Shown one piece after another: positions 1 through 64,000 of a stretch of 64,000 bases of DNA. Within the stretch, counting starts at the first letter, position 1. Each line of letters opens with the position of its first letter. The translations under genes and the position numbers were made by a program. Under the pieces are notes generated by a model. It saw only the letters and a program-made list of their open reading frames with translations. It was not told the DNA's origin and ran no database searches. Origin of the DNA: Nitrospirota bacterium (GTDB lineage Bacteria; Nitrospirota; UBA9217); the NCBI GenBank assembly GCA_963749655.1, contig CAVVOB010000023.1, positions 32,001 to 96,000 of the forward strand, in the 5' to 3' direction.

Positions 1-225
1 AGTCTGCTCGCGTCCGAGCTTGAGCTCCATGCCGAACAGCGGCGACCGCCGCATGAATTCGACAAAGTTCCCCTTCGGCTTCTTCAGCCGCTCATACTCC
101 CCGCTCGAAAGGACCACAACGCTCGGCTGCCCGTGGACCGTGATGCTCTGCGGCCCTTCCTTCTTCGCTTTCTTGATGACCTCGCTCAAGCGGGCCTTTG
201 CTTCCTGGAGCTGCCACGTATTCAT
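1..225 (-). CDS. Phd/YefM-family antitoxin (runs off the left edge)
   Basis: Manual translation MNTWQLQEAKARLSEVIKKAKKEGPQSITVHGQPSVVVLS; RBS AAGGAGG upstream; TGGTCAG direct repeat at 241-256 is a likely operator. Confidence 0.85.
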   Translation of the reverse strand, partial: MNTWQLQEAKARLSEVIKKAKKEGPQSITVHGQPSVVVLSSGEYERLKKPKGNFVEFMRRSPLFGMELKLGREQT

Positions 226-633
226 AGCGGCCTCCTTATTTGGTCAGTCTGGTCAGAATAATATAGCATAATTCTTGCCGGATTGCAAAGCCTCGAAATC
301 GGCTGTTTCAAGACCTGTCCACAATCACCATCGATGTGCCCTGCACATAGGTTTCTCCTGTGATCCCTGCGGGACAACGGCGCATACCTGCAGAAACAAC
401 GCGAGTTGAGCGGTAGGCATGGTAGATCCAGTTATAGCGAGTGGACGTGTGGGAGGGTGTTCAGGAAGCTGATCCGGTCCTGGTCGCTCTTGCAGACGGG
501 CTTTTGCTCGTTGCCCCGAGAGGTTACATGATATACCGCACCGGCATATTCGATCCGCAAGGGACGGGGTCATGAGTGAAGAGAATCAGTAGAAAAAAGG
601 AAAGTCAAGCATTCAATACCAGACCCTGAGATT

Positions 634-1020
634 CTAAGATGTTGGCGTGGAATGTTTTCGGAACCATGCCGCGGCATCCTGAACATCGCTCTTCTTGAGA
701 GCCATACGCAGGGTAAAGGTTTCAAGTTCCTTCTGCGATGCGTTAAGCTCATGTCCGTTCAGCATCAGGAAAAGCCCTGCAGCGGAGATAGCGGTACGCT
801 TGTTCCCGTCGAGGAACGGATGATTGCCGATGAGCGACTCCGTTAACGCCGCTGCCTTGTGGAACAGATCACGGTACAGGTCCTTTCCCCCAAAGGTTGC
901 CCGCGGCCGCTCGGCGGCTGAACTCAGCAGCCCGACGTCCCGTACGCCGTGCATGCCGCCGGTCTCGGTAATGAGCCGTGCATGGATAAAGAGCACTTGT
1001 TCCGCCGTCAGGTACCTCAC
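634..1020 (-). CDS. doc: Doc/Fic-family (death-on-curing) toxin
   Basis: Fic motif HPFLDGNKRTA; overlaps the antitoxin stop. Confidence 0.92.
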   Translation of the reverse strand: MRYLTAEQVLFIHARLITETGGMHGVRDVGLLSSAAERPRATFGGKDLYRDLFHKAAALTESLIGNHPFLDGNKRTAISAAGLFLMLNGHELNASQKELETFTLRMALKKSDVQDAAAWFRKHSTPTS

Positions 1021-1265
1021 TTTTTCGCGAGCTCCTTCAGCGCGGGGCGGTACTTCTCAATGAACTCGTTCACCTGACCGGCGAACGCCTTGTCGATTCC
1101 CGGCACCTTACGCTTCTTTCTGACCGGGGCGATCACGATCCTTTCCTGTTCTTCATCAAGCTCGACATTCACGTCTGAGCCGGCGGCAAGATCGAGCTTG
1201 TTCAGGATCTCGACCGGGATCGACACACCTTTGCTGTTCCCTATGGCAACGACCTTTCTGTGCAT
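1017..1265 (-). CDS. AbrB/MazE-family antitoxin
   Basis: RKVVAIGNSKGVSIP swapped-hairpin signature; directly upstream of doc. Confidence 0.9.
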   Translation of the reverse strand: MHRKVVAIGNSKGVSIPVEILNKLDLAAGSDVNVELDEEQERIVIAPVRKKRKVPGIDKAFAGQVNEFIEKYRPALKELAKK

Positions 1266-1280
1266 TGTCGCCTCCTTCAG

Positions 1281-1320
1281 TGTTATTACAAGATTATAAC
1301 ATCGCCCGGAGCGTTGTAAA
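1281..1320 (-). promoter_or_regulatory. sigma70-like promoter with overlapping inverted-repeat operator of the AbrB-doc TA pair
   Basis: Minus strand TTTACA-16nt-TATAAT; TGTTAT..ATAACA inverted repeat at 1281-1301. Confidence 0.55.
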
Positions 1321-1522
1321 GTGAATTATTGCGGGCTGGAGATCAGCATCCCGATTGGCGGTGATCCCGGCGTCAAGGGATTCTATACGTGGAGGCTAGG
1401 ATATGAAGGGTTTAGCGGAGATTTAAGCAATAGTCCAACAGTATAGACCTGACCCCAGGATGTTTCTTAGCATAATGCAAAGCACTTTGGGAACCAACGT
1501 CCCTGAGTCATCCTGCGCACCA

Positions 1523-4271
1523 TTAAGGCAATTCACTCGCCTTCGTTACAACCCTATACGGCACCCCAAGGGCGCCGATGAAATGCTTTTCGCCGCACTT
1601 GATCTTTCGGGCTTCATCGGTATGCAGCTTACTCATATCAGTTGTGCTCTTCGTTTCCCGGACAAGATAGAGCAGCTCTTCTCCGGTCGGCTGGCCGTGC
1701 GCGTCGCGCGGCTCCATGACTATCGCCCAGTCGGGATTGTACTCCCCTACCGGCGTCGGGACCGTGAACCAGCTCGGCAGTTTGAGATAGAGCTTCACGT
1801 CGTCGCGGTGTTCGAGGTCCTTCACGAACTCACGTTCAGGTCCCGATTCATAAATCACGTGGTCATACACTGATCGCTCAGCAGGGACGAGATAGTCAGC
1901 CCAGCTCGGAATATCTACAAACTGCTCCATCTTATACCATTCATTGATCTTCTCATACTGGATGCCGTTCACGAGCTGATCGAGAATCTTGTCCTTGATG
2001 ATCCGGACTGCCACGCTCGCAAATTCGTGCGGATTTTCGACAGCGGCTTTCTTGCTGTTGGAGCGCTTGTAAACTTCAAGCAGCGTTCCCCGCGTGAGCC
2101 GCACCGGCGGGGTCGTATGCTCCATGAGATTCGCCATGATCTCAAGAAGGTTCGGCAGCGGGTGCCTCTTGTCCAGGTACAGAACCGGCCGGTCCGCGCT
2201 CACCTGGATCGCGTCGAAGGTGTCCGCGGTATTGACCGCAAGTTGCGCCTTGGTCACGGTTACGCGCGGTGGCTTGATCTCGGCCTTGTCGAGTTCAGGC
2301 ATGACATCTGCCAGAAGTTTCTCGGTGTCGATCTTGACCGCGTACCGGGTCTTGTGCTTGATCCTCGACCAGAGCTCCTTGAATTCCGGCCTGAGCGTGT
2401 ATTCCTTGCGGAGCTGCACAGTAACGCGTTTGCGGGCATCCGCCGGCCTGGGCGGCAGGCCTTCCTTGCCGTACTCGTCCTCGATCTCAGACTGCAGCCG
2501 CTCACAGTATTGCTGATAGCTCTCATTCGCAACCACCGTCAGTACGTTGACCTTTTCATCCCGTACCCGGTCGCCCGACTGATCCACGGCAAGCCGGACG
2601 CCTCGCCCGACTTCCTGTCGTTTCTTGACCTCTGAGGTCGTCTGGTTCAGGGTGCAGATCTGAAACACGTTCGGGTTGTCCCAGCCTTCGCGCAAGGCTG
2701 AATGCGAGAAGATAAATGACACTGGCTCTTCAAAGGAAAGCAGACGCTCCTTGTCTTTCATAATGAGGTCGTAGGCTGCCTCGTCTTCCTTGGTCTTGCC
2801 CGAAACCGAGTCCAGTACTTCGACAATTCCGCCTTTGCGCTTCTTCTGCGCGAAATATGACGCTTGGACGGTCGTAGGATCAACGTTTTTCCAATCCGGG
2901 AACTTCGTCTTTGTATCATTGAATGCCTTGATAAACAGCTGCCGGATGATCCCGGTTTCCAGCGCGTAGTTGTCCACCTTGTCGATGAAGAAGAGCGACA
3001 GGACCTTGATGCCTGATTCCTTGAGCTTGGCCTGCTTTCGAAAGTGCTCTTCGATGGCGTAGCGAATCTGCGCTTCAAAGATGGCGTCCTTGTCCGCTCC
3101 GCGCGACTCGCCGGTTTTAAGTTCAACATTGTTGGCGAACCGGACAAAGCCGCCGCCGGGGTTGATCTCGTCAACCTCGAATCCGAGCGTATTCCTTGCG
3201 CTCCGATTTCTTTTCGAGCGAATCGCCCGGCTGGATCGTGACGACCTGTTCCTTGACCGTGCCGTCTTTCATGAGCTTATGAAGCGCAAGTCGGGCAGTA
3301 ATGGTCTTCTTCTCGGTCTTGATGCTGTCCAGGCGCAGGAAGACCTGATTCGCGTCGTTTTCCTTCACGACTGAAGCAACTTCTATGCGTTTGACGAGCC
3401 CCTGCCGGTACGCTTCAAAAGGCGTTAGCCGATAAATGACGTTGTAGGGGTTGCGATGGGTGGCGCTGTAGCGAAGGGCAAAGAGCGGGTCGAGGGCTGA
3501 AAGCGCCTTGACGCGAAGCTCGCTTTCCATGTTCTGCGGCTCGTCGAGAATCAGGACAGGCCGGGCAGCCTGGACAAGATGGATCGGCGTTTCGCCCTGC
3601 AGCCGGTCCGTGGTCTGGCGGATCACGTTCGAGGCCTTGTTAAAGGAATCGATGGTCATGACCATCATTTCCACGCCGTCGGCATTGGCGAAACTCCGCA
3701 CCTGGGAAAGGTTGTCGGAATCGTAGACGTAATAGCGATACGGCGCGTTGCCGTACAGCTCGTTCAAGTGTTTCTCCGTTACCTGCAGGGTCTTGAGAAC
3801 GCCTTCCCGGATCGCAACGGATGGGACGACGATAATGAACTTCCGCAAGCCGTACCGCCGGTAAAGCTCAAGCGCCGTGCGCAGGTAGACGTACGTCTTG
3901 CCGGTGCCGGTCTCCATTTCGATGGAGAAGTTCGGAAATCGCACCTTCTTCTGTCCCGCTGCCGTCTCGATCGTCTCTTCGATCAGCGCAAGGCTCGGAT
4001 CCAGTTGGATGCCGTTTGCGCGCTGAACGTTGTTGAGGTTGAACAGAAGGTCGTCTTCGGTAAGGTTCAGGGTATTGGCGATTGTGCCGGGGAGGATTTC
4101 GGACAGCACGTATTGGCCGCGCTGCTCGGGCGGGAGAAGCGAAGTCTGGCCGTCGCCCATGCCGATGAACACCGACGCGCCGGAAATGCGCTGCTGGCCT
4201 TCAAGCAGGTTGACCGCAGCTTCAACGGCCTTGATTTGGTATTCCTGATTTGCGTCGAATTTGAATTGCAT
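1523..4271 (-). CDS. res: Type III restriction enzyme Res subunit, split by one frameshift near 3190
   Basis: METGTGKT (Walker A), DEPQ, YSAT, ALREGWDNPNVFQICTL, QEVGRGVRL, nuclease YNPDWA..ETK; the shifted frame continues LGFEVDEINPGGGF..GIKVLSLFFIDKVDNY. Confidence 0.92.
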
Positions 4272-4296
4272 CGTTTATTCTGCCGTTTTTTTAATT

Positions 4297-4370
4297 TGTC
4301 ATTCTGAGCGCCAGCGAAGAATCTCGCTCTTGCCTGAAGTAACGAGACCCTTCGCTTCGCTCAGGGTGAC
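4297..4370. repeat. Inverted pair of REP-like palindromic units
   Basis: TGTCATTCTGAGCGCCAGCGAAGAATCTCG (4297-4326) and CGAGACCCTTCGCTTCGCTCAGGGTGAC (4343-4370). Confidence 0.9.
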
Positions 4371-4396
4371 GGAAAAGTAGTTTGCACGCAGCAGGC

Positions 4397-4702
4397 TCAA
4401 TTACTCGAAGAATCGCTTTCCGCGTACCAATCCGCACTCAAATCATTCCACGTAGGATTCATTGTTTCAATCAGAGCAATCTTCTTCGCCCTGAGCCAAC
4501 CCTTGATCTGTTTTTCACGAGTGATTGCCGCCTTGACATCAGGCGTTTCTTCAAAATAGACCAATCTCGAAATGTTGTATTGAGCGGTAAAGCCGGGCGC
4601 CACCTTGTGTTTATGCTCAAAGACACGCTTTACGAGATTGTTTGTCACACCGGTATACAGCGTCTTTGACTTATTGGTCATGATGTAGACGTAGTAGCTC
4701 AT
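4397..4702 (-). CDS. Small GIY-YIG nuclease (UPF0213-like)
   Basis: YYVYIM..LYTGVT..RVFEH..REKQIKGWLRAKKIALIE; 101 aa. Confidence 0.92.
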   Translation of the reverse strand: MSYYVYIMTNKSKTLYTGVTNNLVKRVFEHKHKVAPGFTAQYNISRLVYFEETPDVKAAITREKQIKGWLRAKKIALIETMNPTWNDLSADWYAESDSSSN

Positions 4703-4708
4703 AGTTCA

Positions 4709-4888
4709 GCGAAAGAGATTCTTCGCGGAGTTTATCCTGAGCGAGATTCTTCAGTCGCTTCGCTCCTTCAGAATGACAGTGCTTTGTCACCCTGAACGAA
4801 GTGAAGGGTCTCGGTTCTCGACACATGCAAGCTTCTTCGCGGAGGTCAATCTGAGCAAACCGAGATTCTTCGCTTCGCTCAGAATGAC
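4709..4888. repeat. Cluster of nested palindromic units between 13-bp direct repeats
   Basis: Units at 4742-4778, 4785-4813 and 4861-4889, plus partial units at ~4715 and ~4833; AGCTCATAGTTCA at 4696-4708 and 4889-4901. Confidence 0.88.
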
Positions 4889-4898
4889 AGCTCATAGT

Positions 4899-5207
4899 TC
4901 ATCGGGTTGCATAAAGAACATGCTTTGTCTTCCGTAGATAATCTTTCCGGAACGGATTGCGGACCGCGCTTTCTTCCACAAGATGGACATCATGGCCGAA
5001 TATAATTTTCAGCTCATCGATCATTTCGACCCATTCATAAAGACTCTATCCTGAATTTATTTCGAGATGCACGGCTATATCGATTTTGTCTTCTTCGTTC
5101 AGTTCGCCCTGGACAGCGGAGCCAAACAGTGCAAATTCAGCAACCTTCCACCGGCGACAGAATTCTCTGATTTTGTCCATATGAACATCAATCTTCGTCT
5201 GCACCAT
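4899..5207 (-). pseudogene. Minimal nucleotidyltransferase (MNT antitoxin-like) with an in-frame TAG
   Basis: MVQTKID..FCRRWKVAEFALFGS..DKIDIAV..SG*SLYEWVEMIDELKIIFGHDVHLV..RNPFRK..YATR; TAG at 5046-5048, then the reading frame continues. Confidence 0.8.
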
Positions 5208-5246
5208 AGATTCTCCTATCAGGCTGTTGATAAAATAAATCTCAAA

Positions 5247-5375
5247 TGTCACTCTGAGCGCAGCGAAGAATCTCGGTTTTCCAATTTCACCAGATCCTTC
5301 ACGCAGCCTGTCCTGAGTCAACGGCGAGACCCTTCGCTTCGCTCAGGGTGACGGACGAAGGGGTTCAGGATGACA
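5247..5375. repeat. Palindromic units of the same family, with nested copies
   Basis: TGTCACTCTGAGCGCAGCGAAGAATCTCG (5247-5275); AGATCCTTCAC...GTTCAGGATGACA (5292-5375) encloses CGAGACCCTTCGCTTCGCTCAGGGTGAC (5325-5352). Confidence 0.88.
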
Positions 5376-5401
5376 GCTTAAAATACTTTTTCGACTACTT
5401 T

Positions 5402-7267
5402 CTATATCGTCTTTAACCTGCACTGAAGAGCGAGGTTCGCAACCAGTTCGTCGGTCATTGCCTTATCGCGGCAAATGAACAGGTCGTTCTTTCCCAAAGC
5501 CAGCGCCCGGATCGACGCGGGCTTCAGTTCTTCATCAAGGCAAATGCGGAAGCTCTGCTCCTTGTCCGGGTCCGTAACGTGATACACGGCGTTTTCTGTG
5601 ATGCCAGTCATGCGGATGATTTCGGAATTGAGCCCGTATCCTTCCTTGATAGCAACTTCCCAAACCACGTTCTCGGGCTTCCAGCCGGGAACAAAAGGAT
5701 CGGCAAACGCCGCCATCTGCGCTGCGTATGCCTCGGGGTCTTTATTCTCCGGCCCGGTCCATGGCTTGTAATTGGACTCGGCGAGCTTGAAAACCTTGAA
5801 CCCCAGGTCCTCGGTCTTTTCGCCGTCCTTAAGATCAAGCTTGCCGTCCTTTTCTTTCTTCATTTTGGCAATGACACGGCGGATGCGCTCTTTGCCAATT
5901 TCGGCAATTGTCGCGTACTCTTTGTTCTGAAGCGGCTCGGGTAACTGCACTACAATGAACCTTCGCTGTCCTGCATCTTCCCGATTCTGCTCAATAACAG
6001 CTTGCGCCGTTGCGCAAGAACCTGCAAAAAAATCTAAAACTATATCTTCACCTTTGGACGTTGCTAATTTTAACATGTGCCTTATTAGCCGTGGCGGCTT
6101 CGGTGTATCGAAAACGCTATCGTTAGCGTCAAAAGGGACTAATTCCAGCAGCGCTTTCTTTGCTTCTTGTGTATGTCCAACATCCTGGTATTTCCATAGA
6201 GTTTGAGGCACGATGCCAGCTTTGACATCCGACAGGAATCGTTTCAGCCGAGGCATATTGTTTCCATCATCACCCCACCAAATACGCTTATCCTTGTCCA
6301 GTTCATTAAATTTCTGCTTTGATACACGCCAGTATGTGCCTGTAGGAGGTCCCTCAATAACTCTCCCTGAAGGACATTTCACCGAGTATTTCCCTTCGCT
6401 GTAGTAATTTCTTGCACAGAGATCGGATGATGCCCACGCCCCCCTCGCATCTCCGTCAGGATTACCATAGCGCGACTCCATCTCCTCTGTCCGTGGCAGT
6501 AGTTCGGGAATCCATTTCATAGCATCGCGAGCGTAAACCATGATGTAATCATGATCTTCAGAGAAGTGTTTGGCTGTATTTTTCGGCGAAAATATCTTTT
6601 GCCATACAACAGTAGCCAAGAAATTCTCTTCACCGAATATTTCATTCATAACCATTCGGAGATTGTGCATTTCATTATCGTCAATGCTGACAAAAATAAC
6701 GCCATCGTCCCGAAGCAACTGCCTCGCTACAAACAACCTCGGATACATCATCGAAAGCCACGCCGAATGGTAGCGCCCTGATGTCTCAGGATTATTGGTT
6801 AGCATGTTTCCTTCAGCAGTCTTCTGGCCGGTGAGCTTCAGATAAGTATCGAGCGGATCGGCGAAGTTGTCAGGGTAGACAAAATCGTTGCCCGTGTTAT
6901 ACGGCGGGTCGATGTAGATCATCTTCACCCTGCCGAAATAAGACTTGTACAGGAGTTTCAGGACTTCGAGGTTGTCCCCTTCTATGAAGATATTATTCGT
7001 CTCGTCGAAATTGATGGAATCCTTTTTCGCCGGCACGAGCGTCGCCCTGCTCGGTGTCTGCAAGAGCCGGATCGCATCGCGCTTCCCCGCCCAGGAAAAC
7101 GAGTACCGCTCGGGCCGTGAATCTACCTCTTCGCCCAGCGATTCCCTGAGTTTGTCGAAATCGATCTTCCCTTCGGTAAACGCCTGAGGGAACAGGTCCC
7201 GCAGCTGCTCCATTTGTTCAGGAACAATGGCGGCGGTTTCTTTCTGTACAGGTTCTTTGTTGATCAT
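5402..7267 (-). CDS. mod: Type III R-M DNA methyltransferase Mod
   Basis: IEGDNLEVLK, YIDPPYNTG, FDTPKP, VLDFFAGS; upstream of res on the same strand. Confidence 0.95.
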   Translation of the reverse strand: MINKEPVQKETAAIVPEQMEQLRDLFPQAFTEGKIDFDKLRESLGEEVDSRPERYSFSWAGKRDAIRLLQTPSRATLVPAKKDSINFDETNNIFIEGDNLEVLKLLYKSYFGRVKMIYIDPPYNTGNDFVYPDNFADPLDTYLKLTGQKTAEGNMLTNNPETSGRYHSAWLSMMYPRLFVARQLLRDDGVIFVSIDDNEMHNLRMVMNEIFGEENFLATVVWQKIFSPKNTAKHFSEDHDYIMVYARDAMKWIPELLPRTEEMESRYGNPDGDARGAWASSDLCARNYYSEGKYSVKCPSGRVIEGPPTGTYWRVSKQKFNELDKDKRIWWGDDGNNMPRLKRFLSDVKAGIVPQTLWKYQDVGHTQEAKKALLELVPFDANDSVFDTPKPPRLIRHMLKLATSKGEDIVLDFFAGSCATAQAVIEQNREDAGQRRFIVVQLPEPLQNKEYATIAEIGKERIRRVIAKMKKEKDGKLDLKDGEKTEDLGFKVFKLAESNYKPWTGPENKDPEAYAAQMAAFADPFVPGWKPENVVWEVAIKEGYGLNSEIIRMTGITENAVYHVTDPDKEQSFRICLDEELKPASIRALALGKNDLFICRDKAMTDELVANLALQCRLKTI

Positions 7268-7277
7268 TCGTCCATCC

Positions 7278-7430
7278 TTAATGACATGGCCTGTAAGAGG
7301 TATATTTCTTAGCCGATCCCTTGGCCTTTTCAGCGGGATACTTCATTTCATTCTGCGCGATCTTCTTCTCGACTTCCGCAAGCAGGTCGATTTTATATTC
7401 CTCACAAAGATAGGTGAGGAAGATAAGCCC
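7278..7430 (-). pseudogene. C-terminal remnant of a MazG-like nucleotide pyrophosphohydrolase
   Basis: LIFLTYLCEEYKIDLLAEVEKKIAQNEMKYPAEKAKGSAKKY resembles a dCTPase/MazG-like C-terminus; the N-terminal half is absent. Confidence 0.65.
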
Positions 7431-7491
7431 GAAGGGGACGTTGTTGCGCCCGTTGCTTCGGTGTTTTCCCCTGCTACCGGAGAACTGCGGC

Positions 7492-7875
7492 TCATGGGAC
7501 GAACTTTCGTACTTCCAGACCCGGTATTTTCTTAAAGTGTTTATGATTCGCGGTGACAAGCACGTCGTCTTCCCGCAGCGCTGTTGCCGCCACAAGCGCA
7601 TCGATCGTCCTCAGTCCGTCCGCCGATGCATGCCCTTCGAGCAGCGCGATCGCCTTTTCAGAAATGTGTTCATCGGGAGGAACGACCGCCGCGATGTTCT
7701 CGCGAATGAAATCTTTTACCTCACGCAGCTCCTGCCGGTCCCGGCAGCCCTGCACCAGCTCCATAATGCAAAGGGAGCTCACCTGCCGGTCCCTGTAGGC
7801 GATGCCGGCGATGAGCCCCCTTGCTTTTTGGTTGCCCCGGAAATACCAGATCAACACGTCGGTGTCGAAGATCAT
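7492..7875 (-). CDS. vapC: VapC PIN-domain toxin
   Basis: MIFDTDVLI..ELVQG..DALVAATA..LVTANHKHF; ATGA overlap with the antitoxin. Confidence 0.92.
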   Translation of the reverse strand: MIFDTDVLIWYFRGNQKARGLIAGIAYRDRQVSSLCIMELVQGCRDRQELREVKDFIRENIAAVVPPDEHISEKAIALLEGHASADGLRTIDALVAATALREDDVLVTANHKHFKKIPGLEVRKFVP

Positions 7876-8111
7876 CGCGGATACCGCTCTTTTCTCCGCT
7901 CCTTGAGCCACTTCGCCACATCCGTCATTTCCTTCCGGCCTTTCCATATGCCGAATCCGACAGGACTGAACGGTTTGTTAATGTCGCTCACGGGTCTCAT
8001 AACGGCGATGGATTTCCCCCGCATCGTGATGACCACCTCGTCGCCTTTCCTGACGCGCTCAAGAATTGCCGACGCATTAGTGCGAAGCTCTTTTGCCGTT
8101 GCCGTCTTCAT
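7872..8111 (-). CDS. Phd/YefM-family antitoxin
   Basis: MKTATAKELRTNASAILERVRKGDEVVITMRGK; RBS AAGGAGG. Confidence 0.9.
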   Translation of the reverse strand: MKTATAKELRTNASAILERVRKGDEVVITMRGKSIAVMRPVSDINKPFSPVGFGIWKGRKEMTDVAKWLKERRKERYPR

Positions 8112-8133
8112 GACAGCCTCCTTAATATACACT

Positions 8134-8151
8134 TTGAAGTATATACTTCAA
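8134..8151. promoter_or_regulatory. Perfect 18-bp palindrome, probable TA autorepression operator
   Basis: TTGAAGTATATACTTCAA just upstream of the antitoxin RBS. Confidence 0.65.
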
Positions 8152-8416
8152 GGCGTCCTTGGTCAAGGCTTTTTAATCATTGAGATTCTACTCCTTCTCT
8201 CCATTCCTCTTGTCGCAGGGACCCCGAGTCCACCAGGGTCTTTCCTTTTGACATTCACCGCTTCCTGTTGGTTCGCAGCAAACGCTTATGCGCCGATCTC
8301 GTCAACCCTCAAGGATCGGCGTCCTTCGAATACCGTCAGCATTTCCACATTTTTTTGTTTACCCGGCAGAGCAGCATCTCGCTCCAGCTGCGGACGCGTC
8401 AGGCAGCACGAAAACT

Positions 8417-8890
8417 TCACTTCGCCGGTCTTTTTTTGCTTACCACATCCTTCTCCAGCAGGCTCCTGAGCGCTTCCCTGATCTCCTCATTGTCTATGGA
8501 CTGCACTGCGCGCTCTATCTTTTCCTTCTCGTCCGCAGCAAGGTGGTATCGCACAGGTTTTCCCTCCGGTTCCGGACCATCGGGCGCGACAACCTCGCCC
8601 AGCTTGAGGGTAATGTCCCGGACCGCGTGCCCGCCCTGGATAGCGTGCAGCTTCCCGATGATCTCGGGCTTCATGAGCGACAGCTGCTGCATCCATGCCG
8701 GACTGTCCACGATAACCTGCAGCTTGCCGCTGCGGAGCCCCGCCGGCCGCGCATGGCGGGCGATGGCCGGCCCCACGGTCCGGTCCCAACGGGTAAAAAG
8801 GCGGTATTCGTGCAGCCTGGCCTGCATGCCGCAGGCTTTCAGGATCCTGTCAAGGGTCGCGGAAAATCGGTCTATCTTCTTCTTTGCCAT
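8417..8890 (-). CDS. dciA: DciA / DUF721 family protein
   Basis: WDRTVGPAIARHARP..GKLQVIVDSPAWMQQLSL..II.KL pattern. Confidence 0.8.
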   Translation of the reverse strand: MAKKKIDRFSATLDRILKACGMQARLHEYRLFTRWDRTVGPAIARHARPAGLRSGKLQVIVDSPAWMQQLSLMKPEIIGKLHAIQGGHAVRDITLKLGEVVAPDGPEPEGKPVRYHLAADEKEKIERAVQSIDNEEIREALRSLLEKDVVSKKRPAK

Positions 8891-9006
8891 GAGTGTCAAT
8901 CATAGCACGGCAAGAGTTCTTTTGACAACAGAGAACGGTGCGGATATAATAGAAAAATCCGCTCTGTTTTGACACGGTCGTACCGAGGGATGAAGGAGAG
9001 CATTAT

Positions 9007-10002
9007 ATGCCGGAACTGCGAAAAGACCCGATCACCGGCAGGTGGGTGATCATTTCGTCGGAGCGGGGCAAACGCCCCAGTGAGTTTCAGGACCAGCGCG
9101 ACAAGAAGAGATCGGGTTTCTGCCCTTTCTGCGCGGGCAACGAAAGGACGACACCGGCCGAGATCCTCGCCTACCGCGAGGGCGGCCAGCCGAACGGCCC
9201 CGGGTGGCGTCTCCGCACCGTGCCGAACAAGTTTCCCGCGCTCCAGATCGAGGGGGACCTGAACAAGGCGGGCGAAGGCATCTTCGACAAGATGAACGGC
9301 ATCGGCGCCCACGAAGTGATCATCGAAAGCCCCGATCACAACGCGACGCTCGCGACCCTCCCCCTCAAAGCGATGGAGGAGGTGCTCTGGGCGTACCGGG
9401 ACCGCATGGAGGACCTGAAAAAGGACACCCGTTTTCAGTACACCCTCATCTTCAAGAACGAAGGCCTGACCGCGGGCGCGACCCTGGAGCATACGCACTC
9501 GCAGCTCATCGCGCTGCCGATCGTGCCCATCCAGGTCCAGGAGGAGATCGACGGGGCCAAGCGCCATTACGAGCTCAAGGAGCGCTGCATCTTCTGCGAC
9601 ATCATCCACCAGGAGATGCGCACCGCGACGCGCGTCGTGCTCGAAACGCCGCTTTTCATCGCCCTCTCTCCCTACGCCCCGCGCTTCCCCTTTGAGACCT
9701 GGATCATGCCCAAAAAGCACGTCTCCTGCTTTGCCTGCTCGTCGAACGACGAGTTCCGGGACCTTGCCGGCCTCATGCAGAACGTTCTCCGCAGGCTCGA
9801 CCGGGCGCTTTCTAACCCGCCCTACAACTACGTGATCCACACCTCCCCTTTCCGGGACGAGCGCAACGAGTACTACCACTGGCATATCGAGCTGATGCCC
9901 AAGCTCACCAATGTCGCCGGCTTCGAGTGGGGTTCGGGGTTCTACATCAACCCCACGCCGCCCGAAGACGCGGCCAAGTTCCTGCGGGAAATAAAGCTAT
10001 AG
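9007..10002 (+). CDS. galT: GalT-family nucleotidyltransferase
   Basis: ELRKDPITGRWVI, CPFC, HTHSQ (HxHxQ), CIFC. Confidence 0.9.
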   Translation: MPELRKDPITGRWVIISSERGKRPSEFQDQRDKKRSGFCPFCAGNERTTPAEILAYREGGQPNGPGWRLRTVPNKFPALQIEGDLNKAGEGIFDKMNGIGAHEVIIESPDHNATLATLPLKAMEEVLWAYRDRMEDLKKDTRFQYTLIFKNEGLTAGATLEHTHSQLIALPIVPIQVQEEIDGAKRHYELKERCIFCDIIHQEMRTATRVVLETPLFIALSPYAPRFPFETWIMPKKHVSCFACSSNDEFRDLAGLMQNVLRRLDRALSNPPYNYVIHTSPFRDERNEYYHWHIELMPKLTNVAGFEWGSGFYINPTPPEDAAKFLREIKL

Positions 10003-10195
10003 CCGCGGGGAGCGGAGCGAGCGCAGCGAAGACTGAAGGGGTACTGAGCTTGCCGATTCTTCCGCATGTTCTCATCTTCAGCAGGCCTCTGCGCCCCTGC
10101 CCCGTGCCGGCTGCGTGAAAGGTACTTTAAAGTCCTTTCGGGCCGACAACTTGAATTTTGAGTCAATTTTTTAAATCCGAGGAATCAGAACCCTG

Positions 10196-10257
10196 GACAG
10201 GATTACAGGATAAGAATCGGATAAAAAAGTCAATCCTGTTGATCCTGTTATTCTGTC
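10196..10257. repeat. Bipartite inverted ACAGGAT repeat element
   Basis: GACAGGATTACAGGAT...ATCCTGTTGATCCTGTTATTCTGTC; a second family member lies at 58338-58409. Confidence 0.75.
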
Positions 10258-10294
10258 GAGGAATTTGATTGTTTGTGAATCTCGCGATCATTTT

Positions 10295-11741
10295 ATGAAA
10301 ATCCTTTTCGCCGCATCTGAAGCAGCTCCCTTCGCGAAAACAGGCGGCCTTGCCGATGTCGCCGGGAGCCTGCCGCCCGCCCTGGCCTCCCTCGGGCACG
10401 AGGTGAGCCTGGTGATGCCCCGCTACCGGGCCGTCGACATCAGGAAATTCAACCTCAAGCGCGTCGCCGGTTTTTCCGTGCCCCTGGGGACCTGGCAGGA
10501 GCGCTGCGACGTGTTCGCCGGCAAGACGGCGGGCAATGTTACGGTCTATTTCATCGACAAGGACATCTATTATGACCGGCCCGGGCTCTACCGGAGCGAG
10601 CGGGCCGACTATCCGGACAACGCGGAGCGCTTCATTTTTTTTTCGCGCGCCGTTGTAGAGCTGGCGAGCGCCCTCGACCTCCGGCCCGACATCGTGCACT
10701 GCAATGACTGGCAGACGGGCCTTGTCCCGCTTTATCTGAAACAGGGCCCGGGGATGCACGAGTCGCTCCGCAAAACGCATACGGTCTTCACGGTGCACAA
10801 CCTGGGATACCAGGGTCTGTTCTGGCACTGGGACATGCGGCTGACAGGCCTCGGATGGAACGTGTTCACGCCCGAGGGGATCGAATTCTGGGGCAAGATC
10901 AACCTGCTCAAGGCGGGACTGATCTATTCGGACATCATCACGACCGTGAGCAGGACCTACAGCCGCGAGATTCAAACGCCTGAGTACGGCTGCGGCCTCG
11001 ACGGCGTTCTGAGGAAACGCTCCGCCGACCTCTATGGGATCGTGAACGGTATCGACACCGCGGAATGGAACCCGGCGCGGGACCCCCTCGTCTCGCGAAC
11101 CTACAGCCTTTCGCGGCCCGCGGGCAAGGCAGCCTGCAAAAAGGCCCTGCTGAAGCAGCTTGGACTCCCGGACCGCGGCGCCCCTCTCATCGGCATGGTC
11201 ACCCGCCTGGTGGACCAGAAGGGCCTCGATATCCTGGTTGACGGCCTGGACGAGATCATGTCCCTCGGGGTTCAACTTGTCATTCTCGGGACTGGAGATG
11301 TAAAATATCATCAGATACTGAGCGAGGCTGCCGGCCGCTATCCGGAAGGCTTGTGCGTTCTGCTCGAGTATAACGATGCCGTCGCGCGGAACATTTACGC
11401 AGGCAGCGACCTGTTCCTGATGCCCTCGCGCTATGAGCCCTGCGGTCTCGGACAGCTGCATGCCCTGCGGTACGGGTCCGTGCCCGTTGTGCGAAAGACC
11501 GGCGGATTGACGGATACGGTAGCGAACTACAACAGGAAAACAGGACAGGGTACGGGTTTCGTTTTCAAGGAATATTCGGCATGCCGCCCTCGTCGAGGCG
11601 CTCGAGCGCGCGGTCGCAACATATAACGAACCCAGGCGGTGGAAGCTCCTGATGCAGAACGGGATGGGGCAGGATTTTTCCTGGGAACGGTCGGCGCAGG
11701 AGTATGTGAGCATATACCGGAAGGCAATGAGGAAAAGATAG
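10295..11741 (+). CDS. glgA: Glycogen synthase, with a frameshift near 11582
   Basis: KTGGLADV, HCNDWQTG, TVHNLGYQG, PSRYEPCGL; the shifted frame gives ..MGQDFSWERSAQEY..KR*. Confidence 0.93.
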
Positions 11742-11908
11742 GGTCCGGGGTCCGGGGACAAGGGGCCGGGGTCATGGGGCAAGGGTCCAGGGTCATGGGG
11801 CAAGGGTCCAGGGTCATGGGGCAAGGGTCCAGGGTCATGGGGCAAGGGTCCAGGGTCCGAAAGCTTGAAGGTTTTACTGACTACTGGACCCTGGCCACTG
11901 GACCCTGA
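11742..11908. repeat. G-rich 21-bp tandem repeat built of heptamers, with a short inverted arm
   Basis: About four copies of GGGTCATGGGGCAAGGGTCCA; complementary TGGACCC heptamers at 11885-11908. Confidence 0.9.
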
Positions 11909-14311
11909 ATGAAAACCATGGAAGCACTCGAAAAAAAAGAACTCGGCATCCTGAGCGAGATCAGCCGGATATCGAACTCGGCCATCGACCTCAGCGAGAA
12001 GCTCCGGCGGACCGTCGAGGTCGTTGCCCAGGGCATGGGCAGAGAAGGCGCTTCGGTCTTCCTCATCGATCCGTCGGGGAAAACCGTGACCCTCGCTGCG
12101 GCCGTCGGGCTGAACCAGGAGTCGATCGGCAGGCTGACCTTTCCGCTCGGCATGGGGATCGCCGGTTGGGTGGCGGAGCAGAAGGTGCCGCTTGCGCTCG
12201 AAGACCCCTACTCCGACCCCCGGTTCGCCTATGTTCCGGAATCGGGCATCGAGCGCTTCAAGTCCCTCATTGCCGCTCCGATCATGGATGAGGACCGCTG
12301 CCTCGGAGTGATTTTCGTTCTTTCCCTGTCCGTCTGGCAGGCCGCGTCCTCCGACCTCACGCTCCTGACCACGACAGCCAACCAGATCAGCGGGGTGATA
12401 AAGAGTTCGCGCCTGTTCCAGAGCATTCAGGACCGCCTGGCGGAGCTGGCCACGATCTACGAAATCGGGATAGCGCTGACCACCACGCTGGACCTGGAAC
12501 AGCTCCTGGCGCTCATCGCCAAGAACAGCGCCCAGTCGCTCCGCGCGCAGGGCTGCACCATCCGCCTCGTCAACCTGCCGGAAACGTCGTACCACAAGAA
12601 CTTCGCGGCCTACAGCGAGGCCGGTGACGGCGTCGCCAGACTGGATGCCGGGCTCGGTCCCAAGGTGGCGGAGCGCATCATGCAGGAGCGGCAGCCCCTC
12701 CTGATCGCGAACGTCCGAAACGATCCGGCGCTGGCACCGCATGCCGACGGGCAGGAATGCTCCATCATCAGCATCCCCCTGGTCTTTCGCCAGAAAGTGA
12801 TCGGCGTCATAACGCTCTACAGCAAGCAGGACGCCAGGCCGTTCAACGAGAACGACCTCCATTTTCTCACCACCGTGGCCAGCGCCGCGGCCGTGGCCGT
12901 CGAGAACGCCGCGATGTACGAACGCATGGAAGATCTTGCCATCGAGGCCAGGACCCGCGCCCAGGAGCTCGCCATCCTCTATGACATCGGCACGGCCATG
13001 AGCACGACGCTCAACCTCGACCGGCTTCTCAGGATCATCCTGAGCGCCGCGACCATGGGCGGCAGCGGCCTCGGTTTCAACCGCGCGCTCCTCCTTCTGA
13101 CGAACGAACGGACCAACATGCTCCAGGGAATGATGGGCGTAGGTCCTACGAACTGGGAGGAGGCGGGCAGGGCCTGGGGCGAGGTATCAAGCAGGCACAA
13201 GAGCCTCACGGAATGGATACAAACGGGTGAACTCTTCGAGCATCGGGATTCGGCCCTCAACAATCTTGCCCGGGGGATCAGGATCTCGCTCGATCCGGCC
13301 GAGGGCGTCCTTGCCCTGACGGTGCTGAACAAGCGCCCCTACAACATTGCGAACACCGCTGCGGACCCCATCGTTCCGAAGGAGCTCCGGGAGATCCTGA
13401 AGGTGAACAGCTTCGCCACGGTCCCCCTTGTGGCCAAGGACCGGGTCATCGGCGTCATCCTCGTGGACAACATGTTCAATCAGCGGCCCATCACCGACGG
13501 CGACATCCGCTTCTTGACCATGTTCGCGCACCAGTCCGCGCTGGCGATCGAAAACGCCATTATTCACACCAATCTCGAGACCATGCACAAGGACATTCGG
13601 TCCCTGCACGAGCAGCTCGTGCAGTCGGAAAAAATGGCGGCCCTCGGAGCCATGATGGCGGAGATCACCCACGAGATCAGGAATCCCCTCGTGTCCATCG
13701 GCGGTTTCACCCGCAGGCTCGCGAAGAAGCTGACCAACACCGAAGAAAAAAAATACATCGACATCATCCTGAGCGAAGTGAGCCGGCTCGAGGGCATCAT
13801 CCACGACAACCTCTCGTACATCAAGGAAATGGCCCCCCAGATCGCCGACACGGACATGAATGCCCTGCTCCAGGATATCCTGACGCTCTACGAGGACGAA
13901 TTGTCCCAACGCCATATAACCGTGGAGCGGGACCTTTTCCCCCGCCTTCCGCTGCTCAAGGTAGACGCCCAGCAGATAAAACAGGCCGTTATCAACATCC
14001 TGAAGAATGCGATGGAAGCCATGGAAAACGGAGGGAAGCTTACCGTCAGGACCAGCGTCATGGACGGAGGGCAGGAGGCTGCAGTCGAGCTGGGGGACAC
14101 GGGCCCCGGCATAACGGCGAAGGCCATGCACAATATCTTCAATCCCTATTACACCACCAAGCCGCGCGGCACGGGACTGGGGCTGCCGATCTCGAACAGG
14201 ATCATCAAGGCGCACCGCGGCAGGATCGAGCTGCGCAACAAGGAGACCGGGGGTGCCGTCTTCACGATCAGGCTTCCCCTGGTGGAAGCGGCCAAAACCA
14301 AGCAAGCGTGA
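11909..14311 (+). CDS. Cytoplasmic multi-GAF sensor histidine kinase
   Basis: Three GAF-like repeats; H-box THEIRNPL, NAMEAM, DTGPG, GTGLGL; no obvious TM segment. Confidence 0.92.
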   Translation: MKTMEALEKKELGILSEISRISNSAIDLSEKLRRTVEVVAQGMGREGASVFLIDPSGKTVTLAAAVGLNQESIGRLTFPLGMGIAGWVAEQKVPLALEDPYSDPRFAYVPESGIERFKSLIAAPIMDEDRCLGVIFVLSLSVWQAASSDLTLLTTTANQISGVIKSSRLFQSIQDRLAELATIYEIGIALTTTLDLEQLLALIAKNSAQSLRAQGCTIRLVNLPETSYHKNFAAYSEAGDGVARLDAGLGPKVAERIMQERQPLLIANVRNDPALAPHADGQECSIISIPLVFRQKVIGVITLYSKQDARPFNENDLHFLTTVASAAAVAVENAAMYERMEDLAIEARTRAQELAILYDIGTAMSTTLNLDRLLRIILSAATMGGSGLGFNRALLLLTNERTNMLQGMMGVGPTNWEEAGRAWGEVSSRHKSLTEWIQTGELFEHRDSALNNLARGIRISLDPAEGVLALTVLNKRPYNIANTAADPIVPKELREILKVNSFATVPLVAKDRVIGVILVDNMFNQRPITDGDIRFLTMFAHQSALAIENAIIHTNLETMHKDIRSLHEQLVQSEKMAALGAMMAEITHEIRNPLVSIGGFTRRLAKKLTNTEEKKYIDIILSEVSRLEGIIHDNLSYIKEMAPQIADTDMNALLQDILTLYEDELSQRHITVERDLFPRLPLLKVDAQQIKQAVINILKNAMEAMENGGKLTVRTSVMDGGQEAAVELGDTGPGITAKAMHNIFNPYYTTKPRGTGLGLPISNRIIKAHRGRIELRNKETGGAVFTIRLPLVEAAKTKQA

Positions 14312-14432
14312 AACCACAGAGGGCACGGAAAAATGCATGGAAAAAATCGAAGCGCGAGGCGGCATATTTTAACAGAACGCACGGCATAGCCGTTCCATTC
14401 CGTTCAAGATGTTCTCTGCGGACTTTGTGGTT
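14312..14432. repeat. Bipartite inverted 9-mer element
   Basis: AACCACAGAGGGCACGGA...TCTCTGCGGACTTTGTGGTT. Confidence 0.6.
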
Positions 14433-14471
14433 GAATTTTGACACTAAGCAATGACGATACAGGAGGCACGA

Positions 14472-14822
14472 ATGAAAAAAATTCTGGTTGTTGACGATGA
14501 ACAGAACATCCGCGAGCTCTACAAGGAAGAGTTCGAGGAAATGGGGTACGACGTGACCCTGGTTTCGGACGGCCTGCAGGCCCTCTCGATGATGGACAAG
14601 GCCAAGTTCGACCTCGTCACCCTGGACATGCGCATGCCCGACATCGACGGGATCGAGACCCTGCGCAAGATGAAGGAAAAGGACAGCACGCTGCCCGTCG
14701 TCATCTGCACGGCTTACGAGGAGTACAAACACGACTTCGGCAGCTGGTGCTCCGACGCCTACGTCGTAAAGTCGGCGGACACCGCGCTCCTGCGCGATAC
14801 CGTAAAGAAGATCCTCGGATGA
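14472..14822 (+). CDS. Single-domain response regulator
   Basis: KILVVDDE, LDMRMP, CTAY, YVVKS; RBS AGGAGG. Confidence 0.92.
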   Translation: MKKILVVDDEQNIRELYKEEFEEMGYDVTLVSDGLQALSMMDKAKFDLVTLDMRMPDIDGIETLRKMKEKDSTLPVVICTAYEEYKHDFGSWCSDAYVVKSADTALLRDTVKKILG

Positions 14823-16108
14823 AGGAGAAGGCCGAAGTTTTCGTCGAGAAGCTTGTCCACGGCGGCAGCGGCCTGGCGCGCCTGGGCACCGGCCAGGCGG
14901 TCTTCGTTTCCGGCGTGCTGCCCGGCGAGCGGGCAGTGGTCATGCTCCGGCGCAAACGCAAGGGGTTCCTGGAGGCGGACCTTCTCGAAGTGATCAGCCC
15001 TTCACCCGACCGCATCGCCCCTCCCTGCGGCGGCGAGCTCCAGTGCACCGGTGCGACGTGGCCGCACATCGCCTACCCCGCCCAGCTCAGGTACAAACAG
15101 GAGATCCTCCTGGACACCCTTTCCCGGATCGGCGGCATCACCCCGCGCCGCCCCCTCGCGATACTGCCTTCTCCGCGGACCGATCATTACCGCCTGAGGA
15201 CGCAATTCAACGTGAGAGCGTCGGGCGCCAGGCAGCGGATCGGCTTTTTCCGGCAGGGTTCCTACGACCTCATCGAGGTGGACGACGCTTTTCTCATCGA
15301 CCCGATCATCAACAGGACGCTTAAGGCCGTGAGGCAGCTGGAACCGCAGATGCCCCGGGCAACAGAGATCCATATCAACGCCACGCCTGCAGGGGACGTG
15401 CACCTGCTTTTCTTCGGCGAACAGGATGCTCTGCCGCCGATGAACAGCTACTTCGCCGAACTCCAGAAAGCCGCGCCGCAGGTCATCGGCATGACAGGGT
15501 TTGCCGGCAGGAAGAAAGCCTTCACCCTCGGCCGCAACCAGCTGGCCCTCGACCTGGACGGACTGAAGCTTCATGCCACGGAGGGGAACTTCTACCAGGT
15601 CAACTGGGACCAGAACAGGAACATGGTCGGGACGGTCCTTGACTTCGCCGGCCTCAAAGGCTCCGAGACCGTGCTCGACCTGTACTGCGGCATCGGTAAT
15701 TTTTCCCTGCCCCTTGCAAAGCAGGCAAGGCAGGTGATCGGCATCGAGTCCGGTTTTGCCGCCATCGAAGACGCAAAAGCCAACGCAGCACTGAACAAGA
15801 TCGCGAACACGGAGTTCATAGCCGACGACCTGCAGAAAGGGCTCAAGACGCTGATCGAGCGGAAGATGCGCTCGGAAGTGATCGTGCTCGATCCGCCAAG
15901 GGCCGGAGCGACGCTTAAAACGCTCGAACGGGTGCTGGCCTTCGTGCCGCAGAAGATCGTATACGTGTCTTGCAATCCCTCGACCCTTGCCCGGGACCTG
16001 AAGTTCTTCCACCTCTTCGGCTTCCGCCTCGACCGGCTGCAGCCCGTCGACATGTTCCCCTGGACCTATCATATCGAGTGTGTGGCGGAGATGAAGCGGG
16101 AGGAGTAG
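14819..16108 (+). CDS. rlmD: 23S rRNA m5U methyltransferase RlmD (TrmA family)
   Basis: N-terminal TRAM-like domain, FYQVN, LDLYCGIG, DPPRAG, YVSCNP, DMFPWTYHIE. Confidence 0.88.
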   Translation: MKEKAEVFVEKLVHGGSGLARLGTGQAVFVSGVLPGERAVVMLRRKRKGFLEADLLEVISPSPDRIAPPCGGELQCTGATWPHIAYPAQLRYKQEILLDTLSRIGGITPRRPLAILPSPRTDHYRLRTQFNVRASGARQRIGFFRQGSYDLIEVDDAFLIDPIINRTLKAVRQLEPQMPRATEIHINATPAGDVHLLFFGEQDALPPMNSYFAELQKAAPQVIGMTGFAGRKKAFTLGRNQLALDLDGLKLHATEGNFYQVNWDQNRNMVGTVLDFAGLKGSETVLDLYCGIGNFSLPLAKQARQVIGIESGFAAIEDAKANAALNKIANTEFIADDLQKGLKTLIERKMRSEVIVLDPPRAGATLKTLERVLAFVPQKIVYVSCNPSTLARDLKFFHLFGFRLDRLQPVDMFPWTYHIECVAEMKREE

Positions 16109-16440
16109 CAGCTCTCGGCTATCACCTGGCCGAGCTTCCCAAGCTTACTCGCCAGCAATCGAACGGCTATTCGGAATTACTAGTCATCGATCAACTAAAA
16201 CCTCCCGCAAGAAAAGGCCGGAGGATTTTTTTCTCCGGCCTGTGATTCAATAGTGATGGTTTCGTAAAAAGTCATCATTCCCGCTGTCGGGAATCATGTT
16301 GCCAGATAACGCCCTGATAAGATACGATCCCGGACCCCGACTAGTCGGGGCAGGCCGGCAGTGCCCCGCATCAACATTTTTCACAATGAGTGGGGAATGA
16401 CTGTCGACGGGGGAAAGACATCAGAAAGCAAACATGGATA

Positions 16441-16866
16441 TTATTTCAGGCCGATGAACGCGCCGAACCTCTTGAGAAATTGTCGGATATCATTCAGATG
16501 AGAGTGAATCAGGCGGTACAGCTCTTCGTTGTCGATCTCCCAGTAAATATGAACAAGCCGGTTTCTGAAGCGGGCCATCTGGACCAGCGTCCGGGTGAAC
16601 GCCTCGTCAAAAGCGCCCCGCTCTGCGAGGACCTTGAACGTGTCAGCGTAATCTTCCGGTGTTCTAAAGCCGTTCTTCGCTATGATATGGTTCGAGAGAT
16701 CAATGGTCCCCTCTATGGCAACGAGCAGCGAGTATTTCGCGCTGCCGATTTTGTGAGGGTCCGCGAGGAATGCCGCCTGAGGCAGGCCTTTCAACTCTTC
16801 AAGCCGTTCGAGCGCGCCCTGGATCTCCGAAACGATCTTCCTGACTTTATCGGGATTAAGCTCCAA
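16441..16866 (-). CDS. HEPN (DUF86/HepT-like) RNase toxin
   Basis: RNRLVHIY = RX4HXY motif; TTG start overlaps the MNT end. Confidence 0.88.
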   Translation of the reverse strand: MELNPDKVRKIVSEIQGALERLEELKGLPQAAFLADPHKIGSAKYSLLVAIEGTIDLSNHIIAKNGFRTPEDYADTFKVLAERGAFDEAFTRTLVQMARFRNRLVHIYWEIDNEELYRLIHSHLNDIRQFLKRFGAFIGLK

Positions 16867-17287
16867 GGCCCAGGGCCTCCTTGAGATAGAGCGCGCGGTA
16901 GGGTGCGAAGTCAAAATAATCCGCCATCGTAGCTTCCTGAAACCCGGCCCTCCTGTCGTCGTCCCGCACGATCAACAGTGCACCCTCCTTGATTACGCGG
17001 TATCTGAAGGACAGGGGCGCCGCATTGAGCACCCTCACGTCGACGGGATATTTTCTTATCATATCGCCGCATTCGGTTTCAAGCGACGTTTCGTATTTCA
17101 GGACCGAACCGGGGACTTTCGAGAGATAGAGCGCAACATCGATGTCGTTAAAATCCTCTCCTTGAGCAAAAGACCCATGCACATAGGCAAATAGGACGTC
17201 AGGGCGTTTTTCAAGCGCTCCACGCAGCGCTCCCAGCACGGATTCCCTCTCGATGACCGGTATTTTCTTGAATTTTTTTAACGCCAT
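16856..17287 (-). CDS. Minimal nucleotidyltransferase antitoxin (MntA-like)
   Basis: YVHGSFAQGEDFNDIDVA; VDVRVLN. Confidence 0.88.
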   Translation of the reverse strand: MALKKFKKIPVIERESVLGALRGALEKRPDVLFAYVHGSFAQGEDFNDIDVALYLSKVPGSVLKYETSLETECGDMIRKYPVDVRVLNAAPLSFRYRVIKEGALLIVRDDDRRAGFQEATMADYFDFAPYRALYLKEALGLGA

Positions 17288-17361
17288 GCCAGGATATTAG
17301 CAGAATGGATAAGAAAAAACAAGGACCGCTGATCATGATTTGTTCCTGATCGGCAAAGATT

Positions 17362-18792
17362 TCAGTCAGCCGTGACCGTCTTTTTTTTCTTCTTCTTCGC
17401 GGCCTTTTTCTTCTTTGCCGGCGCACTGTCCGAGACCTTCTGATCAGTGGTTGCTGCAGGACGGGACAGGGCAGACTGCGCGGCCGCAGCCGGAGCGTCC
17501 GAGGCGGGTTTGGAAGTTTTCGTCCGTTTTCCTGCCGGCTCTGACCGCGTGGGTTCAGTCTTCACCGGCGGCGCAATGGAAACCGTCGTTGCTGATGCCG
17601 GGGGCGTTTCCGAGGGCAGTGACCGCGCGGTCCCTGATGATTGGCTGACAGACTCCTGTCGGGTTGCATTGGTCATAGACTGCTTTGAATCAACGGTTGT
17701 TTGAGGCTTCGATACCGGGACGGGGATCACCGCCGGAATCGATGGCATGACGGAAGGCTCCTGTCGTGCCGGCCAAGGAACCAGGTTCCAATAGTAATTC
17801 GCCGCGACACCCGCTGCGAGCAGAAGCGCCAGGGCGGCAGCCGCATATGCTCCCTTGCGGCGGCCGGAGCCGGCCGGTTTTGCGGGCACGATGACGGTTT
17901 CCTGCTCCGGCGCTGCTTCGAACACGTTCCGCGACACGAGATAATCCGCGATCCGGTGCAGCGAAGCCGCCTTCGTTGTCCTCCCCGCCAGATGCCTGCC
18001 GAGCTTCCGCTCCACTTCAAGCATAGTGTCGTAGCGGCGCTGCGGCTTTTTCCTGAGGCATTTCTTGATGAGCCAGTGGAGGCGCCAGGGGATGGCCCCG
18101 TTCACGCGCCGGGGAGGCAGAACACGGTCCTTCATGATCCGCGCAGTGACCGACCGGGTGTCGTCGTCGCTGAAGGGCTTTATGCCGGTAAACATTTCGT
18201 ACAGCACGATGCCGAAGGAAAAGATGTCGGACCGCACGTCGAGCGGCTGGCCCAGGATCTGCTCGGGCGACATATAGGCCGGGGTCCCGATGAGCATGCC
18301 GGGGACGGTCAGCGCCTCGAGGTTCCGCGTATGGGCGATGCCGAAATCCATAAGCTTGACCTCGCCGTTCCGCTTGATCATGATGTTGCCGGGCTTGATG
18401 TCGCGGTGGATCAAGCCGCGCATATGGGCGTAGTCGAGGGCGCTGCCCACCTGGATGGCGATCATGGCCCCTACGTCGATGGGCAGCGCGCCGGTCTTCG
18501 CGATCACGTCGGCCAGGGTCGTGCCGTCCACATACTCCATCACGATGGCGTAGTTGGGCTTCTTCCAGTAATCGTAGATGTGGACGATGTTCTCGTGCTG
18601 GAGCGACGCGGCCACCCTGCTCTCGCGTTCGAACCGCTTCACGATCTGCTCGTCGGCGTGGTAGGACTTCTTCAGCTCCTTGATCGCCACGGGACGGTCG
18701 AGGGACTTCTGAACGGCCTTGTACACCGTGGCCATACCTCCGGCCCCGATCTCCGCCAGAATCTCGTATTCCTCTTTCATCTGTTTTTGCAT
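17362..18792 (-). CDS. Membrane Hanks-type Ser/Thr kinase
   Basis: GAGGMATVY, VAIKEL, HRDIKPGN, DFG, YMSPEQ; one TM helix; low-complexity Lys-rich tail. Confidence 0.95.
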   Translation of the reverse strand: MQKQMKEEYEILAEIGAGGMATVYKAVQKSLDRPVAIKELKKSYHADEQIVKRFERESRVAASLQHENIVHIYDYWKKPNYAIVMEYVDGTTLADVIAKTGALPIDVGAMIAIQVGSALDYAHMRGLIHRDIKPGNIMIKRNGEVKLMDFGIAHTRNLEALTVPGMLIGTPAYMSPEQILGQPLDVRSDIFSFGIVLYEMFTGIKPFSDDDTRSVTARIMKDRVLPPRRVNGAIPWRLHWLIKKCLRKKPQRRYDTMLEVERKLGRHLAGRTTKAASLHRIADYLVSRNVFEAAPEQETVIVPAKPAGSGRRKGAYAAAALALLLAAGVAANYYWNLVPWPARQEPSVMPSIPAVIPVPVSKPQTTVDSKQSMTNATRQESVSQSSGTARSLPSETPPASATTVSIAPPVKTEPTRSEPAGKRTKTSKPASDAPAAAAQSALSRPAATTDQKVSDSAPAKKKKAAKKKKKKTVTAD

Positions 18793-18859
18793 AATCGTTA
18801 TTCAGAAAGCCTCAAGCATACCGGATGGAAACGACTCGAATTCAACACCTAAGCAGATC

Positions 18860-18958
18860 TCGCGCAAAGCCACAAAGACGCACAAGGGATCTTTAAAGCG
18901 CTTTGATGTATAGTTTCGACGTTTCCGCTTGTCTTGGCGACTTTGCGTCTTTGCGCGA
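18860..18958. repeat. Bipartite inverted 9-mer element
   Basis: TCGCGCAAAGCCACAAAGACGC...GCGACTTTGCGTCTTTGCGCGA. Confidence 0.7.
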
Positions 18959-18979
18959 AACTTTCTTTTCCCGATGACT

Positions 18980-19738
18980 TCAGACTTCCAGCACCTGCAC
19001 GACGACCGTCGTAATATTGTCAACCCCGCCGGCGGCGTTCGCCGCGGCAACAAGCGCTTTGGCCGCCTCTCCGGGACCCGACTTCCCCAGGATCGAGGCG
19101 ATCTCGCGGTCGTCCACCATGTCCGTCAGACCGTCGCTGCACAAAAGGAAAACGTCTCCCTGCTGGAGCTGCAGCGCCGAGATGTCGGGCCGGACGTCCT
19201 CATCGATCCCGAGCGCGCGGGTGATCACATGGCGGTAGGGGCTTGCTTTCGCCTGCTCCGGTGTAATGAGGCCGGCCCGCACCTGATCGGCGATCAGGGA
19301 ATGATCGTTCGACACCTGCTTCAGGGCGTTTGCCCGGAGAAGGTATGCCCGGCTGTCTCCGACATGGGCCAGGTGCGCGGTCCTGTCCCGGAAAAAAAGG
19401 ACCGTGAGCGTCGTTCCCATGCCGACGAGCTTCGGGTTCGCTACGCTTTCCAGGCGGATGTTGCGGTGTGCGAGGATCACTGCGGCGGACAGCGCGGCGC
19501 GCTCCGGCGCAGCGCCGATGCCCACGGCCGGGGTGCGGTCAGCCTGTCCGAGCAGGTCGGGGACGACTTTTCCGAGCGTTTCAACGGCGATGCGGCTCGC
19601 GACCTCGCCGCCTTCATTTCCGCCGACGCCGTCCGCTACCGCATAGAGACGCAGAACGTCATCGACGAGGTAGGCGTCCTCGTTGTTGCTTCGCCGTTTT
19701 CCGGTGTCCGTCGATCCGGCAGCAAGAACCTTCATCAT
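18980..19738 (-). CDS. PP2C/Stp1-family Ser/Thr phosphatase
   Basis: RSNNED, VADGVGG, HVGDSRAY, LCSDGL, GGVDNIT. Confidence 0.95.
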   Translation of the reverse strand: MMKVLAAGSTDTGKRRSNNEDAYLVDDVLRLYAVADGVGGNEGGEVASRIAVETLGKVVPDLLGQADRTPAVGIGAAPERAALSAAVILAHRNIRLESVANPKLVGMGTTLTVLFFRDRTAHLAHVGDSRAYLLRANALKQVSNDHSLIADQVRAGLITPEQAKASPYRHVITRALGIDEDVRPDISALQLQQGDVFLLCSDGLTDMVDDREIASILGKSGPGEAAKALVAAANAAGGVDNITTVVVQVLEV

Positions 19739-20139
19739 TATCCGATCTCGTAGGTCCGGCTCCTGCCGCTGTCCTCGAGGATGAACTGAATCTCGGTGTC
19801 GCCGACGCGGAACTTGTCCCCGTGGCGCAGAACGACTTCCTTGATGGAAGCCCCGTTCATCACCGTGCCGTTCGTGCTTTCCAGGTCCGCGAGCAGGAAC
19901 GATCCGTCTCGGAAAAGAACGGTTGCGTGACGCCGCGAGACCAGGGGGTCCTTGAGCGGGATGTCGGCTTCCCGGTCCCTGCCGATGACCGCGGAAGTCT
20001 TTTCGAGCTGATACTCCATGCCTTCCGCGTATCCCTTGATGATGACAAGGGAAGCCTGATAGCGCGCAGGTATCGCCTTCGCGGGGCTTGCAGGCTGCTG
20101 TATCCGGGTGTGATTTTCAGATGCGTTCGAGTCCGCCAT
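19738..20139 (-). CDS. Stand-alone FHA domain protein
   Basis: IGR..D..VSRRHA..DLESTNGT. Confidence 0.92.
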   Translation of the reverse strand: MADSNASENHTRIQQPASPAKAIPARYQASLVIIKGYAEGMEYQLEKTSAVIGRDREADIPLKDPLVSRRHATVLFRDGSFLLADLESTNGTVMNGASIKEVVLRHGDKFRVGDTEIQFILEDSGRSRTYEIG

Positions 20140-20324
20140 GGGTCTCCTCCCTCTGCCGCGATGGATAGAAATCATGATAGGATAGTCCTCCTGAAAGGTC
20201 AAGGTCAAAAGTCGCGGTTCCCGTCCGGCTTTCGCTTCGATGCCGAATCGACTAGCCGGCAGGTTCCGCCGACCTCGCTGGATTTTCGATTCCCTCTTTT
20301 CCGGCGCTATGCTACAATAACCGC

Positions 20325-21671
<1,347 letters not shown>

Positions 21672-21693
21672 TGAATTCGGAAAAGTCCGATTT

Positions 21694-21772
21694 TACCGCA
21701 GAGCCGCTGAAGGCGCAGAGAACGCCTTTCCTCTTTAAGGTCTTTTCTCCGCGTCTCTGAGTCTCAGCGGTA
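21694..21772. repeat. Bipartite inverted 9-mer element between convergent genes
   Basis: TACCGCAGAGCCGCTGAAGGCGCAGAG...CTCCGCGTCTCTGAGTCTCAGCGGTA. Confidence 0.7.
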
Positions 21773-21825
21773 GATTTTGCCTTCCCTTCACTCTTCGCCA
21801 AGCTTGATGCCTATCGGCCGATCTC

Positions 21826-23025
21826 TCACTCCATCAGTTTCAAAACAGCCAGAAGCGCAATTGCAACAACACCGATCGTGAGCGCCGTGATCACCATCCA
21901 CGGCCGGGACTTTTTGAACACGAGCTGCGGTCGGACGACTCCTGCGACTGTCTTGACCGTGATCTGCGGCCGGTACTCCCTGCCCGGAGCGAGCAGGCGG
22001 CCTTCCACTCTGAACAGAAGACGAACTTCGTCGGGGCCGAAGGACGCGGGCTTCGGCTTGATCCACCGGTCATCGCTCGACAGCGTTCCCGTCGTTCCGC
22101 TGCACCCCAGGGACATGACCGGCACACTGACCCACGACGGCCTGCTCCTCCAGGGAAGCGTGATCGTCTTCCCGGGCACTGCACGGATGACCTTCCCCTT
22201 GCCTTTGGCCGTCGCCGCCAGATCGAGCAGCACCGTCTGGATCGCAGCCTTCATTTCGAAGGCGCTCTGGAACCGTTTCTCCCGGTCGAACTCGACGGCC
22301 TTGCTGATGATCGCGGCAACCGCCTTGCCGAGCTTCGGGTTCAGACTGCGCGGATCGGGAAAACCAAGAGGGCTTTCAGGCGGCTTCCTGCCGGTGAGAC
22401 AGTGGAAGAGGGTGGCGCCGAGGGAAAAGAGGTCGGAACGCACGTCGGTCTGGCCGGTGCCGTACTGTTCCGGCGCGGCATATCCGGGCGTGCCGTACAC
22501 ATAGGTGTCCTCTTCCTTGTCTTCCCGGAAAAAACGCGCGATGCCGAAATCGATGAGCTTTACCCTGCCGAGATGGTCGATCATGATGTTCGCGGGCTTC
22601 AGGTCCCGGAACACGATCGGCCTCGGCTTCTGCACGCTCAAAAAATGCATGGCCCGGCAGATCTGGAGCGCCCAGGAAAGGGCGAGCCTCTCGCTCACCG
22701 GCCTCCCTCCGCGCGCTGCAAGCAATTGCTCCAGCGTCCTGCCGCGAATGTACTCCATGACGATGTAGTGCGCGCCCTGGTGCGAAAAGTAATCGTGGAC
22801 CCTCGGCAGGTTCGGATGCTTCAGCCTCATCAGGATCCTGGCCTCGGTCCGGAACAGGGTGAGCGCTTCCTCTGCCTTGGGCGAGGCGGCCTTCGCGGGC
22901 TTCAGTTCTTTTGCAGCGAAGACCTTGTACCCGCTGCTGCGGTCAGCGACCTTGTATACGCAGCCCATCCCCCCCTGGCCGAGGACGCCGATGATTTCAT
23001 ATTTGTTCTTCAGGAGCTTGGACAT
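21826..23025 (-). CDS. Ser/Thr kinase with a C-terminal beta-rich domain and terminal membrane anchor
   Basis: GQGGMGCVY, FRDLKPAN, DFG, GTPGYAAPEQ; hydrophobic C-terminal helix. Confidence 0.93.
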   Translation of the reverse strand: MSKLLKNKYEIIGVLGQGGMGCVYKVADRSSGYKVFAAKELKPAKAASPKAEEALTLFRTEARILMRLKHPNLPRVHDYFSHQGAHYIVMEYIRGRTLEQLLAARGGRPVSERLALSWALQICRAMHFLSVQKPRPIVFRDLKPANIMIDHLGRVKLIDFGIARFFREDKEEDTYVYGTPGYAAPEQYGTGQTDVRSDLFSLGATLFHCLTGRKPPESPLGFPDPRSLNPKLGKAVAAIISKAVEFDREKRFQSAFEMKAAIQTVLLDLAATAKGKGKVIRAVPGKTITLPWRSRPSWVSVPVMSLGCSGTTGTLSSDDRWIKPKPASFGPDEVRLLFRVEGRLLAPGREYRPQITVKTVAGVVRPQLVFKKSRPWMVITALTIGVVAIALLAVLKLME

Positions 23026-23221
23026 GGTCCTCGTTTTCCCGCTGCAGCGGTCGCAGAGCGCGCAGAGAAACAGACCGGGAGTACAGTGCTCCAATTGACC
23101 CGCCGGTCTCGCGCCGAAATCCGCGTTCGCAATGACTAAGTTCATGGTTTATCCTATAAACGGCAGTTTAATCGTGGTTCCCTGCTCTTTTCAGACTCAT
23201 TCGCCCTTGGTGAAAATACCA

Positions 23222-25466
23222 TTACGCCGCCTTGGCCCCGCACTGGGGGCAGAACTTCGACTCCTGCCGCAAGCCCCTGCCGCAGGCTGCGCACAGGTGC
23301 GATGTATTTTCACTGAACACGATCGTGGCCTGCCCGACCTTGATAACGTCGCCGTCCTCGAGCATCTGCCTTCCCGTGACCTTTTTGTTGTTCACGAAGG
23401 TCCCGGTAAGAGAACCCTTGTCCTCGATGACATACCTCCCGTTGTCCTGAATGACCTCGGCATGATGGGGATCGACATTCTCGTCCCGGGGCAGCCCCAG
23501 GCCGCTCCGCGCGTCCCTGCCGATGGCCACACCGTCGTGGATATCGATGTCGCTCCTCGTCCCCCGGCCGCGCACGAGGCTCAGGTGGCCCGTTGCATAT
23601 TTCCGGTCAAGAGTGCGCAGAGAAAGGAGGGCCAGGCCCACGACGCTTGCCAGAGAAACCGCAAAAGCCCATCCCGGCGCCTCGCCGCCCTTTCCGAAGA
23701 GCGACGACTCCGGCTGGAAATACGTGCGTTCAGCCTCCTGGCCCGTTGAGAGCGCAATCGACACCTTTCTGAGGTAGTCGGCCCGCTTCTCCGTCGTATA
23801 CGTCAGGATATACTCCCCCCGGATCCGTCTGCTGATGGTGTCGTAGATCTCCGAGAGGCCGGCTGCCGAAGGCGTAAAGAAGTAAAAACCGCCGGTATCC
23901 TCGGCAATCCGCTCGAGCCGCGCCTTGCGCACGTCCCGGCCGAGGCCGATGACGTAGACCGGAACATTCTCCCGGACCGCCTCGGCGATTGCCTGATTCA
24001 TGTCGAACGCTCCGCGGTTCGCGATCCCGTCGGTGAGCACCACCACGGACCGGCGGCCGGACTGTGCCTTGACCGATTCCACACCCTTGGCTATGGCGTC
24101 AAAGAGCGCCGTGTGTCCCGCTGCCGTAATGGCCTCTGTCGCGCGCTGCAGCCTGTCCCGGTCTCCGGTCAGCGGCTCCGCCAGGTCCACGTTGTCGCTG
24201 AAGGAGATGAGGGACGTCCTGTCCCCGGGCTCCATGAGCGACAGGAAGCGGAGGACCGACTCCTTTGCCCGCGCTATTTTTTCTCCTGCCATGGACTCGC
24301 TCCTGTCCAGGACGATGCTGAAGCTTACGGGCTCGGGCAATCCGTCCACGCCCGCCATTTTCATGCCTTCGATCGCAACAGGATGTCCGTTCTCCGTAAG
24401 CGAGACAGCGTTCTTGGTCAGGCCGCTTGCCGGCCTTCCCGCTGCGTCAAGTACGGATACGTAGGTCTTGACCACGGGGAAGCCGCTCAGGTCGAACTGG
24501 CTGATCCGAGCAGCAACCGGTTCGGCCGCCGACGCCGGCAGCGCGCCGGGCAGGGAGAGAACGACGGCGATCAGGGCCGCAGCTGCGGCTTTTTTCACGG
24601 CTGAAAACATGAGCAGGATGCTGCCGACCCGGATGACATCTCCGTCGGAGAGCCTGCTGCTCCTGGTCAGTTTCTGGTTCACGTACACGCCCGTGCCCTC
24701 CTTTTCAGCCTCGATTGCGTAGCGGCCGTCCTTTTTTGTGATGTAGGCATGCCGTATCCCCACGCCCTCCGCGCCGGAAAGGCACACGTCGGACCGGTCG
24801 TCCCTGCCTACGACGTTCATTTCCTTCAGGAGCGGGAATTCCCTGCCGATGTGCCTGCCCTTGACGACCTTCACCTTCGCCGATACAAAAGTCTCTTCAA
24901 CGAGGCTGATGAAGGCGCCGATCGACAGTCCCAGAAGGGAGAGCCCGGCAAGAACGGACCAGATCGAGGTCGACGACAACTCGTTGAACATGAGGCCGCC
25001 GAACAGGCCGCCGAGCGCTCCGCCGGTCAGTCCGTACAGTGCCCGCTCGCGCGAGCGGATCATCACGCCGCCGCTCAGGCCCACGCTCGCGCCGAGGATC
25101 GACCATCCCAGGGCCACGGCGGCGGCCACGCCCAGGGACGCTTTGAACCCTCCCGGAATCGGCCACAAATGCGCCGAGCGTGGAAAAAACCGTGCTTCCT
25201 AAACCCGCTCCTGCAGCGCCTCCGAGAAAGCCGCCCACCGCGCCCATTGCGGCCCGTTTCAGCGCGGCTTTGAACTGCCGGCCGGCCAGCGGCTCATGGC
25301 TCCAGAGGAACCCGCCGATGAACATGCCGGCAATGCCGCCGAGCAGCATCTCTCCTGAAAGGCCGCTCGCCGGCGATCCGGACAGATAGAGGATGAACGC
25401 CCATGCAGCGGACCCGCCGAGGGCGCCTGTCGCGGCGAACATCAGTATGGTTATAAAGGTGGGCAT
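23222..25466 (-). CDS. Multi-TM FHA - vWA - FHA - zinc-ribbon fusion protein, with a frameshift near 25165
   Basis: Gly-rich TM N-terminus, FHA, MIDAS DRSES..TDG, TM, second FHA, CAAC..CPQC. Confidence 0.85.
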
Positions 25467-25483
25467 AAAAACCTCCCTTCGCA

Positions 25484-25555
25484 TTTCGAATTGCGAATTG
25501 CGGATTGCGAATTGTGACATGGAATCCGCAATCAGAAATACGATATTTCGCAATT
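25484..25555. repeat. Bipartite heptamer (ATTGCGA/TCCGCAAT) element
   Basis: TTCGAATTGCGAATTGCGGATTGCGAATTG...AATCCGCAATC..TTCGCAATT. Confidence 0.7.
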
Positions 25556-25558
25556 GTC

Positions 25559-25993
25559 TTACGCTGCCTTCACTGACAGCGCCAGTTTTCCGAACCTGAC
25601 CTCATCGCCGGGCTTGATCTCCTGCGGCGCATGGGGCTGGATTTTCTTCCTGTTGAGATACGTCCCGTTTGTAGACCCCATATCCTCGACCGTATAGGCC
25701 GAACCCGCACGCCGGATAACCGCATGCTTCCGGGAGACCCCGTTCTCCAGGCCTCCAAAGGGCGACAGGTCCACGTCGGGGAAAACATCGCTGATGGGAT
25801 CTTCCCTGCCGATCACCACGTCGTCTTTGGCCGGGAGCTCCAGCCTGTTCCCGTCTGCCGAGGCAAGAACGAGCTGCGCTGCCTCCTGCGCCGAAGCCGT
25901 TTCAATCCGCTGTCCTTCTTCAAGCTGGGAGCCGCATTCCTCGCAAAAAAGCGCACCGTCAATATTCTCCGTCTGACATTGTTTGCAAATCAT
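25559..25993 (-). CDS. Zinc ribbon + FHA protein
   Basis: CKQC..CEEC; IGR..VSRKHA..GSTNGT. Confidence 0.92.
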   Translation of the reverse strand: MICKQCQTENIDGALFCEECGSQLEEGQRIETASAQEAAQLVLASADGNRLELPAKDDVVIGREDPISDVFPDVDLSPFGGLENGVSRKHAVIRRAGSAYTVEDMGSTNGTYLNRKKIQPHAPQEIKPGDEVRFGKLALSVKAA

Positions 25994-26071
25994 GGCTAAG
26001 TCCTCCTTTAGATAGATTCTGCATAGTGCAGAGGGCATGGCGCATAGGGTGAAGTCTCTCTGCTCTCTGCC

Positions 26072-27321
26072 CTACTTCATCGCTTGTGTCGTAAGCTTCC
26101 TCGTTCCGTATTCGAGTTTTTTGGTTCCTGCGGCGCTCAACGTTCCGGTCTTCTTCAACATGGTGATCTCCCGGTCTACGGCATCGGCCAGCTCGTCCTC
26201 ACCGAGGTTCAGAAGCACCGTGGCCGCTGACTGAAGCTTCTGCGTGGCAGCGGCAATATTGCCTGCCTCGGCTTCGGTAAGCGCCCGGGTCTGCAGCTTG
26301 AATGCACTCAGCTTTTCCACCAGATTCATGACTTCCGCGTTCACCTTCGTGGTCGCACCGTCGGTCGTAAACGTAACAAACAGGTCTTCCCTGATCTTCT
26401 GCGCTTTGACGCCCTGTGCCGGCATGTCATAGGTCAACTCGATCTGGCCCAGGCGAAACCTTCCGCTCTGCTGCCTGGACAGGCGCGTCTCGATCACCAG
26501 CACCTGGCCTTTTCTGCCGTCAAGCGATCCGAGCTCGGCTGCAATCGAGCTTCCCTGGACTGCACGGGAGCTGATATCGGCAATCATCGGGACGTAGTAT
26601 GCACCTTGATGGGCCGGACACCCTCGCTCATACGGACAGTAAGCACGAGGTTTGCCGCCGCCACGGACTGCATGCCTTCCACTTCCTCGCGGAAGGCGTC
26701 GAGAACCGCAATGGGGTTCTGGATCCAGTGGGAATTGCCGCGAGAGCGATCGGCGATTTCGAGCAGCAGCTTTTCGTTCCAGTCGTCGCCGATCCCGATG
26801 CTGGTGACGGCAATGCCGCGGTTTGCTGCTTCATCGGCCAGCTTGAGGCAGCGTTCCTCGTCGTCCCAGGTCCGTCCGTCGGTCAGTAAAAGGACCCGGT
26901 TCACCCGGTCCCGCGCGAACCCTTTTTTTACTTCCTCGAGGCCGGCCTGCAGTCCGTCGGCGATCTGGGTGCCGCCGCGCGCGATCAGTCCCTCCAGTTT
27001 CGCCTTGATCTCATCGCGCGTTCCCGCGGGCCGGCTCGGGACAAGCGTCTCCACCTGGTCGTCAAAAATAGTGACGGACACCAAGTCGTTGTCCCGAAGA
27101 TTATCGACCACGTACCCAACGGCCTCTTTCATGTTCTCCAGCTTTTCTCCGTCCATGGACCCGCTCCGGTCCAGGACCAGCGCAAAATTTGCAGGCATCG
27201 AGCCGAAAACCGTTCCGCTTCCCGCCTTGATGTCCACCAATGCATAGACTGCCTGTTCCGTTTCTGTCACGGGCAGCACGTCCTTGCTCATTACGCATCT
27301 GAGGTTCAGTTCCTTTTTCAT
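26072..27321 (-). CDS. vWA (MIDAS) domain protein, with a frameshift near 26590
   Basis: DRSGSM, GGT, LLTDG; the C-terminal part continues in ORF 26072..26587. Confidence 0.88.
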
Positions 27322-27383
27322 AACACGTCCTCCTCTCGTTTCCTTTTTCTGCCTGTTACCTGTCCGGCAGTGCGAGGTCTGCT

Positions 27384-28307
27384 CTATTCTATCTTTATGG
27401 CTACAGCCGTTATATTGTCTCTGCCGCCGCTCGCTTTAGCCCTCGTCACAAGACGGGTGCAGGCCGCGGCAGCCTCCCGCTCTCCGGCGAAGACCCGGTG
27501 AATGTCCTCGTCCGGCACTTCTCCCCAGAGCCCGTCAGTGCACAACAAGAGTGCCCCTCCTTTTTTCAGCTGCACGCGAAAGGTGTCGACTTTGACGCTT
27601 TCGTCGCTCCCGATCGTGCGGTAGAGCAAGTTGGCCCGCGGGTGATTGCGCGCTTCTTCTTTTGACACCTTGCCGGCCTCCACGAGCTTCGCCACCAGCG
27701 AATGATCGACCGTGATCTGGCTGATCGAGCCGTTCTCGATCCAGTACACCCTGCTGTCTCCGACGTTCGCTACGTAAGCCTGATCGTCGACGATAAGCGC
27801 AATACTGACCGTCGTACCCATGTCGGAACCCCGCCGTGCGCCTTCGTTCCGCACCGCCCTGTTCGCTTCCTGGACGGCGCGCTCCACGAGCAGCAGCTCG
27901 TCGCCGATGCCTCTGCTTTCCTGCCGGACAACGCTGCACACGCTGTCCAAGGCGATTCGGCTCGCTACTTCTCCCGCATCGTGCCCGCCCATGCCGTCGG
28001 CGGCTGCGAGAAGCTTTCTGTCTCCCAGATCGAGCAGCAGGAAATAATCTTCATTCTGTTCCCTCACCAGTCCCCGGTCGGTGACCCCGTGCCAGTTCAC
28101 TGACCGCGGTGCGGCGGCAGGGCACGCCTTTGAAGCAGGTTCCCCGTCCTCTGGGTCCGGCTTCAGCCGAAGGGTGTGTGCAGGCTGGAACACCTGTGTC
28201 ATCGTGCTCGACTTCATGAATGACGCGAGCAGGCCGTCGGTCCTTCCCGGCTGCCGGTCGTTCCGTCCGGCGATTTTTTTCAGGCATCCCATCCATCCAT
28301 GTCCCAT
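27384..28307 (-). CDS. PP2C-family phosphatase (start codon uncertain)
   Basis: REQNED, ADGMGGH, NVGDSRVY, LCTDGL, GGRDNIT. Confidence 0.93.
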   Translation of the reverse strand: MGHGWMGCLKKIAGRNDRQPGRTDGLLASFMKSSTMTQVFQPAHTLRLKPDPEDGEPASKACPAAAPRSVNWHGVTDRGLVREQNEDYFLLLDLGDRKLLAAADGMGGHDAGEVASRIALDSVCSVVRQESRGIGDELLLVERAVQEANRAVRNEGARRGSDMGTTVSIALIVDDQAYVANVGDSRVYWIENGSISQITVDHSLVAKLVEAGKVSKEEARNHPRANLLYRTIGSDESVKVDTFRVQLKKGGALLLCTDGLWGEVPDEDIHRVFAGEREAAAACTRLVTRAKASGGRDNITAVAIKIE

Positions 28308-28364
28308 GGTTTTCCCCCCGGTTCAGCAGGAGCTGAGATTTCGATGCAGTGATGCACTGGTATT

Positions 28365-28380
28365 TGCAGTTGATGTGCCA
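28365..28380 (-). promoter_or_regulatory. sigma54 (-24/-12) promoter of the PP2C-vWA-FHA-kinase operon
   Basis: Minus strand TGGCACATCAACTGCA = GG-N10-GC; palindrome GTATTCGATTTTCGAATAC at 28507-28525 is a candidate enhancer. Confidence 0.7.
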
Positions 28381-28588
28381 AAACGAGGAGGGACTTCATT
28401 CCAGACGGGAATTCTGGAAAAACCGATACTTGCGGGGCGCACAGAAGAAATGTTCTTCGAAGAGGGTGTCAGGTCACCATGAAAGGCATCTGATTATCGG
28501 AGACCAGTATTCGATTTTCGAATACAGACGGACGTGGGGCGCATGATGATTAGCGCAGGCACAAGGGGCGAATACTTTCAGCGGGCTG

Positions 28589-29617
28589 CTAGGAAATTCT
28601 GAGGACTTTGGCTCCCCGGATCTTCCGTTCCTTCAGTTCGAGAAGTGCCGCGTTCGCGTCCGGGAGACCGTATTCCTGGACCTCGGGCCTGAGAGAAACC
28701 CGGGAAGCAAGCAGGAAAAAATCTTCGATGTCCTTGCGCGTGACATTGGCGACGCTCTTGATCTCTTTTTCCAGCCAGAGATCGCGGGAATAATCAAATC
28801 CCCGGAGCGCATCCCGGTCGGGATCTTCCTTCCGTATGGCGTTTATGACGAGACGGCCGCCTTTTTCCAGATTCTTCAGAGCGGCGATGACCGGCTTCCA
28901 GGCCGGCGTCGTGTCGATGATGGTCTGTAGTTTTTCGGGCGAGTTCTCTTCCATGCCGCCTGCCCAGACCGCACCGAGCTCTTCGGCGAACGACCGTTCC
29001 TGCTCCGTGCGGGAAAATACGTATATCTTCGAGCGGGGGAAAAGGTGCCTGGCCATCTTCAGGACAAGATGCCCGGACGCGCCGAATCCGGTCAACCCGA
29101 TCGCATCGCCGTTCTTGATGTTCGTGAGCCTGAGCGAACGGTAACCGACGGCTCCCGCGCACAAAAGCGGCGCGGCTTCGGCATCGGAATAACCTTCCGG
29201 GATGCGATAAGCATAGGTTTCCCGGACCGTGGTATATTCCGCATACCCGCCGTCGACATCCCGCCCGGTCGCCCTGAAATTATCGCAGAGATTTTCCTGC
29301 CCCGTCCTGCAGTACCTGCACGTCCCGCAGGAGCCGTGGATCCATGCGATGCCGACCCGGTCGCCGATGCGGAATCTGCCTGCCCGGGGGCCGATTTTTT
29401 CCACCCGTCCGACAATTTGATGTCCCGGTATGACAGGCAGCTTCGCGGGAGGCGTCCTGCCTTCGATTTCGTCCAGTTCGGTGTGACAGACGCCGCAAAC
29501 GGATATCTTTATAAGGACCTCGAAGTCCTGCGGATCGGGAACGGGCAGGTCGGCAGGCTCCAGGGGAGAAGGGTTCTCGCTGATGTTCGTGATGCGGTTC
29601 AGGACCATTGCTCTCAT
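28589..29617 (-). CDS. Zinc-dependent alcohol dehydrogenase family
   Basis: CGVCHTE, GHQ, CGTCRYC..NLC, GFGASG. Confidence 0.92.
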   Translation of the reverse strand: MRAMVLNRITNISENPSPLEPADLPVPDPQDFEVLIKISVCGVCHTELDEIEGRTPPAKLPVIPGHQIVGRVEKIGPRAGRFRIGDRVGIAWIHGSCGTCRYCRTGQENLCDNFRATGRDVDGGYAEYTTVRETYAYRIPEGYSDAEAAPLLCAGAVGYRSLRLTNIKNGDAIGLTGFGASGHLVLKMARHLFPRSKIYVFSRTEQERSFAEELGAVWAGGMEENSPEKLQTIIDTTPAWKPVIAALKNLEKGGRLVINAIRKEDPDRDALRGFDYSRDLWLEKEIKSVANVTRKDIEDFFLLASRVSLRPEVQEYGLPDANAALLELKERKIRGAKVLRIS

Positions 29618-29800
29618 GATGCACCCTTTGATATGACCATCGTTCGGGAAAGGCCAGATCCGTGGTTTTCTCAGGAAAGCCGGGAAGTCATGGAATTCCG
29701 GGCAAATCACTGCAGATAATGTGTTTGTCAGCGGAACAAACTTGTCTAATTATAGCAAAGGAGATAGGGAGGGGGAGAAAATTTTCTGTCAGAGAAAACG

Positions 29801-30304
29801 CTAGACTTCCTTGAGCAGGACCTGCGATATGTCCTTGCGAGCAGAGGAGTGGTTTTTTGATGCCGGATGTCCCAGTGCCACAACGGCCATCAATTCCATG
29901 TTCGCGTCCAGGCCCAGCAGGGTACGCACCGCATCGGCATTCTTCAGGATCTCGCCGAGCCAGACCGCGCCGAGGCCCAGGGCATGGGCAGCGAGCAGCA
30001 TGTTCTGGAGACAGGCGCCCATCGCCTGGTGATCCTTGACATCGTTGTACATGACGCTCCGGTCCACGAAGACCGCTATGCAGGCGGGAGCGCGCTCGAT
30101 GATGAAGTGGTACTTCGTCTGCTTCGCAAGGTCATTGCGGACCGCAGCGCCTGTTACGATCACGAAACGCCAGGGCTGGTTGTTAAGCCCCGAAGGCGCC
30201 CAGGTGCCTGCCTTGACGATTTCCCGGAGCTGCTCGCGCGACACCGCCTTGTCCGTGAATTGCCGGATGCTCCGGCGGGTATAAATGCCTTCGAACAGGT
30301 CCAT
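29801..30304 (-). CDS. Nitroreductase family protein
   Basis: RRSIRQF, APSGLNNQPWRF, LGLGAVW. Confidence 0.92.
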   Translation of the reverse strand: MDLFEGIYTRRSIRQFTDKAVSREQLREIVKAGTWAPSGLNNQPWRFVIVTGAAVRNDLAKQTKYHFIIERAPACIAVFVDRSVMYNDVKDHQAMGACLQNMLLAAHALGLGAVWLGEILKNADAVRTLLGLDANMELMAVVALGHPASKNHSSARKDISQVLLKEV

Positions 30305-30536
30305 GAAGAATGTTCCTCTTTTTCAGTATGTTTGTTTCCCAAAAGTCGACCAAAAAATTTCGCTTGATTTCCCGGCGTTGCAAAAGGTTGCATAGGGGCA
30401 ACCAGAAAAATGTTGCATATCTAAAATTTTAAGTTATACTATTAATTATTGCGTGACAATGCTTCCAGCGAGCATCCGGCAAAGGCATCACCAGCGTGAA
30501 GCACGATGATACTTAACAATTGGTGAGGTTCGTGCT

Positions 30537-30941
30537 ATGACAAAAATTAAAGAGATTATTGAGAGTGACGGGCAGCACCTTCCCCTGGTGAACTGCTGCT
30601 CCCTGGGAGTCATTACCTTCACGCGACGCGAATGGTCCGACCATACGGTCCGCATCACCGATTTGAGCGAGAACGGGGTGTGGATCGAATCCTCCCATCC
30701 TATCGAGCCCGGATTCGTATGGTTCCATGACCGGGTACGGGGCCACAAAGGCGGTCTCCTGATCTGGTGCAGAGAGCAGGGCGAAAAATATCGGGGTGTC
30801 ATTCAGTTCGTGCCGCTCACCCGCGATGAGGAGCGCACCGTGCAGGAACGGACACTCCGGACGAGCGGACACCGGCCGAATCGGAGTCCTGAGGAGATCA
30901 TCGCAGTGCTCGTGGAATCTATGGAAAGAAAGCTGCACTAA
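30537..30941 (+). CDS. Hypothetical protein, possibly PilZ-like
   Basis: DLSENG (DxSxxG) in a beta-rich segment; RBS GAGG. Confidence 0.55.
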   Translation: MTKIKEIIESDGQHLPLVNCCSLGVITFTRREWSDHTVRITDLSENGVWIESSHPIEPGFVWFHDRVRGHKGGLLIWCREQGEKYRGVIQFVPLTRDEERTVQERTLRTSGHRPNRSPEEIIAVLVESMERKLH

Positions 30942-31020
30942 CATCCGCGGCTGATTGCCGATCTGCATCAGCGGTGCGGGCGACAGCTTTCGTACAATTT
31001 TCGCTTCCCTTCGATTTTTT

Positions 31021-31848
31021 CTATTTCGTCAATTCCCCATACTCGCCGGGCCTGCGATGCCTGAGGAACCCCCAGGTCTCGCCGGCGGCTGCGCGTTCGT
31101 CAAGGTCGATGTCGGCGATCACGATTGCGTCCTTGCTGCCCGCCAGTTCGGAAGCCATCTCGCCCCAGGGATCGGCGCAGAAACTCCGTCCGTAGAACGT
31201 TATGCCCTCCTCCTTGCCCACGCGGTTCACGCGGAAAATAAAAATATTGTTCGCAAAGGCGTTGGACGTGATGGACCGCTCCCACAGGGTGTGTGTGTTG
31301 AGCGATGCCGCCGTGGGAGCGAAGATGATCTCGGCGCCCTTGAGCGCCAGGATGCGCGAGCCTTCCGGAAACAGGTTGTCCCAGCAGATCTGAACGCCGA
31401 TCGTGCCGCAGGATGTTTTAAAGACGGGGAACCCCCCGTCGCCGGGGGAAAAATAGAACTGTTCGCGATAGAGCGGGAGGTTCGGCACATGCATCTTGCG
31501 ATAGAAGCCGAGGACCGTTCCGCAATCGATGACCGCTGCGCTGTTGTAGTAATGTCCTCCCGACGACTCGAAGAACGGGACTATAAGCACCGTGCTCGTG
31601 CTTCGCGACAGGGCCTGTAGCCGCTGGAGAGGCGGGCCGGCGGGATCCTGTGCCCAGGAGAAGATGGATTGTTCCTCCCGTCGCGGAAACCAGGGCGTGA
31701 GAAAGAGTTCGGGATAGCAGACGATCGCTGCGCCTTTTTCTGCCGCCAGCTCTGTCATCTCGACGGCGCGCTCGATGTTCCGGTCGAGTTCCGGCCTGGC
31801 ACTTGCCTGTATCCCGGCGATTCGTATTCTTCGTTCACCTGATGTCAT
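31021..31848 (-). CDS. Carbon-nitrogen hydrolase (nitrilase superfamily)
   Basis: Catalytic triad YPE / YRKMH / ICWD. Confidence 0.92.
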   Translation of the reverse strand: MTSGERRIRIAGIQASARPELDRNIERAVEMTELAAEKGAAIVCYPELFLTPWFPRREEQSIFSWAQDPAGPPLQRLQALSRSTSTVLIVPFFESSGGHYYNSAAVIDCGTVLGFYRKMHVPNLPLYREQFYFSPGDGGFPVFKTSCGTIGVQICWDNLFPEGSRILALKGAEIIFAPTAASLNTHTLWERSITSNAFANNIFIFRVNRVGKEEGITFYGRSFCADPWGEMASELAGSKDAIVIADIDLDERAAAGETWGFLRHRRPGEYGELTK

Positions 31849-32332
31849 ATTTACCGAGCCATTATAGCTAATTTAAAAAAAATGTAAAAACTTTTTTTAC
31901 GAATCTTTTCCGGATACACGAACCAGCCTCTTGAGATTACCGCGGAAGGAAGCCACTGATCACCTGCTTTACCTTTGTCGTGGTTTTTCGAACCGTGACC
32001 ATCCGACACACAGTTCCTGCTCACCAGCTCCGGCTGTGACAAAACCCGGTGCCGCAGCACCAAACATCAACGCACTAAGAAGGCAAGAGCGGCTACAAAA
32101 GTGCACTCTGGTAACCTGGCATTCCCAAAACAGGGGGGAGCTTCTGCTGTTGTGCAGACTTTTACTCTGCCTGAAATAACCATCCTTCTAATATGCGTGT
32201 GAATATAAACTCCGACTATCGTCTTTACTCCTAAAGGATCACTCCGTTGGTCAAAAGTATCGGGAAGTGCAGTTTCATCTTGTATGTAATTTCATACACG
32301 CTGAAATATCCTGATTTTTCATTATATATCTT

Positions 32333-33663
32333 CAGTACTGTCCGGTTGTTACGTAAATAGATTCAATTGGTTATCGTCATGCTGCTCCATTTCACGATCT
32401 ATGGTTTCCTGAACCACTTGAGAAATAGACTTTTTCTCAAACAGGTTCACCTCCAAAATCTGTAGAATTGTGTGGAGGCTTCCAGGAAGGTTCAAACGCT
32501 TCTTGACAATCGCCACGAGAAGATAAACGCTGACGGCTGTCCAGATCTGAATTTTGACCGCGTTGGGCGATGTGCCAAAGAACGATTTGATCCTCAGGTG
32601 TTGCTTGATCCACTTGAAGAATAGCTCCACTTGCCATCGCGACCGATAGATGTCCGCTACAGTCTTCGCTGGCAGAAGGAAGTTGTTTGTAAGAAACACG
32701 AGGCGCTTGTCCCGTTCGATATCGTAATAGCGAACCCGGCGCATGGGATCGGGATAGGCCAATCGAGAATTGAACCCGACGAGCACAACGGTTTGATCGG
32801 CTTGGACTCCGATGGTTTTGTCGACCGGTGCAGAATATATACGACGAAGCCTTTGATTGTGCTTCGTCCGGATCACGAAGTAGGCCGAGAGCTGATTGAT
32901 ACGATAAAGCCGTTCGAAATCGAGATAGGCGCGGTCCATGGTATAAACCGAATCGGCTTTTATAGGAACGGCATCCATCATATTGACGTCGTGAACGCTT
33001 GCGGGAGTGACGAAAATAAAGGTCGGAATCGACCCCTGGACATTGAGCAGCGTATGGATCTTGACAGCTGCCTTCTTCTTGCGAAACGTGGCCCATGGGA
33101 ATGTCGAGAGACACAAATCGATAACCGTTGAGTCCAGGGCATAGATCGCGAGTTTTAGGTCCAAGCCAAGTTCCTCGTTTCGGTAGAGGGAACTGGCCTC
33201 GTTGATGAGCATGTACCCGAAGTCTCTGATAGATTCGAAAATCGCGAAGCTCGTTGGCATCCGCCAAGGTAGATTTGGCAATCTTGCCTCGGATGCCCAT
33301 ATGATAGAGTTTCTGGCGATGTGAGTTCAGACACGTTACGATATCGCGCAGGCTTTCTCGATAGGTCAACTGCGCGAATGCCATACAGAGCAATTGATCG
33401 AGACATGAGAAGGTCTTCACCTTGTAGTTGCCCTGATAGCGATTCACGCATTGATTGAACTCGTACCTCGGCAGATATTGAATCAGTTGCGCAAAGACCG
33501 TTTTCCCCGAATTCATCCCTGTCCCTCTCAGGCAATGTTGAGGGTGATTATAAGATGAATTCAGAGAAACGAAGTTCAAATCGAAAAATTGCATTTTGGC
33601 CATTATCTTTTTGTATTACTGTAGGTTATCGCGTTTCAGAAAAACGATAACCGGACACTACTG
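32333..33663 (-). mobile_element. IS4-family insertion sequence, 1331 bp
   Basis: TIRs CAGTACTGTCCGGTTGT / CAGTAGTGTCCGGTTAT; 9-bp TSD ATATATCTT at 32324-32332 and 33664-33672. Confidence 0.93.
32349..33516 (-). CDS. IS4-family DDE transposase, with a frameshift near 33228
   Basis: QLTYRESLRDI, LDST, DRAY, YRSRWQVELFFKWIKQ (YREK-like motif). Confidence 0.92.
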
Positions 33664-33806
33664 ATATATCTTCTTAATTTACTTTCCTGCACACTAATGA
33701 CTGTAGGGGGTTTCATACAATTTCACAAGTCTGAGAGCGTGAGGGAAATGCTGCGAGAACCACTATGTGCTTATTATCAAATGGATTGGAACAACCGAAA
33801 ATGGCA

Positions 33807-33822
33807 TGGCATCTTAAATGCA
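33807..33822 (+). promoter_or_regulatory. Possible sigma54 promoter
   Basis: TGGCATCTTAAATGCA (GG-N10-GC), ~360 bp upstream of the FGE-fold gene. Confidence 0.4.
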
Positions 33823-34180
33823 ATTGATTGCAATATAATGTACTACTCACATAAACAGACTTTTGAGACCGCCACGCCGGCAACTTTTCCCACCTCTCAG
33901 GCAATCTTAGCCGATACAGATAACCAGGAAGAATGCGCTGCGGACAGGAGCGCTATCTCCCGCCCATGAATAATCACCTTGTCAGGAAAATGCCGACAGC
34001 CACACGCTGTTACCTTCTGCCGGGACCAGGCCGCCGAGCGATTTCAATACGCCGCTTCCGTCACGAGGAGGTGACTTTTCATTATGAGCACATGAATATT
34101 CCACAGGATCTTGCATACTCATCTGGAACCTACAGAAAAGGATTATGTTCACCGATCAATGACTGTAAAGGGGGAGTGCT

Positions 34181-35113
34181 ATGAAAACCATCTTAAGTTT
34201 CATGATCATCGGATTGTTTCAAGCAGCAGGCGTGTCGCAGGCGTGCGTAGATTTGCCCCAAAATATGCCTGTTGTCGTTGCGTCAGCGGCGTACCGGACA
34301 TCGATCGCGCCGGTTTCTCCGGCTACTTCTTTGAAGGATACGAACGTCAACCTGGAATTCGTGCACGTAACCGGCGGTTGCTACTGTATGGGAGTCAACC
34401 CCGGGGAGGGATTGCGCGATACAAGCCCCGCGCACCAGGTATGCGTTGACGACTACTACATAGGGAAATATGAAGTAACGCAGGGCCAGTGGCGGGAGAT
34501 CATGGGGAACTATCCATCCTCTTTCAGCAGCTGCGGCGACAACTGCCCGGTGGTCGATGTAAGCTGGAACGAAGCGCAGGAATTCATCCGCCGCCTGAGT
34601 GAGCGCACCGGAAAGGCATACCGTTTGCCGACCGAGGCAGAGTGGGAATACGCAGTCCGAACCGGCGGAGCACAGGAGAAAAGCAGTGCGGCAAGTATCG
34701 CATCCTCGGAAGCCAAACGCGTTCTCCATCCTGTGGGATTGTCAGAGCCAAACAGTCTCGGCATCCATGACATGCAGGGGAGCGTCTGGGAGTGGACCGG
34801 CGACTGGTATAAGAAAAATTACTACGGAGACAGCCCGCAGTACAACCCCGAAGGACCGACGGCCGGAATGTACAAGGTTCTGCGGGGAGGTTCGTGGGAC
34901 GACAAGCCGCAGTCCATTCAGCCGACCGCACGGGTCAGGTACGCTCCGTCGATCAAACGCCCCTGGGTCGGCTTTAGGCTGATTTCCCCCGACCAGTACA
35001 GCGCAAACTATAAGTTGCCCGAGGTCCTTGTGCAGAAGCAGAGCGAGAAGCTGGCTCGCCAGTGTGGCGGTGCTGAGCAGCAGCCGTTGTTCATAAAAGC
35101 GGAAACGAATTAA
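34181..35113 (+). CDS. Secreted FGE-sulfatase (SUMF1)-fold protein
   Basis: Signal peptide; YEVTQ, VSW, RLPTEAEWEYA, DMQGSVWEW, RGGSW, GFRL; the FGE catalytic Cys pair is absent. Confidence 0.88.
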   Translation: MKTILSFMIIGLFQAAGVSQACVDLPQNMPVVVASAAYRTSIAPVSPATSLKDTNVNLEFVHVTGGCYCMGVNPGEGLRDTSPAHQVCVDDYYIGKYEVTQGQWREIMGNYPSSFSSCGDNCPVVDVSWNEAQEFIRRLSERTGKAYRLPTEAEWEYAVRTGGAQEKSSAASIASSEAKRVLHPVGLSEPNSLGIHDMQGSVWEWTGDWYKKNYYGDSPQYNPEGPTAGMYKVLRGGSWDDKPQSIQPTARVRYAPSIKRPWVGFRLISPDQYSANYKLPEVLVQKQSEKLARQCGGAEQQPLFIKAETN

Positions 35114-35180
35114 GTTGTCGAAAAACAGCTTTTTTACAGGAGAGAGAACCGAGATTTCATGAGAAGACTCTTCCCGGTGT

Positions 35181-35216
35181 AAAAAAAGGCTTGGGGATCA
35201 ATCCTCCAAGCCTTTT
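35181..35216. terminator. Bidirectional intrinsic terminator
   Basis: A-tract-GGCTTGG..CCAAGCC-T-tract between convergent genes. Confidence 0.75.
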
Positions 35217-35309
35217 CTGTGTCTTCTTTTCCTATTTGAAATTTATTTTGCCCGCGTTCTCGACGAATTTCATCCTTTGCACAACCGGCACAGCTGCTGC
35301 AGCGGCGAA

Positions 35310-37946
<2,637 letters not shown>

Positions 37947-38150
37947 GGATTCCTTCCCTGGTCGCCTGAAAAGGGCTTCAGGCTTCGTTGAAATAATTTT
38001 TTATATTATCATTTCTGTGCAGGATTTCAAGCAAATAATGGGAACAGCATGAGGAAAGGGCCCGTTTTCCTTTGATTCGCGGCAGGGAAAAGGCTTATAC
38101 TGCAGCTACTCGGATTCCGGCTCGTGGCCGTGCGGGAAGGGGGACAATCC

Positions 38151-38546
38151 ATGAAAACCGCCATCGCAGTAGTCCTGTCGATCATTGCGCCGACCGCGCT
38201 CAGTCTTTCCGGCTGCACAAAACAGCTTACTCAGGAAAGCCTGGCGAGTGAAAACGTCCCGGCAATCAAGAAGGACTGCGCGGTCTGTCATACCGGCCAC
38301 GCCTTTTCCGGAAAAACCGCGGCGCTCAAAAAACCCGTGCAGGAGCTTTGCATCGAGTGTCACGCCGACCGTGCCGCACCCAATGATCATAAGACCGGTG
38401 TCACGCCTGCGGTATCGGTCACGAGCCTGCCGCTCCTGGACGGCAAGGTCGTCTGCACCACCTGCCACGATCCCCACCGCGGAATCTATCGCAAGATGCT
38501 GAGGGCCCCGCAGAAGGACCTCTGCCTGTATTGCCACGATAAATGA
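38151..38546 (+). CDS. Small tetraheme c-type cytochrome, probable lipoprotein
   Basis: CAVCH, CIECH, CTTCH, CLYCH; lipobox-like LSGC. Confidence 0.88.
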   Translation: MKTAIAVVLSIIAPTALSLSGCTKQLTQESLASENVPAIKKDCAVCHTGHAFSGKTAALKKPVQELCIECHADRAAPNDHKTGVTPAVSVTSLPLLDGKVVCTTCHDPHRGIYRKMLRAPQKDLCLYCHDK

Positions 38547-38560
38547 TAGAAGCAACATTT

Positions 38561-38722
38561 ACCGCAAAGGCGCGAGGGACGCGAGGAAACCAGAGGCATG
38601 AAAAAATCAGATTTTAAGATGTTAGTGACGTCCTCGTGGTCTTGGCGACCTCGCGGTTCAGTCATCGTGATTCTGACTGCAGAATTATCCTATTCCGCAA
38701 TCCGAAATCCGCAATTCGCAAT
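38561..38722. repeat. Bipartite 9-mer element followed by a heptamer arm
   Basis: ACCGCAAAGGCGCGAGGGACGCGAGG...CTTGGCGACCTCGCGGT; ATTCCGCAATCCGAAATCCGCAATTCGCAATT. Confidence 0.65.
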
Positions 38723-38727
38723 TGACA

Positions 38728-39476
38728 CTACCCCATCCCCATGCCGCATTTCTTTAGCATCTCGATGCTCTGTCTCATCCCATCTTCGGCCGCATCCAGT
38801 TCGAGGATCACGCGCAGATCCTTTTTCTCACGTTCAGTGCTTTCAGCGCCTCGATCTCGCGGCAGCCATCGACGAGCGGTTTGTGGTCCTTGACCAAATG
38901 TGCATCCTGCGGATCATGATGGTGCATGTGCACGAAAACGATCCGATCGAGCAGTTGCTGCGGCATTGACCGCACAAAGGAAAGCGAATCGATCCCGGCC
39001 AGTTCGAGGTGGCCGATGTCCAGGGTGATGGTCACGGCCTGCGGCGCAGTCAGGACGAAGCGTTCCCAGAACCACGTTATGTCGCCGGAGTTGTAGGAGT
39101 TCTCAATCGAGACCGGACAGAGATTGGCGAGCTCACGCACGTTCTTTTCATATTGCTCAGCTTCTGAATCGGAAAGTCTGCTGTGGTTGCCGCCTTCGTC
39201 GTGGATGATGAAGCCGAGGTCCGATGCAGCTGCAAGCCGCCTCATTACCGCCATTGTCCGACCGGCCTCTGCGTTAGTCAGTGGATAGTCAAGAGGATGA
39301 AAGACAGACCTGATGCCCCGGGTCCTGCAGACTGATGCCGTCTCGATGGCTTCGGTTACCGCCTGCTCCCCTTCGGAGACTCCCCAGTTCGCCTGCCGCC
39401 ACAGCGATATCTGAACGAAGTTGAGCGGCTGTGTCCCGACGTCAGCCGGCCGGATTATGCGATAGCCAAGTTGCAT
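38728..39476 (-). CDS. Xylose-isomerase-like TIM-barrel protein, with a C-terminal frameshift near 38825
   Basis: IEN, LDIGH, HMHH motifs; the shifted frame continues KDLRVILELDAAEDGMRQSIEML. Confidence 0.6.
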
Positions 39477-39493
39477 ATTTAAATTCCGTTTTA

Positions 39494-39617
39494 GCCACGA
39501 ATTTCACGAATTAACACGAATGTAAGAATTTTGAAAAAGTGGCGAAACCAAACCACATCTCGATTCTTTTTCCTTGTTTGCCCCGCTTTATTCGTGACAA
39601 TTCGTGAAATTCGTGGC
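39494..39617. repeat. Bipartite inverted CACGAAT element
   Basis: GCCACGAATTTCACGAATTAACACGAAT...ATTCGTGACAATTCGTGAAATTCGTGGC. Confidence 0.8.
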
Positions 39618-39626
39618 ATATCTTCT

Positions 39627-41324
39627 TCAGTTGCCTTTTATACCAATTCTATCTCCGGTCTTGACCCCCGACCCTGCTGCGGTCTCGATCACCCATTGGA
39701 CAGGGACGCCGGAAGGAAAGTACTCGCGGCTGCCCGGCTTGCAGTTACTGTAGACCCGCACGACCTTCTGATCAGGGCCGACGAAGATGATGTCGATGGG
39801 AAAGTCTACACTTGCCATCCAGAAGGTCGTCTGCATGGGCATAGGAAACAGGAAGAGCGCTGCTTCATCGTCCTTAAGCTTCCGGAAACCCTGAAGTCCG
39901 CGCTCCCGCAATTCATCGGTGTCGCAGAAGAGCACGACCTTGTACGTACGCGGTTCATGCGCAGGTGAAATTACCGATACCTGCTCAATCTTCCCGCTCG
40001 GCTGGGCAATCTCCTGTTCAGCTCCCTGCGCCACTCGAACCTCGATCGCAAGGACCGCGATCCCGATCGCCATGGTGATGATCGTGATCAGAGCTCCCAC
40101 CCGGAAGTACTCCATGAACCCGATCTCCACGCGCTTCCTCGCCTGCTGCGCAACGATCAGGTTCGCGACGGAGCCGATCAGTGTCAGGTTCCCTGCCAGG
40201 GTGCTGCTCATGGCCAGCGTCAGCCAGAGCGTCCTGTCGCTGCCGAGGGATTCGAGGAGCGGCCTAAGGAGCATAACCGCGGGCACGTTGCTCACCACGT
40301 TCGAAAGAAGTGCAGAGATAAAAGACAGGCCCGCGATCCTGCCGATAAGCGACGTTTCCGTGACCCCGCCGGTCCACCCGATCACCTTTGCGGCAAGGCC
40401 TGAGGTCTCGACGCCGTGCATCACTACGAAGAGGCCGGCAAAAAAGAGGAGTAGGGTCCAGTCCACGTCTTCCAAAATTTTCTCCGTTCTGACGCCGCCT
40501 ACGAGCATGAGCGCAACAGCGCCCGCTACAGCAGTAAGGGAATAAGGATAGCCCAGCGAGAACGCAACAAGCACGCCTGCGCAGATGATGAGAGCCTTGA
40601 TCAGGAGCGGCTTATTGACAACGTATGCCGGAAGCGCCGGTTTCCTGAGAAAGCACTCCTTCTTCATGTCATGGCGATATACGATCCGAATGACCAGGAT
40701 GCTCACACCGAGGCCCAGAAGCGTCACGGGGAAAAGGGCGCCGAAGAAGGAAAGGTAGGAGATCTTCGAGTAGATGCCGATCAGCATGTTCTGGGGATTG
40801 CCGGTCACGGTCATCACGCTCCCGATGTTCGAGGCCGTGGCAAGGGCCAGAAGGTAGGGCATGGGGCTGACCCCGAGCTGGACCGCCATTTCCAGTATGA
40901 TTGGCGTAAAGAGCAGGCAGATCGTATCGTTCACGAACAGGGCTGACAATACGCCTGACGAGACAGTCACGAAGATGAGGAGCTGGACCGGAGTGCGCGC
41001 AAGGGACAGGATCTTGTCCGCCATGAGCTCGAAGAACCCGGCGTGCCTGAGGTAGACGGTAATGATCATCATGCCGAGAAGCAGCAGCAGGGTGTGCATA
41101 TCGATGGCCGCAAAGGCCTGGTCCAGCGTCAGCACGCCGAAGACTATCATGAGCACCGCGCCCACGAGCGCGCCCGCAGGCCGGTCTATGTGCAGCCGCG
41201 GGATCTGGCGGAGGCCGATGAAGAGATAGGTGATGATGAAGATGATGAGGGCGGTTATCACGGGGAGCACTTTACCATGAAGATGAGGAGGATTCAAGGG
41301 AGTAACAGTCCACTCGAATTTCAT
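39627..41324 (-). CDS. ArsB/NhaD-family anion transporter fused to a C-terminal DUF192-like domain
   Basis: LSALFVNDT, TVTGNPQN, SNVPA, LAGNLTLIGSVANLI; then RERGLQ..LFLFP..FWM..FPIDIIF..WVIETAAG. Confidence 0.85.
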   Translation of the reverse strand: MKFEWTVTPLNPPHLHGKVLPVITALIIFIITYLFIGLRQIPRLHIDRPAGALVGAVLMIVFGVLTLDQAFAAIDMHTLLLLLGMMIITVYLRHAGFFELMADKILSLARTPVQLLIFVTVSSGVLSALFVNDTICLLFTPIILEMAVQLGVSPMPYLLALATASNIGSVMTVTGNPQNMLIGIYSKISYLSFFGALFPVTLLGLGVSILVIRIVYRHDMKKECFLRKPALPAYVVNKPLLIKALIICAGVLVAFSLGYPYSLTAVAGAVALMLVGGVRTEKILEDVDWTLLLFFAGLFVVMHGVETSGLAAKVIGWTGGVTETSLIGRIAGLSFISALLSNVVSNVPAVMLLRPLLESLGSDRTLWLTLAMSSTLAGNLTLIGSVANLIVAQQARKRVEIGFMEYFRVGALITIITMAIGIAVLAIEVRVAQGAEQEIAQPSGKIEQVSVISPAHEPRTYKVVLFCDTDELRERGLQGFRKLKDDEAALFLFPMPMQTTFWMASVDFPIDIIFVGPDQKVVRVYSNCKPGSREYFPSGVPVQWVIETAAGSGVKTGDRIGIKGN

Positions 41325-41345
41325 TGCCTTACGGGATTGTTCTGT

Positions 41346-41600
41346 TCGCGCTGGTTCAATCTTGAAGATTGAACCAAACCTTAACGTTTGGTTCAGGCTG
41401 CAAGCCTGAACCAGCAGAACAGGAAAAAGCCGCTGTCACGAATGACAGCGGCCGGTTTTATGAAAAATCTCGCGCTGGTTCAATCTTGAAGATTGAACCA
41501 AACCTTAACGTTCGGTTCAGGCTGCAAGCCTGAACCAGCGAAGACATAGAAAAAGCAAAGCCACTGTCATTTCTGACAGCGGCCGGTTTTGTGAAAATCT
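41346..41600. repeat. Two tandem ~124-bp units, each a REP-like doublet plus a terminator-like hairpin
   Basis: GGTTCAATCTTGAAGATTGAACC and GGTTCAGGCTGCAAGCCTGAACC palindromes, then GCCRCTGTCA-loop-TGACAGCGGC; copies start at 41346 and 41470. Confidence 0.9.
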
Positions 41601-41605
41601 GCCTG

Positions 41606-42817
41606 CTACTTCTTCTCGTCGTTATCCATCTTCTTTTTGAGCATGTCCCCGAGGGTCCCCATGTTCTGCGTCTCCGACGAGGCCTGCTGTTTGTACTCAT
41701 GCAGCGTAGCCGCCTCTTCCTGCTCGGCCCTGCGGACCTCGGCCAGGGCGAGCGAGAGCTTTCTCTGGGCGGGATCCACTGCTTCCACCTGCACCTCGAC
41801 CTCCTGCCCTTCTTTTACGATCTCGCGCGGATGATTGATCCGCCGGCCTGCTCCAAGCTTCGAGATGTGAATAAGTCCGTCGATGCCTTCCTTCAGCGTC
41901 ACGAAAGCGCCGAAGGGAGCGAGGCGGGAAACCTTGCCCATGTGGAACGAACCGACGGGAAAGGCCTCGGCCACCTGCTGCCAGGGATCGGGCATGGCGT
42001 CTTTCAGGCTGAAGGAGAACCGGTTCTGGTCCCAGTCGAGTTTTTTAACGATCACCTCGACCGACTGACCCACGGACAGGATGTCTCCCACTTTCTCGGT
42101 GCGGGTCCAGGCGATCTCCGATATGGGCAGCAGGCCCTCGATGCCGCCGATATCCACAAAGGCCCCGAACTTCTGGATCGACGTCACGGTCCCCTTTACC
42201 TTCATGCCTTCGCTCAGCGTGCCGCGCAATTCCGCCCTCTTGTCCTGCTTCTCCTTCTCGAGTATGGGCCTCCGGGAAACGACGATGTTCCGTCCTCCCT
42301 CGGTGAACTCGATGATCTTGAACGGGAGGGACCGGCCGACGATTTCCGCGGTCGGCTCCTCGCGGCGCAGACCCATCTGTGAAAAGGGACAGAACGCTCG
42401 GACAGTACCGGCGATCTTTATCTCGAAGCCGCCCTTCATTTCCTTCACGACCGTCCCGTCCACCGGAACGCCGTTTCTCCAGGCGTCCTCGAGCTGGCTC
42501 TGTTTTCCCGGACCCGATCCGATCTTGGACGTAAAATGCATTTCGTTATTTTCCGCATTCACGAAGTACGCCCGGACTATATCGCCTTCCTTGACCGTAA
42601 GGTTTCCGGCGGCGTCGACCATCTCCTTCTTGTCCAGATACCCTTCCCCCTTGCCGCCCAGATCGAGGAATATCCATTCTCCGGAGATCTTGACGATAGC
42701 GGCCTCTACCATCTGGCCCTGCGAAAGCTTGCTCTGCTTTTTGAAGCTCTTTTCGAACATTTCGGCGAAGCTCTCCTCGCCGTTTGAAGACTGTGAAGAC
42801 TCGTTGTCGTTATCCAT
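41606..42817 (-). CDS. rpsA: Ribosomal protein S1-like, four S1 domains
   Basis: Repeated S1 motifs (FGAFVD..GLL.ISE); 403 aa. Confidence 0.8.
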   Translation of the reverse strand: MDNDNESSQSSNGEESFAEMFEKSFKKQSKLSQGQMVEAAIVKISGEWIFLDLGGKGEGYLDKKEMVDAAGNLTVKEGDIVRAYFVNAENNEMHFTSKIGSGPGKQSQLEDAWRNGVPVDGTVVKEMKGGFEIKIAGTVRAFCPFSQMGLRREEPTAEIVGRSLPFKIIEFTEGGRNIVVSRRPILEKEKQDKRAELRGTLSEGMKVKGTVTSIQKFGAFVDIGGIEGLLPISEIAWTRTEKVGDILSVGQSVEVIVKKLDWDQNRFSFSLKDAMPDPWQQVAEAFPVGSFHMGKVSRLAPFGAFVTLKEGIDGLIHISKLGAGRRINHPREIVKEGQEVEVQVEAVDPAQRKLSLALAEVRRAEQEEAATLHEYKQQASSETQNMGTLGDMLKKKMDNDEKK

Positions 42818-42929
42818 AGAATCCCTTCCTTGATAAATATAATTTCAAATGAGAAATATCAAATCACAAATAAGATCCAAATTGATTCTGGTGCTTGAAG
42901 CTTATTTGTTATTTGGTGCTTGAAACTTT

Positions 42930-44273
42930 CTATTTATTCTCCGCCGTCCCCACCAGATCATATTCCGTGGCATCGGTGATCGTCACGTCGAGAAACTCGC
43001 CGGGCGCGGCCTCCGTCTCCGACAAGTATACCACGCCGTCAACCTCGGGGGCCTGCGTTTGCATCCTGCCGACCAGGGTCATGTCTTCCATGCCGTCGAC
43101 GAGCACGCGGACGCGGGACCCGACGAGTGCGCTGTTTTTCCGCAGGGAGATCCGGGCCTGCGCCTTCATGATCCGGTCGAGCCGGTCGGCCGCAACGTCC
43201 GTCGGCACCGTCTGCTTCAGGCCCTGCGCAGGCGTGCCCTCCTCAGGCGAATAGGTGAATACGCCGAGGTGGTCGAACTCCGTTTCTTTGACAAAGGACA
43301 ACAGCCGCCTGAATGCAGCCTCGGTCTCGCCGGGGAAACCGACGATGAGCGAGGTCCGCAGCGCGATCCCGGGCACCTTCTTCCGCAGCTGGTCGATCGT
43401 CCTCCGGATGTCTTCCGACGTTCCCCTGCGGTTCATGGCGGCAAGCACCCGGTCATCGAAATGCTGGATCGGAATGTCGAGGTACTTGCAGATCTTCGCT
43501 TCGTCCGCCATTACCGCCATCAGCTCCCTGCTGATCCTGCCGGGATAGGCATACATCAGCCGAAGCCACTGGATGCCGCGCACTCTGGCCAGTTTTGTCA
43601 GGAGCATCGGAAGATCGACGCTGCGGTCCCGGTATGCGGTCGAATCCTGCGCCAGGAGGACCAGTTCCTTCGCGCCTTCGCCGGCCAGCGTGCGGGCTTC
43701 CTCAACGATGGACGACGACGGCCTGCTCGTGAAGTTTCCGCGTATGATCGGGATCGCGCAATAGGAGCAGCGGTTGCTGCATCCCTCGGCGATCTTGAGA
43801 TACCGGTAGTGATGCGGCGTCGTGCTCAGCCGGGGCAGGCCGTAGACCATGGTCGGTTCCGATACCTGGATGGTCTGTTTTCCGCCGGACAGCGTCTTCG
43901 TGCAGATCTCGCCGATCCGGCCGATCTCGGCGGTGCCGATCACGGCGTCGGCCTCGGGAAGCTCGCGGCCGAGCTCCTCGCGGTACCGCTGCGCAAGGCA
44001 GCCGGCAATGATGACCTTTCTGCACTTGCCTTCCTGCTTCAGCCTGGCCGCTTCAAGGATCGCCTCAATGGACTCTTCCTTGGCCGACTGAATGAATCCG
44101 CAGGTGTTCACCACGATCACATCCGCATTGTTCCGGTCCGGTGTGACGGTAAAGCCCGCTCCTGCAAGCACGCCAAGCATCTGCTCGGCATCGACCTGGT
44201 TCTTGGGACAGCCCAGGCTGATCATTCCGATACTATAGGGTTTCTTCTTCACAACGTTTATAAATGGGGACAA
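42930..44273 (-). CDS. rimO: Ribosomal protein S12 methylthiotransferase
   Basis: SLGCPKNQVD, NTCGFI, CSNRCSYC, QAPEVDG, C-terminal TRAM. Confidence 0.95.
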   Translation of the reverse strand: MSPFINVVKKKPYSIGMISLGCPKNQVDAEQMLGVLAGAGFTVTPDRNNADVIVVNTCGFIQSAKEESIEAILEAARLKQEGKCRKVIIAGCLAQRYREELGRELPEADAVIGTAEIGRIGEICTKTLSGGKQTIQVSEPTMVYGLPRLSTTPHHYRYLKIAEGCSNRCSYCAIPIIRGNFTSRPSSSIVEEARTLAGEGAKELVLLAQDSTAYRDRSVDLPMLLTKLARVRGIQWLRLMYAYPGRISRELMAVMADEAKICKYLDIPIQHFDDRVLAAMNRRGTSEDIRRTIDQLRKKVPGIALRTSLIVGFPGETEAAFRRLLSFVKETEFDHLGVFTYSPEEGTPAQGLKQTVPTDVAADRLDRIMKAQARISLRKNSALVGSRVRVLVDGMEDMTLVGRMQTQAPEVDGVVYLSETEAAPGEFLDVTITDATEYDLVGTAENK

Positions 44274-44397
44274 GACCTTCGACGCACATTGACATTATAC
44301 TACATAATAGAATACGGATACTATACATCTGAAACGTTAACTGAAGCCCTATCGGTTTTGCACCGGTGAAATCACCTTGTTGCACACGGACGGCTTT

Positions 44398-44856
44398 TTA
44401 AAATCCTCCGGACATGGCCAGGAAGCCCGCCATCTTCTCGTTGGTTTCCCGCAGCCTCTTTGAAAGGGTCTTGGTGAAGGCCCAGAGCAGCTTGTAGCCC
44501 AGCTCGCGGTCCATGATCAGGATTTTGTCCAGGTCCGTCTTGTCTATCGCGAGCACCTCGATGTCCGAATTGGCGATGGCGTGGGCCGACCGGGGAAAAT
44601 TGTCGATCAGGGCCATCTCGCCGAAATAGTCGCCCGCCTTCAGAACGGCCAGGGCCTCCTCGCCGATGTTTGGGATGAATTTGCTGATCCGCACTTCCCC
44701 CTTGATGATCACGTAGCACCGGTTGCCGGGGTCGCCCTCGAAGAACATGACCGTGTCCTTCGCATGGGACTCCCTCCTGGCGATCTTCTGAATTTTTTCC
44801 AGCTCGGCCGCGGAAAGGCTTTCGAAGAGGTGTACTTTCTTGAGAAATTCGATCAT
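44398..44856 (-). CDS. Stand-alone cyclic-nucleotide-binding domain protein
   Basis: GDYFGEMAL..PRSA. Confidence 0.9.
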   Translation of the reverse strand: MIEFLKKVHLFESLSAAELEKIQKIARRESHAKDTVMFFEGDPGNRCYVIIKGEVRISKFIPNIGEEALAVLKAGDYFGEMALIDNFPRSAHAIANSDIEVLAIDKTDLDKILIMDRELGYKLLWAFTKTLSKRLRETNEKMAGFLAMSGGF

Positions 44857-44866
44857 CGTCTCTCCC

Positions 44867-45241
44867 TCACATGTGGGTGCGGTCCACCTCGAAGGCGTTC
44901 TGGATCAGCTCGATCTCCTGTTCGTTCGCCGTATTGATGGCCACCACATCGAACCGGCAGGGCACCTGATGGATGCGCTTGCGCTTGATGTACCCCAGCG
45001 CGGTCCTGATCATGCGCATCTGCTTCCGCGGAGTGACCGCCAGCTCGGGAGCTCCGAATGCGCTGCTGGTCCGGGTCTTGACTTCCACGAACACGACTGC
45101 TCCCTCGTGCAGGGCGATGAGGTCGATCTCCCCGGTCGCAGTCCGGTAATTGCGCTCCAGGATCTTGTACCCCCGCCGGGAAAGGTACTGCGCAGCGCGG
45201 TCCTCGCCTTCCCTCCCGAGCAGCTTCCTCAGGAGGCTCAC
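44867..45241 (-). CDS. yraN: YraN/UPF0102 family nuclease
   Basis: GEIDLI..VFVEVKTR..RFDVV. Confidence 0.92.
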   Translation of the reverse strand: MSLLRKLLGREGEDRAAQYLSRRGYKILERNYRTATGEIDLIALHEGAVVFVEVKTRTSSAFGAPELAVTPRKQMRMIRTALGYIKRKRIHQVPCRFDVVAINTANEQEIELIQNAFEVDRTHM

Positions 45242-45930
45242 CGCCGCTCCTCCCGGAGCATTCGGGCAACGGGATTGAACGTTTTTCTGTGCGCCTCGCA
45301 GGGTCCGTGCTCGGCGATGAGCGCAAGGTGCTCTTTCGTGCCGTAGCCTTTGTGTTTCTGAAAATTGTACTGAGGAAATCTTTTATGGAGCTCAAGCATC
45401 AGCCGGTCCCGCGTCACTTTTGCGAGGATCGAAGCGGCTGCGATGCTGTGACTGCGGCTGTCGCCTCTGATGATCGGCTTCTGCGGAAGAGGAACTCGCG
45501 GGAGCGTCAATGCGTCGAGAAGAAGGAAATCCGGACGGGGAAGGAGCTGTTCGAGCGCCCGCTCCATGGCGATGATGGTCGCCTGCAGGACGTTCACCTC
45601 GTCGATGGTCCGCTCGTCGGCGACGCCGATCCCGAAGCAGACCGCCGATTGTTGCACCTCGTCAAAGAGCCGTTCCCGCAACTGCTCCGGGACCTGCTTG
45701 GAGTCGGTCAGCCCCGGGATGAGAAGCCCCTCCGGAAGCACGACCGCGGCGGCCACGACCGGACCGGCCAGCGGCCCCCTGCCTGCCTCGTCGAGGCCCG
45801 CGATGCAGGTGAAGCCGGAGCTGCGGGCGCTGCGCTCGAAAAAAAGCGGGTCGCACGCCAGCTCATCGCCGAACAGGTCAGCGGTGCGCTCTGAACGCGC
45901 CTCCCCAGGAAAGGAACGGCCACGGGGCAT
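45238..45930 (-). CDS. rnhB: Ribonuclease HII
   Basis: GLDEAGRGPLAGPV, DSK, IAAASILAKVTRD, HKGYGT. Confidence 0.96.
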   Translation of the reverse strand: MPRGRSFPGEARSERTADLFGDELACDPLFFERSARSSGFTCIAGLDEAGRGPLAGPVVAAAVVLPEGLLIPGLTDSKQVPEQLRERLFDEVQQSAVCFGIGVADERTIDEVNVLQATIIAMERALEQLLPRPDFLLLDALTLPRVPLPQKPIIRGDSRSHSIAAASILAKVTRDRLMLELHKRFPQYNFQKHKGYGTKEHLALIAEHGPCEAHRKTFNPVARMLREERR

Positions 45931-46058
45931 AACAACCTCGGAACGACAAGTTTCAAATTACAAATCCCAAATAAGCCCCAAAACCGGGTCCGGCATTGGG
46001 CGCATGGTATTTGGGATTTGCCTGTGCCTTGAAGTCTGGGAATTGATGCCTGCTCGCG

Positions 46059-46454
46059 CTACTTCTGCTCGGCTGCCTCGGCCTGGGTCGCGCCGGCAAC
46101 CTGCGCAAAAACGCGCTCTTTTTCCTTGATCCTGGCGGCCTTGCCGCGGAGCTCTCTCAGGAAGTAGAGCTTGGCCCTGCGGACCTTGCCCTCTTTGGCG
46201 AGCTCGATCTTGTCGATCATCGGCGAGTGGATCGGGAAGAGCCTCTCGACGCCCACGCCGTAGGACAGCTTCCGCACACGGATGATTTCACGGGCGCCCG
46301 CGCCCTGCCGTCCGATCACCAGACCCTCGAATACCTGGATCCTTTCCTTGTCGCCTTCTACGACCTTCGCGTGAACACGGATGGTGTCTCCCACGCGGAA
46401 GCTCGGTATCCCTTCACGGACCTGGGCCTTTTCCAAAGATTGAATGATGTTCAT
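46059..46454 (-). CDS. rplS: 50S ribosomal protein L19
   Basis: [22 protein letters not shown]. Confidence 0.98.
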
Positions 46455-46570
46455 GACAAACCTCCCTCGCTAAATGCAAATTCCAAATTTCAAACTCCAA
46501 AATACAAATAAATTCCAAAAGCCAAATTCGAATTTGGATCATTGAAGCTTATTTGTCATTTGGCGCTTGT

Positions 46571-47335
46571 TTATTGATGCTTTCTTTCCAGCTCTTTCCT
46601 CAATTCTTCCAAAACCTGTTCGTCTTCCCGCGTGAGCTCGGCGGTTTTCAGCAGGTCCGGCCTTTTCATGAGCGTGGCCCTGAGCGATTCGCGCCGGCGC
46701 CACTTCTCGATCTCTGCATGGTTGCCCCCCAGCAGGACTTCCGGCACCTTCCTGCCGCGGAACTCGGCAGGCCTCGTATAGTGAGGATGGTCGAGCAGTC
46801 CGTCTCCGAAGGAATCCCGATACGCGGACTCTTCGTCGCCCAGGACCCCGGGCAGGAGACGGACCGCTGCGTCGATCACGACCAGCGCCGCCAGTTCTCC
46901 GCCGGTGAGCACATAGTCCCCGAGGGAGATCTCCTCGTCCACGAGAGCGTCAATCACCCGCTCATCGATTGCCTCGTAATGTCCGCAGAGCAGGACGATC
47001 CTCCGCGTTTCCCCGGACAGCTCCTCGGCCCTCCGCTGATCCAGGACCCGACCCTGGGGCGAAAGCAGGATCTTCAGGAATTCCTCGCCGGGATGGGCTG
47101 CCTTCATGGCCTCAAAGGCCCTGAAGATCGGATCGGGTTTGAGCACCATACCCGCGCCGCCTCCGTAGGGGCTGTCGTCGGCGGTTTTGTGCTTGTCTTC
47201 CGTATAGTCCCGGATGTTCCTGATTTCGACATCCAGGAGCCCTTTTTCACGGGCGCGCTTCAGAATGCTCTCGTTCAGGGGCCCTGTAAGGATCCCCGGA
47301 AACAGGGTGAGCACCTCAAAATTCAGTCTTCGCAT
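46571..47335 (-). CDS. trmD: tRNA (guanine37-N1)-methyltransferase
   Basis: DDSPYGGGAGM, SLGDYVLTGGE, YTRP. Confidence 0.97.
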   Translation of the reverse strand: MRRLNFEVLTLFPGILTGPLNESILKRAREKGLLDVEIRNIRDYTEDKHKTADDSPYGGGAGMVLKPDPIFRAFEAMKAAHPGEEFLKILLSPQGRVLDQRRAEELSGETRRIVLLCGHYEAIDERVIDALVDEEISLGDYVLTGGELAALVVIDAAVRLLPGVLGDEESAYRDSFGDGLLDHPHYTRPAEFRGRKVPEVLLGGNHAEIEKWRRRESLRATLMKRPDLLKTAELTREDEQVLEELRKELERKHQ

Positions 47336-47355
47336 TGCCGGAGCCGGTTCCCACA

Positions 47356-47859
47356 TCATTCCAACAGGCCATCGATGAGATGGACGACCATTCGTTTGGC
47401 TCCCCGGTCGACCTGCCTTATCACTTCGCGCGTCGCAGGAAGATAAATCTCCTTCCCTCCGCATTTGACGACGTACACATCGTTGCTGCCTGTTTCGAAA
47501 ATGTCCACGATCGGCCCGAGCGTCTCACCGCTGTCGGAAACGACTTCCATGCCCATGAGTTCGAACCAGTAGTACGAGCCCTCGGGCAGCGGGACCGCTT
47601 CCTCCTCCGGGACCTTTACGAGCCAGCCGTTGAGGGTCTTTGCCTTCTCAGGCGAGTCATACCCCGAAAACAGGAGAAAGGGGATTCCGTTGGCGTAGCG
47701 GACGCTCTTTACTTCGCAGACGGTCTCTTTCCCGGCGGGAGAAATGAGGTAAACGCGGCGGAGCCCGTTGAACCGTTCGGGGAAGTCCGTCAGCATTTCT
47801 ATTTTCATCTCTCCCTTGACGCCGAAGGGTTTGACCGCTTTGCCGATCGTTATCAGCAT
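47356..47859 (-). CDS. rimM: Ribosome maturation factor RimM
   Basis: PFGVKGE, YYWFELMG, GSNDVY; lies between rpsP and trmD. Confidence 0.95.
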   Translation of the reverse strand: MLITIGKAVKPFGVKGEMKIEMLTDFPERFNGLRRVYLISPAGKETVCEVKSVRYANGIPFLLFSGYDSPEKAKTLNGWLVKVPEEEAVPLPEGSYYWFELMGMEVVSDSGETLGPIVDIFETGSNDVYVVKCGGKEIYLPATREVIRQVDRGAKRMVVHLIDGLLE

Positions 47860-47947
47860 ACCGCAGAGAAGCGGATAAGGGGTTCGCCCTTTTTCAGTTT
47901 GCGGTTTTCACTCCGCATTCCGCATTCCGCATTCCGCATTTTAACGG

Positions 47948-48211
47948 CTACTTCGCTTCCGCGTACTGCTTCATGACTCCAACCTTGGAGAGCAGGGTCT
48001 TGACCGTATCGGACGGCACTGCGCCCTTCTTGAGCCAGCCGAGCGCCTTTTCCTGGTCGACCTTGATCTCCGCCGGCTTCTTGAGGGGGTCATACGTGCC
48101 GACCATCTCGATGAAGCGGCCGTCGCGGGGCGACCGGGAGTCCGCCACTACCAACCGGTAGTAGGGCTTCTTGTGGGTCCCTATTCTCTTGAGTCTGATC
48201 CGTACTGACAT
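47948..48211 (-). CDS. rpsP: 30S ribosomal protein S16
   Basis: [27 protein letters not shown]. Confidence 0.98.
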
Positions 48212-48310
48212 TGTGTCACCTCTTTCGTTAGATACAATTTCCAAATTCGAATTTCTAAACTCTAAATAACTGCCTTTTAGGATTTAGATATTCGGATTTC
48301 GCGCTTGCCT

Positions 48311-49646
48311 TTAAAACGGCATCCTTCCGCCGAACATCTTCGCCATATTTCCCATCTTGCCGCTCGTCATGGACTTCATCATCTTGCGCATGTCGGCGAA
48401 CTGCTTCAGGAGCCGGTTCACGTCCTGCACCTGGGTGCCGCTCCCCTTAGCGATGCGGGCCCTGCGGCTGCCGTTGATGACGGTGTAATCCGCCCGCTCC
48501 TTCTGGGTCATGGAGCTGATGATGGCGTCCACTTTCGTCAGTTCCTTTTCGTTCACCTGGGCATCAGGGAGCTTCATCTTCCCCATCCCCGGGATCATGC
48601 TCATGATGGATTCCAGCCCGCCGAGCTTCTTCACCTGCTTGAGCTGGTTGCGGAAGTCGTCAAGATCAAAGGAGTTCTTCTTGAGCTTCTTCGCTAGCTT
48701 GAGCGCCTCTTCCTTGTCGACGGACTCCTGCGCCTTCTCGATGAGCGACATGACGTCGCCCATGCCGAGGATGCGCGAGGCCATGCGGTCCGGATGGAAC
48801 GCTTCCAGGGCGTCGAGTTTCTCGCCCATGCCGACGAACTTGAGCGGCTTGCCGGTCACCGACCGGACCGAGAGGGCCGCGCCGCCCCGGGCGTCGCCGT
48901 CGAGCTTGGTCAGCACAACGCCGTCGAAGCCGAGATCGGCATTGAACTTGGCCGCGATGTTCACGGCCTCCTGGCCCGTCATGGCGTCGGCCACGAACAG
49001 GACCTCGCTCGGCTTGACCGCAGCCTTGATCTGCTTGAGCTCCTCCATAAGGGGCTCGTCGATCTGGAGCCGGCCGGCAGTATCGAGGATAACGACTTCG
49101 AACAGCGATGCAGCCGCCTGTTTTACCGCGTTCCGGCAGATAGTCACCGGGTCCTGGTCTTCCGTTATGAAGGCGTCGACGCCGACCTGCTTTGCCAGCG
49201 TCTTGAGCTGCTGGACTGCTGCCGGCCTTCTCGTATCAGCAGGCGACCAGGAGGACCCTGCGGCCGTCCTTCTTGAAATTCTTCGCCAGCTTGCCGGCCG
49301 TCGTGGTCTTGCCGGACCCCTGCAGGCCCACCATCATGATGACCGTGGGCGGGTTCGGGGACAAAAACAGCTTGGCCTGGGTGCCGCCGAGCAATCCGAC
49401 GAGCTCATCATGAACGATCTTGATGACCTGCTGGCCCGGTGTGAGGCTGCTCAGGATCTCCTTGCCGACGGCGCGCTCCTGAACACGGCCGATAAAATCC
49501 TTGACGACTTTGAAATTGACGTCCGCCTCGAGAAGCGCAAGCCGCACCTCGCGCATCGCTTCCTTGACATCGTCTTCCTTCAGGACGCCCCTGCCCCGGA
49601 GCTTCTTGAAAACAGACTCTAATTTCCCTGTAAGGACATCAAACAT
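48311..49646 (-). CDS. ffh: Signal recognition particle protein Ffh, with a frameshift near 49240
   Basis: ALLEADV, GLQGSGKTT, DTAGR, TKLDGDARGGAALS, Met-rich M domain. Confidence 0.96.
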
Positions 49647-49800
49647 GGCAAGTTCCCGATTGGCAAAGAATATAGAATATATAAAATAAGTCCAGCATTG
49701 TCAAGGATTTTCTCGATTATTTTTATTATAAGGGGGTCGGCTGTTCCCTATTTTAACCCCAAAAGGAAAGGAATACCATTAGTTAAGTAGTTTACAAAAC

Positions 49801-49831
49801 AAAAGCCCCGGGCGGCCTCCCCGGGGCTTTT
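49801..49831. terminator. Intrinsic terminator, symmetric
   Basis: AAAAGCCCCGGG..CCCGGGGCTTTT. Confidence 0.8.
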
Positions 49832-49849
49832 CTGTTCATTCTACCGTCT

Positions 49850-50859
49850 CTATAACGATGTTTTGACCGTGACCTTGGAAGCCGTCAGGACGCCGCCTGC
49901 GTAGGTGCCCTCGACTTCCACGATGCTTCCGTTCCCGAACCCCTGGGGCAGGGTGATTGACGAGGCGTTGACCGAGATGCCGCTCACGGTGAACGTCTTT
50001 GCTCCTCCATTGAAATCAGCCACAATCCCCTCGATCTCGGTCTTGTCATTTTCTGAAGGAGACGACTCCACCTTGTACTCCACGTCGCTTGCAACGAGCG
50101 TATGGGTCCCCGCATTGTACTGGCCGAGCGTGCTCTTGACTTCCACGAACAGTCCGTCGGCGATGCCTCCTGCCGGGAAATCCTTCAACTGGGCAGGACC
50201 GCTTCCGTAGTCAACGATAAGTCCGCCGATCCTGAACGTCTTTGCCACGGTGTTCGTGCTTCCCGATGCAATGGTTCCCTTCAGCTCTATCTCATCGCCC
50301 GCGGAAGGCGAAGACTTCTTCAGCTCGATAAAGGTCGCATGGATCACGCCGGAGCTGTCGGTCATGCCGCTCACCTCCACGATCGGTGTCGTCGTGCGAC
50401 AAGTGACGCAAGCGAGCTCACGGTCGTTCCAGTCGGAGACAAATGGGTGCTCACGTCCACCAGGACCGTCTGATCCAGGACCGTCAAGGTTGAGGTTGCA
50501 CCTGACGCGACCGCGGTCAACGGTCCCTGCAGGTTGTCCTCATAATCGATTTCGGCGCCTTCTCCGTTCACGCCGTCATCGCTCATGCTGCCCTTAACGC
50601 TCACCACCATGCCGACCTGCAGTTCGCTTTCCCCATGGCCTGAAACGCCCTCCACCTTGATCGTCGAACCGGTTGTTTTATACTCAACGCCGTTCACGAA
50701 AATGCTTCCCTTCGCGGTTATGGCTCCTTTGCTGAAAGCCGGTGTACTGACGGTGCCGGTACCGCCGCCTCCGCCACTGCTACCGCAGGAAGCAACATAG
50801 ACTGCGCTCAAACCCAAGGCTGCCAGAAAACTTATGATTGTGATTGCTCTTCTCTTCAT
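49850..50859 (-). CDS. DUF5666-like repeat lipoprotein, with a frameshift near 50400
   Basis: Lipobox-like VASC plus Gly linker; repeated GxI..GSIFVNGV / LQVGMVVSVKG / VEVEG motifs. Confidence 0.75.
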
Positions 50860-50891
50860 GCTATGGTCCTCCTCTATCGTAGTTGTTGTAT

Positions 50892-50907
50892 TGCATAAAC
50901 GCATCCA
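50892..50907 (-). promoter_or_regulatory. Possible sigma54 promoter
   Basis: Minus strand TGGATGCGTTTATGCA (GG-N10-GC), ~33 bp before the start codon. Confidence 0.45.
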
Positions 50908-51361
50908 ATGGGATGCGGAGATCGCTTTTTCACTCCGGCTATGAAAAATACTACAGACGGGGACCCGCCCGTGCAAGAAATGGGATACCAAAGGTCCTCT
51001 TTCCAAAAAGCATAGGACGTTTAACAGGCGATGTCAAGGGACAAAAAGAAAATCGTACATTAGTAGTAAACCACGTTGCCGACTGGTCCTCAAGCAGGCA
51101 TTATGAACTCTTTTCAAGCGGTAAACACACCGCGGGGTCGAGATCGAATTTCGAGAATCCTTCCCTTAACTTATACAGGTTAATTAAAGTCCGGCTTGAG
51201 CACCGTCTTCCTTGGCCGACACGCGGGACGGCCCGGCTTGCAGCCCGCCGGCGCCTGCTGCATATTGAAGCTATACGGCAAATGGTGAAGGTCCTCTCCC
51301 AGTATGGGGAAATCCGTGCTACGCCGGAGTCAATGCGCCTTCGTTAAAATTCACTGCAGGA

Positions 51362-51423
51362 CAAAAAACGGGCATTCTGGCTGCAGCTCTCGGGAGGGAG
51401 AGGAGCAGGAGCCAGAATGCCCT
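51362..51423 (-). terminator. Terminator-like hairpin with a long C/U-rich loop
   Basis: Minus strand GGGCATTCTGGCT..CTCCTCTCCCTCCC..AGCCAGAATGCCC-GTTTTTT. Confidence 0.65.
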
Positions 51424-51503
51424 GCGAGAGGGGGGGGCCCTCTTTTCTGATAGAACTATGACGTACAGCTTCAAGCTGACAGCTGAACGCTGACGGCCGG
51501 TTT

Positions 51504-52370
51504 CTAATACTCCATCACAACTTCATTGAACGGCTCTCGCTTGACCTCATTGCCCATCCTGTCGCGATAGATCAGCTCGTCGGTGTCGAGGTCATACTCC
51601 GGAATGTTCGGATCAAGCCAGCGGGTGACGAAATACTGGTAGAATAAGCTGAACAGATTGCCGCTCTTCCCGTGCTTGAATACATACTCCGGCATATCCC
51701 GCACGTTCGTACCCGCGGGATAATGCTGCATGCTGAGGTAATCGCCGAGAATGGCCAATTTGAGCAGGGGCACGTCCCGGTAGAGCTTCAGCCTCACGTT
51801 CTTCTGCAGGGCCTTGAGCCCCTTCAAAAAATCGATGCTCCTGATGATGTGGTCGCGAAAGCTTTCCGGCGTAATCTCCGGATCTGCGAGGCTCTTTGCG
51901 CGCGCGGTCACGCCGTCCTTCAGCGGATCGAGCAGCATGACCTTTGCCTCCCGGCAGTTTTTAAGGACCTGGTGCAGATCGCCGGCCGGATCGACAAAGG
52001 TCCGGTAGCCCGTTGAGCTGATGAGCATGACGTTCCGCCCGAAGCCCTGCTCTTCCTTGAGCTTCCTGACCTGCCTCCGTGCAAGAAAGGACTTCACGGG
52101 CGCGACATGATGAAGGCCCGCGGTCTTCGCCATCTGCGACTGTTTGCGCATGCGCCAGCTCCTGACCGCGGCGTTGATGCCCACGATCAGCAGGACGGCG
52201 GCGCCGATCTCGGTCACGACGAGAATGAGCTCCTCGTTCTCCACGAGGGACCACGAGAGCAGCAGCTTCCTGCTCAGATATTTCACAATATCGGGAAGCG
52301 AGAGCGCCATGGCCGCGCTCAGTACGACGACGGAGATATGATACAGAATATGAACAGCGTTTTTCCTCAT
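51504..52370 (-). CDS. 2-TM protein with a DUF5919-like cytoplasmic domain
   Basis: Two hydrophobic helices; VMLLDP..RA....VRLKLY..P pattern; family call from recall. Confidence 0.6.
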   Translation of the reverse strand: MRKNAVHILYHISVVVLSAAMALSLPDIVKYLSRKLLLSWSLVENEELILVVTEIGAAVLLIVGINAAVRSWRMRKQSQMAKTAGLHHVAPVKSFLARRQVRKLKEEQGFGRNVMLISSTGYRTFVDPAGDLHQVLKNCREAKVMLLDPLKDGVTARAKSLADPEITPESFRDHIIRSIDFLKGLKALQKNVRLKLYRDVPLLKLAILGDYLSMQHYPAGTNVRDMPEYVFKHGKSGNLFSLFYQYFVTRWLDPNIPEYDLDTDELIYRDRMGNEVKREPFNEVVMEY

Positions 52371-52470
52371 GTCCGCCTCCTTCATCTTTCCCGCGAGCTG
52401 TTCCCCCGGCATCCCGAGGATCGCGATATTTTGGAGAAGCTCCCGCCCGGGCAAAGTTGCTTTCGCGCCG

Positions 52471-52836
52471 TCATGAAAGCACGATCAGGGCGGCAGCGAG
52501 CAGGAACGCAAAGTCGGTGCCTGATGTGTTTCCTCCCCCGTCGATGCGGTCGCACAGTCTGACGATCAGTCGGAAGTCCCGGCTGTCCATAGACGCCAGC
52601 CTCTCTTTTGCGCGGGAGGGCAGCCGGCGGTTTCCGATCCTGCTCTCCAGCACGGATACGACCCTGTCGATATCACGGTCCGCCTCTGCGTCCTTCATGC
52701 GCAGCTGCCGCCCTGCTTCCCCGCTCACGGCAACGGCCCCTGCATGCTGCGGTGCGGCAAAAAGCGATTCAACCGCGACGGCACTCAGCAGGATTGCAAC
52801 GAGCGGAACCAGCAGCGTCATAATGCCTCTGGCCAT
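52471..52836 (-). CDS. Small exported/membrane hypothetical protein
   Basis: Signal-like N-terminus, helical core, hydrophobic C-terminus; RBS GGAG. Confidence 0.6.
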   Translation of the reverse strand: MARGIMTLLVPLVAILLSAVAVESLFAAPQHAGAVAVSGEAGRQLRMKDAEADRDIDRVVSVLESRIGNRRLPSRAKERLASMDSRDFRLIVRLCDRIDGGGNTSGTDFAFLLAAALIVLS

Positions 52837-52919
52837 AGCTGTTCTCCCGTTGAAGTTGGCTGCGGAACCGGCAGCCGGATGGGGACCCGTTTCCGGCCTC
52901 TTCACGAATCGAAGCCCCA

Positions 52920-53165
52920 TCAGCAAACCCCGAGAAATTCCATGTCCGGCGAAGCGGTCCATTTGTTTTTGCCCGAGATCTTTGAAATGCCCTGCTGAAC
53001 GCTGCATCTCATGCACTGGGACACCAGGGTGCTCTCATCGAATATCTTATACACGCAGCAGGTACACAAGCTCATCAGCACATCAAGCTTGCTGGATTCG
53101 ATGCACTCTTCTACTTCCTTTACCATCTGTTCCCTGTTCGGGCAAAAATTGACCGGCATTTCCAT
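52920..53165 (-). CDS. Small Cys-rich hypothetical protein
   Basis: CTCC..CMRC; purine-rich RBS region; first gene after a sigma54 promoter. Confidence 0.55.
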   Translation of the reverse strand: MEMPVNFCPNREQMVKEVEECIESSKLDVLMSLCTCCVYKIFDESTLVSQCMRCSVQQGISKISGKNKWTASPDMEFLGVC

Positions 53166-53245
53166 CTCTCTCTTTCTTTTTCATTCACGGACCCGTGAAT
53201 CGGCGCTGCTGCCGTGGTTTCATTTCGTTTGACTGCTCTGTCTAA

Positions 53246-53261
53246 AGCAATTCGAATGCCA
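53246..53261 (-). promoter_or_regulatory. sigma54 (-24/-12) promoter
   Basis: Minus strand TGGCATTCGAATTGCT, near consensus TGGCAC-N5-TTGCW. Confidence 0.78.
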
Positions 53262-53576
53262 GAAGCGCCGGAGACGCTGATCCTTTTGATTCTAAAAAGT
53301 AAATTGCTGCTTTCGGACAGAGTTGGAGTTTCCGGACTGCGGGCTCCTGTATGGATTATCATGCAGCAGGGTGAGGAAAGCTTGCGGTGATATGATTTTT
53401 TGCAGGGATAATCAATTCCTTATGCCTCTGTATGAAATTGCATACAGGAGCGATTATCACGATGCAGTGCTGTGGGCGGGAAAAAAAGACAACAAAAGGT
53501 CAGCATTGAGCTGTCAGCTTGAGACTTCAGGGGACGCAGGGACCGAAGAAGAACAGAGACGGGGTGCCCGCGCCTC

Positions 53577-54950
53577 TCAGTCGCTTTTCTTGAAATCAGC
53601 GGGATTGATCACGTATTTTTTCAGAAGATTATACAGGTCCGCCCGGTACTTTCCGGCCAGGTTTGCCGCGCTGGTCACGTTGCCGCGGGTCATTTCAAGG
53701 AGCCGGATCAGATAGCCCTTTTCAAAACTGTCCCTGGCCTCCTTCAGCGGCTTGATCGACTCTTCGGGCCCCGTCTTCATCGGCAGGATGAGGTCCTCTC
53801 CGATGACGTCCTGGCTGGTCATGGCTGCAGCATATTCGATCGTGTTCTCCAGCTCGCGGATGTTCCCGGGCCAGTCGTAAAACATGAGCCGCTGCATTGC
53901 ATGGGCCGTGAGCCCCTTGATCTTCTTGTTCATCTGGTCGCCGTACTTCTTCAGGAAGTGATCGACCAGCACGGGGATGTCCTCTTTCCGCTCCCGCAGG
54001 GCCGGCAGGACGATGGGGATCACGTGGATGCGGTAATACAGGTCCTCGCGGAACTGGCCCTGCTTGACGAGCTCGTCGATGTTCCTGTTCGTCGCCACGA
54101 TGACACGAACGTCCACTTCGATCGGCCGCTCGCCGCCCACGGGATAGAACTGGCGCTCCTGGAGAACACGAAGCAGCTTTGCCTGCAGGGAAAGGGGCAT
54201 GTCCCCGATCTCGTCCAGGAAGATGGTCCCCTCGTGGGCCTGGACAAAAAGCCCCTTCGAAGTTTTTATCGCGCCGGTGAACGCGCCTTTTTCGTGGCCG
54301 AACAGCTCGCTCTCGAGCAGCGTCTCGGGAAGGGCCGCGCAGTTGATGGCCACAAAGGGCTTGTCCTTCCGGTTGCTGTTCAGGTGGATCGCCCGGGCGA
54401 TGAGCTCCTTGCCGGTGCCGCTCTCGCCCCGGACAAAGACCGTGGATTCCGTCACGGCGATGCGGGAAACGGCTTCAAGCACGCGCTGCATCATCTCGCT
54501 CCGGGCTACGATGTTCTTGAAATCGTAGCGGTCGGACAACAGGCCCTTCAGCCGGTCGACCTCGGTGGCGAGCCTCCGGCTCTCCAGGGCATGCTCTACA
54601 TGCATGATCAGTTCGCGGGCGTCGAAGGGTTTGGTGAGATAGGTGAAGGCGCCGCGCTTCATCGCCTCGACGGCGCTCTCGATGCTGCCGTGGGCCGTCA
54701 GGATGATGACCGGCAGGCCCGGCACCATGCGGTGGATCTCCTCCATGAGCGAGATCCCGTCCTGGCCCACCAGCTGCAGATCGAGGATCGCCAGGTCGAA
54801 GACCTGAACGGCAACGGCCTCCCGGGCGACGTTCTCATCGGGCGCCGTGGTCACGGTATAGCCCGACGACTCCAGCCGCATTTTCATGAGCTCCAGGAGG
54901 TTGTAGTCGTCGTCCACGATCAGCAGCGTTCCGGTCTTGTCCTTCTCCAT
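53577..54950 (-). CDS. sigma54-dependent response regulator, GlrR/QseF-like
   Basis: REC domain (LTAHGSI), GESGTGKE, GAFTGA; C-terminus EARDSFEKGYL..GNVTSAA.LAG..R..Y.LL resembles GlrR. Confidence 0.92.
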   Translation of the reverse strand: MEKDKTGTLLIVDDDYNLLELMKMRLESSGYTVTTAPDENVAREAVAVQVFDLAILDLQLVGQDGISLMEEIHRMVPGLPVIILTAHGSIESAVEAMKRGAFTYLTKPFDARELIMHVEHALESRRLATEVDRLKGLLSDRYDFKNIVARSEMMQRVLEAVSRIAVTESTVFVRGESGTGKELIARAIHLNSNRKDKPFVAINCAALPETLLESELFGHEKGAFTGAIKTSKGLFVQAHEGTIFLDEIGDMPLSLQAKLLRVLQERQFYPVGGERPIEVDVRVIVATNRNIDELVKQGQFREDLYYRIHVIPIVLPALRERKEDIPVLVDHFLKKYGDQMNKKIKGLTAHAMQRLMFYDWPGNIRELENTIEYAAAMTSQDVIGEDLILPMKTGPEESIKPLKEARDSFEKGYLIRLLEMTRGNVTSAANLAGKYRADLYNLLKKYVINPADFKKSD

Positions 54951-54952
54951 GC

Positions 54953-55408
54953 CTATTTCCCCATCCCCTTCTTCAGCTTCTCGATTTCGATGTCCACCTG
55001 CTTCGCCTTCTCGAATGCCTGCAGCACGCTCGTCCATATTTTCGCCTCTTCAACCAGGGGGCTGTGCGGGAATTCCCGCTCCACCCGCATGAAATAGCCG
55101 AGTGCCTTCCGGTAGTCCTTCTTCGGATTCGCGTAATGGGCGCTGATGAGCCCCAGGTTCATGAGCGCCGTGTCTCCCGGCGGCGTATTCGGCGAACGGG
55201 CCAGCAGGTCCAGGCTCTCCTTGATCGCGCCGTCAAAGTCCCCCTGGCTCACCAGCCCGTTGACCCGCCTCAGGTGATTGCATTCCTCCACGCGCACCAC
55301 GCGCGCGGGAGGCGCTTTGACGGGCACACAGGCGGACATGACGCCCAGCATCACACAGGCAGCTGAAACAAAAAGGTACTGCCGTTTCCCGGTTCGCTGA
55401 GTACCCAC
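54953..55408 (-). CDS. Helical (TPR-like) lipoprotein, QseG-like by position
   Basis: Lipobox MSAC; C-terminal KQVDIEIE coiled coil; lies between kinase and regulator. Confidence 0.75.
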   Translation of the reverse strand: MGTQRTGKRQYLFVSAACVMLGVMSACVPVKAPPARVVRVEECNHLRRVNGLVSQGDFDGAIKESLDLLARSPNTPPGDTALMNLGLISAHYANPKKDYRKALGYFMRVEREFPHSPLVEEAKIWTSVLQAFEKAKQVDIEIEKLKKGMGK

Positions 55409-56793
55409 ACTCTTCCTCCATGCGTTTGAATGATATGCTTCACGATCGCCAGGCCGAGACCCGTTCCATGGATCCTGCCCGCCCCGGGCACCTGGCGGAA
55501 CTTGTCGAAGATCGCCTCGGCATGCTCCTGCGGAATGCCCGGACCGGTGTCGGAAACCGAGACGATGACGGTCGACTCATCGTGCCGTGCGGCAATGCGC
55601 ACCGTGCCGCCGCGGGGCGTGAACTTCAGGGCGTTGCCGACCAGGTTGCGCAGCACCTGGAGAATCCGCTCGGAGTCCATGGAAACGTCCACCAGCCTTC
55701 CTACTTCGCTCACGAGCGAGATCTGCTTCGACTCGGCCAGCGGCCCCACTTCCTGCACGACCCGGGCGATGAGCGGCGAGAGATCGGCCCGGGCCAGCGT
55801 GAAGGTCAGCATCCCCGATTCGAGCTTGGAAAGATCGAGAACGGAATTGACCAGCTCGATGAGCCGGTTGCTTTCCTCGGAGATGATCGTCAGCAGCCGC
55901 TTCTGCTTTTCCGTCACGTCGCCGCCCCGTCCCTCCAGGAACAGGTTGGTCCCCTCCTTGATGGAGGTGAGGGGGGTCCGAAGCTCATGGGACATGAGTG
56001 AAAAAAAGTCGGACTTCATCCTGTCCACGACCTTGAGGTTGCGGCACATGGTGTTGAACGCCTGGGCCAGCTCGCCGATCTCGGGCGGCGAGGGCAGCTT
56101 CAGATCGGCCTCGAACACGCCGTCGGCTATGTCTTTCGTCTTCTTCTGCATGATCCTAAGCGGTTTGGTGATGCTCCGGGTGATCAGGACCGCAAGGAGG
56201 AGGCCGAACACCAGGGACAGAGTGCTCACGGTAATGGCAACGGTCCTCGCTTCCGTGCCCGCCTCGCTCAGCTTCCGCACCTTATCGACGATGGCCTGCT
56301 GACCCAGGGCCCGCACCTTGGACAGCTCATCGAGCGCGGCGCCGACCATCTGCTCCTTCTCGGCGTCGTAGAGTGCCTTCGCGTACGACTGCCCTTCCCG
56401 GAGATACTCCGCCTCCTGCGTGAACAGGTACACATAGGTCTGATGCAGGTCGGCGATGGACATCAGCGAAGCGCGGACCTCGCCGGACACGTCGAGGCGG
56501 ATGGATTCGGCGAGCTTCTTCCCGAACTCTTCCTTGGACTTGAGGAATCCATCATAGAATGCCCGGTCTCGTACGATGAGATACTTCTTTTCGTACCTCG
56601 TTTCGGACAGGAGGTCGTCCGTCAGCTCCTTGTTGAGGCTGATGAGCGTGTTATCCGTCAGGATGATGGAGTGCGTGACGTCGTTGACCCGTCCGAGCTG
56701 CACGATCGCGTACACGCTCATGCCCGCCACCAGAACGAGCAGCACGGAATACCCCAGTATCAGTCTTGACAGGATGCTCAGTCTCACATACAC
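55351..56793 (-). CDS. HAMP-domain sensor histidine kinase, GlrK/QseE-like
   Basis: 2 TM, HAMP, MSHELRTPLTSIKEG, NALKFTP, DTGPG, GTGLGL. Confidence 0.93.
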   Translation of the reverse strand: MYVRLSILSRLILGYSVLLVLVAGMSVYAIVQLGRVNDVTHSIILTDNTLISLNKELTDDLLSETRYEKKYLIVRDRAFYDGFLKSKEEFGKKLAESIRLDVSGEVRASLMSIADLHQTYVYLFTQEAEYLREGQSYAKALYDAEKEQMVGAALDELSKVRALGQQAIVDKVRKLSEAGTEARTVAITVSTLSLVFGLLLAVLITRSITKPLRIMQKKTKDIADGVFEADLKLPSPPEIGELAQAFNTMCRNLKVVDRMKSDFFSLMSHELRTPLTSIKEGTNLFLEGRGGDVTEKQKRLLTIISEESNRLIELVNSVLDLSKLESGMLTFTLARADLSPLIARVVQEVGPLAESKQISLVSEVGRLVDVSMDSERILQVLRNLVGNALKFTPRGGTVRIAARHDESTVIVSVSDTGPGIPQEHAEAIFDKFRQVPGAGRIHGTGLGLAIVKHIIQTHGGRVWVLSEPGNGSTFLFQLPV

Positions 56794-57254
56794 CGCCCTC
56801 AGCGGCTTTACTCACCGGTCTCTGCAGGTGAAAAAGACAAAAATATATACGAATATATACGGCTGCTACTAAAGAAGGAGAACAGCGCGGCTTCTGGAGA
56901 GAGCATAATACACCAGACCAATATTTTTTTTCCAGTTAAATGACGACCGCCTCATGAAAATCTTCAGTACAGCAGCACAATCCACCGGATTTTTCGTTCT
57001 TCTGTTGAAAATGTTGCTCCTCAATTAAAGATACCACCCTGCTCAACAAAAATTTTTCGCGGGGCACTCGAAGGAGGCCGGCGGTGCCGGTCAATAATCA
57101 ACTATCAGCGGCAAGCTGTCCGCTACCACCGTTTTTCTCCCATGACGAGCGGCCCTCTCCCCGTTGCAGTCGTGAACGGACGTCTTGCTCCCGTGCCGCT
57201 GCAGCACCTCCTGAAAGGCTTTCGCTTTCAGAAGGCTTTCGGGTATAATAGCCT

Positions 57255-58241
57255 ATGCACATCCGCGATGTTCTCATACAGAACCCCCTCGTCCTCGCGC
57301 CCATGGCCGGGATAACCGACTTTCCCTTCCGGAGGATCTGCAAGGAGATGGGCGCCGGTCTCGTCTATTCCGAGATGCTGAGCGTCGAAGCCCTGATCCG
57401 GGACCACAAGCGCACCAAGGGGATGCTCACGACCGACCCCGTCGAGCGACCCGTGGTGTTTCAGATCTTCGGCGGCAGGCCCGCATCGATGGCCGATGCC
57501 GCGCGCATTGTTTCCGAAAGCCCCGTGGATTTCATCGACATCAACATGGGCTGCCCGGTACCGAAGGTCCTGAAGAGCGGCGCCGGCTCGGCGCTGCTTC
57601 GCGACCTGCCCCTTGCCCGGGAGATCATGTCCGCCGTGGTCAAGGCATCGGTCGTTCCGGTTACGGTCAAGATACGCCTCGGATGGGACGCGAAGAGCTT
57701 TGTGGCCGTCGATTTTGCAAAGGCCGCGGAAGACGCCGGCATCGTGGCAGTGACGGTCCACGGCAGGACCAAGGTGCAGGGCTTCTCCGGCGATGCCGAC
57801 TGGAGCATGATCAAGGCCGTGAAGGACGCGGTCAGGATCCCGGTCATCGGCAACGGCGACATCCGCTCGGCCCGCGACGCGAAGCTGATGATGGAGCAAA
57901 CCGGCTGCGACGGCGTCATGATCGGCCGCGCCATCCAGGGCAATCCCTGGATCTTCCGCGAAGCCCGGCACTATCTCGCGACCGGGGGCCTCCTGCCTCC
58001 GCCGTCGCCTGAAGAGCGGGAAGCAGTGATGCTCCGCCACCTGAACGACATGGTCAAAATGACCGGCGAACACATCGGGGTCCGGGAAATGCGCAAGCAC
58101 CTTTGCTGGTACACGAAGGGGCTGCCCGGCGGCGCTGAATTCAGGGAGCGGATCAATCGCATGGATGAAGCGGAAGAGGTGAAGCAGGAGATCGGCGCAT
58201 TTTTCGTAGGTCTGGAAAACAGCGCCGTGGCGTCGCTTTAA
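57255..58241 (+). CDS. dusB: tRNA-dihydrouridine synthase B
   Basis: LAPMAGITD, DINMGCP, VHGRT, GNGDI, MIGRA. Confidence 0.93.
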   Translation: MHIRDVLIQNPLVLAPMAGITDFPFRRICKEMGAGLVYSEMLSVEALIRDHKRTKGMLTTDPVERPVVFQIFGGRPASMADAARIVSESPVDFIDINMGCPVPKVLKSGAGSALLRDLPLAREIMSAVVKASVVPVTVKIRLGWDAKSFVAVDFAKAAEDAGIVAVTVHGRTKVQGFSGDADWSMIKAVKDAVRIPVIGNGDIRSARDAKLMMEQTGCDGVMIGRAIQGNPWIFREARHYLATGGLLPPPSPEEREAVMLRHLNDMVKMTGEHIGVREMRKHLCWYTKGLPGGAEFRERINRMDEAEEVKQEIGAFFVGLENSAVASL

Positions 58242-58337
58242 AGCCGTTGGATCCCCCCTGCCTCAGTCATGGAGGGGCAGGCTTGCACGCCCGGTATGAC
58301 TGCTGCCTTGAAAAAAGTCGCCGGAATAAAGCTCTCT

Positions 58338-58409
58338 GACAGGATAACAGGATAAAATCGGGATAAGATTCCGCTGAATTTCTAATCCTGTTCATCCTGT
58401 TATCCTGTC
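58338..58409. repeat. Bipartite inverted ACAGGAT element (second copy)
   Basis: GACAGGATAACAGGATAAAATCGGGAT...ATCCTGTTCATCCTGTTATCCTGTC. Confidence 0.8.
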
Positions 58410-58441
58410 TATGATTGGGTTCAATTTCTTCGAGCTCAACA

Positions 58442-58813
58442 ATGAAACCGGAAAAGGACAAACAGGACGAGATCATCGCCGAAGCCAGGCGACACCGCGA
58501 GCAGCGGGAGAAGGAATACCGCGAGCGGGCGCTCAAGATGTATCCCCATCTCTGTGCGCGCTGCGGACGGGAATTCGCCGGGAAGAAGCTTCGCGAGCTG
58601 ACGGTCCACCACAAGGACCACAACCACGACAACAATCCGCCCGACGGCAGCAACTGGGAGCTGCTCTGCCTCTACTGCCACGACAACGAACATCAGGAGT
58701 ATCTGGACACGGAGACCTTCGGCAAGGAGTCTCCCGCAGGACCAGGCGGCCGACCCTCCACCTACAAGCCCTTCGAGGCGCTTGCCGATCTCTTGAAAAA
58801 CAAAAAACCATGA
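58442..58813 (+). CDS. yajD: YajD-family HNH nuclease
   Basis: YRERALK..CARCGREF..LTVHHKDHNHDNNPPDGSNWELLCLYCHDNEH. Confidence 0.9.
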   Translation: MKPEKDKQDEIIAEARRHREQREKEYRERALKMYPHLCARCGREFAGKKLRELTVHHKDHNHDNNPPDGSNWELLCLYCHDNEHQEYLDTETFGKESPAGPGGRPSTYKPFEALADLLKNKKP

Positions 58814-59149
58814 TCCGAGTGGAGCCCCCTCCGGCATCCCGACCTGTCGGGACTAAAATTGACGCGACCTCCCGCCTGCACCCGGCGTTTACGAGTGCGG
58901 ATGCACGGAGTGCCAGGTGGAACTGCGAACTCGCGCATGCGTGACACGTTCGTGTCACGCGCGAGTGAGCGCTTTCCACCCCCGGCCGGAGCCGGGGGAT
59001 GCCAAGGCGCGGGATAGCTCTGAACCGTTCCTGTTAGCCGCTGCCTTTCTTCAATTCCCGCATTGACATGCCCTGCCCCATTGATTAAACTTATTCGAGG
59101 ACGTGAATGAAGAGAATCCCTTTTTTGAATTGAAAGGACGGACAGCTTC

Positions 59150-59710
59150 ATGAAGAACTTTATTCGGACCACAGCAGCAGTCGCGGCGTTCTGCTTTTTT
59201 GCCGGGCTGGCTATTGCCGAACCTCCCGCAACATCGCCCCGCGATCAGAAGGACGCCGCAGGCGCCCAGGATTCCTTTTCTCTTGTTCCTCCGAAAAAAT
59301 GGTCCGTCAATATCAAAGATGCCAACGCGAGAGGCATGTACGCCTACATGCTGATGGACGGCTACACCTATGAAACATCACCGGCACTCATCTACGTCAG
59401 GATAATGGACAAAATGGGCGTTGGCGTGGATGAACACCTGAAAGAGGACATGAAGGAGTCTCGCAAGGCAAGTCCCGACGTCACCTTTCAACCTTTCAAG
59501 GTCGACGGCCTGAAATATTCCTACGCAGCCAAAAAATACACTTACGGCAAGACCTCGTGCGACTACCTCTGCTATGTCGATCCCGGAAAGGACGAGCAGA
59601 CCTTCCTGATCTTTGTTCTGTCCTCGGACTATAAGAACTGCGGAAAATATTCGGAAGAATTCAGGACCGTGCTCAAATCCTTTGTTTGGGGCGGCACGTC
59701 AGGCCAATAA
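59150..59710 (+). CDS. Secreted hypothetical protein
   Basis: Signal peptide ending in AIA; 186 aa. Confidence 0.75.
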   Translation: MKNFIRTTAAVAAFCFFAGLAIAEPPATSPRDQKDAAGAQDSFSLVPPKKWSVNIKDANARGMYAYMLMDGYTYETSPALIYVRIMDKMGVGVDEHLKEDMKESRKASPDVTFQPFKVDGLKYSYAAKKYTYGKTSCDYLCYVDPGKDEQTFLIFVLSSDYKNCGKYSEEFRTVLKSFVWGGTSGQ

Positions 59711-59746
59711 AGACCAGCAGGCCGCCGGAAGAGGGGGGAGGGTTCA

Positions 59747-60202
59747 TCATGCCATTTTGTGATTCTTCATCTCCCGTTCTTGTTGTCTCTTGAATCTTCT
59801 CAACTCGCTGATCGTCATGCACCGTGCCGAAGCCTCCCGCACGAAACTGATGTCTTCTTCAGCCTCGTCCATCCCGAGATCAGCGCAGATGGAAGCAAGG
59901 ATTTCCTTTTGCAGGACAGGAAAGTCACGCGACCTTATCATCGAGAGAAGCGCCTTTCGCACGCCGGCTCTGGCCTCTTCCGACGGAAGCTTGTCGTAGT
60001 ATTTTTTCCTGAAATTCAGAGGCGTACCGTTCGCGCCCATTCCGTTGAGACGAGTACCTGCTATCTCCATCCATAATTCTTTTCTCAGTCTCCTGGACGG
60101 ATCTTTTTCCCGTTCTGCCGGACGGTAGAATCGAAAATAAAAAATCCAGTCCCTGATCACATCAAGGACCAACACTATGCCGGAACGGACGGGATTTTCC
60201 AT
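59747..60202 (-). CDS. Hypothetical protein
   Basis: RBS AGGAGG; 151-aa ORF downstream of the NADK-like gene. Confidence 0.6.
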   Translation of the reverse strand: MENPVRSGIVLVLDVIRDWIFYFRFYRPAEREKDPSRRLRKELWMEIAGTRLNGMGANGTPLNFRKKYYDKLPSEEARAGVRKALLSMIRSRDFPVLQKEILASICADLGMDEAEEDISFVREASARCMTISELRRFKRQQEREMKNHKMA

Positions 60203-60232
60203 GGCTCCTCCTTTTTTGTACCTGCTTGCGCG

Positions 60233-61168
60233 TTAGACCACAAGACGCCCCTTCTTCTCCGACACGCTCACTATCGCCTGTGTCCCGGAATTGAACTCCA
60301 GGTAGTCCGCCTCGATTCCATCACTGAAAATGACGCCGTTTTCGGGCATCTGGGAAACGAGACTCATCGGTTCTTTCGGAGTGACCTTGCCGAAGACCAG
60401 CGTCGCGGCCGATGCTTTGCTGGGGAACGGTTCCCGCACCGTGTAGTAAAGGTAATCCGATTCCCACTTGAAATTTTTCAGGACATCGGCATCAAAGGCC
60501 TTCCCGAATGTACTCCCGATCCCCCGTGCGCCCGCCAGGATGCTCGTGAGCCATCCTGTCGAGCCGAGACCTGTTGAGACAATGATCCCGCTCGACGACT
60601 GCTGCTCATGCTTAGTTCCGATACCGAGCAGATACCGTGCCGAGACGTGCGACCGGGGACCGATAAAAAGATCGTTCACGCCGTAAAGGACCTGTCCGTT
60701 ATTGAGCCCGACCTTGGCCATGGTGATCTCCCGTACCTGACGCCTGCGCGCAAAAACATCGGGCACGACCCCGGCCACGTCGCCTACGCCGAAGGGAAGC
60801 AGAACCCCGTCGTAACGCGCGGGATCGGGATTCACTGCGATGACCGGCTGGCCGTGAAGGTATTTGAGCGTATTCGCCACGAGGCCGTCCTGCCCAAGGA
60901 CAACGATGGTGTCTTCATCGCCGAACACGAAGTTCGTTAAAAATGCCCGGTCCAGTACCTGTACGCGCCCGAGGTCGCGCAGCTGGGCTTCCATTGTCTG
61001 CAGGGAACTCTTGTAGTTCCTGTGCTCGATCTCATAATCGGTAAAATCAGCGCCGAGGTGTTCTACATAGAATTTCGCCTGCCCGGGAGTATTGAACCGG
61101 ACGATGAGCTCTTCCAAACGCGTCGTCCTGGTGATCAGGATGATCTTATTTTCCGTCAGCCGTTTCAT
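60233..61168 (-). CDS. NAD-kinase-like protein
   Basis: GQDG (GGDG variant), NDL, SGIIVSTGLGSTGW. Confidence 0.82.
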   Translation of the reverse strand: MKRLTENKIILITRTTRLEELIVRFNTPGQAKFYVEHLGADFTDYEIEHRNYKSSLQTMEAQLRDLGRVQVLDRAFLTNFVFGDEDTIVVLGQDGLVANTLKYLHGQPVIAVNPDPARYDGVLLPFGVGDVAGVVPDVFARRRQVREITMAKVGLNNGQVLYGVNDLFIGPRSHVSARYLLGIGTKHEQQSSSGIIVSTGLGSTGWLTSILAGARGIGSTFGKAFDADVLKNFKWESDYLYYTVREPFPSKASAATLVFGKVTPKEPMSLVSQMPENGVIFSDGIEADYLEFNSGTQAIVSVSEKKGRLVV

Positions 61169-61172
61169 GCGC

Positions 61173-62189
61173 TTACCTGCTTTGTTTTGCCAGCTCCCGC
61201 AGAAGATCCGGCGAAATGTTCAATTCTCCGATCTTGGCTGCGCTCCCCGCCAGTTCGCGGAACGAAGCGGCGATCAGCTGGTTCGGCTGCATGCCCATGC
61301 TTGCCAGAGAATTGAGGACCTTGGGATCGATCCTGGCGATCGCTTCCATGACCGCCGACATGCTGTAGGCCTTGGCGTCGGCCTCGACCCGGGCGTTTTC
61401 CGCGCTCAGCTGGACGAGTTCCTTGTTCTTCTCTTCAAGAGAGACCTTTCCGGCCATCTCTTCTTCCATGAGCAGCCGTTTCTTCTCCTGCACCGCCCGC
61501 TCGGCATCCATCTGGGTTTCCCGGATCTGGCGCTTCTTGTTCTCGACGGCGATGTCGGTATTGAGTTCATTTTCCTTGATCGCCCGCTCCTGCTCGATAG
61601 CCGAGTTTCTGCGGCCGTAAATGGCCTCGTCCGCTTCCATAAGAAGCTGTTCCCGAACTCCCGCCTCCAGCGCCCGCGCCGTCTCAGGGGTCGGTTTGAT
61701 CGCGAGAATGGAAAGATCGAGAATTTCGATCCCCAGCGAGCTGAGAACTGTCGATTCCGACATGGCTGCCTTGACCTTTTTCACGAGCATGTCAAAGGAA
61801 ATCAGCACATCGCGCAGCGGAAGCGCCTGGAGTTCGGCCCGGATGAGCACCTGCACCTGGTTGATGATCCGTGCCGGGAACTTTTCCGGATCGTCGGAGA
61901 CGTATTTCCGGTTCATAGCATCCAGGGTGAAGTTCAGCATCTTCGCGAGCCGGCCCGGGTCCGCTACGCGGTAGACGACCTGGCCCTGGACCGTCACATC
62001 CTGAAAATCGGACGTCACTTCCTTGAAGATAAAGGGGATGTCCGTACTGGCGATCGGCACGGCTACGAGTGAGGTCAGGGGTGCGAAGTAAAAGAAAGAG
62101 AGACCGGTTCCCTCCCGCACCAGTCTGCCTTTGCGGTACTGCATGAGATACATCGTGGGGTCGACTTTAATGAATTGCATTCCGATCAT
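61173..62189 (-). CDS. SPFH/Band-7 domain protein with a coiled-coil tail
   Basis: TSDFQDVTVQG, LGIEILDLSILAIKP, long E/Q/K coiled coil. Confidence 0.88.
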   Translation of the reverse strand: MIGMQFIKVDPTMYLMQYRKGRLVREGTGLSFFYFAPLTSLVAVPIASTDIPFIFKEVTSDFQDVTVQGQVVYRVADPGRLAKMLNFTLDAMNRKYVSDDPEKFPARIINQVQVLIRAELQALPLRDVLISFDMLVKKVKAAMSESTVLSSLGIEILDLSILAIKPTPETARALEAGVREQLLMEADEAIYGRRNSAIEQERAIKENELNTDIAVENKKRQIRETQMDAERAVQEKKRLLMEEEMAGKVSLEEKNKELVQLSAENARVEADAKAYSMSAVMEAIARIDPKVLNSLASMGMQPNQLIAASFRELAGSAAKIGELNISPDLLRELAKQSR

Positions 62190-62210
62190 GGCGTCCTCCG
62201 TTTCGGTCCG

Positions 62211-62891
62211 TCAGATTTCAAAATCAAATCCCTTTTCCTTCAGCTGCCGGTACTTCTTCTCATCGAACTGGTACAGCCGCGCTGCGCGGTGCGCCACGTC
62301 CATCTGGACCTCGTCGAGCTCTTTCAGGAGCCCCATGCCCAGGATCTTCTTGCGAAAGTTCCGTTTATCAACATCCTGTTCCAGGACCTTTTCGTACAAC
62401 CGCTGCAGCTCGGTGAGCGTGAACTTCGCCGGCAAAAGCTCGAACCCGACAGGTTCATAGCGGACTTTCCCCCGAAGCCGCCTCAGCGCAACGTCGAAGA
62501 TCCGGTTGTGGTCGAAAGCCAGCTTCGGCACGTCGTCTATGGAAAACCAGGCTGCGTTACGCGCGTCCGTGGCGGCCTTGATCTTGTGGTCGCGGAGGTT
62601 GACCAGGGCGTAATAGGCGACGGAGATCACCCGATCGCGGGGATCGCGGCTGACGTCGCCGAAGGTATACAGCTGCTCCAGGAACACGTTATCGACCCCC
62701 GTTTCCTCCTTAAGCTCCCGCATGGCTGCGGCCTCCAGGGATTCGTCGATATGCACGAATCCTCCGGGCAGGGCCCATCGGCCCTTAAAGGGCTCGAGAT
62801 CGCGCTCGATGAGAATGATCTTGAGGTCCTTCTCGTCGAGGCCGAAAACCACGCAGTCTACGGTAACGCCGGGTTTCTTATAGGTTGTCAT
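62211..62891 (-). CDS. nrtR: NrtR-family regulator (Nudix + wHTH)
   Basis: Nudix box [43 protein letters not shown]. Confidence 0.92.
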
Positions 62892-62904
62892 TATTGTTCC
62901 TCAA

Positions 62905-62952
62905 TGGTGTTTCTTTAACACTAAGTATAGTGTATTAATTACACTTTGTCAA
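62905..62952 (-). promoter_or_regulatory. sigma70 promoter overlapped by two tandem NrtR-type operators
   Basis: Minus strand TTGACA-17nt-TATACT; palindromes TGGTGTTTCTTTAACACTA (62905-62923) and TAGTGTATTAATTACACTT (62928-62946), each with a GT-N7-AC core. Confidence 0.8.
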
Positions 62953-62997
62953 GAAAAAATTTCTGACCGTCTGGGATATGATCGCGCACATCCCTTC

Positions 62998-63036
62998 TTG
63001 ACAGCCTCCTGCGAAACCTCTACACTCTTATCCACA
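62998..63036 (+). promoter_or_regulatory. sigma70 promoter followed by a consensus DnaA box
   Basis: TTGACA-17nt-TACACT (62998-63026); TTATCCACA at 63028-63036. Confidence 0.55.
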
Positions 63037-63063
63037 ATAAGACGACAACAGCGGAGGGACGGC

Positions 63064-64000
63064 ATGAGCGTGTTCGCAAGGATCAGGGAGCGTTTCGCAA
63101 AGGTCAGGAGCAACCTCACAAGCCTCGACAGCCAGCCCTTGAGCAAGGCGGCGCTGGTCATCATTCTTTTTCTTGACGTCTTTATCCTTACCTCGATCTT
63201 TCACGGCCTCGAGGAGCACACCCGTCAGCTCAGCACCCCGGACGCCTACATCCCTCATTCCTGCAGAGACATGGTGATCAACAGGGACTGGAACCCCACG
63301 AACCGGATCGACAACCTCGCTTCCCTTGTGCCCTCCTACGGGGGAGGCTATTACCTGGCGCCTGGTAAAAAGCAGGACATCCATCCTCTCTGCGCGCCCT
63401 ACGTCGACCTTCTGGACCGGATCAAAAGCGACAAGGAGCTCGTCGCCTCGTTCGAAGACCGGGGCAAGTTTTTGAATGAAACAAGGGAGCTCCAGCGCGA
63501 AATCGGGAGCACCAAGGGCGCCTACGACACGTCGCTCTTCGAAACCATCGCAAAACAGAAACAGGGCCAGGCCAATGTCGGCAAGATCAAGCAGGAGGTC
63601 CGAGACAAGACCAATGCCCTGAACACCTTAAAAGAACGGATCGCGGCCCTGGAGCTCACGATCAACGGGAACGCGCTCGTTCAGGCGCTCTGGGAAAAGC
63701 TGCAAACTCTCAGACCCGAGGACCGGGAGAAGTTGAGGGATGACCTGAGCAGGCTGTACTTCTGGTACCCGGTGAAGCGTCTGGCTATGCAGATGGTCTT
63801 CCTCCTGCCGATCTTCGTCGTCTTCTACATATGGAACAACGTGAGCATCAGGAAAAGTCGAGGCCTCCAGGTCCTCGTCTCGTCTCATCTCCTCGTGGTT
63901 TCGTTCATCCCGGTCTTCTTCAAGATCATCGAGACGGTCTACGACATCATTCCGAAAAAATTCCTCGTGAAGGTCATCGCCCTCCTGGAATCCCTCAAGC
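63064..64000 (+). CDS. Membrane protein with a coiled-coil loop (runs off the right edge)
   Basis: Open frame MSVFARIRERF..LSKAALVIILFLDVFILTSIF.. with further TM helices; RBS GGAGG. Confidence 0.75.
   Translation, partial: MSVFARIRERFAKVRSNLTSLDSQPLSKAALVIILFLDVFILTSIFHGLEEHTRQLSTPDAYIPHSCRDMVINRDWNPTNRIDNLASLVPSYGGGYYLAPGKKQDIHPLCAPYVDLLDRIKSDKELVASFEDRGKFLNETRELQREIGSTKGAYDTSLFETIAKQKQGQANVGKIKQEVRDKTNALNTLKERIAALELTINGNALVQALWEKLQTLRPEDREKLRDDLSRLYFWYPVKRLAMQMVFLLPIFVVFYIWNNVSIRKSRGLQVLVSSHLLVVSFIPVFFKIIETVYDIIPKKFLVKVIALLESLK

Follow-up and report, generated by a model that had tools for sequence, protein, structure and literature searches.

In Neisseria, the Ssn family limits the uptake of transforming DNA that carries hairpins. 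Ssn proteins are single-domain GIY-YIG nucleases whose genes have the target hairpins (NTS/SRM) on their flanks (Chenal et al. 2025, PMC11893778). They bind single-stranded DNA at a directional hairpin and cleave it immediately 5' of that hairpin, and the four family members assayed acted on single-stranded DNA only, were hairpin- and strand-specific and cut upstream (PMC11893778). Because hairpin cutting by relatives and an analogy with IS elements and RAYT are already found in that work, the analogy being raised in its discussion, neither the partnership of gene and hairpin nor the RAYT analogy is new. What is new in the present locus is the hairpin class, which has two G·A mismatches in its stem and lies outside the SRM motif.

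The locus is part of a window, by which we mean the whole 64,000-nucleotide stretch that was analysed, from the draft genome of a Nitrospirota bacterium (Table 1). Its central gene encodes a 101-aa protein with PF01541 as its single domain, no other Pfam or NCBIfam family scoring above cut-off in the product, and this architecture agrees with that of Ssn proteins (~94 aa, without an extra DNA-binding domain). The best solved-structure match, a UPF0213 protein, reached only E 2.8e-4. Genome contigs hold 291 relatives of the protein, and the best 79 of these (hereafter the 79 homologue loci) are 65-78% identical to it and come from many phyla. Homologues at 72-76% identity occur in Coleofasciculus and Calothrix, for which Supplementary Data 4 of the published study gives cd10448 homologues but shows the published motif as not enriched (0.8-1.3 fold; PMC11893778). 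On both flanks, a paralogue in the same genome (contig C30, 53% identity) has a unit matched by the published SRM search motif; these units follow the NTS definition except for one covarying stem pair. Judging from these sequence comparisons, we place the 101-aa protein in the Ssn family, with a probable affinity to cd10448 that is indicated indirectly by its relatives.

Table 1. Features of the locus, with positions counted from the first nucleotide of the window.
Feature	Position	Strand	Basis or detail
Type III restriction subunit (res), +1 frameshift near 3185	1523-4271	-	Pfam ResIII 3171-4271, RE_endonuc 1523-2977
Hairpin pair C	4297-4372		units 4297-4326(+) and 4343-4372(-); 16-nt spacer; GTCA ends outward
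101-aa single-domain GIY-YIG nuclease gene (Ssn-like), intact	4397-4702	-	Pfam PF01541, residues 3-74, E 4.6e-15
Half-unit relic forming the last codons of the nuclease ORF (…DSSSN*)	4397-4420	-	inverted repeat 4392-4420 vs 4711-4739, 79% complementary
16-nt direct repeat, 15/16 identical	4696-4711 (spans nuclease start codon), 4889-4904		direct-repeat family D11
Compound hairpin adjoining the nuclease start	4715-4778	-	half unit 4715-4726, 'second motif' 4727-4741 (together the partial unit 4715-4741), long-loop unit 4741-4778
Hairpin unit, ACCCT stem, GAACGAAGTGA centre	4785-4814	+	repeat listing and strict pattern
Second compound hairpin	4830-4889	-	half unit 4830-4840, 'second motif' 4841-4855 (together the partial unit 4830-4855), full unit 4860-4889
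hepT remnant, 7 codons (ATG…TGA)	4892-4912	-	compared with hepT starts of L042, L043, L044
MNT-type nucleotidyltransferase (antitoxin) pseudogene	4899-5207	-	in-frame TAG 5046-5048; 38-51% identical to three orthologous mnt
IS5-type MITE, 182 nt, hairpin-pair core	5220-5401		inverted ends 5220-5235 and 5386-5401 (diverged); ATAG duplication 5216-5219, 5402-5405
Second unit in the hairpin pair of the MITE core, with one mismatch in its stem	5247-5276	+	repeat listing and strict pattern
Nested segment, 61 nt, in the apical loop of the split unit	5303-5363	-	halves 5290-5302 and 5364-5375; contains full unit 5325-5352
Type III modification methylase (mod)	5402-7267	-	PF01555 E 8.5e-37; orthologues 67-76% identity

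The units around the gene are built on a common plan, with a conserved GTCA lead, a 5-bp covarying stem, two G·A/A·G mismatches, two G-C pairs and a loop of 3-4 nt (hereafter the GA-type hairpin). The covariation of the stems is real: of 99 simple units from the 79 homologue loci, 94 have complementary dinucleotides at the variable stem positions, whereas 1000 shuffles gave 26.8 on average and never more than 40, and the inner stem pair was G-C in 93, A-T in six and mismatched in none. Under nearest-neighbour DNA folding, single units form the proposed hairpin but fold no better than shuffled sequences (z -0.86 to +1.03), so that the support for the hairpin comes from covariation and not from energy. 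The second compound hairpin folds into one long hairpin (-14.9 kcal/mol, z -3.28) that none of 200 shuffles equalled. The published SRM search motif has no match at positions 4201-5450 or at any of the 79 homologue loci, and it matches about 15 NTS-like units (counted by eye) elsewhere in the same genome. A search of the literature for the GA-type sequence returned only three unrelated primer matches, and the sequence is absent from the 12 supplementary files of PMC11893778 (of 14) that the search covered.

The association between gene and hairpin recurs well beyond this genome. A GA-type unit was found no more than 200 nt from the gene in 66 out of the 79 close homologues, which span many phyla, and on both sides in 46. 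Near the gene, 206 units fell within 31.2 kb, compared with five in 44.4 kb at greater distance, an enrichment of about 58-fold, and a resampled sequence control gave no unit at all. As is characteristic of Ssn genes, the hairpins flanking the gene on both sides are inverted and directional, with a conserved upstream lead. Moreover, the hairpin type shifts with the identity of the nuclease. All five relatives at 59-72% identity (L012-L016) have GA-type units, those at 56-58% have other stems, and those at 47-53% have NTS-type units or a variant; at 50-53% the flanks are NTS-type, with an exact match to the published NTS definition in L020 and L022. Comparing homologue flanks with more distant DNA, and nuclease lineage with repeat variants, thus supports the view that the nuclease and the hairpins belong together, the units being presumably the cognate hairpins of this nuclease's sub-lineage. 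By analogy with the assayed relatives, the 101-aa protein would be expected to cleave the GA-type hairpin.

Much of what the initial annotation described at 4297-5375 has stood. The gene does have palindromic units on both sides (seven full, one split and several partial), most of them do form inverted pairs with the GTCA ends outward, the 'second motif' ending in CTGAG occurs at three places (starting at 4727, 4841 and 5305), and 5292-5375 does hold a complete unit. The three occurrences had been taken for insertions at the same point of the host unit, and they are better described as three copies of one compound form, the order of whose pieces recurs in two Terriglobia genomes (L194 and L198). 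The two copies of the 16-nt direct repeat enclose a hairpin block of 177 nt (4712-4888). In the homologue L012, the ORF likewise terminates within its downstream hairpin unit.

The history of the locus can be read against three orthologous loci (L042, L043 and L044), in which the gene order is mod-mnt-hepT-res and the hairpins are absent. The ancestral locus was therefore mod-mnt-hepT-res. The proposal that the element landed between mod and res is imprecise, since the ancestor carried mnt and hepT in this interval and it is hepT that was replaced. Similarity to hepT now stops after the fifth codon of the remnant, and the remnant's stop overlaps the second copy of the 16-nt repeat. When the Res protein of genome G066 is aligned, residues 1-362 lie in one frame and residues 363-866 in another, with one extra base relative to G066. 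The nuclease cassette is bordered by no duplication, and IS5-type inverted ends surround it in none of the 79 homologue loci. At these loci, DNA similarity to the cassette is restricted to the ORF (~70%) and the flanks are dissimilar; therefore, no recent donor can be named. As for the order of events, we infer that the nuclease gene may have been acquired by horizontal transfer, displacing the hepT toxin gene of the mnt-hepT pair, after which the now-useless mnt would have gained its stop codon and res its frameshift. The gene-less hairpin pairs would be DNA segments in their own right, and an IS5-family DDE transposase acting in trans probably moved the pair beside mod.

The pair beside mod is the only hairpin insertion here that can be traced, and it was moved by an IS5-type transposon and not visibly by the nuclease. 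The MITE is missing at the mod/mnt junction of L042, L043 and L044, where ATAG is single, and it was thus inserted with a duplication; the stop codon of mod falls inside the duplicated ATAG. Its right end is identical to the consensus at 14 of 16 positions and its left end (5386-5401) has diverged (11 of 16). Over 147 nt the element is 89% identical to a copy on contig C7 of G066, a genome that also contains a full IS of 1370 bp, which shares these ends, has a TTAG duplication and includes a transposase ORF with the domain pair DUF772 and DDE_Tnp_1, which we take to denote the IS5 family. The features by which a MITE is recognised, namely terminal inverted repeats shared with a DDE-transposase IS, a target-site duplication and empty orthologous sites, are thus all present, and identical 4-nt flanks accompany 14 out of 19 end pairs in three genomes (loci of G000, G066, G065 and G021). 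In the bacterium's own genome, no close IS5-type transposase was found, the best match being partial and 32% identical; a candidate full IS on contig C35, suggested by end-like matches 1.8 kb apart, was rejected as a duplicated response-regulator region. Nested and un-nested copies of the MITE coexist in G066: at the site of the nested segment, eight copies have the four nucleotides CGAA and one has the same insert. The nested hairpin was probably inherited with the element and not made on the spot.

This pattern may extend further. Four or more MITE backbones that differ in their ends share a hairpin-pair core; at least three kinds have IS5-type ends and 4-bp duplications, and a fourth has 6-bp duplications. 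Hairpin pair C matches, with 81% identity across 74 nt, the core of a miniature transposon of 133 nt that is multi-copy in G073. It is possible, and we put it forward only tentatively, that pairs of Ssn hairpins are the conserved core of several unrelated MITE backbones and owe their spread to DDE transposases and not to the nuclease. If so, the nuclease would be a third party, which could cut hairpin-marked DNA while it is single-stranded (incoming, replicating or transposing) or use the pairs as landing pads. A three-way relation of hairpin core, MITE and nuclease was not found in the literature, including a word search of PMC11893778.

It would be tempting to infer instead, as the initial annotation did, that the nuclease nicks and spreads the hairpins in the way that RAYT proteins act on REPs, the whole being an autonomous selfish element. 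The tight association of gene and hairpins, the IS-like geometry with GTCA ends outward on both sides and the joint change of nuclease lineage and hairpin type are all compatible with this idea, which was also raised in the published discussion (PMC11893778). Furthermore, the cassette does move, because its closest homologues are scattered across many phyla. However, the distribution of copies argues otherwise. A genome-wide count with a strict pattern gave six matches in 4,272,696 bases, all six at positions 4298-5352 of the window, although additional copies may be unassembled, as the draft is 86.6% complete and in 39 contigs. With no match beyond the locus in the whole draft, a genome-wide REP family is rejected. 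Among 64 genomes of the same family, the strict pattern has matches in 27 and a reversed control pattern in none, which shows that the repeats exceed chance, and 14 of the 27 have no Ssn-like gene at E<=1e-10, as is also the case for six of the 11 genomes with at least ten units (a cross-tabulation made by hand). G073 has 17 copies with a median identity of 99.2% and 6-bp duplications and no nuclease relative that we could find, an absence that is soft because the Pfam GIY-YIG model matched nothing there and so missed UvrC, which would have been expected. Where insertions could be traced, their inverted ends and duplications match a DDE transposase. GIY-YIG enzymes hydrolyse DNA and are not known to join it, which also speaks against a spreading role. 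With units confined to the locus, gene-less genomes and a traced insertion of DDE type, we regard nuclease-driven spread as unlikely. Two of the genomes with units but without an Ssn-like gene (G065 and G079) are assemblies of seven contigs.

The classical homing endonucleases include GIY-YIG enzymes, and gene-less pairs and gene-bearing cassettes share the orientation of their units. It could therefore be hypothesized that the nuclease cuts gene-less pairs and that repair from a cassette copy inserts the gene between the hairpins, the dispersed pairs serving as landing pads. Against this, cassettes lie between IS5-type ends in 0 of 79 loci, the arms of the MITE core are different hairpin subtypes whereas those of the compact cassettes are alike, and we found no pair of loci that differ solely by the nuclease gene. 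Homing is an improbable explanation. In GIY-YIG homing endonucleases the domain is coupled to a distinct DNA-binding domain and the gene lies in or next to an intron or a conserved target gene; the protein here has no second domain and, with the model for group I intron endonucleases, scores 17 bits where the cut-off is 56. We consider it highly improbable that the hairpins serve the host in regulation or structure (as terminators or protein-binding palindromes) and lie near the nuclease through autoregulation only. The units are intergenic and regulation was the first consideration of Chenal et al. (PMC11893778), but only one strand retains the purine-purine mismatches, unlike in a symmetric site bound as duplex, the insertions are polymorphic and have duplications, and relatives are known from published work to cut such hairpins (PMC11893778). 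Mobilisation by an HUH (RAYT/IS200-like) transposase encoded elsewhere is scarcely credible: the genome has nine Y1_Tnp matches, one of them 2.5 kb from the C30 paralogue, but none adjoins a hairpin unit, the nearest of 29 such matches in five relatives is 2.4 kb from any of the listed units (compared by hand), G028 has 22 units and no Y1_Tnp match, and the elements make target duplications. HUH single-strand transposition is not known to make any. The link to RAYT is thus rejected, and no HUH/RAYT gene accompanies the repeats.

We therefore return to the reading that we consider likely, in which an Ssn nuclease is accompanied by its cognate GA-type hairpins, its gene replaced hepT through transfer and the gene-less pair beside mod is an IS5-type MITE. 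The Ssn/hairpin partnership would then reach a large cross-phylum sub-lineage whose hairpin escapes the published search motif. Because that motif cannot see the GA-type hairpin, surveys based on it undercount the partnership. On how hairpins spread, a question left open in PMC11893778, concrete evidence is now available: those insertions that could be traced in this lineage are miniature transposons of DDE type, and hairpins are retained or have multiplied in many genomes without the nuclease. For users of enzymes, the G·A-containing hairpin adds a distinct candidate to the recognition sites of site-specific single-strand nucleases.

Four known systems can be compared with the locus. The MNT-HepT toxin-antitoxin pairs provide its background: relatives hold an overlapping mnt-hepT between mod and res, whereas here hepT is cut to seven codons and mnt has an in-frame stop. 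REP/BIME sequences with their RAYT resemble it in that short palindromes of two subtypes, arranged as inverted pairs, cluster about the gene of a small nuclease; they differ in the enzyme fold, no HUH gene is linked here, and the dispersed copies here have target duplications and DDE-type ends. The element at 5220-5401 agrees with IS5-family MITEs in its ends, which are those of a DDE IS, in its 4-bp duplication at an NTAR-like site, in its lack of coding capacity and in its empty orthologous sites, but differs in having a pair of Ssn-type target hairpins as its core. The closest likeness in kind is to the Ssn/SRM systems (PMC11893778), with which the locus shares a ~100-aa single-domain GIY-YIG protein, a gene bracketed by inverted directional hairpins starting with (C/T)GTCA(T/C), a hairpin type that co-varies with protein lineage, gene-less copies elsewhere and, in this very genome, a paralogue with NTS-like units that fit the search motif. 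It departs from them in its two G·A mismatches and shorter Watson-Crick stem, in a hairpin that lies outside the degenerate SRM motif, in units that are not dispersed in this genome, and in compound forms nested in three tiers.

Every gene between positions 1500 and 7300 of the window lies on the minus strand, and the GIY-YIG ORF sits among repeats that separate it from its neighbors (see table). The repeat unit, ~28 nt long, reads GTCA, two pyrimidines, CTGA, (G/A)CG, 1-2 nt, AG(C/T)GAAG, two purines and TC. Full units number seven, alongside one split unit and several partial ones; most form inverted pairs in which the GTCA ends face outward. A strict form of this pattern has six matches in the 4,272,696-base draft genome, all at this locus, and the palindromic repeats reported around the GIY-YIG gene in the initial annotation are therefore confirmed; units of the strict pattern are not dispersed in the genome.

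Features of the mod-res locus (window positions)
Feature	Coordinates	Strand	Domain or location
mod	7267-5402	-	N6_N4_Mtase
Repeat cluster, 182 nt			between mod and MNT-type gene
MNT-type nucleotidyltransferase gene with in-frame TAG	5207-4899	-	
Repeat block, 177 nt			between MNT-type gene and GIY-YIG ORF
GIY-YIG ORF, 101 aa	4702-4397	-	PF01541, E 4.6e-15
Repeat pair			between GIY-YIG ORF and res
res	4271-1523	-	ResIII + RE_endonuc

The partnership between nuclease and hairpin is secure. Scanning one genome per species turned up 291 relatives of the 101-aa protein, the best 79 of which (65-78% identity) come from Chloroflexota, Cyanobacteria, Acidobacteriota, Deltaproteobacteria, Ignavibacteria, Sumerlaeota, Nitrospirae and others. 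At 66 of these 79 loci a unit of the class found here (GA-type, with two G·A mismatches in the stem) lies within 200 nt of the gene, upstream at 59, downstream at 53 and on both sides at 46. Near the gene, 31,199 bases contain 206 units; stretches more than 300 nt away have 5 in 44,352 bases, and resampled sequence contained none. A simple detector recorded GTCA-led hairpins on both sides in 13 of 16 relatives' loci, with a 14th recognized by eye. The type of hairpin also changes with the identity class of the nuclease: relatives at 59-72% identity have GA-type units (5/5), those at 56-58% have other stems, and those at 47-53% have units of the type of NTS, a published target hairpin, or a variant.

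Each GA-type hairpin consists of a 5-bp stem, followed by G·A and A·G, two G-C pairs and a 3-4-nt loop. Of 99 simple units taken from the 79 homologue loci, 94 have complementary bases at the two variable stem positions, and five stem types occur; 1000 shuffles gave a mean of 26.8 and a maximum of 40. The observed counts overstate independent events because the unit copies share descent. The covariation of the stems proposed earlier is thus strong. At the inner pair, 93 units have G-C and six have A-T. The G·A positions remain purine-purine on one strand, a pattern that would be easier to reconcile with a structure formed in single-stranded DNA than with a symmetric site in a duplex. For single units, a standard DNA energy model yields the expected fold, yet not a better one than shuffles give (z -0.86 to +1.03); the compound form at 4826-4890 is the sole exception (z -3.28).

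The initial annotation had the element landing between mod and res. A simple landing does not hold, since three orthologous loci (L042, L043 and L044; Mod 67-76% identical, Res 83-92% where res is present) have the order mod, mnt, hepT, res, with genes that overlap or abut and with no hairpins, and a remnant of hepT persists here. This remnant is reduced to 7 codons (4912-4892), with resemblance to the relatives ending after the fifth, and the position of hepT is now occupied by the 177-nt hairpin block, the nuclease gene and the hairpin pair. Judging from the orthologues, the nuclease element took the place of the toxin gene in a toxin-antitoxin pair within a restriction system. The 177-nt block lies between the two copies of a 16-nt direct repeat (15/16 identical; 4696-4711 and 4889-4904) that takes in the nuclease start codon, and may therefore be a later addition than the gene. 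With mnt interrupted by its TAG, the mnt-hepT pair at 4892-5207 is decayed. Compared with the relative G066, res has one extra base near 3185 (region 3140-3230), a +1 frameshift, which points either to a broken restriction subunit or to an assembly error. Unless both breaks, in mnt and res, are assembly errors, the restriction system is now decaying.

Overlapping mnt-hepT toxin-antitoxin pairs between mod and res of a Type III restriction system occur in three genera of the family. A PIN-domain gene and a weak MazG-like ORF immediately upstream of mod (7278-7947) add to the defence and toxin-antitoxin character of the neighborhood. L042 (genome G070) shows a local rearrangement at 2769-2940, where the start of res gives way to a second copy of the last 41 mod codons (93% identical) and this in turn to an unrelated ATPase-like gene.

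The repeat cluster next to mod (5220-5401) is a miniature transposon. Relative to the orthologues it is an insertion between ACGATATAG and GAG, with ATAG on either side. G066 has eight copies without the nested segment and one with it, the latter at a different site and 89% identical to the window element over 147 nt. The element has inverted ends, with the consensus CAGG(C/T)TGTTGAAAAAG, and 4-bp duplications; 14 of the 19 end pairs found have identical 4-nt flanks. G066 also holds a 1370-bp element that shares these ends, shows a TTAG duplication and encodes a 361-aa transposase with DUF772 and DDE_Tnp_1 domains, a pair that we take to denote the IS5 family. In the present genome the same ends enclose NTS-type hairpin pairs, and hairpin-pair cores occur in two further end types containing CTGTTG. 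In another relative, G073, a 133-nt element with such a core and different inverted ends (L086-L103) is present in 17 copies, with identical 6-nt flanks in 13 of them and 6-bp AT-rich duplications; their identity of 97.7-100% (median 99.2%) is a sign of recent activity. As far as the literature searched reaches, a link of Ssn hairpins with miniature transposons was not found in print.

Four ~140-nt miniature transposons of the present genome (C12:114349-114487, C15:69064-69205, C15:123981-124119 and C15:159856-159994) have IS5-type ends, TTAA/CTAA duplications and a core formed by an NTS-type hairpin pair, with two different stem types. At C20:5733-5883, the same kind of inverted ends with a CTAT duplication surrounds a quite different, hairpin-free interior.

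The complete unit described within 5292-5375 is present. Compared with the eight un-nested G066 copies, the nested hairpin at 5303-5363 is a true insertion; one G066 copy shares it, however, so it was inherited along with the element. A second motif ending in CTGAG does follow CTTC(G/A)C at three places (4727, 4841 and about 5305). The same compound order (outer half, reversed half, full unit, reversed half with GTTTA replacing GTCA, outer half) is found upstream of nuclease homologues in two Terriglobia genomes (2/79 loci), so the three reported insertions are most simply read as copies of a single compound form. This form could first have arisen by loop-directed insertion, by template switching in the palindrome, or by conversion from another compound copy.

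The idea that the nuclease drives the spread of the hairpins as a selfish element gained no positive support. The strict pattern occurs in 27 of 64 family genomes (control hits 0) and an Ssn-like gene at E<=1e-10 in 21; in a cross-tabulation by hand, the gene is present in 13 of the 27 unit-bearing genomes and in 8 of the 37 without units. Six of the 11 genomes with at least 10 units have no such gene at this threshold (G028, G065, G066, G073, G077 and G080), and two gene-less genomes are 7-contig assemblies (G065, 16 units; G079, 8 units), although gene absence from draft genomes is weak evidence and in G073 the Pfam GIY-YIG model found nothing, missing even the expected UvrC. IS5-type ends surround the nuclease cassette at none of the 79 loci. 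DDE transposition accounts for how gene-less pairs have spread in this lineage, and nothing found here speaks for the nuclease acting as a transposase. As initially noted, no RAYT accompanies the repeats: none of the nine Y1_Tnp matches in the genome adjoins a unit, none of 29 in five relatives lies within 2.4 kb of one (hand comparison), and one relative's genome has 22 units and no Y1_Tnp match. The nine IS200-like matches, with open frames of 150-330 aa, lie at C23:125592-133672 outside the window (three within 8 kb) and at six other places, with no linkage to hairpins.

The closest known system is the Ssn family, described by Chenal et al. (Nat Commun 2025, PMC11893778) as single-domain GIY-YIG proteins of ~94 aa (CDD cd10448), to which the 101-aa protein probably belongs on indirect grounds. 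According to that study, Ssn binds its target, a directional hairpin starting CGTCATTCC… (called NTS in Neisseria and SRM generally), exclusively in single-stranded DNA and cuts upstream of it; four homologues were assayed, and 71% of the genes lie near at least one SRM, with 42% having one on both sides. The published degenerate SRM motif matches none of our focal units and none of the 79 homologue loci, so the GA-type class appears to lie outside what that study could detect. Consistent with this, in Supplementary Data 4 (PMC11893778) cd10448 homologues in Coleofasciculus and Calothrix have only 0.8-1.3-fold "enrichment" of the motif. Contig C30 holds a paralogue (53% identity) with a unit matching the published search motif on each side, and about 15 further NTS-like units, counted by eye, are dispersed in the genome. 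Relatives at 50-53% identity have NTS-type flanking units, those at L020 and L022 fitting the published NTS definition exactly. NTS-ssnA-NTS was likened to an insertion sequence, and the parallel with RAYT/REP drawn in the Discussion (PMC11893778). We conclude that the locus is a system of the Ssn kind already published, with a hairpin class that the published motif missed.
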